From a virus (lineage: Duplodnaviria; Caudoviricetes): a stretch of DNA of 31,483 nucleotides. The DNA lies in IMG/VR virus record IMGVR_UViG_3300030104_002272, positions 1 to 31,483 of that record; one strand, written 5' to 3'. Under the pieces are notes generated by a model. The model was not told the origin of the DNA, made no database searches, and saw nothing but the letters and a program-made list of their open reading frames with translations. The position numbers and the translations under genes were made by a program. Positions 1 to 31,483 of the stretch are shown in pieces; position 1 is the stretch's first letter; every line of letters starts with the position of its first letter.

Positions 1-195
1 GATACAGACATTGAAACACTATACAACAACGGAAGCCCACTAACAACAGCAATAGAAAGTTCTAATTTAAAATTATGGGCAAAACTTGATAACACAGCAA
101 CATTCTCAACCAATTGGAGTATTCCAGATGCTTCAGGAAATGGCAACACAGGAACAAGTTCAGGAATGACAGAACAAAATTTAGTTAACAACAAT
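1..195 (+). repeat. Imperfect direct repeat, copy 1 (copy 2 at 31289-31483)
   Basis: Ungapped manual alignment: 16 mismatches in 195 bp (~92%), same reading frame. Confidence 0.95.
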
Positions 196-1131
196 GTATC
201 TGCGTTAAATGGTAAAAGTAGTGGAATGACATCAGCTAATTTAGTAACATCTGATTTAACGAGGGCAATACCTTATGGTGATGGATATAGTTTTACTTTT
301 GATTCTGCAAGTAGTGATTATATAGATTGTGGAGATTCAGATACTTTTAGTTTTGGTAATGGTACAACTGATTCACCTTTTAGTATTAGTGCTTGGATAA
401 ATCCTACAAATTTCACTCATAATGCAAGAATTTTAAGTAAAGTAACTAATTTATGGGGTGGTAGAGAATATCAATTTACTATTAATACATCTGGGCAATT
501 AGGTTTATTAATTTATGATGATAGTGCTTCAGCTTATAGATATAGGAGGTATAGTAGTTCATTAAGTTTAAATCAATGGTATCACGTTGCTTGTACTTAT
601 AGCGGCGTGGGAGGCACAAATGCTCAAAATGGAATTAAGATATTTTTGAATGGAACTCAAGTAGATAATGATACTGTTTCTTCTGGAACATATACAGCAA
701 TGGAAAATACTACTACACCTGTTTTTATTGGCTCTCTTGACAATGTATACTTTTCTGATATGAAATTAAGTAATCTATCAATATTCAATGAAGAACTAAC
801 ATCTACAGAGGTTCTAAAACTATATTCAAATGGTGTACCTCAAGACCTTTCAAGTTTTTCACCAGCACCACAAAATTGGTGGACTTTAGGAAGCAATAGT
901 TTTTGGAATGGCTCAAATTGGATATGTAGGGATTTAATAGGCTCTAACGATGGCACAAGTGCTAATGCAGGAGCTGATGGCTTGGTTGGCTCTTCGCCAC
1001 GTTCAACTGGTAACGGAGTAGGCACTAACAACTCAATTCCTGAAAATTTAGCGGGAACTACAAAATGGTCAGATTCAAACTCTTGGTCAGTAAATATGAG
1101 TTCTGAAGCAAGAAAACAAGATACGGCATAA
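1..1131 (+). CDS. 5'-truncated C-terminal part of a multi-LamG (concanavalin A-like) tail fibre/adhesin
   Basis: Frame 1 is open from base 1 (DTDIETLYNNGSP...) through the track's ATG at 166. LamG motifs: FSISAWIN, WYHVACTY, IKIFLNG, VFIGS, LSIFNEELTSTEVLKLY. Probably continues the ORF that starts at 29495. Confidence 0.85.
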   Translation, partial: DTDIETLYNNGSPLTTAIESSNLKLWAKLDNTATFSTNWSIPDASGNGNTGTSSGMTEQNLVNNNVSALNGKSSGMTSANLVTSDLTRAIPYGDGYSFTFDSASSDYIDCGDSDTFSFGNGTTDSPFSISAWINPTNFTHNARILSKVTNLWGGREYQFTINTSGQLGLLIYDDSASAYRYRRYSSSLSLNQWYHVACTYSGVGGTNAQNGIKIFLNGTQVDNDTVSSGTYTAMENTTTPVFIGSLDNVYFSDMKLSNLSIFNEELTSTEVLKLYSNGVPQDLSSFSPAPQNWWTLGSNSFWNGSNWICRDLIGSNDGTSANAGADGLVGSSPRSTGNGVGTNNSIPENLAGTTKWSDSNSWSVNMSSEARKQDTA

Positions 1132-1172
1132 TAATTAAAGAAAAAATATTAAATTAGTAAACAAATAAAAAA

Positions 1173-1418
1173 ATGGCAACTTATATAGTAATAGACATAG
1201 ACACTCAAACATCGTTAGTGGACTTTTCACAGGTGAATACTACATCAGCGCAAACAATGAGAAGAAACGTAGCAAATACACAGGCAATTATAAGCTATGA
1301 TGTAACGCCTTCTTTCATCTCAAATAACCGTTTAGAACCAATTTCTACGCTTAATCACGCTCAAGCGTTAGAACTACTTGCAACGCCTGAATGGACACCA
1401 GAAGAACCATCAGAATGA
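1173..1418 (+). CDS. Small conserved phage protein next to the LamG tail genes (possible fibre-associated protein)
   Basis: 81 aa with VDFSQV.TTS..T.R and a C-terminal LLATPEWT; A-rich start context. Confidence 0.6.
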   Translation: MATYIVIDIDTQTSLVDFSQVNTTSAQTMRRNVANTQAIISYDVTPSFISNNRLEPISTLNHAQALELLATPEWTPEEPSE

Positions 1419-1543
1419 GAGGGTTAAGTGCGAAAATAGAGAAACCTAAAAAAAGGCGTAAGGGCATTCACGCTAAAAGTAAGATGTCCAAAAATGTAAA
1501 TAGTAAAAATTATAAAAAACCTTATGCACGGCAGGGGAAATAA
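1415..1543 (+). CDS. 42-aa very basic protein (not in ORF track)
   Basis: MRGLSAKIEKPKKRRKGIHAKSKMSKNVNSKNYKKPYARQGK*. ATGA overlap with the upstream stop; fills the gap exactly. Confidence 0.7.
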   Translation: MRGLSAKIEKPKKRRKGIHAKSKMSKNVNSKNYKKPYARQGK

Positions 1544-1550
1544 TATTAAA

Positions 1551-1868
1551 ATGGAAGATCACTCACTTATAATGATTGTATCAGCGTTAGTTACTGCGCT
1601 TGGTATTAAGGAAATTTGGCAAATTATAAAACAGAAAATTGATATTAATGCCAAGAAGAATGAAAAGTTAGAAGAACGTGCAGATAGTATTTACACAGAT
1701 CAGATTGAACAACTTACAAACAAGATTGAACAATTAGAAGTGAAGATTGATGAACTTATTAAAGAAAATTTACACTTAAAAGTTAAGATTGTAAAAATGG
1801 AAGCGCGCCTTGTAAAAAATGCAACTTCCAAAGTATCAACCAAACGACATAGAGATGAGAAAAGTTAA
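1551..1868 (+). CDS. Membrane-anchored coiled-coil protein of the lysis cassette (holin/antiholin-like)
   Basis: Likely start MEDHS at 1551. N-terminal hydrophobic helix LIMIVSALVTALGI, then heptads (IEQLTNKIEQLEVKIDEL); directly upstream of the endolysin. Confidence 0.55.
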   Translation: MEDHSLIMIVSALVTALGIKEIWQIIKQKIDINAKKNEKLEERADSIYTDQIEQLTNKIEQLEVKIDELIKENLHLKVKIVKMEARLVKNATSKVSTKRHRDEKS

Positions 1869-2361
1869 TAAAATTATTATTCATTGTACTGCTACCGTTG
1901 AAGGTAATAACGTTAGTGCAGGAACTATACGCCAATGGCATTTACGTAGAGGATGGAGCGACATAGGATACCATTATATCATAGGGATTGATGGCGAAAT
2001 ACAAAGCGGAAGAAGCGTACAAATACAAGGAGCGCATACACGCGGACATAACGAAGATAGCATTGGCATATCATACGTAGGTGGATTAGATGCAAACAGA
2101 AAACCAAAAGATACACGTACAGAACAACAAAAAGAATCATTAGTTGAGATTATTAAAATACTAAAAAACATTTATCCTAAAGCAAGTATTCACGGGCATC
2201 GTGACTTTAGTAAGGATCAGGATGGCGATGGTGTTGAGCGCCACGAATGGATGAAAGCCTGTCCGTGTTTTGATGCGGAGAATGAATATTTAGATCTACA
2301 ACCAAAAACATTTAAAGCACGTAGTAAAAAAGTTAAGGATAAATTAAAAGATAAAAAATGA
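1855..2361 (+). CDS. Endolysin, N-acetylmuramoyl-L-alanine amidase (T7 lysozyme/Amidase_2 type)
   Basis: IIIHCTAT, GWSDIGYHY, GAHTRGHN, SIGISYVGG, GHRD, KACPCFD zinc-amidase motifs. Start likely MRKVNK at 1855 rather than 1819. Confidence 0.93.
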   Translation: MRKVNKIIIHCTATVEGNNVSAGTIRQWHLRRGWSDIGYHYIIGIDGEIQSGRSVQIQGAHTRGHNEDSIGISYVGGLDANRKPKDTRTEQQKESLVEIIKILKNIYPKASIHGHRDFSKDQDGDGVERHEWMKACPCFDAENEYLDLQPKTFKARSKKVKDKLKDKK

Positions 2362-2558
2362 GTAATAAAACAAAGAACATAATAACAAATATATTAGGTT
2401 TAATATTATTTGCATTTAATACGTTTGAATTTTATTTTGATGAATTTTCATTATTACAATATTTAGGCGGTTTAGTAGTAGCATTAGCATTATTTTTATT
2501 CAAAGCAACAGAAACCAAAGAATGGTTAAGAAAAGCATTATCCAAATTTTCTTCTTAA
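2358..2558 (+). CDS. Putative holin (two TM helices)
   Basis: 66 aa, two hydrophobic segments and a basic C-terminus; follows the endolysin with an ATGA-type overlap. Confidence 0.6.
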   Translation: MSNKTKNIITNILGLILFAFNTFEFYFDEFSLLQYLGGLVVALALFLFKATETKEWLRKALSKFSS

Positions 2559-2962
2559 TTCTTGTCGCTTGTTCACCTCAAAAGCAATTAAACAGAATAA
2601 TTGAAAACAATCCGCATTTAGCGGAGATTGATACAGTACACATTGTTGATACTGTAGTAATTAATAATTATTCATTTGATACTATAAACAGAGTTGAATC
2701 ACACGACACAGTAATTATACAAAACAATGAAAGGGTTGAAGCGCGCTACTTTTACGATACTGTCAGGCAAGAGATCTGGCACGAAATCCAATGTAAAAAC
2801 GATACGATTATTCAGGATAGATTTATACCTGTTGAAAAGATCGTTTACAAGGAACTCACAATTTACGAGAAATACAAGGATGTGGCTATAATTGCAATAT
2901 GTGCAATTGTATTATTATTTATTGTTTTAGTTGTTTTAAAAGCAGTTAACAAATTTATATAG
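2522..2962 (+). CDS. Putative unimolecular spanin (N-terminal lipoprotein signal plus C-terminal TM helix)
   Basis: Lipobox LVAC after MVKKSIIQIFFLI, a beta-rich middle, C-terminal TM VAIIAICAIVLLFIVLVVL; last gene of the lysis cassette. Confidence 0.65.
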   Translation: MVKKSIIQIFFLILVACSPQKQLNRIIENNPHLAEIDTVHIVDTVVINNYSFDTINRVESHDTVIIQNNERVEARYFYDTVRQEIWHEIQCKNDTIIQDRFIPVEKIVYKELTIYEKYKDVAIIAICAIVLLFIVLVVLKAVNKFI

Positions 2963-4047
2963 TGGGCAGCAGAAAAAGAAATTTAAAAGACCACCAAAGC
3001 CGTAATAGTGGAAGGGGTAATCCAAAATACAGGTTAAACGAACAAGAAGCAAATTTAATTCGTGAGTATAGGAGAATCCAACAAGAGGCAGAAAGCGCAG
3101 GATTAAATCCTAAAGATGTGCATAGTGGTTGGATAAAATCAAAGGAAGCAAGTATATATTTTAAGAATCCTAATTTTAAAGAAGCTCATTTAAAAGAGTT
3201 TAAGCAACAATTATTAAAAGATCTTAAAGAATATTCACCAAGTTTTGATAAGATTATTAAACCTAAAGTAAAAGACGGGCATTGCTTGTTAATATCGCCT
3301 GCTGATATACATATTGGTAAGTTGTGCAAATCGTTTGTTAGCGGTGAAGAATACAACAAACAAATAGCAGTTCAAAGAACTTTAGAAGCTATTGACGGCA
3401 TATTACAAAAAAGCAACGGTTTTAATATAGATAAATTAGTGTTGTGTATTGGCAATGATGTTATGCATATAGATACACCAAGTGGTGGAAAAACTACGCG
3501 CGGAACTGTTCAAGATGTTGATGGAATGTTTTTTGAACATTTTCATATTGCCAAGCGTTTATATATTAATATAATAGAAACTTTAGTTAGTTTTTATCCA
3601 GATTTACATATTGTTTATAATAGTTCAAATCACGATTACTTAACTGGATTTTGTTTAGCTGATACAATAGCAACATATTTTAGAAATAGTAAAAACATTA
3701 CTTTTGATATTAGTTTACACCACAGGAAGTATTATACCTATTACGATAATTTAATTGGTTCTACACACGGAGATGGTGCAAAGTGGGATTTATTACCGTT
3801 ATTAATGGCAGATGAATCAAGGGATTGGAGTGATACTAAATACAGATATATGTTTACGCACCACGTACATCATAAAATAAGCAATAAAGATTTAATTGGC
3901 TGCAGTGTAGAAAGTTTCCGTAGCCCATCGCCTTCTGATACTTGGCATTCAAAGATGGGATTTACCTCATCAAACAACCAAGCAATTGAAGGTTTTATCT
4001 TCAGTAAACACAACGGTCAAGTTTCAAGAATTAGCCATTTTTTTTAG
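2962..4047 (+). CDS. Calcineurin-like metallophosphoesterase
   Basis: DIHIG, GNDVMH, SNHD, HGD, HHVHH metal-binding motifs; GTG start. Confidence 0.82.
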   Translation: MGSRKRNLKDHQSRNSGRGNPKYRLNEQEANLIREYRRIQQEAESAGLNPKDVHSGWIKSKEASIYFKNPNFKEAHLKEFKQQLLKDLKEYSPSFDKIIKPKVKDGHCLLISPADIHIGKLCKSFVSGEEYNKQIAVQRTLEAIDGILQKSNGFNIDKLVLCIGNDVMHIDTPSGGKTTRGTVQDVDGMFFEHFHIAKRLYINIIETLVSFYPDLHIVYNSSNHDYLTGFCLADTIATYFRNSKNITFDISLHHRKYYTYYDNLIGSTHGDGAKWDLLPLLMADESRDWSDTKYRYMFTHHVHHKISNKDLIGCSVESFRSPSPSDTWHSKMGFTSSNNQAIEGFIFSKHNGQVSRISHFF

Positions 4048-4069
4048 TATTAACATTTCATTGTTAATA
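4048..4069. promoter_or_regulatory. Perfect 8-bp inverted repeat (operator or RNA hairpin) at the late/early boundary
   Basis: TATTAACA-TTTCAT-TGTTAATA immediately after the stop at 4047. Confidence 0.45.
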
Positions 4070-4085
4070 AGTTCTTAACTGTGTT

Positions 4086-4118
4086 TTGTAATTTGTATTA
4101 TAATTATAATTACATTAG
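4086..4118 (+). promoter_or_regulatory. Candidate host-sigma (Bacteroidota -33/-7 type) early promoter
   Basis: TTG at 4086 and TACATTAG at 4111 (consensus TAnnTTTG, one mismatch; 22-nt spacer) in the ~100-bp gap before the first early gene. The palindrome ATTATAATTATAAT lies between them. Confidence 0.35.
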
Positions 4119-4145
4119 CATTATAAATTTAAAAAACTATAAATT

Positions 4146-4304
4146 ATGAACAGAGAAATGTCATATACGACAAGAACATTTTACGTAAAGGCAGATAAAA
4201 TAGATACGCTGCTTGAGTTTCAAGAAAAATGCAGAAACAACGGGCGTAGATCTTACAGCGAGGTTTTATTAGAACTAATGGAAAACTATAATAAAACTAA
4301 CTAA
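4146..4304 (+). CDS. Ribbon-helix-helix DNA-binding protein, 52 aa (not in ORF track)
   Basis: MNREMSYTTRTFYVKADKIDTLLEFQEKCRNNGRRSYSEVLLELMENYNKTN*: alternating beta strand TRTFYV, helix A, G-x-x-S-x-S-E turn, helix B, as in the CopG/Arc fold. Confidence 0.72.
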   Translation: MNREMSYTTRTFYVKADKIDTLLEFQEKCRNNGRRSYSEVLLELMENYNKTN

Positions 4305-4305
4305 A

Positions 4306-4620
4306 ATGGAATCAAACTTTTTTTACAACACACATTTTGATTACATAGAACATTGGGAGAGATATGAAAGGCATAAAATATTATTTCAAAGATTAATTAA
4401 TATATTAACCCAAGCCAATTGGAATAAAAGAATAATACGAGTGCCACATTTTCAACTTACTAATAACGATTTAGAAATCCACAGAAATAGATTTACAAGA
4501 TATATTAAAACAATTGATATTATTGCTGAAGAAATGAAGCAGCTCAATGTTAATTATAATGAAAGCAGAATAAACAAAATAATAACTATATTAACTAAAA
4601 TCAAAAATTATGAAAATTAA
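4306..4620 (+). CDS. Hypothetical protein
   Basis: 104-aa ORF packed between neighbours. Confidence 0.6.
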   Translation: MESNFFYNTHFDYIEHWERYERHKILFQRLINILTQANWNKRIIRVPHFQLTNNDLEIHRNRFTRYIKTIDIIAEEMKQLNVNYNESRINKIITILTKIKNYEN

Positions 4621-4984
4621 AGAAATAGCACAAAAGTACAATCTTGGAAAAGATGATTTCTGGGAGTTAAAAAGAGGTACACGTTCAATGTGGATTATTA
4701 CACACGATGCTTGTGAAAAGATAGCAGCCAAAGAAAATATACAATTTGGCGCACCAACAGTATTTAGAGAAAACAACCAAGATGTTGCAATGGTAGGAGA
4801 TGCAAAACGTGGCAATAAAATAATGTGGTCAACTGGCGAAGCATCACCAAAGAATTGTAAAGCACCATACCCCTTTGCAATGTGTGAAAAGAGATTAAAA
4901 GATCGTTTAACGCTTAAATTAATATCCGCATACGAATATGGCATCTATTCAGATGTTGAAGCAGATGCATTTAAAAAAGATTGA
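4610..4984 (+). CDS. Putative single-strand annealing protein (Rad52/Sak/ERF-superfamily-like)
   Basis: STGEA, AMCEKRLKDR..LKL and IYSDVEAD resemble annealase motifs; lies upstream of an exonuclease and an SSB-like gene. Confidence 0.45.
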   Translation: MKIKEIAQKYNLGKDDFWELKRGTRSMWIITHDACEKIAAKENIQFGAPTVFRENNQDVAMVGDAKRGNKIMWSTGEASPKNCKAPYPFAMCEKRLKDRLTLKLISAYEYGIYSDVEADAFKKD

Positions 4985-4985
4985 T

Positions 4986-5108
4986 ATGAAACTAATTAAA
5001 AAAATAACAAACGATTTACAAAAGCTACAAGAATTAATTGATGAGCAGAAACAAATTGATGAACAATTTACGGAAGCCGTAAGAAAGTTTGATAAAGAAA
5101 AAAAATAA
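4986..5108 (+). CDS. 40-aa coiled-coil hypothetical protein (not in ORF track)
   Basis: MKLIKKITNDLQKLQELIDEQKQIDEQFTEAVRKFDKEKK*; fills the gap. Confidence 0.55.
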   Translation: MKLIKKITNDLQKLQELIDEQKQIDEQFTEAVRKFDKEKK

Positions 5109-5123
5109 ACTAAACTATATATT

Positions 5124-5858
5124 ATGAAAAAAGATCATTTAAGTTACAGCGCATTGTGCCAGTTTAAAAAATCACCTAACCATTTACTTGCGTATTGGAA
5201 CAAGGAAACTAAAACAACTGATGCAATGCACTTTGGACAGATAATACACAAGATGTTATTACAACCAGAATCCTTTAAAGATGACTTTGCTGTGTTTGAA
5301 GGCGCAAGGCGTGCAGGTAAAGCGTGGCAAGAGTTTAAAGCGGATCACGATGATAAAATTATTATCAAGCAGCAAGAGTTAGATGAGGCAAACAGAATTA
5401 TAAACAATTCAATGCAGCACGAAGCATTTGCAGAAATGTTAAAAAATGCAACAGCTAAAGAACAAAAGTTAAATTGGAATTACAAGGACGTTGATTTCAT
5501 TGGCTATGCTGATCTAATTACGGAGTTTAACGGCAAGCAATGCGTTGTAGATATAAAAACTACTAACGATGCAGGCAGCAGGTTCTACAGGGACTTATAT
5601 TACAACGATTATAAAATGCAGCTTGCAATGTACACAGAGCAGTTTGGTAAAGAGTACGATGCCTATATAGTAGCAATTGAAACAAGCACACCATTTAACG
5701 TACAAGTTTATAAATTAGATGAAAGTTTATTATTCAAAGGATGGATGGATTACGATCATAATGTAGATAAATACAATCAATGGGATGGTAAGCCACAAGG
5801 ATATAGTAACGCAGTAATTGAAGTTGCTACAGAAATAGAAGAAATTATTAACAAATAA
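5124..5858 (+). CDS. PD-(D/E)XK exonuclease (RecE/ExoVIII, DUF3799-like)
   Basis: HLSYSAL..F..SP, FGQIIH, GYADLI, VVDIKTT, YKMQLAMY. Confidence 0.85.
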   Translation: MKKDHLSYSALCQFKKSPNHLLAYWNKETKTTDAMHFGQIIHKMLLQPESFKDDFAVFEGARRAGKAWQEFKADHDDKIIIKQQELDEANRIINNSMQHEAFAEMLKNATAKEQKLNWNYKDVDFIGYADLITEFNGKQCVVDIKTTNDAGSRFYRDLYYNDYKMQLAMYTEQFGKEYDAYIVAIETSTPFNVQVYKLDESLLFKGWMDYDHNVDKYNQWDGKPQGYSNAVIEVATEIEEIINK

Positions 5859-5865
5859 ACAAACA

Positions 5866-6006
5866 ATGAAAATAATAAAATACACACATCAGGATGATTT
5901 TAACAACTGGGTTAAAGAATCTAAAAAGAAAATAAAAAAAGGGAATAACCCAAATTATAAATCAGCAGTAAAAGCAAAACGATTAGGATATAATATAAAT
6001 AAATAA
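5866..6006 (+). CDS. 46-aa basic hypothetical protein (not in ORF track)
   Basis: MKIIKYTHQDDFNNWVKESKKKIKKGNNPNYKSAVKAKRLGYNINK*; its start context is nearly identical to that of the next gene. Confidence 0.55.
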   Translation: MKIIKYTHQDDFNNWVKESKKKIKKGNNPNYKSAVKAKRLGYNINK

Positions 6007-6017
6007 ACAAACAAACA

Positions 6018-6272
6018 ATGAATAAAAAAGAAGAAACAATATACTGCGGAAGCGGTAAAGTAATGAGTGAAAAATGGTTAAAAGTAACTATTAACCCAAC
6101 TAAAATTGTAGATTACATTCAGGAGTTTAATGGAAATAAATTTATTAAATTAAATGTTAACATTAAAGATGAAGCAGATCAATACGGTAAAGATGTTAGT
6201 ATTAGTGTTGATACTTGGAAGCCAGAAGAAAAGCAGGCGAAAGTAGAATCATCAAACGATTTACCCTTTTAA
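6018..6272 (+). CDS. Putative ssDNA-binding protein
   Basis: Small beta-rich protein with the acidic SSB-type tail SSNDLPF; in the recombination module. Confidence 0.6.
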   Translation: MNKKEETIYCGSGKVMSEKWLKVTINPTKIVDYIQEFNGNKFIKLNVNIKDEADQYGKDVSISVDTWKPEEKQAKVESSNDLPF

Positions 6273-6289
6273 ATTTAAAAAGATAATTG

Positions 6290-6595
6290 ATGCGCTACAA
6301 AGACGAGGATTGGAATTTGATTTTACCTGCTATACAAGAATTGTTGATTGAGGGATATACATTGCCACAGATCGCAAATAAATTAGATATAACGTATAAT
6401 AAGGTAATACAAAACTACAAGCCAATAAAGAAAAACTTTAAGTACATTGATTACCAACAAAAACAAAGAAAGGTGGAGGCTGTAAACGCTTCTGCCTTTT
6501 CTTTTAATAAAGTTTACACTTGGGAATCATTAAGCGATGAAGATATAAAAGGATATAAATATTACGAATTAAAACACAAAGCATATTATGAATGA
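6290..6595 (+). CDS. Helix-turn-helix protein
   Basis: LLIEGYTLPQIANKLDITYNKV HTH pattern; ATG at 6290. Confidence 0.55.
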   Translation: MRYKDEDWNLILPAIQELLIEGYTLPQIANKLDITYNKVIQNYKPIKKNFKYIDYQQKQRKVEAVNASAFSFNKVYTWESLSDEDIKGYKYYELKHKAYYE

Positions 6596-7721
6596 TAAAA
6601 TTAAAAACAAAATAAAAAAAGAATTAGATAATTTAACATTTGATGAAAAAGTTAAATATATAAACGATGTAAAATTTTTTTTACATCAAAATAGTCCTTT
6701 TAAAAATGAACCTGTAGATTATGTTTCTTGGGTTAAATCTGAGGATGTAGTTTCAAATGATTACAACCCAAATAAAGTAGCACCACCAGAAATGGAGCTT
6801 TTAGAAGTTTCAATAATGAATGATGGTTATACTCAACCAATTGTTACTTGGGATAATCACGAAAAAAATAAAATTGAAGTCATTGATGGTTTTCATAGAA
6901 ATAGAGTTGGTAAAGAATCAAAAATTATAAATAAAAGAATTAATGGTTATTTACCTGTTGTTAACATAAGAAAAGAACAGTCAAATAAAAATGACAGAAT
7001 TGCCTCAACAATAAGACACAATAGAGCAAGAGGCAAACATCAGGTAAATGCAATGAGTGAAATAGTTATTGAATTAAAAAACAGGAACTGGACAAATAAA
7101 AGAATATCAAAACAATTAGGAATGGATGAAGAAGAAGTTTTAAGATTATGTCAAGTAAGTGGATTAGAGCATTTGTTTAATGACAAAGATTTTTCAAAAG
7201 CTTGGGAATCATCTGATTATATTGAAAATAATTACGAATTATTGACTGATGATGTAAGTGATGTTATTGATTTATATAAAATACCACTTGAAGATGATAA
7301 AGAAAGAATTTTTCACACTTACGATAAATGGGAATGTTATAAAGCTGGTTTTTATAAAAGTAAATTAGAAAACTTATCTCATGAAGATTGTGAAAAAAAG
7401 TTTATTGAAATAATGACAAATGAAAAATTATTTAGTAATGCTTTAAATAAAGTTATAAGTGAATGGAAATATAGCTGTGAACATTACCTAACAAATAAAG
7501 CAATGAATAGAATTGCTTGGTTAGGTCAAGCAGCAGTTTGTATATCTTCTGGTGTTCCTTCAAAATATTCTACTGCTTGGAGTAAATTAAATGTAGAAGA
7601 ACAAAACACAGCTAATAAAATAGCTGATAAGTATTTAAATATATGGTTAGATAAAAATAATTTATCAAAAGTAAATATAGAAGAGGGTTTAAATATTAAC
7701 AGACAAATTGAATTATATTAA
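6588..7721 (+). CDS. ibrB: ParB/sulfiredoxin-like protein of the IbrB/YbdM family, fused to an extra C-terminal domain
   Basis: NDYNPNKVAPPEMELL..SI..DGYTQPIV, IDGFHR, ASTIRHNRARGKH and an HTH, plus ~140 extra aa (IFHTYDKWECYKAGFY...NRIAWLGQAA). Confidence 0.85.
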   Translation: MNDKIKNKIKKELDNLTFDEKVKYINDVKFFLHQNSPFKNEPVDYVSWVKSEDVVSNDYNPNKVAPPEMELLEVSIMNDGYTQPIVTWDNHEKNKIEVIDGFHRNRVGKESKIINKRINGYLPVVNIRKEQSNKNDRIASTIRHNRARGKHQVNAMSEIVIELKNRNWTNKRISKQLGMDEEEVLRLCQVSGLEHLFNDKDFSKAWESSDYIENNYELLTDDVSDVIDLYKIPLEDDKERIFHTYDKWECYKAGFYKSKLENLSHEDCEKKFIEIMTNEKLFSNALNKVISEWKYSCEHYLTNKAMNRIAWLGQAAVCISSGVPSKYSTAWSKLNVEEQNTANKIADKYLNIWLDKNNLSKVNIEEGLNINRQIELY

Positions 7722-7723
7722 TT

Positions 7724-8932
7724 ATGACAACAAAATTTTACATAAATAAAAATGTTTTAGAAGCGTCAAAAGAAAGAATAACTAAAATTTTTAATGATTT
7801 TGAAAAACTCTATATAAGTTTTTCTGGTGGCAAAGATTCAACAGTTATGACACATTTAGTTTTAGAAGAAGCAAAAAAAAGAAATAAAAAGGTTGGATTA
7901 TTAATAATAGATTTAGAAGCTCAATATAAAAATACAATAGAACATATTGAAGAAATAATAGAAAAATACAAAGATAATATTGATTTACATTGGTTTTGTG
8001 GTGAGTTATTATTAAGAAATGCTGTTAGTGATTTTCAACCAAAATGGGTTTGTTGGGATAATGATAATAAAAATATTTGGGTAAGAGATAAACCAGATAA
8101 GGCAAGTGATTTATCTCAATATGATTTTTATGTTCCTAAAATGGAATTTGAAGAATTTATGGTTTTATTTGGCAAATGGTATGCTAAAGATAAATTAACC
8201 GCTGCGTTTATTGGAATAAGATCTGATGAAAGTTTACATAGATATAGAGCGATAACATCTAATAAAAAAAATCTTACACATAATAATTATAAATGGACTA
8301 CAAAATTAAGTAAAACCTTATTTAATGTTTACCCTATATATGATTGGAGAACTGAAGATATATGGATTTTTCATTCAAAATATAAAAATTTATGTCATAA
8401 TAAAATTTATGATTTAATGACAATGGCGGGTGTTAAACTAAGTAATCAAAGATTATGTCAGCCTTATGGTGATGACCAAAAAAGAGGATTGTGGTTGTAT
8501 CATATTTTAGAAAGCGACACTTGGTATAAGCTTTTAAATAGAGTTAGCGGTGTTAATAGTGGTTCACTATACATTAATGAAAAAGGTAATATTAATGGTT
8601 ATAATAATGTTACAAAACCAAATAATCACACTTGGGAAAGTTACTGTAATTATTTACTTAAATCATTACCAAATAAAATGCAAAGTCATTATAAAGAAAA
8701 ATTTAAAAAGTTTATAGTTGGGTGGAAAAAAAGAGGGTATAAAAAAATACCTGATGAAGCTCCTCATGATTTAGAAGTAAAATGTTGGGCTCCATCTTGG
8801 AAAAGAATGGTTAGATGCATTTTAAGAAACGATTACTATTGTAAAGGGTTAGGTCAAACACAACCTAAATCTGAAGCATACGAAAAATATAAATCAATTA
8901 AATACAAAAGAAAAATAGAATCTGAATTATGA
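7724..8932 (+). CDS. ibrA: PAPS-reductase-like PP-loop protein of the IbrA/YbdN (DUF3440) family
   Basis: SFSGGKDS PP-loop, GIRSDESLHR, YPIYDWRTEDIW, QRLCQPYGDDQ, PSWKRM..CILRNDY.CKGL. Confidence 0.88.
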   Translation: MTTKFYINKNVLEASKERITKIFNDFEKLYISFSGGKDSTVMTHLVLEEAKKRNKKVGLLIIDLEAQYKNTIEHIEEIIEKYKDNIDLHWFCGELLLRNAVSDFQPKWVCWDNDNKNIWVRDKPDKASDLSQYDFYVPKMEFEEFMVLFGKWYAKDKLTAAFIGIRSDESLHRYRAITSNKKNLTHNNYKWTTKLSKTLFNVYPIYDWRTEDIWIFHSKYKNLCHNKIYDLMTMAGVKLSNQRLCQPYGDDQKRGLWLYHILESDTWYKLLNRVSGVNSGSLYINEKGNINGYNNVTKPNNHTWESYCNYLLKSLPNKMQSHYKEKFKKFIVGWKKRGYKKIPDEAPHDLEVKCWAPSWKRMVRCILRNDYYCKGLGQTQPKSEAYEKYKSIKYKRKIESEL

Positions 8933-9249
8933 ATAAAGAAATAGCAAAAGAATTAAATAAATTTGCACAAAAAATAGCAGAACTATATTCAAAAAAAGAT
9001 AGGGAAGGTAATTATAATAATGAAGATTTTAAAGTTAATGAAATTGTACCAACATCAGACCATACAGCAGTTGTATATTTTAAAAAAAATACAGGTAAAT
9101 ATGGATTAGCTTTTTTTTATTATATTAATCGTGGTGCATCAAAAGGTTGGAAGTATTTTTTCCCAACTGATTCACATATAAACGGAATGCAGGCTTTTTT
9201 ATTTTATAAATTAGACGTTGAAAAAAAGAACTTTAAATACAATTTTTAA
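8929..9249 (+). CDS. Hypothetical protein, third gene of the AT-rich cassette
   Basis: 106 aa, aromatic-rich (GLAFFYY, GWKYFFPTDSH); ATGA overlap with the ibrA-like gene. Confidence 0.6.
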   Translation: MNKEIAKELNKFAQKIAELYSKKDREGNYNNEDFKVNEIVPTSDHTAVVYFKKNTGKYGLAFFYYINRGASKGWKYFFPTDSHINGMQAFLFYKLDVEKKNFKYNF

Positions 9250-9260
9250 ACTAACAAACT

Positions 9261-9689
9261 ATGAAAGAATTCCCATACATTAAATTTAATGTTAATCAAT
9301 GGCTAACAGGAACTATTGCATTCCAAAAGTTAGATGTACAAGGCGCATATATGAAGGTATGTTGCTTTTATTGGTCTAAAGGATGTAATATACCAAGAGA
9401 ACATTTAAAATCTATTGTACCAGATTATTATAATATATTGCTTAAAACAAACTTAATTAAAGTTGTAGATGATAAAATTATTATTGAATGGTTAGATGAT
9501 ATGTATGAAGATAATTTAAAAAGATCTAAAATAAATGCAGCTAACGGAAGAAAAGGTGGCAAAGCCAAAGCGAACGCTACAAATTCGCCAAGCATAAAGA
9601 AAAGAGAAGAAAAGAAAAAAGAAGATAAATATGTAAATGATAATTTATTAAGAGTTGATAGTGAATTACAAAAACTATTGGACCAATGA
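9261..9689 (+). CDS. Replication initiator / replisome organizer (YdaU/DUF1376-like N-terminus)
   Basis: PYIKF...WL..T......QGAY......YW N-terminus, NGRKGG linker and a K/E-rich purine tract; directly upstream of the helicase. Confidence 0.7.
   Translation: MKEFPYIKFNVNQWLTGTIAFQKLDVQGAYMKVCCFYWSKGCNIPREHLKSIVPDYYNILLKTNLIKVVDDKIIIEWLDDMYEDNLKRSKINAANGRKGGKAKANATNSPSIKKREEKKKEDKYVNDNLLRVDSELQKLLDQ
9569..9630 (+). promoter_or_regulatory. Putative replication origin inside the initiator gene (copy A)
   Basis: AGCG-AA-CGCT dyad plus TTCGCCAAGCAT, followed by a strand-asymmetric NAAGA pentamer tract; 40/47 identical to 14307-14353. Confidence 0.55.
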
Positions 9690-10537
9690 TATTAGAGGAC
9701 AATGCAACTATACCATATCTAAAAGCATTTAAGAGTGGTAAAATTAAAAAAGGTTTAGGCATTGGTTGTATTCTGGATGATCACTTTTTATTTAAGAAAG
9801 GAGATTTTAATATGTTTTTAGGGCTTGATAATGTAGGCAAAACAAATTTTATATTATGGTATCTAACTGCATTAAGTAAAAAGCACGGAAAGAAATGGTG
9901 TATATGGAGTGGGGAAAACAGACCAGGACAATTAAAGCGCGACATTATACAAATGTGGACAGGTGAAACAATTAAAGGTCTTAACGAATATTTATTTTAT
10001 CACGATGAGATTAGTAAGTATTTTAAATTTGTAGATAATAAAAAACTATACAACCATAAAGAACTATTACAGTTATTTAAAAAAGAAGATTGCGAAGGAT
10101 GTTTAATTGATCCATACACAGGTATAAACCACGATAGGAGAATATCACAATTTGAACGTAATTATCAAGTATGTAATGATGTACGTGAGTTTTGTAATTC
10201 AACAGGCAAAACAATGTTTATTGCAATGCATCCGCAAACAGAAGCAGCAAGGCGAGTATTTCCGCACGATCATCAATTGAATGGGCATATACAACCACCA
10301 CGTAAAGCAGATTGCGAGGGTGGGCAGGTGTTTCCAAATCGTGTTGATAATTTTATTACATTACACAGATTAATATCACACGATAAACTTTGGATGATGA
10401 CAGAAGTACACATACAAAAAATAAAGGATAAAGAAACTGGAGGCAAGCCAACGATGCTTGGGCAACCGTTGAGGTTTGATTATAATGGTGGATTAGGATT
10501 TACAATAGGAGGTATAAACGTTTTAAAAAATAAATAA
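9686..10537 (+). CDS. Replicative SF4 (DnaB/gp4/Twinkle-like) helicase
   Basis: Walker A GLDNVGKT, WSGEN, Walker B CLIDPY, AMHP, GGQVFPNRVDN, QKIK. Confidence 0.85.
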   Translation: MILEDNATIPYLKAFKSGKIKKGLGIGCILDDHFLFKKGDFNMFLGLDNVGKTNFILWYLTALSKKHGKKWCIWSGENRPGQLKRDIIQMWTGETIKGLNEYLFYHDEISKYFKFVDNKKLYNHKELLQLFKKEDCEGCLIDPYTGINHDRRISQFERNYQVCNDVREFCNSTGKTMFIAMHPQTEAARRVFPHDHQLNGHIQPPRKADCEGGQVFPNRVDNFITLHRLISHDKLWMMTEVHIQKIKDKETGGKPTMLGQPLRFDYNGGLGFTIGGINVLKNK

Positions 10538-10776
10538 TGAAATACAAATACGAAAACATAGATAGGTTTATGGAATATAAATCTTGGACTGATAAACAAA
10601 AGATAGATCAACTGCTGCATATAGATTGCAACTTATATGCAAATCTTGGAACAGATTCAACAAAAGATGAAAAGGATGAGGTTAAAAGAAAAAGTTTAAT
10701 TATATACAGATTAATAAAAACATTAGATAGGAAACTTGGAGATGAATTACTGTATTCAATGGATATGAAACGATGA
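10537..10776 (+). CDS. Hypothetical protein
   Basis: 79 aa, stop/start overlaps on both sides. Confidence 0.65.
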   Translation: MKYKYENIDRFMEYKSWTDKQKIDQLLHIDCNLYANLGTDSTKDEKDEVKRKSLIIYRLIKTLDRKLGDELLYSMDMKR

Positions 10777-11036
10777 ACGATTTAGATTACACAATAGCAA
10801 AGAACCGTTTAGAGATATTGTTATTAAAAGCACAGGAAAGTTTAAAGGAGGGTAATGTAACACAAAGCAAGATGGAGGCAATAGAAACGCTTCAATCAAC
10901 TTTAAAAGCTATGATACAATTACGTTTAACAATAGATGAATTAAACAAAAAGAATACACTAATCACCTTACAGAACGTCAAAGCATATAAAGAAACTGCT
11001 GAACTTAAGAAAAAATTTAGTAATTTTAAACAATGA
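10773..11036 (+). CDS. Coiled-coil hypothetical protein
   Basis: 87 aa, ATGA overlaps. Confidence 0.6.
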   Translation: MNDLDYTIAKNRLEILLLKAQESLKEGNVTQSKMEAIETLQSTLKAMIQLRLTIDELNKKNTLITLQNVKAYKETAELKKKFSNFKQ

Positions 11037-11131
11037 ACGCTATATATTACACAATGCTAATAGCAATACTACTTGCATTTTTCGCAGGTGTGTTTACTGT
11101 TCTATTGTATCAACAAATATTTGAAAAATGA
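11033..11131 (+). CDS. 32-aa single-TM peptide (not in ORF track)
   Basis: MNAIYYTMLIAILLAFFAGVFTVLLYQQIFEK*; ATGA overlaps at both ends. Confidence 0.6.
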   Translation: MNAIYYTMLIAILLAFFAGVFTVLLYQQIFEK

Positions 11132-11247
11132 AACAAGCAATTTTGAAAACATTAGCTGCAATACTTGGATTAATACTTACACCAGTATGGCTGCCAATTA
11201 CATTAACATTTTATTTAGTTGACAAATGGCGAAAAAAAGGACAATGA
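11128..11247 (+). CDS. 39-aa single-TM peptide (not in ORF track)
   Basis: MKQAILKTLAAILGLILTPVWLPITLTFYLVDKWRKKGQ*; ATGA overlap. Confidence 0.55.
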   Translation: MKQAILKTLAAILGLILTPVWLPITLTFYLVDKWRKKGQ

Positions 11248-11390
11248 ACGAATTACGACAAACAAAGGATACTGTTTATGAACATCCATATTACCCTGTA
11301 GAAAATAGCCTAAATTATTTGTGTGCTATATATCCAAACGATGCTGATCTTGGTGCAGCTATTCGCCAACACTTTGATAAATATAAATAA
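11226..11390 (+). CDS. Small phage protein with a YPND.DLG..IR motif (not in ORF track; alternative start 11244)
   Basis: MAKKRTMNELRQTKD...AIYPNDADLGAAIRQHFDKYK*; TAATG overlap with the next gene. Confidence 0.6.
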   Translation: MAKKRTMNELRQTKDTVYEHPYYPVENSLNYLCAIYPNDADLGAAIRQHFDKYK

Positions 11391-11743
11391 TGTTAAACGC
11401 TAACCAAAAAGGAAAACGCTTTGAACTACGCATTGCAAAAGATCTTGCAAAGAAGTTTGATACCAATATAAGAAGAACACCAAATAGTGGGGGATTATCC
11501 ATTAAAGGGGATATACTAACAACAAGCGGAATACTATCAGAATACAGTTGGGAATGTAAGAACCAAGAGAAATTAAACATCTGGAAAGCACTACACCAAA
11601 GCGAAAGCGATGCAATAGGCACGTTAAAAACGCCTGTAGTGGTTTTCACAAAGAACCACGAAAATGATTACTGTGCATTAAGGTATGAAGATTTTATTAA
11701 TATATTATTAGAGCTTGATGAATTGCGCAATGAAAGCAAATGA
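11390..11743 (+). CDS. Holliday junction resolvase (Hjc-like PD-(D/E)XK)
   Basis: KGKRFELRIAKDL, RTPNSGG, GDI, WECKN. Confidence 0.8.
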   Translation: MLNANQKGKRFELRIAKDLAKKFDTNIRRTPNSGGLSIKGDILTTSGILSEYSWECKNQEKLNIWKALHQSESDAIGTLKTPVVVFTKNHENDYCALRYEDFINILLELDELRNESK

Positions 11744-12242
11744 TGTTTTGAATATATTACACAATCACCAACAAACGTGGTTATTAATTGCAGATCGTTT
11801 ACTGTATAGAGATGATGAACAAACCACACAAGACATAGTACAAGAAATGTATCTACAGATATATGATTTAATAGAAGATGAAAAACTACAACCACAGCAG
11901 ATAATAATAAACAACAAGCCACACTTTGGAATAGTAAAACGAATTATAGAACAATTAATACAACACCAAGCCAATAATGAAAACAGATTACCAAAGGATG
12001 ATAACTGTGTATTAAACAACATAGTACAGGATGAGGTAGAAAACGTGGAGGAGCTAACTACACTCATAGAAGAAATACTACAAGAAATGCATTGGTTTGA
12101 TAGGAAGCTATTCAAGCTATATGTAAAGAAGTTTAATAGTGTTAGATCATTGGCAAAGGAAACCAAGTTAGGACACGTAACAGTATATAACACAATAAAC
12201 AAATGCAGAAACAATATAAAAAAAAAGTTAAATGAAAAGTAA
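11730..12242 (+). CDS. ECF-type RNA polymerase sigma factor (probable late sigma)
   Basis: Region 2-like QDIVQEMYLQI and region 4 HTH WFDRKLFKLY...SVRSLAKETKLGHVTVYNTINK. Likely ATG at 11730. Confidence 0.78.
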   Translation: MKANDVLNILHNHQQTWLLIADRLLYRDDEQTTQDIVQEMYLQIYDLIEDEKLQPQQIIINNKPHFGIVKRIIEQLIQHQANNENRLPKDDNCVLNNIVQDEVENVEELTTLIEEILQEMHWFDRKLFKLYVKKFNSVRSLAKETKLGHVTVYNTINKCRNNIKKKLNEK

Positions 12243-12615
12243 AGGATTAGGCGATACCGTAGAAAAGGTAACAAACGCAACAGGAATAAAGAAAGCAACA
12301 GATTACATATTTAATAAATTAGGGGTTGATTGCGGATGCGATAAAAGAAAAGAAAAATTAAATAAGTTATTTCCATATAAGAAACCAGAATGTTTAACAG
12401 AAGAAGAATATATGATACTGAAAGGATTCTTCAAAAGAGTTAAGAGCAATGTATCAGCAAGCGAACAAACTGCACTGCTTGATATTTACAATAGAGTATT
12501 TAAACAGAACAGGCAACCATCAACCTGCGGAAGCTGTGTAAAGGAATTAGTAAACGATATGAAAACACTATTTAAAGAATATGAAAAAGAACAAGAAGCA
12601 CAAACAGAAGTATGA
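12232..12615 (+). CDS. Conserved Cys-containing (possibly Zn-binding) phage protein
   Basis: GLGDTVEK.T.ATGIKK, DCGCD.RKEKLN, CGSC. Confidence 0.7.
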   Translation: MKSKGLGDTVEKVTNATGIKKATDYIFNKLGVDCGCDKRKEKLNKLFPYKKPECLTEEEYMILKGFFKRVKSNVSASEQTALLDIYNRVFKQNRQPSTCGSCVKELVNDMKTLFKEYEKEQEAQTEV

Positions 12616-12692
12616 AGCAGAATTAAAATTAATTAAATATCTTAATGATAATGAACAAGATATAAATACAGAACAAATACAAAACAAGAACA

Positions 12693-13031
12693 ATGAGCAA
12701 GGAAGATCTAATACCATACAAAAAAGGGCAAAGCGGAAACCCTAACGGTAGACCAAAAGGCAGCAAGAACCGCAGCACAATAGTTAAGGAAATATTAAAC
12801 TTAATGGTGCAAGTAAAGGATGATGAAGGTAATGATAAATGGCAAAGCAATGAGTATCTAATAGTACAGGCAATGGTAAACAAAGCAATTGAAAAAGGTG
12901 ATGTTGCTGCGTTCAACGCGTTGTATGATAACCTATATGGCAAACTAAAAGATACTGTTGATATGAATACTACTGAAACAATAAACCACGATTTTAAAAA
13001 GCTAATTAGTGGAATTAAGTTTAAGCAGTAA
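12693..13031 (+). CDS. terS: Terminase small subunit (DUF5681-type N-terminus)
   Basis: KKGQSGNPNGRPKGSKN, A..GDV.A; directly upstream of TerL. Confidence 0.75.
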   Translation: MSKEDLIPYKKGQSGNPNGRPKGSKNRSTIVKEILNLMVQVKDDEGNDKWQSNEYLIVQAMVNKAIEKGDVAAFNALYDNLYGKLKDTVDMNTTETINHDFKKLISGIKFKQ

Positions 13032-14217
13032 ATACAGGGTATTCCATACATCAGACGCACGTTACTTTATTGTAACTGGCGGCAGGGGATCAGGTAAATC
13101 ATTTGCAATAAACACTATACTGTTAATGCTTACCTATCAAGCAGGGCATACCATACTATTTACAAGATACACATTACGAGCAGCAGCCATTAGTATCATA
13201 CCAGAATTTATTGAGAAGTTAGAATTGTTAAACGTTTCACAGGAGTTTAAAATAACACGCGATGAAATAATAAACAAAGGCAACGGCAGCAAAATAATAT
13301 TTCGTGGGATTAAAACCTCATCAGGAGATCAAACAGCAAACCTTAAATCATTGCAGGGCATTACAACTTGGGTTATGGATGAGGCAGAAGAATTAAACGA
13401 TGAAGATATATTTGATAAGATTGATTTAAGTGTACGTAACAAAGCGCAGGACAATAGAGTAATACTAATATTGAATCCAACTACAAAAGAGCATTTCATA
13501 TATCAACGTTGGTTTGAATCACGCGGCATTGAAGCAGGTGCAAACATAACTAAAGAAGATACATCATACATACACACCACATACAAGGATAACATAGAGA
13601 ACCTTTCACCAAGTTATATTAAGCAAATAGAAACAATGCAGAAGCGCAGACCAGAACGCTACAAGCACACAATACTTGGTAGTTGGTTAGATAAAGCAGA
13701 GGGCATTATATTTGATAATTGGATAGTAGGAGAATTTAAACAGGTTGGTAAAATAGTATTTGGGCAGGATTACGGCTTCAGCAACGATCCAAGTACATTA
13801 GTAAAAACAAGCATAGATAAATCAAACAAGGTTATATATGTACAGTTATGTTTCTACCAACCTAAATTAACCACAAGTGAAATATCAGTATTGAATAATA
13901 AGTTTGCAGCTAACAATTTAATTGTTGGTGATAGTGCTGAACCACGTTTAATAACTGAACTGAGCGCACATTGTAATATAGTGCCTGCAATCAAAGGGCA
14001 AGGCAGTATTACATACGGTATTAGTTTACTACAGGATTATGATTTAGTAATAGATCCAGAAAGCACGGATATAATAAAGGAGCTTAACAACTATTGTTGG
14101 TTAGAAAAGAAAAGCCAAACACCAGTAGATAATTTTAATCACGCACTTGATGCACTGCGTTATGCAGTTAGCTATCAATTGCAAAACCCACATTTAGGTG
14201 AGTATCATTTATATTAA
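13009..14217 (+). CDS. terL: Terminase large subunit (PBSX/SPP1-like)
   Basis: Walker A GGRGSGKS, Walker B WVMDEAEE, LNP, nuclease DYGFSNDP, DSAEP, NHALDALRYA. Confidence 0.95.
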   Translation: MELSLSSKYRVFHTSDARYFIVTGGRGSGKSFAINTILLMLTYQAGHTILFTRYTLRAAAISIIPEFIEKLELLNVSQEFKITRDEIINKGNGSKIIFRGIKTSSGDQTANLKSLQGITTWVMDEAEELNDEDIFDKIDLSVRNKAQDNRVILILNPTTKEHFIYQRWFESRGIEAGANITKEDTSYIHTTYKDNIENLSPSYIKQIETMQKRRPERYKHTILGSWLDKAEGIIFDNWIVGEFKQVGKIVFGQDYGFSNDPSTLVKTSIDKSNKVIYVQLCFYQPKLTTSEISVLNNKFAANNLIVGDSAEPRLITELSAHCNIVPAIKGQGSITYGISLLQDYDLVIDPESTDIIKELNNYCWLEKKSQTPVDNFNHALDALRYAVSYQLQNPHLGEYHLY

Positions 14218-14302
14218 AATAAAACAATTAATTAAGTATCTTAAGTTCATTGATGAAAAGAAAATGGAGTATATGATTAAAGCAGGCAGGGCAATGTTTT
14301 GA
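14198..14302 (+). CDS. Possible 34-aa ORF (GTG start)
   Basis: MSIIYIKIKQLIKYLKFIDEKKMEYMIKAGRAMF*; overlaps the end of terL and ends just before the palindrome. Confidence 0.3.
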   Translation: MSIIYIKIKQLIKYLKFIDEKKMEYMIKAGRAMF

Positions 14303-14303
14303 T

Positions 14304-14384
14304 TGTAGCGTTCGCTACAGTTTCGCCAAGCATTAAGATAAGAAAAGAAAAGATAATAAAAGAAAAGAAAAAAAAGATAAAAAA
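14304..14384 (+). promoter_or_regulatory. Intergenic second copy of the putative origin/initiator-binding element (copy B)
   Basis: Palindrome TGTAGCG-TT-CGCTACA, TTCGCCAAGCAT, then TAAGA TAAGA AAAGA AAAGA TAATA AAAGA AAAGA. Confidence 0.6.
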
Positions 14385-14387
14385 CGT

Positions 14388-14417
14388 GCATAACACTTGG
14401 CGTTTTTTTTTACATTA
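14388..14417 (+). promoter_or_regulatory. Putative late promoter 1
   Basis: GCATAACACTT-GG-CG-T9-ACATTA; 28/30 identical to 23550-23579; 9 nt upstream of ATG 14427. Confidence 0.72.
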
Positions 14418-14426
14418 TATATAACT

Positions 14427-15056
14427 ATGAAGATTAAAATAAACGTACCGGAATCACTAAACGAAATTACACTGAAGCAATACCAGAAATGGTTAAAGAT
14501 TTCAGAGGGTAAAGAAATGGATATGTTCTTACAACAAAAGATGATTGAGATATTTTGTAATGTACCATTAAAACAGGTTCTTGGAATTAAAGCAATTGAT
14601 ATTAATAACATATGTACTATGCTGCATAATATGTTTCAACAGAAACCTAAATTTAAAGATAGGTTTAAATACAATGATATTGAATTTGGTTTTATACCTA
14701 AATTGGATGATATTACATTTGGAGAATATGTTGATTTGGATAATTACCTTGGTGATTGGCAATTAATGGATAAAGCAATGAGCGTATTGTTTAGACCAAT
14801 AACACACACAAGAAAGAAAACATATTTAATAGAGGACTATATTAGTGCAGATACATACGATTTAAAAGATATTACACTTGATATTGTATTTGGTGCGCTT
14901 GTTTTTTTTTACAATTTAGGCAACGAGTTACAGAATCATATCCTGAAATATTTAGCAATGCAGGGGGAGGTGGACCTGTCTCAAGAGCAGAGAGTTTCAA
15001 TATTAAATGGGGTTGGTATCAATCCATCTATGGATTATGCAAAGGGGATATTATGA
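14427..15056 (+). CDS. Putative tail assembly chaperone (gpG-like, 209 aa, zero-frame product)
   Basis: Start MKIKINVP at 14427. Duplicated EITL.QY / DITFGEYVDL motif; contains the slippery run GTT TTT TTT TAC at 14901-14912. Confidence 0.65.
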   Translation: MKIKINVPESLNEITLKQYQKWLKISEGKEMDMFLQQKMIEIFCNVPLKQVLGIKAIDINNICTMLHNMFQQKPKFKDRFKYNDIEFGFIPKLDDITFGEYVDLDNYLGDWQLMDKAMSVLFRPITHTRKKTYLIEDYISADTYDLKDITLDIVFGALVFFYNLGNELQNHILKYLAMQGEVDLSQEQRVSILNGVGINPSMDYAKGIL

Positions 15057-15163
15057 TGATAGATAAAATAACTAATATTAAATTACATACTTGTTTGATG
15101 CACTTATCATTTGAAACTGATAAAGCAGAACTTGAAAATTATATACTAAATGCAAAGAGATGA
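14903..15163 (+). CDS. -1 frame extension (gpGT-like, fused product ~245 aa)
   Basis: Open -1 frame from the T9 run: FFLQFRQRVTESYPEIFS...KWGWYQSIYGLCKGD...CLMHLSFETDKAELENYILNAKR*; fills the 15057-15149 gap. Confidence 0.7.
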   Translation, partial: FFLQFRQRVTESYPEIFSNAGGGGPVSRAESFNIKWGWYQSIYGLCKGDIMMIDKITNIKLHTCLMHLSFETDKAELENYILNAKR

Positions 15164-15416
15164 TATATTAAAAGAAATAATGGATCGTGAAATGTTTGGC
15201 AAGGATGAATATGTAATACTTGCTGATGGTTTTGAGGATGCATTTTTAGGTGTTACAGCGGTTAAACCTGCACGTGCAGTATATAGCTATTGGAAGTGTT
15301 TAGATATTATTATGAAACAAGATGATAGCGATTTTGATGAAGCACTTGATTGGCTGAATGAATTTATAGATGAAGAATTAGGAGAACACGCTCCATTATA
15401 TATTAAATTATTATGA
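15150..15416 (+). CDS. Small acidic conserved phage protein
   Basis: ADGFEDAFLG, AVYS, DEALDW, GEHAPLYI pattern. Confidence 0.65.
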   Translation: MQRDDILKEIMDREMFGKDEYVILADGFEDAFLGVTAVKPARAVYSYWKCLDIIMKQDDSDFDEALDWLNEFIDEELGEHAPLYIKLL

Positions 15417-15868
15417 AAAGTTTTTACAACGTAATAGATAAAATTAAAACGGTAGTTACAACAGAACCGTTTAACAACGAAATAACATTTGGTGATATTG
15501 CTGATATTGATTTAAAGAAGCAGAGTTTATTTCCATTAGCACACGTAATGATAAACAATGCTACAATAAACAACCAATATGTAACAATGAACATTACAAT
15601 ATTCTTTATGGATTTAGTGGATATTAGTAATGAACAAACAACAGATTTATACAGAGGCAATGATAACAGGCAGGATATACTAAACACACAACTGGCATTA
15701 GCTACAAGAGTAATAAGAGTATTGCAAAAGGCAGAGCCATACAGAGATGAGTTTGAATTATTAACGGATGCAACCTGTGAACCGTTTACAGAACGTTTTG
15801 ATAATATGCTTGCAGGATGGGCAGTAACGTTTGACATAGGGGCTAAAGATGAAATGACTTACTGCTAA
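15413..15868 (+). CDS. Tail terminator/completion protein
   Basis: 151 aa, acidic; FPLAHV, PFTERFDN.LAGW...F; position in the tail module. Confidence 0.55.
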   Translation: MKSFYNVIDKIKTVVTTEPFNNEITFGDIADIDLKKQSLFPLAHVMINNATINNQYVTMNITIFFMDLVDISNEQTTDLYRGNDNRQDILNTQLALATRVIRVLQKAEPYRDEFELLTDATCEPFTERFDNMLAGWAVTFDIGAKDEMTYC

Positions 15869-16356
15869 TGAGTGAATTTAGAAAGGCATTAGATAAATAC
15901 GCAAGATATGTTGTACAACAGTCAAGGAGCAATTTGACTAAACAAAGAAACAATGCATCTAAAAGTTTATACAGAAGTTTAGGTTATAACATTAAAGGCA
16001 ACCAAGTAACTTTTGAGGGGAATGAATACGGTGAGTTTTTAGATAAAGGTGTTAGAGGTGCAGAATCATATTATGCAGATAAAGGAACAGCATCAAGCCC
16101 ATTTAAATATAAAGGTAAAATGCCACCACCAAAAGCATTTGAAAAATGGATTAGACAAAGGGGCATAAAAGGCAGGGATAAAAAAACAGGTAGGTTTATT
16201 ACAAACCAATCATTAAGCTATTTAATAGCACGAAGCATTTACAAAAAAGGAATTAGAGCAACATTATTTTTTACTAAACCATTTGAAGCAGGTTTTGTTA
16301 AATATGAAGATGAAATAATGCAAGGATATTTAGACGATAAATTAAATTTACAATGA
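15868..16356 (+). CDS. Neck/tail completion protein (HK97 gp10-like)
   Basis: Basic; SLYRSL, YGEFLDKG, MPP..AF..W, IARSI.KKGI.AT.FF. Confidence 0.6.
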   Translation: MSEFRKALDKYARYVVQQSRSNLTKQRNNASKSLYRSLGYNIKGNQVTFEGNEYGEFLDKGVRGAESYYADKGTASSPFKYKGKMPPPKAFEKWIRQRGIKGRDKKTGRFITNQSLSYLIARSIYKKGIRATLFFTKPFEAGFVKYEDEIMQGYLDDKLNLQ

Positions 16357-17486
16357 GTACAATAATAAGAACAAGATCACCATATTTTATTAGAACACCA
16401 CAGGAAACGGATGCTAACTTAAATTACTTTCAAATAGTTATTACAGTTCACGGAGGGTTAACAGGCTCATCAACAATATGTGATAATTTATACGCAACAT
16501 ATACATTAAAGAAAAAACCATTACCAAACGAAGATTCAGTTTCTTTTGATATTAGCGAAATAGTTAACGATCATTTAACGCAAACATTTAACGGAACGTA
16601 TTCAAATAGTTCAGCAACGCAATCTATTTGGGTAGATGTATCAACAACTGCAAGGCAATCTAATGGGACTATTATAGGAAGTGCGACAAGCACAACATAT
16701 TTAGCGCAAGAGGGATTTAATAAATTTAAAGAGGGCGTTAATTACACAACAGAGCCAACAGCAATGATTAGTGCAAATATTATACAATACGATAGAAACG
16801 GCACTGCAACAATACCTGTTAATGTAGAAAGGGTTACATCGGTTCAATGGCGTAGCGGATCAAGTGTAAGAGAAACAGATAGTTTTACTGATAATGGCAA
16901 TCAGAATCAAAAAATACAATATGCACAATTTACAGCTACAACATTGTTAGATAATGTATTAATTACGTATGATGGTGGAAGCACAACCGCAATAACATTA
17001 GAACCAATTGAAGAATGTAAATATGAAGTGTTTAAAATAACATTCCTAAATAGATGGGGCGCTTTACAAGATATATTCTTTTTTAAAAAATCAACTGAAA
17101 CATTAGATACAAGAAGTGAACAATTTAATAGGAGTATATTTAAGGCAAGGGATGTTTCATTAGAGCCACCAGAGTCAGGAGATGATTGTGTTGAAACAGT
17201 TACATATAATTCATATAGCACAACAGCTCACGCAAAAAAAGTATTTAATGCAAATGGTGTTGAATCTATTTCTTTAAATAGTGGTTTTGTTAGTGAATCA
17301 ACCAATGTATATTTTGAAGAATTAATGGTTAGTGAGTATATTTGGTTAACAGATTCAGATTCTGTTGTTTACCCTGTAACATTAAAAGATAGTTCATTTA
17401 CATATAAAACAGGATTGAATGATAAGCTAATAAACTATACAATAAATTTTGAAAAAGCATTTGATTTAGTAAACAACATTAGATAA
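16353..17486 (+). CDS. Tail tip/baseplate structural protein
   Basis: 377 aa, beta-rich; FLNRWGA.Q...F, LNSGFV, EELMVSE.IW; position in the module. Confidence 0.55.
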   Translation: MSTIIRTRSPYFIRTPQETDANLNYFQIVITVHGGLTGSSTICDNLYATYTLKKKPLPNEDSVSFDISEIVNDHLTQTFNGTYSNSSATQSIWVDVSTTARQSNGTIIGSATSTTYLAQEGFNKFKEGVNYTTEPTAMISANIIQYDRNGTATIPVNVERVTSVQWRSGSSVRETDSFTDNGNQNQKIQYAQFTATTLLDNVLITYDGGSTTAITLEPIEECKYEVFKITFLNRWGALQDIFFFKKSTETLDTRSEQFNRSIFKARDVSLEPPESGDDCVETVTYNSYSTTAHAKKVFNANGVESISLNSGFVSESTNVYFEELMVSEYIWLTDSDSVVYPVTLKDSSFTYKTGLNDKLINYTINFEKAFDLVNNIR

Positions 17487-19723
17487 TGCAAAAAGTAATA
17501 TTATACATACAGCCACAATTAAGAACCACTACAACCGCGCAGGATTATGTACGTGTTGATTTAATGGAACAAGATCTAATTGAACTTACACAAGTAATAC
17601 AAGATGTAAAGGATATAGATAAAGTATTTACGGATTACAGTAAAACATTTAATTTACCTGCAAGCAAAACAAATAACAAGATATTTAAATGGTGGTACAA
17701 CCCAGATGTTGAGGGGTTTGATAATCAGCTAATGGCAAATGCGCGTATTGAATTAAATCATTTTCATTTTAAGTTTGGAAAAATAAAACTTGAAGAAGTT
17801 GTTATGCGTAATGGTGAAGCATCAATGTATAAAGCAACTTTTTTTGGTGATACTGTTAGTTTAGGTAATCTAATGGGGGAGGATCAGTTAAGTAATTTAA
17901 GTTGGTTAAATAATTTTAATTTTACTGCAAGCAATGCAAATGTTTTAGCAGGATTAAATGCAGGGTTAGATTTTACAGTTGATAGTGTTTCATATACAGA
18001 TGCTATTATATATCCATTAATTACACACAGCCAAAGATATATATATGATAGTAGTGGCAACGGTGGAGATGTTGGAAACATTTCAACATATAATTCTAAT
18101 GATAACAGGAGGGGAATATTGCCAGAAGATTTAAAACCTGCGATATTAGTTAAACATATTATTAAGGCAATTGAAGAACAATACAACATAACATTTAAAA
18201 CAAGTGAGTTTTTGGATTCAGCACCAATAAATAGTTTGTATATGTGGCTGCACAGAGACAAAGGAGGTGTTAAATCTGAATATTTTAAAATTGTTACTAA
18301 TGAAACATTTAACTGCGTTTCAAATCCAATAAGTTTTTCTAATGCTTGTACTTTTTTTGGTGGCACGTCATCGCCTAAATATAATGATGGAATTTATCAG
18401 TTTATAGGTGATTTAAATGATGGGGTATCAAGTATAAATAAATACACAACACAAATAACACCTGCTGTAGCAACTGATTTATATACAATACAAATAATTA
18501 ATTTAGTTAATAATGACGTTGTTGCAACATTAGAAAATGTTTCAGGAACTCAAACAATAGATGCTGCATATGCCTGTGAACAGGATCAAATTACTTTCAA
18601 TGCTTTAACAAATGCAATTAATATTAATTTAGGGGAAACAGTTCAGCTTGCAACGAAAATAATAACAACTTCTACTTTTCAATTTGGCATTGTAAATACA
18701 ATTTTTTCACAAGTTTTTGATACAAGTACAGCACCACCAACAATAGTGTTGCATCAAGCTGAATATACATCTGTATCATCCGCTATAACAACGATAGCAG
18801 ATATTGAAATTACAAATCAAATACCAGAAATAAAGGTTATTGATTTCTTAAAAGGATTATTTAAAATGTTTAATTTAACTGCTTATGTTAATTTTGATGA
18901 TAAGATAGTTGTACAAACATTAGATACATACTATGCAGGGGGAGATACACACAATTTAACTGAATACATTAAAACAGATCAGCATACAGTAGCAGAAACA
19001 TTGCCTTTTACAGATGTTGATTTACAATATTCAGATGCTAAAAGTTTTCTTGCTCAACAATTTAAATTATTAAACAACCGTAGATATGGCGAAGCAGAAT
19101 ATATTGCAGATGCTTCTAAAAAGTCAAGTTATAAAATTGAATCACCTTATGAGCATATGTTATATGAACGGCTTACAAATTTAGATACAGGTGGAACGGC
19201 TGCTTTAAGCGATGTGCAGTATGGGTTGTTTTTAGATGATGATAGTAAACCTGCGATAGGGCAACCGTTATTATTTTATGGAATATACAGAACAAGTATA
19301 TCAAATCCTTTAAACTTTGTAGAAAGTACACGACCTGACGATGGGACACTTCCGCCAGTTGGAACACGCCATACAGTTAACAATTTTTGGATGCCACATA
19401 ATGCGAGTACAACAAGCACGGTTTCAACACCCCCACCATACAATTTAAATTTTGGTAGTGAAATAAATAGCTATACATTAACTGATTATAGTGGAGGGAA
19501 TAATAGTTTGTTTAAATTATATTATCAGAATTATATAACAAGGGTGTTTAATAAGCGCACAAGATTGTATAAATTTAGCGCAGTATTGCCACTTGGTATA
19601 ATATTAAAGTTATCATTAGATGATAAAATAATTATAAACGATAGAACATACACAATTAATAAAATGAGTATTAAACTGCAAAGCGGTGAAACATCATTTG
19701 AACTATTAAACGAGGCACCATAA
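17486..19723 (+). CDS. Tail tip/baseplate hub protein
   Basis: 745 aa; FTDYSKTFNLPASKTNNKIF N-terminus, DFLKGLFKMFNL, C-terminal L.L.D.III....Y.IN. Confidence 0.6.
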   Translation: MQKVILYIQPQLRTTTTAQDYVRVDLMEQDLIELTQVIQDVKDIDKVFTDYSKTFNLPASKTNNKIFKWWYNPDVEGFDNQLMANARIELNHFHFKFGKIKLEEVVMRNGEASMYKATFFGDTVSLGNLMGEDQLSNLSWLNNFNFTASNANVLAGLNAGLDFTVDSVSYTDAIIYPLITHSQRYIYDSSGNGGDVGNISTYNSNDNRRGILPEDLKPAILVKHIIKAIEEQYNITFKTSEFLDSAPINSLYMWLHRDKGGVKSEYFKIVTNETFNCVSNPISFSNACTFFGGTSSPKYNDGIYQFIGDLNDGVSSINKYTTQITPAVATDLYTIQIINLVNNDVVATLENVSGTQTIDAAYACEQDQITFNALTNAININLGETVQLATKIITTSTFQFGIVNTIFSQVFDTSTAPPTIVLHQAEYTSVSSAITTIADIEITNQIPEIKVIDFLKGLFKMFNLTAYVNFDDKIVVQTLDTYYAGGDTHNLTEYIKTDQHTVAETLPFTDVDLQYSDAKSFLAQQFKLLNNRRYGEAEYIADASKKSSYKIESPYEHMLYERLTNLDTGGTAALSDVQYGLFLDDDSKPAIGQPLLFYGIYRTSISNPLNFVESTRPDDGTLPPVGTRHTVNNFWMPHNASTTSTVSTPPPYNLNFGSEINSYTLTDYSGGNNSLFKLYYQNYITRVFNKRTRLYKFSAVLPLGIILKLSLDDKIIINDRTYTINKMSIKLQSGETSFELLNEAP

Positions 19724-19860
19724 TGAAAACAATATTAGAAGCATTACAATTTTGTAAAGAAAATAAATTATATGATAAACATATAAAAATAGCATTAGGG
19801 AAAAATAAAACACCAATGTCAATAAAAGAAGCAATTAATCATTTAAGATTAAAATTATGA
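19723..19860 (+). CDS. 45-aa protein coupled to the tape measure gene (not in ORF track)
   Basis: MKTILEALQFCKENKLYDKHIKIALGKNKTPMSIKEAINHLRLKL*; TAATG and ATGA overlaps. Confidence 0.6.
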   Translation: MKTILEALQFCKENKLYDKHIKIALGKNKTPMSIKEAINHLRLKL

Positions 19861-22253
19861 AGGAATACGTAGCAAAAATAATATTTGAAACAAATAGTGC
19901 AAATCTAAAGGTTGACCAAACTAATAAGAAGGTTAAGGATTTAGGTAAAACAACAAATCAGGTATCTAAAACAGGAGCAAAAGGTTTTAAGGATTTAGGT
20001 GGCGCAATGAATATGCTACCTGGTCCTATTGGTAGGGTTGTAACATCTTTTCAAACATTAAAGGTTGCAATGATTTCTTCAGGTATTGGTGCAATTGTTG
20101 TAGCGGCAGGCGCATTAGGTGCTTTATTTGTAACAGCAGCTAAAAAAGGAGCAGAGTTTAGCAAGGCAATGTCAGGATTAAAAGCGGTTGCAGGTGCAAC
20201 TGATGAGGAAATGAAAGCCCTTTCACAATCTGCAAAAGATCTTGGATCATCTACTGCATTTACTGCAACACAGGTGGCAGAATTACAAACAGAATATGCA
20301 AAACTTGGTAAATCAACTCCTGAAATTTTAGCTGCTACAGAAGCAACATTAAATTTAGCTGCTGCACTTGACGTAGGTCTTGCAGATGCTGCAACATTAG
20401 CAGGGTCAACTATAAATGCATTTGGGTTACAAGCAGAAGATACAAGAAGGGTTGCAGATGTATTAGCGGCAAGTACAACTAATGCAGGACTTGAATTTAG
20501 CACGCTTGTTGAATCTTTAAAGGTTGCTGCTCCTGCCGCAAGAGGTACAGGTGTTGCACTTGAAGATACGGTTGCAATGCTTGGTGTTTTAGCAGATAAT
20601 AGTATTAAAGGATCAAGAGCAGGTACTGGTCTTTCAAGAATGTTATCAGAGTTAAGAAAACAAGGGATTACATTACAGGAGGCATTTGATAAAGTTAATT
20701 CAAGTACAGATGGATATATTACAGCAAGTGAATTAGCAAAAGAAAATGGTGGTAAAGTATTATTTACATTGTCACAAAATACAGAAGCATTAGGGCTTTT
20801 AAAATCTGAACTAAATGGCGCAAGTGAAGCGTTTGATGGTTTAGGTGCAGCAGCATTTGTAGCAGAAACAAGACTTGATAATCTTGATGGCGATATTACA
20901 AAATTAGAATCTGCTTGGGAAGGCTTTTTATTAAATATTGAGGATGGTGAAGGTATTTTAAATAAAGGAGCAAGAGTTGTTGTAAAATATTTTACTGGAG
21001 TTGTAGGTGCGTGGACTGATATAACACAATTTGCATCTGCTGTTATTAATGAGAATATTGCAACAGTTAAAAGAAACGGAAAATTTCTTGTAGACTTTGT
21101 ACAGTTTATTGCGGGATCTTTAGCATTAAAACTTGAAATTGCATTTATTAAAATAAAAGAATCTGTTGCTGATGTGCCAATTCTCGGAAAAGGAATAAAC
21201 AAACAAGAATTACAAAAAAGAAGAAAAGAAATTGCAGACGAATTTGATATTTTAAGAAAAAATGTTAAACAATCAGCAGAGGCATTTAAAGACGGTGAAA
21301 ACGGATTGAATATGTTTCAAAGAATTATGAAAAGGTATTTTGATATGAAAAAAGGTCAACAATTACCTGTTCAGGAAAAAGAAATAGAAAACAACGAAGT
21401 AATTGAAGAGCAAGAAGAAGAACAGAAAAAAAGAATTACGGATTTAATAAAGATACAAGAAGAATTATTAAAACAGGCAAAATTAATGTCTGGTGCAACG
21501 GAAAAAGATATTGCATTACGTAATGATAGAATAGCAACAATTAATGAAGAAATTAAAAGATTAAAAGCATTAAGGGGTATTAAATATGATATTGAAAGAA
21601 TAGATACAGAAAATATGCCTAAAATTGAGGCAAGAGGGGCTAAAAGAGTTGAGATTGAACACGATGTAACACAACAAGCAAGATTAGGAACCGTTGAACG
21701 TGTTAGAAATTTTGAGATAGAACGTCAAGCTGAAGATGAAATGCAAAGGCTAAAATATGATTCTGTTTTTACTACATTATCAGCAATATCTACATTAACA
21801 AACGCTTTTGCAGGAGAAAGTGAAAAACAACAAAAAAGAGCATTTAAAATAAATAAAGCTGCATCCATAGCAGAGACATTAATTAAAACATATCAATCTG
21901 CGCAGGGAGCATATAATTCACAAGTGGTTATTCCATCACCTGACGCACCAGTTAGGGCGGCAATTGCAGCAGCAATAGCAACGGCAGCGGGTTTGGCAAA
22001 TGTTGCAGCAATAGCATCACAAAAATTTCAAGGTGGCGGTAGTCAATCACCATCGCCAGCAGGTGGGGGATTAGGGGCAGGCGCAGGAATAGGTTCACAA
22101 GCACCACAATTTAACATAGTAGGACAAAGCGGATTTAATCAAATAGCATCAGCAATAGGGCAGCAACCACCAGTACAGGCATTTGTTGTTGCACAAGATG
22201 TTACAACGGCACAACAATTACAAAACAATACAATACAAACAGCAACTTTTTAA
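19857..22253 (+). CDS. Tail tape measure protein (TP901-type core)
   Basis: FSKAMSGLKAVAGAT, LGSSTAFTATQVAE, ADVLA, GIKGSRAGT-like, DNLDGDITKLESAWEG; Ala-rich, 798 aa. Confidence 0.92.
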   Translation: MKEYVAKIIFETNSANLKVDQTNKKVKDLGKTTNQVSKTGAKGFKDLGGAMNMLPGPIGRVVTSFQTLKVAMISSGIGAIVVAAGALGALFVTAAKKGAEFSKAMSGLKAVAGATDEEMKALSQSAKDLGSSTAFTATQVAELQTEYAKLGKSTPEILAATEATLNLAAALDVGLADAATLAGSTINAFGLQAEDTRRVADVLAASTTNAGLEFSTLVESLKVAAPAARGTGVALEDTVAMLGVLADNSIKGSRAGTGLSRMLSELRKQGITLQEAFDKVNSSTDGYITASELAKENGGKVLFTLSQNTEALGLLKSELNGASEAFDGLGAAAFVAETRLDNLDGDITKLESAWEGFLLNIEDGEGILNKGARVVVKYFTGVVGAWTDITQFASAVINENIATVKRNGKFLVDFVQFIAGSLALKLEIAFIKIKESVADVPILGKGINKQELQKRRKEIADEFDILRKNVKQSAEAFKDGENGLNMFQRIMKRYFDMKKGQQLPVQEKEIENNEVIEEQEEEQKKRITDLIKIQEELLKQAKLMSGATEKDIALRNDRIATINEEIKRLKALRGIKYDIERIDTENMPKIEARGAKRVEIEHDVTQQARLGTVERVRNFEIERQAEDEMQRLKYDSVFTTLSAISTLTNAFAGESEKQQKRAFKINKAASIAETLIKTYQSAQGAYNSQVVIPSPDAPVRAAIAAAIATAAGLANVAAIASQKFQGGGSQSPSPAGGGLGAGAGIGSQAPQFNIVGQSGFNQIASAIGQQPPVQAFVVAQDVTTAQQLQNNTIQTATF

Positions 22254-22264
22254 AATAAAACAAA

Positions 22265-23383
22265 ATGGAAATAGTAGAATTATTATTGGATGAAGAAAAC
22301 GAGGTTACAGGCGTAGATGCCGTTTCCATCGTAGAATCAGGCGCAATTGAAAGCGATTTCATCGCGTTGGCAGAGCAAGAGATAAAACTTGCAAAAATAG
22401 ATGAAGATAAAAGGATCTTAATGGGCGCAGCCTTGATACCTAACAAACCAATATTTCGTAAGAATGGCGAAGAAATGTTTTACGTGTATTTTTCAAAAGA
22501 AACAGTACGCAGAGCAAGCGAGTTATTTTTTATGAATGGTAATCAAAACAATGCAACACTTGAACATAGTATGAACATAAACGATTTAACGGTTGTTGAA
22601 TCTTGGATTGTTGAAGATACTAAAATGGATAAAACTGCAAAATACGGTTTAGATGTACCAGAAGGCACTTGGATGATTAGTATGAAAGTAGAAAATGATG
22701 AGGTTTGGAACGATTACGTAAAAAGCGGAAAAGTAAAAGGATTTAGTATTGAAGGATATTTTGCAGATAAGGCAAAGATTAAGAAACCTAATTTAAAAGC
22801 AGAACTACAAGCCATTGAAGAATCAGATGCGCAGTATATGTTAAACAACATTAGGGCATTAATTAAAAAAGATAAAAGAACAAAAAATGGCAAAAATATT
22901 ACGTTGGAAACATATAATGATTATCCATCAGGAGTTAGTAATAATGCTAAAAGAGGTATTGAATTTAACGAAAAGGTTAACAATAAATGCGCTACACAGG
23001 TTGGTAAAATACGTGCGCAACAATTAGCTAATAAAGAAAACATTAGTTTACAAACAATCAAAAGGATGTACAGTTATTTAAGCAGAGCAGAAGAATACTA
23101 TGATGAGGGTAATAACGAAGCTTGCGGCACAATTAGTTATTTACTATGGGGAGGTAAAGCAGGGTTAAGATGGTCAGAAAGTAAATTAAAAGAATTAGGT
23201 GAAATCAATTTAGCATCAATGGTAATTGATAATGATTTTGCAATTATAAATGATAGGTTGGCTTACAGCACACAGGAAAAAGCGGAGGAAATGGCAGAGA
23301 ACATTGGCTGCAAAGGTTTTCATACGCACGAATTTGAAGGCAAAGAATGGTATATGCCTTGCGAGAAACATAAAATAAATTAA
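22265..23383 (+). CDS. Prohead serine protease (XkdF-like) with C-terminal accessory domains
   Basis: ALIPNKPI.R, ATLEH, VESWIV, PEGTWM, VKGFSIEG; upstream of scaffold and MCP. Confidence 0.82.
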   Translation: MEIVELLLDEENEVTGVDAVSIVESGAIESDFIALAEQEIKLAKIDEDKRILMGAALIPNKPIFRKNGEEMFYVYFSKETVRRASELFFMNGNQNNATLEHSMNINDLTVVESWIVEDTKMDKTAKYGLDVPEGTWMISMKVENDEVWNDYVKSGKVKGFSIEGYFADKAKIKKPNLKAELQAIEESDAQYMLNNIRALIKKDKRTKNGKNITLETYNDYPSGVSNNAKRGIEFNEKVNNKCATQVGKIRAQQLANKENISLQTIKRMYSYLSRAEEYYDEGNNEACGTISYLLWGGKAGLRWSESKLKELGEINLASMVIDNDFAIINDRLAYSTQEKAEEMAENIGCKGFHTHEFEGKEWYMPCEKHKIN

Positions 23384-23393
23384 AATAATAATT

Positions 23394-23531
23394 ATGAAAA
23401 GTAAATGGAAAACACCAAGTAATACATCTCCTAAAAATAGTAATAGGGGTTGTTTATGCCCAGATGGCAAAAAATACAGTAGTAAATGTTGTGATGGAAG
23501 CCTACAGGCACAGGGAATTGGTAAAATATAA
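23394..23531 (+). CDS. 45-aa Cys-rich protein (not in ORF track)
   Basis: MKSKWKTPSNTSPKNSNRGCLCPDGKKYSSKCCDGSLQAQGIGKI*; ATTATG start context. Confidence 0.7.
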   Translation: MKSKWKTPSNTSPKNSNRGCLCPDGKKYSSKCCDGSLQAQGIGKI

Positions 23532-23549
23532 AATTTTTTTTGTTAAACC

Positions 23550-23579
23550 GCATAACACTTAACGTTTTTTTTTACATTA
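23550..23579 (+). promoter_or_regulatory. Putative late promoter 2
   Basis: GCATAACACTT-AA-CG-T9-ACATTA, upstream of scaffold/MCP. Confidence 0.72.
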
Positions 23580-23600
23580 AGTATATATAATAATAAAATT

Positions 23601-24185
23601 ATGAAAGCAAACGAAATACTAAACAAAATCAAAAATATTGTTGGTGTTGAACTTTCTGAAACCAAAACAGAATTAGCTGAAATCGTACTTGAAAATGGTA
23701 CTGTACTTATTGCAGAATCGTTTGAAGCAGGAAAAGCAATCTTCATTAAAACAGAAGAAGAAGAAATTGCATTGCCTGTTGGTGAATACGAATACGAAGG
23801 TAAAGTTCTTGTTATTAAAGAAGAAGGTTTAATCGATAGTATTAAGGAAGCTGAAGCCGAGGCAGAAGCTGAAGAAGATGTGGAAGCTGAAGAAGTGGAA
23901 GCAAAAGAAGAAGTTCAATTTGTAAGTGTAGAACAATTTAATTCTACCATTGAAGAACTTAAAGCATTAATTACAGAGTTAAAAAGTGAAACTGAACTAT
24001 CTGAAGAAACTAAAGAAGAAACAGAAGAAGAAGTTGTTACTGAATTATCATCTGTAAAAGATGAATTGGTTGAACCAATTAAACATAATCCTGAAGAGGA
24101 TTCTAAAAACGTTCTTTTTACTATTGCAAGTAATAGAACTGAAACTACTAAAGATAGAGTATATAACAAAATATTTAATAATTAA
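23601..24185 (+). CDS. Capsid scaffolding protein
   Basis: Very acidic; LPVGEY, coiled coil, PIKHNPE; directly upstream of MCP. Confidence 0.7.
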   Translation: MKANEILNKIKNIVGVELSETKTELAEIVLENGTVLIAESFEAGKAIFIKTEEEEIALPVGEYEYEGKVLVIKEEGLIDSIKEAEAEAEAEEDVEAEEVEAKEEVQFVSVEQFNSTIEELKALITELKSETELSEETKEETEEEVVTELSSVKDELVEPIKHNPEEDSKNVLFTIASNRTETTKDRVYNKIFNN

Positions 24186-24196
24186 AAAAAACAAAA

Positions 24197-25132
24197 ATGG
24201 CTACTACTACAAGTATAACAAGCACATATGCAGGGGAATTTGCGGGCAAGTATATTGCTGCTGCATTACTTTCTGGTTCTACTATTGAAAATGGTGGAAT
24301 AGAAGTAAAACCAAATGTAAAGTACAAATCTGTAATCAAAAAGGTTGCAACTGATGCAAACGTAATTAAAAACGCTTCTTGCGATTTTGATGCAACAGCT
24401 ACTGTTACATTAACTGAAAGAATATTACAACCTGAAGAATTTCAAGTTAACTTACAATTCTGTAAATCAGATTTCCAATCAGATTGGGAAGCTGCACAAA
24501 TGGGATATAGCGCATATGATAAAATGCCTCCTAAATTTTCTGATTTTATTATCGGACACGTTGCAGGATTAGTTGCTGAAAAAACTGAACAAAACATCTG
24601 GGAAGGTGTTAATGCTACAGCAGGCGAGCACGATGGATTAGTTACATTGGCTTTGGCTGATGCTGACGTTATTGATGTTGCTTCTCACGCTGCGGTAACT
24701 GCTGCAAACGTAATAGATAAATTGGGATCTATTGTTGATGTAATCCCGAGTGCAATTTATGGAAAAGAAGATTTATATCTATATGTATCTTCAAACATTG
24801 CAAGAGCTTATGTAAGAGCATTAGGCGGATTTGGTTCTAACGGATTAGGTGCTAATGGTGTTAACAACCAAGGCACACAATGGTGGAACAACGGTGGTTT
24901 ATCATTTGATGGTGTAAAATTATTCGTTGCGCAAGGTATGGCAGATGATACTGCAATGGCTGCTGAAAAATCTAACCTTTTCTTTGGGACAGGATTACTT
25001 TCTGATCATAACGAAGTGAAATTGTTAGATATGAGTGATCTTGATGGATCGCAAAATGTAAGATGTATAATGAGATATACTTCTGGTGTTCAGTATGGTA
25101 TTGGTTCAGATATCGTTCTTTACCACGCATAA
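24197..25132 (+). CDS. Major capsid protein
   Basis: 311 aa; TYAGEFAGKYI.AALLS, PNVKYK, E.NIW.G, DG; follows protease and scaffold, and is followed by a terminator. Confidence 0.85.
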   Translation: MATTTSITSTYAGEFAGKYIAAALLSGSTIENGGIEVKPNVKYKSVIKKVATDANVIKNASCDFDATATVTLTERILQPEEFQVNLQFCKSDFQSDWEAAQMGYSAYDKMPPKFSDFIIGHVAGLVAEKTEQNIWEGVNATAGEHDGLVTLALADADVIDVASHAAVTAANVIDKLGSIVDVIPSAIYGKEDLYLYVSSNIARAYVRALGGFGSNGLGANGVNNQGTQWWNNGGLSFDGVKLFVAQGMADDTAMAAEKSNLFFGTGLLSDHNEVKLLDMSDLDGSQNVRCIMRYTSGVQYGIGSDIVLYHA

Positions 25133-25148
25133 TAAATTAATTAATAAT

Positions 25149-25174
25149 GGAGGGTTGTAATTACCCTCCTTTTT
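25149..25174 (+). terminator. Rho-independent terminator after MCP
   Basis: GGAGGGT-tgtaatt-ACCCTCC-TTTTT. Confidence 0.8.
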
Positions 25175-25186
25175 AAAACTTTAACA

Positions 25187-25735
25187 ATGGCTTGTGATTT
25201 AACAATTGGGCGTAAGGTACCTTGTAAAGATGTTGTTGGTGGTTTAGTTAGATGTTGGTTTGTAAACTTTGGTAGTTTAGGAACAGTAACAGAAACAAAC
25301 GATGAAATAACCGATCTTTCAGGAACATTTACAGCCTTTCAATACGAGCTAAAGGGTACAAACTCTTTAGATCAAACCATTACCTCATCAAGAGAGAATG
25401 GTACTACATTTGCAGAGCAAACATTAACTTTAACTTTTCCTAAAATGGAAAAAGAATTTCATAAGGAATTGAAGTTGATGGCTTACGGTAGACCTCACGT
25501 AATCGTAGAGGATAGAAACGGTAATTTCTTTCAGTGCGGTTTAGAACACGGAATGGAGATTACTACTATTGCTGCTGCATCTGGTACTGCAATGGGTGAT
25601 TTAAGCGGATACACATTAACATTAAGTGGTATGGAAACTGATCCTGCCAACTTTGTTAGTGGTGGTACATCTGCTGATCCTTATGCAGGAATGAGTTCAG
25701 CAACAGTTACTGTAACTGTAGGAACTAATAGCTAA
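25187..25735 (+). CDS. Major tail tube protein
   Basis: MACDLT.GR..PCKD.VGG, SRENGTTF..QTL.L, VEDRNG, GTAMGDLSGYTLT; between two terminators after MCP. Confidence 0.7.
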   Translation: MACDLTIGRKVPCKDVVGGLVRCWFVNFGSLGTVTETNDEITDLSGTFTAFQYELKGTNSLDQTITSSRENGTTFAEQTLTLTFPKMEKEFHKELKLMAYGRPHVIVEDRNGNFFQCGLEHGMEITTIAAASGTAMGDLSGYTLTLSGMETDPANFVSGGTSADPYAGMSSATVTVTVGTNS

Positions 25736-25812
25736 CATAATTCATAATTGTGTGATTCATAATATATAGTTTGATTGGTGGGGAGGAAGTAGTTAGCCTC
25801 CCCTTTTTTTTT
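25736..25812 (+). ncRNA. Candidate 3'-UTR-derived antisense sRNA against early-gene start regions
   Basis: Three CATAAT (anti-ATTATG) units. 25756-25772 is the exact reverse complement of 5112-5128 and matches 4134-4150 at 16/17. Ends in a strong terminator. Confidence 0.45.
25780..25812 (+). terminator. Rho-independent terminator after the tail tube gene
   Basis: GGGGAGG-aagtagttag-CCTCCCC-T9. Confidence 0.85.
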
Positions 25813-25828
25813 ATTATTTTGATACAAT

Positions 25829-26185
25829 ATGCAGATACTTACAACGACAGGAACAAGAGTAATAAATTTCATTCCACGCGAAACAATAAGCGGTGCAAAA
25901 ACATATCAATTAATTATCAAATCTGAAGCACAGAATAAAATTATTTTAACAGATAGTACAGCTACATTTGTAGAATTAGATTATTTTTACACTTATACAA
26001 CAACACAGGCTTTGGTAGAAAACAATTATTATACTATTACAATAACCAACACAACGGATAACACAATTATATTTAAAGATAAAATGTATTGCAGCGATCA
26101 AACGTTATCAGATTATGAAATTAGTAATGGTGTATACATAGAACAAAGCACAGGAGATAATCAATTTATATATTACAATGGATAA
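25829..26185 (+). CDS. Probable virion structural protein (head closure/Ig-like)
   Basis: 118 aa, Thr/Tyr-rich beta protein directly upstream of the portal. Confidence 0.45.
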   Translation: MQILTTTGTRVINFIPRETISGAKTYQLIIKSEAQNKIILTDSTATFVELDYFYTYTTTQALVENNYYTITITNTTDNTIIFKDKMYCSDQTLSDYEISNGVYIEQSTGDNQFIYYNG

Positions 26186-27977
26186 TTTACACTTAATACA
26201 ATTAGGACAATACGAACGCCCAACGGTGGTTGAGGAAAGAAACAAGGATTGGGTTGGTATTGGCGATAACAATGATTATTATCAATGCTTAATTGATGCT
26301 TATATGGATAGTACAACAAACAATGCTGTTATTAATGGTGTTGTTAACTGTATTTATGGTAAGGGGATTGATGCAACGGATTCAAGCAGAAAGCCAGAGC
26401 AATATGCACAAATGAGATCTTTATTAAAACCTAAAGATTTACGCAGGGTTTGCCAAGATTTAAAACTATTAGGCGAAGCATCTTTTCAAATTACATACAA
26501 TAAGGATAAGATAGCAAGCATAACACATTTCCCACGTGAAACATTACGAGCAGAAAAAATGGATGGTAAGGGTAACGTTAAGCATTATTACTATGCACCT
26601 GATTGGAGTGCGGTTACCAGAAACACAAAATTAAAAAAGTTTCCTGTATTTGGTAGCGGAGCGCAAAACGAAATTTATATAATTAAAAGATACGTAACAG
26701 GTTTCTACTATTATTCGCCTGCGGATTGGGGTACAAGCTACCCTACGTTGGAAAAGGAGATTGCAGATTATTTAATAAATGATGCACAATCATCTTTTAG
26801 TGGTACGAAGGTTATCAATTTTAACAATGGTGTACCAGATCGTGAGAAGCAATTAGCAATTAAAAACGATGTTTTAGGCAAGTTAACGGGCAGCTACGGA
26901 GAAAAGGTGATAGTAGCATTTAACAACAACGCAGAAAGCAAAACAACTGTTGAGGATGTGCCTTTAAATGATGCACCTGCACACTATGAATATTTATCTA
27001 CAGAATGCCAACGTAAGATACAAGTAATGCACCGCGTGACATCGCCATTATTAATTGGCTTACGTGATGGAAATAGTTCTCTTGGTAGCAATGCAGATGA
27101 AATTAAAAATGCAAATTTATTATTTAATAACGTTGTTATCCAACCGTATCAGAATTTGATAATTGATTCATTAGATGAAATATTTGCATACAATGATATT
27201 AGTTTAAATCTATATTTTAAAACACTTGAGCCGCTTGAATTTATGGATTTGGATGGTTTTGAAACTGAAGAACAAAGAGAAGAAGAAACAGGTGTTAAAA
27301 GCGAAGATACGGAACTTGAAATAATGGCTTCTAAACCATTAAAAGATGAAGATAGTGATAAACTATTACAAGATGCGTTAAACGTGCTTGAGGGCGAAGT
27401 AATTGATTCTGAAGAATGGGAATTGGTTGATGTTAGGGATGTAGATGATGAAAACCAAAGCGAAGAAGATTGGGCAGGCGATATGATACAACTTGCAGAA
27501 TCAGTAAAAAGTGATACACCAATAAAAAACAAACCATCTGGTGATTCAATGCTTGATAAAAGTTATTACAAAATAAGGTACAAGTATGCGGTTGGTAGCC
27601 GTAAATCGGGTGGTAAAAGTAGAATGTTTTGTGAGGAGATGATGAACAGAAGCAGAAGGGGTGTTGTATATAGAATTGAAGATATTGATAAAGCAAGCAG
27701 AGAAATGAATTTTAGTGCTGCAAAACTACCAATGCATAACGGGCAGAAATACGATCTATTTAAATTTAAGGGTGGTGTATACTGTAAACATAGATGGAAA
27801 CAAGTATTATATAAAATTAAAAACACGTATGATAAAGGCAGCAAGCAACTTGCTGATTATGATATAGTTAAGGAAATACCAAAAAGCTATAAGAGAAAAC
27901 CATCGGGTACAAAACAATCGGAGAAAGCTCCAATTAATATGCCTAATAGGGGACATCATCCTGCATATAAAAAATAA
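26178..27977 (+). CDS. Portal protein with an acidic linker and a MuF-like Cys/His C-terminal domain
   Basis: W...G.NNDYY..L, STTNNAVI, D.KL.GEA, LTGS.G, HRVTSPLLIG, VIQPYQ; tail has SRMFC and KGGVYCKHRW. Confidence 0.85.
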   Translation: MDNLHLIQLGQYERPTVVEERNKDWVGIGDNNDYYQCLIDAYMDSTTNNAVINGVVNCIYGKGIDATDSSRKPEQYAQMRSLLKPKDLRRVCQDLKLLGEASFQITYNKDKIASITHFPRETLRAEKMDGKGNVKHYYYAPDWSAVTRNTKLKKFPVFGSGAQNEIYIIKRYVTGFYYYSPADWGTSYPTLEKEIADYLINDAQSSFSGTKVINFNNGVPDREKQLAIKNDVLGKLTGSYGEKVIVAFNNNAESKTTVEDVPLNDAPAHYEYLSTECQRKIQVMHRVTSPLLIGLRDGNSSLGSNADEIKNANLLFNNVVIQPYQNLIIDSLDEIFAYNDISLNLYFKTLEPLEFMDLDGFETEEQREEETGVKSEDTELEIMASKPLKDEDSDKLLQDALNVLEGEVIDSEEWELVDVRDVDDENQSEEDWAGDMIQLAESVKSDTPIKNKPSGDSMLDKSYYKIRYKYAVGSRKSGGKSRMFCEEMMNRSRRGVVYRIEDIDKASREMNFSAAKLPMHNGQKYDLFKFKGGVYCKHRWKQVLYKIKNTYDKGSKQLADYDIVKEIPKSYKRKPSGTKQSEKAPINMPNRGHHPAYKK

Positions 27978-27983
27978 AATAAA

Positions 27984-28484
27984 ATGGCGAAGGCACTATT
28001 TGTAACAAGACAAGATATTTCAGTTTTTACGGCTGCCAATGGTAACATTGATAATGATAAGCTATTACCATTTATTAACCAAGCGCAGGATATACACATA
28101 CAAAATTATTTAGGTACAGATCTATACGATAAAATACAAGCAGATATTGTTGCAGGTACTTTAGCAGGTGTTTATCTAACATTAGTTACTGATTATGTAA
28201 AAAGTATGTTATTGCATTGGAGTATGGTTGAATACCTACCGTATGCAGGCGTTAACATTGCAAATGGTGGTATATATACAAAGAATCCTGAAAACAGCAC
28301 AGCATTAAGTAAAGATCACGTTGATGCGTTGATTGAAAAGTCGCGTGATACTGCACAGTTTTATACGCGCAGGTTTATTGATTATATGACTTACAATTTA
28401 TCTTCATATCCTGAATATCAAAGCAATTCAAACGATGATATGTATCCAGATGATATTGCAGAAAATAGGGGGTGGGTTTTATAA
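27984..28484 (+). CDS. Head-tail adaptor protein
   Basis: NIDNDKLLPFI..AQDIHIQNYLGTDLY..I, YPEY; follows the portal. Confidence 0.6.
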   Translation: MAKALFVTRQDISVFTAANGNIDNDKLLPFINQAQDIHIQNYLGTDLYDKIQADIVAGTLAGVYLTLVTDYVKSMLLHWSMVEYLPYAGVNIANGGIYTKNPENSTALSKDHVDALIEKSRDTAQFYTRRFIDYMTYNLSSYPEYQSNSNDDMYPDDIAENRGWVL

Positions 28485-28495
28485 ATTAAAATATT

Positions 28496-29482
28496 ATGGC
28501 AAACACAATAGATTGGGGAAAAGCAACACAGAATAATACTAATGGATTTGGTAAATATCAAAACACAATAAACGCAGGCGATATTTATGCAAATTCTTAT
28601 GCAGGTGAAACTGTGATAGTTGGAACAAGTGCAGCATTTAGTTATTCAAAAAGTTCGTATCATCAGGGTGAAGCAGACCCAACACCAACCATAACAGGTA
28701 CAACAGGTGGAAGTTTTGTTTGTACATCTGGTGCTGTTTTTGTTGATACGGGTAGCACATCAAGTTCAACGGGACAAATTGATTTGGATGCTTCTACAAT
28801 TGATACACATTTAATTTCTTATACTGTTGACGGTGTTACAGCTACCGCTAATGTTGGCGTTACAGCTTCGCCATTCTTGGCTAATACCTATTCAATGCAA
28901 TTTGACGGAACAAATTACATAACAGCAGGCACAACATTAACCAATTTAAGCGTAAGTACATCTTTTAGTGTTTCGTGTTGGGTTAAAATTTCAACAAATA
29001 CTAATTATTATCATATTGTAGGGGGTTCAACTTCTTATGCTGCTTGGGATACTGGTTTTGGCTTATATACAAATGGAACAGGAATAAGATTTTGGGTAGA
29101 CCAATGGAATGGAGCTAATCAATATGTTGAAACTGCCTCGTTAAGCACAGGTCAATGGTATCATATAACTGCAACTTTTGACACTACTAACGGCTTAAAA
29201 TTATATGTTAATGCAGGAACGCCAACAACGGCAACAGGCACTTCAATAGATGGATTAACCAATAGTATATACTTTGGTAGTACGGGAACAAACACAACTT
29301 ACGCATATATAGGTTTCCTTGACGAAGTAGCCATTTGGAATACAGCACTATCTTCAGATGCAGTTACAGAGATTTACAACGCTACAAACAACAATAGCGG
29401 CAAAGCATTAGATTTAAGCACAAACACAGGAAATTATAGTTCAAGTTCTAACCTACAGTTTTGGTCAAGAATGGGAGATTAA
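28496..29482 (+). CDS. Virion protein with an Ig-like segment and one LamG domain
   Basis: PTPTITGTTGG.F...GQIDL, then YSMQFDG, FSVSCWVK, WYHITATFD, LKLYVN, LDEVAIWNTALS. Confidence 0.8.
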   Translation: MANTIDWGKATQNNTNGFGKYQNTINAGDIYANSYAGETVIVGTSAAFSYSKSSYHQGEADPTPTITGTTGGSFVCTSGAVFVDTGSTSSSTGQIDLDASTIDTHLISYTVDGVTATANVGVTASPFLANTYSMQFDGTNYITAGTTLTNLSVSTSFSVSCWVKISTNTNYYHIVGGSTSYAAWDTGFGLYTNGTGIRFWVDQWNGANQYVETASLSTGQWYHITATFDTTNGLKLYVNAGTPTTATGTSIDGLTNSIYFGSTGTNTTYAYIGFLDEVAIWNTALSSDAVTEIYNATNNNSGKALDLSTNTGNYSSSSNLQFWSRMGD

Positions 29483-29494
29483 TTAAATTAAATT

Positions 29495-31483
29495 ATGAGT
29501 ACAAAATACATAGCAAGCAACTGGAGATTACCTAATCAAGAGAATAGTAGTAAAAACGATAACTATGGTTTAGATTTTAATGGGAGTAATGAGTTCATAA
29601 ATATTGGAATAACTCCAAATTCATTAGTTGGTAACAATAATGCTTACACTGTATCTGCTTGGGTAAATCCTGACATTAGTGGAAATTTAAATATAATTGG
29701 TGCTATGGACACAAGCAACAGATGGTATTTTAGGGTGTTAAATGGTTATGCCTCCTATGCTTATGGAACAGCAACAGGTGATAATGGTTACAATACAGAA
29801 GCAGCAACTGAAGTTAGTTTAAATGTTTGGTCAAATATTGTTTTTACATTTGATGGTTCAACTACTCATAAAATTTATATCAATGGAGATTTAAAATTAA
29901 CACAATCATCTGGAAGTGGACAAACTGTAACAAGCACAAGAAATTTATATATAGGAGCTTTAAATAATAATGGAAGCACTCAAAACTATATGAATGGCTC
30001 TATTTCAGAACTTGCAGTTTTTAACTACGCTTTAACATCTACACAAATAAGCACTTTATACGGAAGCAGTTCTTTGGGTTCTGGTAATCCTATGGCTTTA
30101 AAACCTCAACCAGTAGCTTACTATCCTTTAGGCGATAATAGTGCTTCTAATCCACTAACACAACCAAACGTAGCTGTAGAAGATGCAACTGTTTTTGATT
30201 TTGATGGAAGTAATGATTATGTAAACTTAAACACCACTTTAAGTTCATTGGGCGTTACAACTTCTTTTAGTATTTCTACTTGGGTTAATATTTCTACGCT
30301 TGGCATTTATGACACTGTAATTGGTGCACCTGCTGCTTATGGTACTTGGAACGATGGTTTTGGTTTAATGGTTTACAACAATGCTTTATATTTTTGGGTT
30401 GAGGATTGGAATGACGCAAACCATTTTGTTCAAACCGCCACTTTAAACACAAGCCAATGGTATCATATAGTATGCACATTTAGCACTTCAAATGGATTAA
30501 AAATTTACGTTGATTCTGGCACACCAACAACAGCTTCAAATACTGAAATAGGAACATTAACTTTTCCAATGTTTATTGGGAGTACGGGAACAAACACCAC
30601 TTACGTATTTAATGGCGAAATCAGCAACACTCAAATTTGGAATACAGAGCTTTCTGCTTCAGATGTTACTACACTCTACAATTCAGGAGTTCCTTTATAC
30701 ACAGGAACACAACCTCAAGCAGCTAACTTAAAATCTTGGTATAAACTAAACAACACAGCAAACTGGGAAGCAGATAGTTCAGGCAATTGGCAAATACCAG
30801 AAGCTACTTCAGCATATCCACAGAGCTTTGATTTTGATGAGAGTGATGACTTTATAGATTTAGGAACAACAACTGATTATGATACTGGTGACCTTTCTGC
30901 GTCTATTTGGGTTAATGCGTCAAGTTTAAGAACAATTACAGGATATGCTTTTAGCAACTCTGGCTCTACCTCAATTGCTGGTTTTGATATTAAAGTAAAA
31001 ACTAATGAACAGGTAAACGTCAGCAGAATTACAACAACTAAAAGCTGTGGAACTGGTTGGTTAAGTATAGGGTTTATTGATGATGCTTGGCAACATTTAG
31101 CATTTACATATAATGAGTCAACAAATACTATAAAACTATTTTTAAATGGAGTACTTAAAGACACATCAACAGGAACTACACAAACAAATATTGCAAGTAA
31201 AAAGTTAACTATAGGTTCATATAAAGGCACATTAAATTTTTGGAAAGGTCAACTTTCTAATGCGCAGATATGGAATACAACATTATTAGATACAGATATT
31301 GAAACACTATACAACAACGGAAGCCCACTAACAACAGCAATAGCAAGTTCTAATTTAAAAGCGTGGTATAAACTTGATAATTCTGCAACATTCTCAACTA
31401 ATTGGAGTATTCCAGATGCTTCAGGAAATGGCAACACTGGAACAAGTTCCGGAATGACAGAACAAAACTTAGTAAACAACAAT
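29495..31483 (+). CDS. Multi-LamG tail fibre/adhesin, runs off the 3' end (not in ORF track)
   Basis: MSTKYIASNWRLPNQ...; 663 open codons with three LamG domains (YTVSAWVN, FSISTWVN, LSASIWVN). The last 65 codons match bases 1-195 in frame. Confidence 0.88.
   Translation, partial: MSTKYIASNWRLPNQENSSKNDNYGLDFNGSNEFINIGITPNSLVGNNNAYTVSAWVNPDISGNLNIIGAMDTSNRWYFRVLNGYASYAYGTATGDNGYNTEAATEVSLNVWSNIVFTFDGSTTHKIYINGDLKLTQSSGSGQTVTSTRNLYIGALNNNGSTQNYMNGSISELAVFNYALTSTQISTLYGSSSLGSGNPMALKPQPVAYYPLGDNSASNPLTQPNVAVEDATVFDFDGSNDYVNLNTTLSSLGVTTSFSISTWVNISTLGIYDTVIGAPAAYGTWNDGFGLMVYNNALYFWVEDWNDANHFVQTATLNTSQWYHIVCTFSTSNGLKIYVDSGTPTTASNTEIGTLTFPMFIGSTGTNTTYVFNGEISNTQIWNTELSASDVTTLYNSGVPLYTGTQPQAANLKSWYKLNNTANWEADSSGNWQIPEATSAYPQSFDFDESDDFIDLGTTTDYDTGDLSASIWVNASSLRTITGYAFSNSGSTSIAGFDIKVKTNEQVNVSRITTTKSCGTGWLSIGFIDDAWQHLAFTYNESTNTIKLFLNGVLKDTSTGTTQTNIASKKLTIGSYKGTLNFWKGQLSNAQIWNTTLLDTDIETLYNNGSPLTTAIASSNLKAWYKLDNSATFSTNWSIPDASGNGNTGTSSGMTEQNLVNNN
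31289..31483 (+). repeat. Imperfect direct repeat, copy 2 (copy 1 at 1-195)
   Basis: 179/195 identical to the window start. Confidence 0.95.

Follow-up and report, generated by a model that had tools for sequence, protein, structure and literature searches.

The 80 nt that follow the stop codon of the tail-tube gene of this phage make up a conserved element whose predicted fold has three parts: a weak hairpin at the 5' end, a linker left open and a terminator. The linker is complementary to the start region of the phage exonuclease gene. On balance, we favour the view that the late capsid-tube transcript, or a 3' fragment of it, blocks translation of the exonuclease in trans, an interpretation drawn from sequence comparisons and predicted folds. 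The window that we analysed is the whole virus record G000, with 31,483 nt (31.5 kb) and an estimated completeness of 83%.

All recognisable genes of the window lie on the + strand. Lysis genes come first, followed by an early block coding for an RHH-like protein, a 124-aa protein, the exonuclease, a ParB-like protein, a primosomal-like initiator, a helicase, a resolvase and a sigma-like protein (11715-12242). The later part holds the terminase, tape measure, protease, probable capsid, tail-tube, 118-aa and portal genes. The exonuclease (5124..5858, +; 244 aa) is a RecE/ExoVIII-like PD-(D/E)XK enzyme (PF12684, E 9e-26; phrog_412, exonuclease VIII, E 1.6e-38). The RHH label comes from a single Atlas match at 0.91, with no Pfam match above the cut-off, and PHROG and Pfam-type profile searches yielded no family name for the 124-aa protein, the putative annealase of the preliminary description. 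The early block also harbours a ParB-like and PAPS-reductase-like gene pair (6588-8932; PHROG labels), which we take to be possibly a DNA-modification module. Near-identical stretches are found at the two window ends (10-179 and 31298-31467), with exact runs of 46, 38, 17 and 16 nt in tail-fibre-like ORFs; they represent either a repeated domain or overlapping contig ends.

The tail-tube ORF (25187..25735, +; 182 aa; stop codon TAA at 25733-25735), the parent of the UTR, belongs to phrog_19091, of unknown function in PHROG. For an AlphaFold model of tube alignment A2, whose first row is a relative at 71% identity, the best fold matches were phage tail-tube/Hcp-type proteins, with a best E of 2.3e-3 and no match below E 1e-3; the tube label is thus backed by the fold, and weakly by the E-value. 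A two-part late-promoter-like element (TAACAC...TTACATTA) occurs twice in the window. The copy at 14391-14429 sits a few bases 5' of the ATG at 14427. The other (23553..23603, +) lies before the gene that itself precedes the probable capsid gene. A 17-nt repeat is common to both copies, and the second is the likely start of the transcript ending in the UTR. As a second terminator-like hairpin (25149-25175) lies between the probable capsid and tube genes, the tube would also need read-through. The only cultured-phage relatives of the tube are those of the Nonlabens phages P12024L/S, at 38% identity, and the host is therefore probably a marine flavobacterium. The UTR motif is absent from P12024L, the closest cultured phage found (38% tube identity). 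In that phage, a gene annotated on the minus strand separates the tube terminator from the late gene that follows (L330:2750-2980).

The preliminary description had noted three CATAAT units, at 25736, 25743 and 25758, and on re-reading of the sequence these and all its other coordinates proved right. The first two units are contained in P1 (25735..25753, +), a weak 5' hairpin of 8 bp with a CAT loop, and only the third is kept across the clade in an alignment of 51 UTR versions, which shows a conserved core with variable flanks. The GUGU of the P1 3' strand is nearly invariant in the clade, and a hairpin on that strand folds in all 23 unique 5' segments, with different 5' strands and a mean z of -2.4 (3 rows without GTGT were excluded). 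Pairing is kept in 93% of the cells, and the changes, mostly of AU/GU type on the 5' side with one pair altered on both sides, fit P1 acting as RNA rather than DNA. Support for P1 comes from per-sequence folds and an investigator-specified structure; RNAalifold on a MAFFT alignment predicted the terminator alone. When the full UTR of the window is folded, P1 competes with a fold that uses the linker, and its pair probability is 0.11-0.31.

The anti-start linker (25750..25779, +) comprises a conserved core (25750-25771) and a 17-nt seed (25756-25772) with an opening cost of ~2-3 kcal/mol. It is followed by an intrinsic-terminator-like hairpin (25780..25812, +) of 7 bp, 6 of them G-C, with a 9-U tail. 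This hairpin escaped a simple terminator scan, its loop being 10 nt long against a scan maximum of 8, and it is backed by its fold and by covariation, with both sides altered at 7 of 8 consensus pairs. Like a 3'-UTR-derived sRNA, the element lies between a stop codon and the intrinsic terminator that it shares with its parent transcript.

The main predicted target is the exonuclease leader with the first codons (5112..5128, +; ATG at 5124). As previously proposed, and as re-read here, positions 25756-25772 are the exact reverse complement of this region, and the duplex spans -12 to +5 of the exonuclease start. The target is 20.6 kb from the UTR, on the same strand. No inverted match in the window is longer than this 17-mer; the next non-palindromic one has 14 nt. 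When the 44-nt UTR was shuffled 2000 times with its dinucleotides kept, a single shuffle gave a match of 17 nt (mean 11.1). On the opposite strand the UTR looks like a start region, and real start regions therefore served as a stricter null: compared with the other starts of the genome that they come from, 23 of 1566 have a match of 17 nt and 70 of 1566 one of 14 nt. Once opening energies are counted, the exonuclease start takes first place among 47 starts, at -15.4 kcal/mol, followed by the RHH (-8.4), portal (-7.7) and initiator (-5.4) starts, and the top score of the window is matched by none of 40 shuffles. With plain RNAduplex, which carries no opening costs, the best score of the window is reached by 19 of 100 shuffles.

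A version of the core is present in the 23 closest of the 69 tube relatives examined, and the remaining relatives are devoid of it. A pattern scan covering 47 of 64 parts of the viral contigs identified at least 119 loci, and 112 of the 119 listed are flanked by homologues of the tube and of the next gene. The median length from stop codon to hairpin is 48 nt in 85 unique motif UTRs, versus 22 nt in 86 non-motif UTRs. The element is single-copy and conserved across one phage clade. Outside the tube UTRs, a UTR sequence profile gave three opposite-strand matches at exonuclease starts (E 0.018-0.3), plus a few weak matches. The same profile had no match in 800 kb from two Flavobacteriaceae genomes, a small sample, and on this basis a general host feature was rejected.

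Several relatives (L090, L103, L106, L157 and others) have tubes with ~57% identity to that of the window and UTRs nearly identical to those of relatives at 73-80%. The capsid, tube and exonuclease trees, which are FastTree sketches with only a quick version for the capsid, disagree with one another, a sign that modules are often exchanged while the UTR between them stays stable. The early module of the motif clade differs from that of its sister phages. In many of the latter (L047-L069, L447-L516), the terminator is preceded by a short TTCATTT(T)GAT tail, anti-AUG in form, for which a consistent target of their own was not found.

We then compared the pairing across 59 related phage records, with gene starts from a simple in-house caller that makes some miscalls. 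The leaders are AT-rich and repetitive, a caveat that applies to all helix counts. The seed is conserved and predicted to be accessible, and its target site is conserved as well: in 21 of the 26 motif-clade genomes with a called exonuclease, the exonuclease start pairs over at least 11 nt; in the five exceptions (G004, G006, G030, G279 and G061), the pairing is reduced to 6-8 nt. In G004 and G006 the core is unchanged and the exonuclease leaders are unmatched. The longest Watson-Crick helix falls at the exonuclease start in 18 of the 26 genomes, 14 of them without a tie. When the window linker was compared with 47 unique exonuclease start regions, collected by likeness to the window's protein, 34 matched over at least 11 nt and 20 over at least 15 nt.

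Covariation of the UTR with the exonuclease leaders of relatives, envisaged in the preliminary description, was indeed observed in types F and C2, where pairing to the exonuclease start is kept with altered letters. The linker and the exonuclease leader are both rewritten in G036 (type F), and a 15-nt match is still present. Type C UTRs have two modules. The exonuclease leader of subtype C1 pairs with the second; subtype C2 has a different leader, which pairs over 14 nt with one of the two modules. Types F and C2 sit in different parts of the exonuclease tree, and no further type F or E genomes with an exonuclease were found. When the UTR types, 7 in number, were permuted, p was 0.006 for the exonuclease, 0.03 for the portal and 0.04 for the annealase, and 0.06 for the initiator with 8 types; the RHH, helicase, scaffold, capsid, terminase and tape measure genes had p values of 0.5-0.99. 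The exonuclease value is optimistic, as the UTR types are related and about two changes look independent. The best scores of types C and F go modestly beyond those of shuffles (reached by 1-3 of 40, opening costs included), and that of G030 does not.

The exonuclease start regions of the window and G003 are identical over 26 nt, at 50% protein identity. In mean identity, the exonuclease leaders exceed those of some other genes by little, and they stand out only in the share of identical 12-mers at low protein identity. More generally, 86 of 115 ATG-centred helices of at least 10 nt fall on called starts, against 1455 starts among 22225 ATGs. In a set of 25 genomes, which are related and so give counts that are not independent, helices of at least 11 nt occur at 40 of 461 starts in the early block and at 8 of 643 in the late block, in keeping with the proposed bias of the anti-start UTR to early genes. 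Part of the element is also found apart from the exonuclease. G281-G283 retain GTGTGATTCA, and no exonuclease of the RecE/ExoVIII-like family was detected there; G284 (78% complete) has neither the motif nor a detectable exonuclease. The exact complement of the invariant GTGTGATTCA part is not found at the start of any called phage gene, and the type A2 phosphoesterase start comes within one bulge of it.

Of the idea of a multi-target off-switch acting on the early genes, the pairing with the exonuclease start was supported, and the list of other targets had to be narrowed. The 16/17 match at the RHH-like start region (4134..4150, +) exists in the window, but this gene did not prove to be a conserved target: among 45 unique start regions there is no pairing of 11 nt or more with the window linker, and the permutation gave p=0.58. 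The pairings proposed for the annealase (4599-4614) and initiator (9250-9262) starts likewise exist but are imperfect, with about -0.2 kcal/mol after opening for the former; with the window linker, at least 11 nt are reached in 0 of 28 annealase and 3 of 51 initiator regions. Both pair well in some lineages only, the initiator in type C and the annealase in G001 and G036, and the first module of the type C UTR matches the initiator start over 11-14 nt in several type C genomes. The top partner of the type G UTR is the upstream region of a late gene that overlaps a promoter-like element, probably by chance.

The portal start region (26157..26192, +; ATG at 26178), which overlaps the end of the 118-aa gene and does not figure in the preliminary description, is a secondary candidate target. 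It ranks 2 of 47 by RNAduplex in the window and third with opening costs, and it takes rank 1 in G016, at -14.1 kcal/mol with opening costs included. G285 (L638:2925-3016), a complete genome in which no exonuclease of the RecE/ExoVIII-like family was found, has the anti-AUG CAT changed to CGT, which still wobble-pairs with AUG, and its longest helix is with the portal. A promoter-like element after the tube terminator is present in none of 85 unique motif UTRs versus 69 of 86 non-motif UTRs (12 are without it, several by parsing, and 5 had no ORF called), which makes the portal genes of the motif clade likely dependent on read-through. Positions 25813-25828 of the window, between the tube terminator and the 118-aa gene, hold no such element, and most sister phages (e.g. 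L024-L069) have one. The motif, the promoter loss and the exonuclease co-occur as one clade-level event and cannot be told apart.

Pairing between the UTR and an early transcript is symmetric, and the helix alone does not tell which RNA is controlled. The element might act on the late side, either in cis, where on read-through transcripts the linker would pair with the portal start 400 nt 3' of it, or through binding of the exonuclease mRNA to the linker, altering termination or decay of premature late RNA. In many genomes of types A and B the portal start does rank 1-3, as it does in G004 and G285, which have no exonuclease match; 38 of the 53 recurrent portal differences counted are compatible with G-U pairing, and the genes behind the promoter-less motif UTRs are probably reached by read-through. 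Nevertheless, the portal leader is constrained as the coding end of the 118-aa gene, which confounds the portal covariation test, and ribosomes translating there would melt the duplex. Moreover, types C, F and G show poor pairing with the portal, the window itself has a weak one when opening costs are counted, and no anti-terminator fold was seen among the UTR folds. Control of the late side appears rather unlikely to us. Alternatively, the element could be a protein-binding, processing or stabilizing site at the mRNA end, its complementarity being the relic of an inverted copy or a by-product of U-rich tails and A-rich leaders. Conservation of the GUGUGAUU part with no phage target would fit such a site, as would the U-rich tails of the sister phages; the length variants of the linker, for their part, are explained by AT-repeat slippage. 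Decay would be expected of a relic, but the linker still matches the exonuclease leader at 50% protein identity and after the rewriting in G036, and composition does not explain the repeated matching of one gene among ~45. Furthermore, none of 89 terminator-like host 3' ends exceeds 13 nt against ~350 host starts. We regard this explanation as unlikely.

The minus strand of the stretch does resemble a Bacteroidota start region with an ATG, and the RHH start of the window has its 16/17 match just downstream of a promoter-like AT-rich region. The stretch could accordingly be the leader of a minus-strand micro-ORF (MNHT...), as the preliminary description had allowed for, or a DNA operator for the RHH-like protein. 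Both ideas are highly improbable and were largely refuted by the lack of a conserved frame and by the non-conserved RHH site: the antisense ORF varies from 5 to 54 aa, neither its start nor its frame is conserved, types C and G have no ATG there, and the G-U-type changes in P1 favour RNA. A role of the UTR as a late promoter was also rejected, its spacing being 3 nt off that of the window's promoter-like elements and its upstream half not being conserved.

A further possibility is that the main target is a host mRNA, for which the best candidate is that of rpsF (bS6). Its AUG AAU CAU start complements the invariant GUGAUUCAU, and a decrease in bS6/bS18 would alter ribosome supply. The proteins bS6, bS18 and bS21 are described as hiding the anti-SD in Bacteroidia ribosomes (PMC13000457; PMC7797042). 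The lead came from an exact 18-mer scan of 185,579 genomes, which returned 20 matches across many phyla, one of them at the rpsF start of Mesonia sediminis, with a 24-bp duplex. The rpsF product starts with M-N-H in 22 of 31 Flavobacteriaceae, and for the window UTR rpsF comes second among 352 host starts in one genome slice and first among 341 in another, both slices chosen to contain it, using RNAduplex without accessibility. Against this, the idea itself arose from the Mesonia match. A search with 3 mismatches in 401 genomes of the family gave no match with fewer than 2 mismatches among the matches listed (150 of 166), and the type F UTR ranks rpsF only 143-148. We consider rpsF very unlikely to be the main target. 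Both targets might be combined in a two-sided switch, in which the linker would silence the phage exonuclease and the invariant GUGAUUCA would pair with the first codons of host rpsF, cutting bS6/bS18, as one case of phylum-wide anti-start mRNA tails in Bacteroidota phages; this broader scheme is quite doubtful.

Under the reading that we favour, with the exonuclease silenced in trans, the transcript from the promoter-like element at 23553 would end mostly at 25812. It is presumably late and abundant, and the active species could be the whole mRNA tail or a processed fragment. Late in infection, the linker would pair in trans with the exonuclease leader and AUG; the resulting 14-21 bp duplex over the A-rich leader would stop 30S loading and may invite RNase III. 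The purpose might be to keep a DNA-end-resecting exonuclease off the ends cut by terminase during packaging, and extra targets would differ by lineage, among them the initiator, annealase and portal. Initiation in Bacteroidia is reported to use adenines at -3, -6, -12 and -13 together with low structure (PMC13000457), and Bacteroides is described as having no Hfq or ProQ homologue (PMC7366714). A search for RNA runs yielded five entries, with shares of at most 0.22. Two runs, read as assembled contigs, contained only pieces of relatives; one contig of run X2 touches the capsid, tube and UTR and 241 letters more, and such contigs cannot show RNA ends or levels.

If this is true, a small phage would use the untranslated end of its major structural mRNA as a timer, turning an early recombination enzyme off with no repressor protein. 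Late genes would then act back on early ones through RNA, in a marine phage group that is abundant and whose hosts start translation without Shine-Dalgarno pairing. The 80-nt element is directly testable, as its target is named and compensatory pairs exist in nature (types A, C2 and F); it could also serve as the basis of a simple design for synthetic repressors in Bacteroidota.

The seeds of 3'-UTR-derived sRNAs are usually shorter than the 14-21 bp pairing of the UTR element, and the C4 antisense RNA acts from an immunity region by controlling an antirepressor. Our literature search, which drew on main texts, few of them from subscription journals, found no paper on anti-start 3' UTRs in Bacteroidota phages. 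Within the same phylum, GibS and FopS of Bacteroides thetaiotaomicron repress initiation by pairing at start regions, and the UTR has in common with them a single-stranded seed across the start codon region (PMC7366714, PMC11697453). Unlike the UTR, which is a phage mRNA tail with an internal seed and a predicted target that is mainly a phage gene, these are described as cellular RNAs with their own promoters and 5' seeds, established by experiment. MalH (PMC8081044) is one of the enterobacterial 3'-UTR-derived sRNAs. Like RNAs of that class, the UTR lies between the stop codon and the intrinsic terminator of its parent, is ~80 nt long and has its seed just 5' of the terminator. The likeness to this class concerns position and seed. 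As with C4 of phages P1 and P7, a phage RNA would regulate another phage gene by pairing (PMC8201110). The UTR, by contrast, ends a structural transcript and points back at an early recombination gene. Rfam covariance models gave three chance-level matches in the window, none of them over 25736-25812, and no C4 or GibS-like match. The 3' UTR of icaR in Staphylococcus aureus also has a motif complementary to a translation start region and blocks initiation, but it pairs with its own leader (PMC3868564). In contrast, the starts of the likely parent transcript rank low here by RNAduplex (scaffold 18, capsid 45 and tube 37 of 47), with permutation p values of 0.65-0.88 for scaffold and capsid. PreS and OOP of lambda and VpdS of a Vibrio phage are phage-encoded RNAs acting by pairing as well (10.1101/2024.10.31.621285). 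However, OOP is antisense to the cII-O mRNA, whereas the predicted target of the UTR is a distant gene on its own strand; PreS, which was found with Hfq, has mainly host mRNAs as its targets, and that source describes none of the three as a late structural 3' UTR. The element is real and conserved, and it would work like a 3'-UTR-derived, start-blocking sRNA rather than like an icaR-type UTR, a cis-antisense RNA or a member of an Rfam family.
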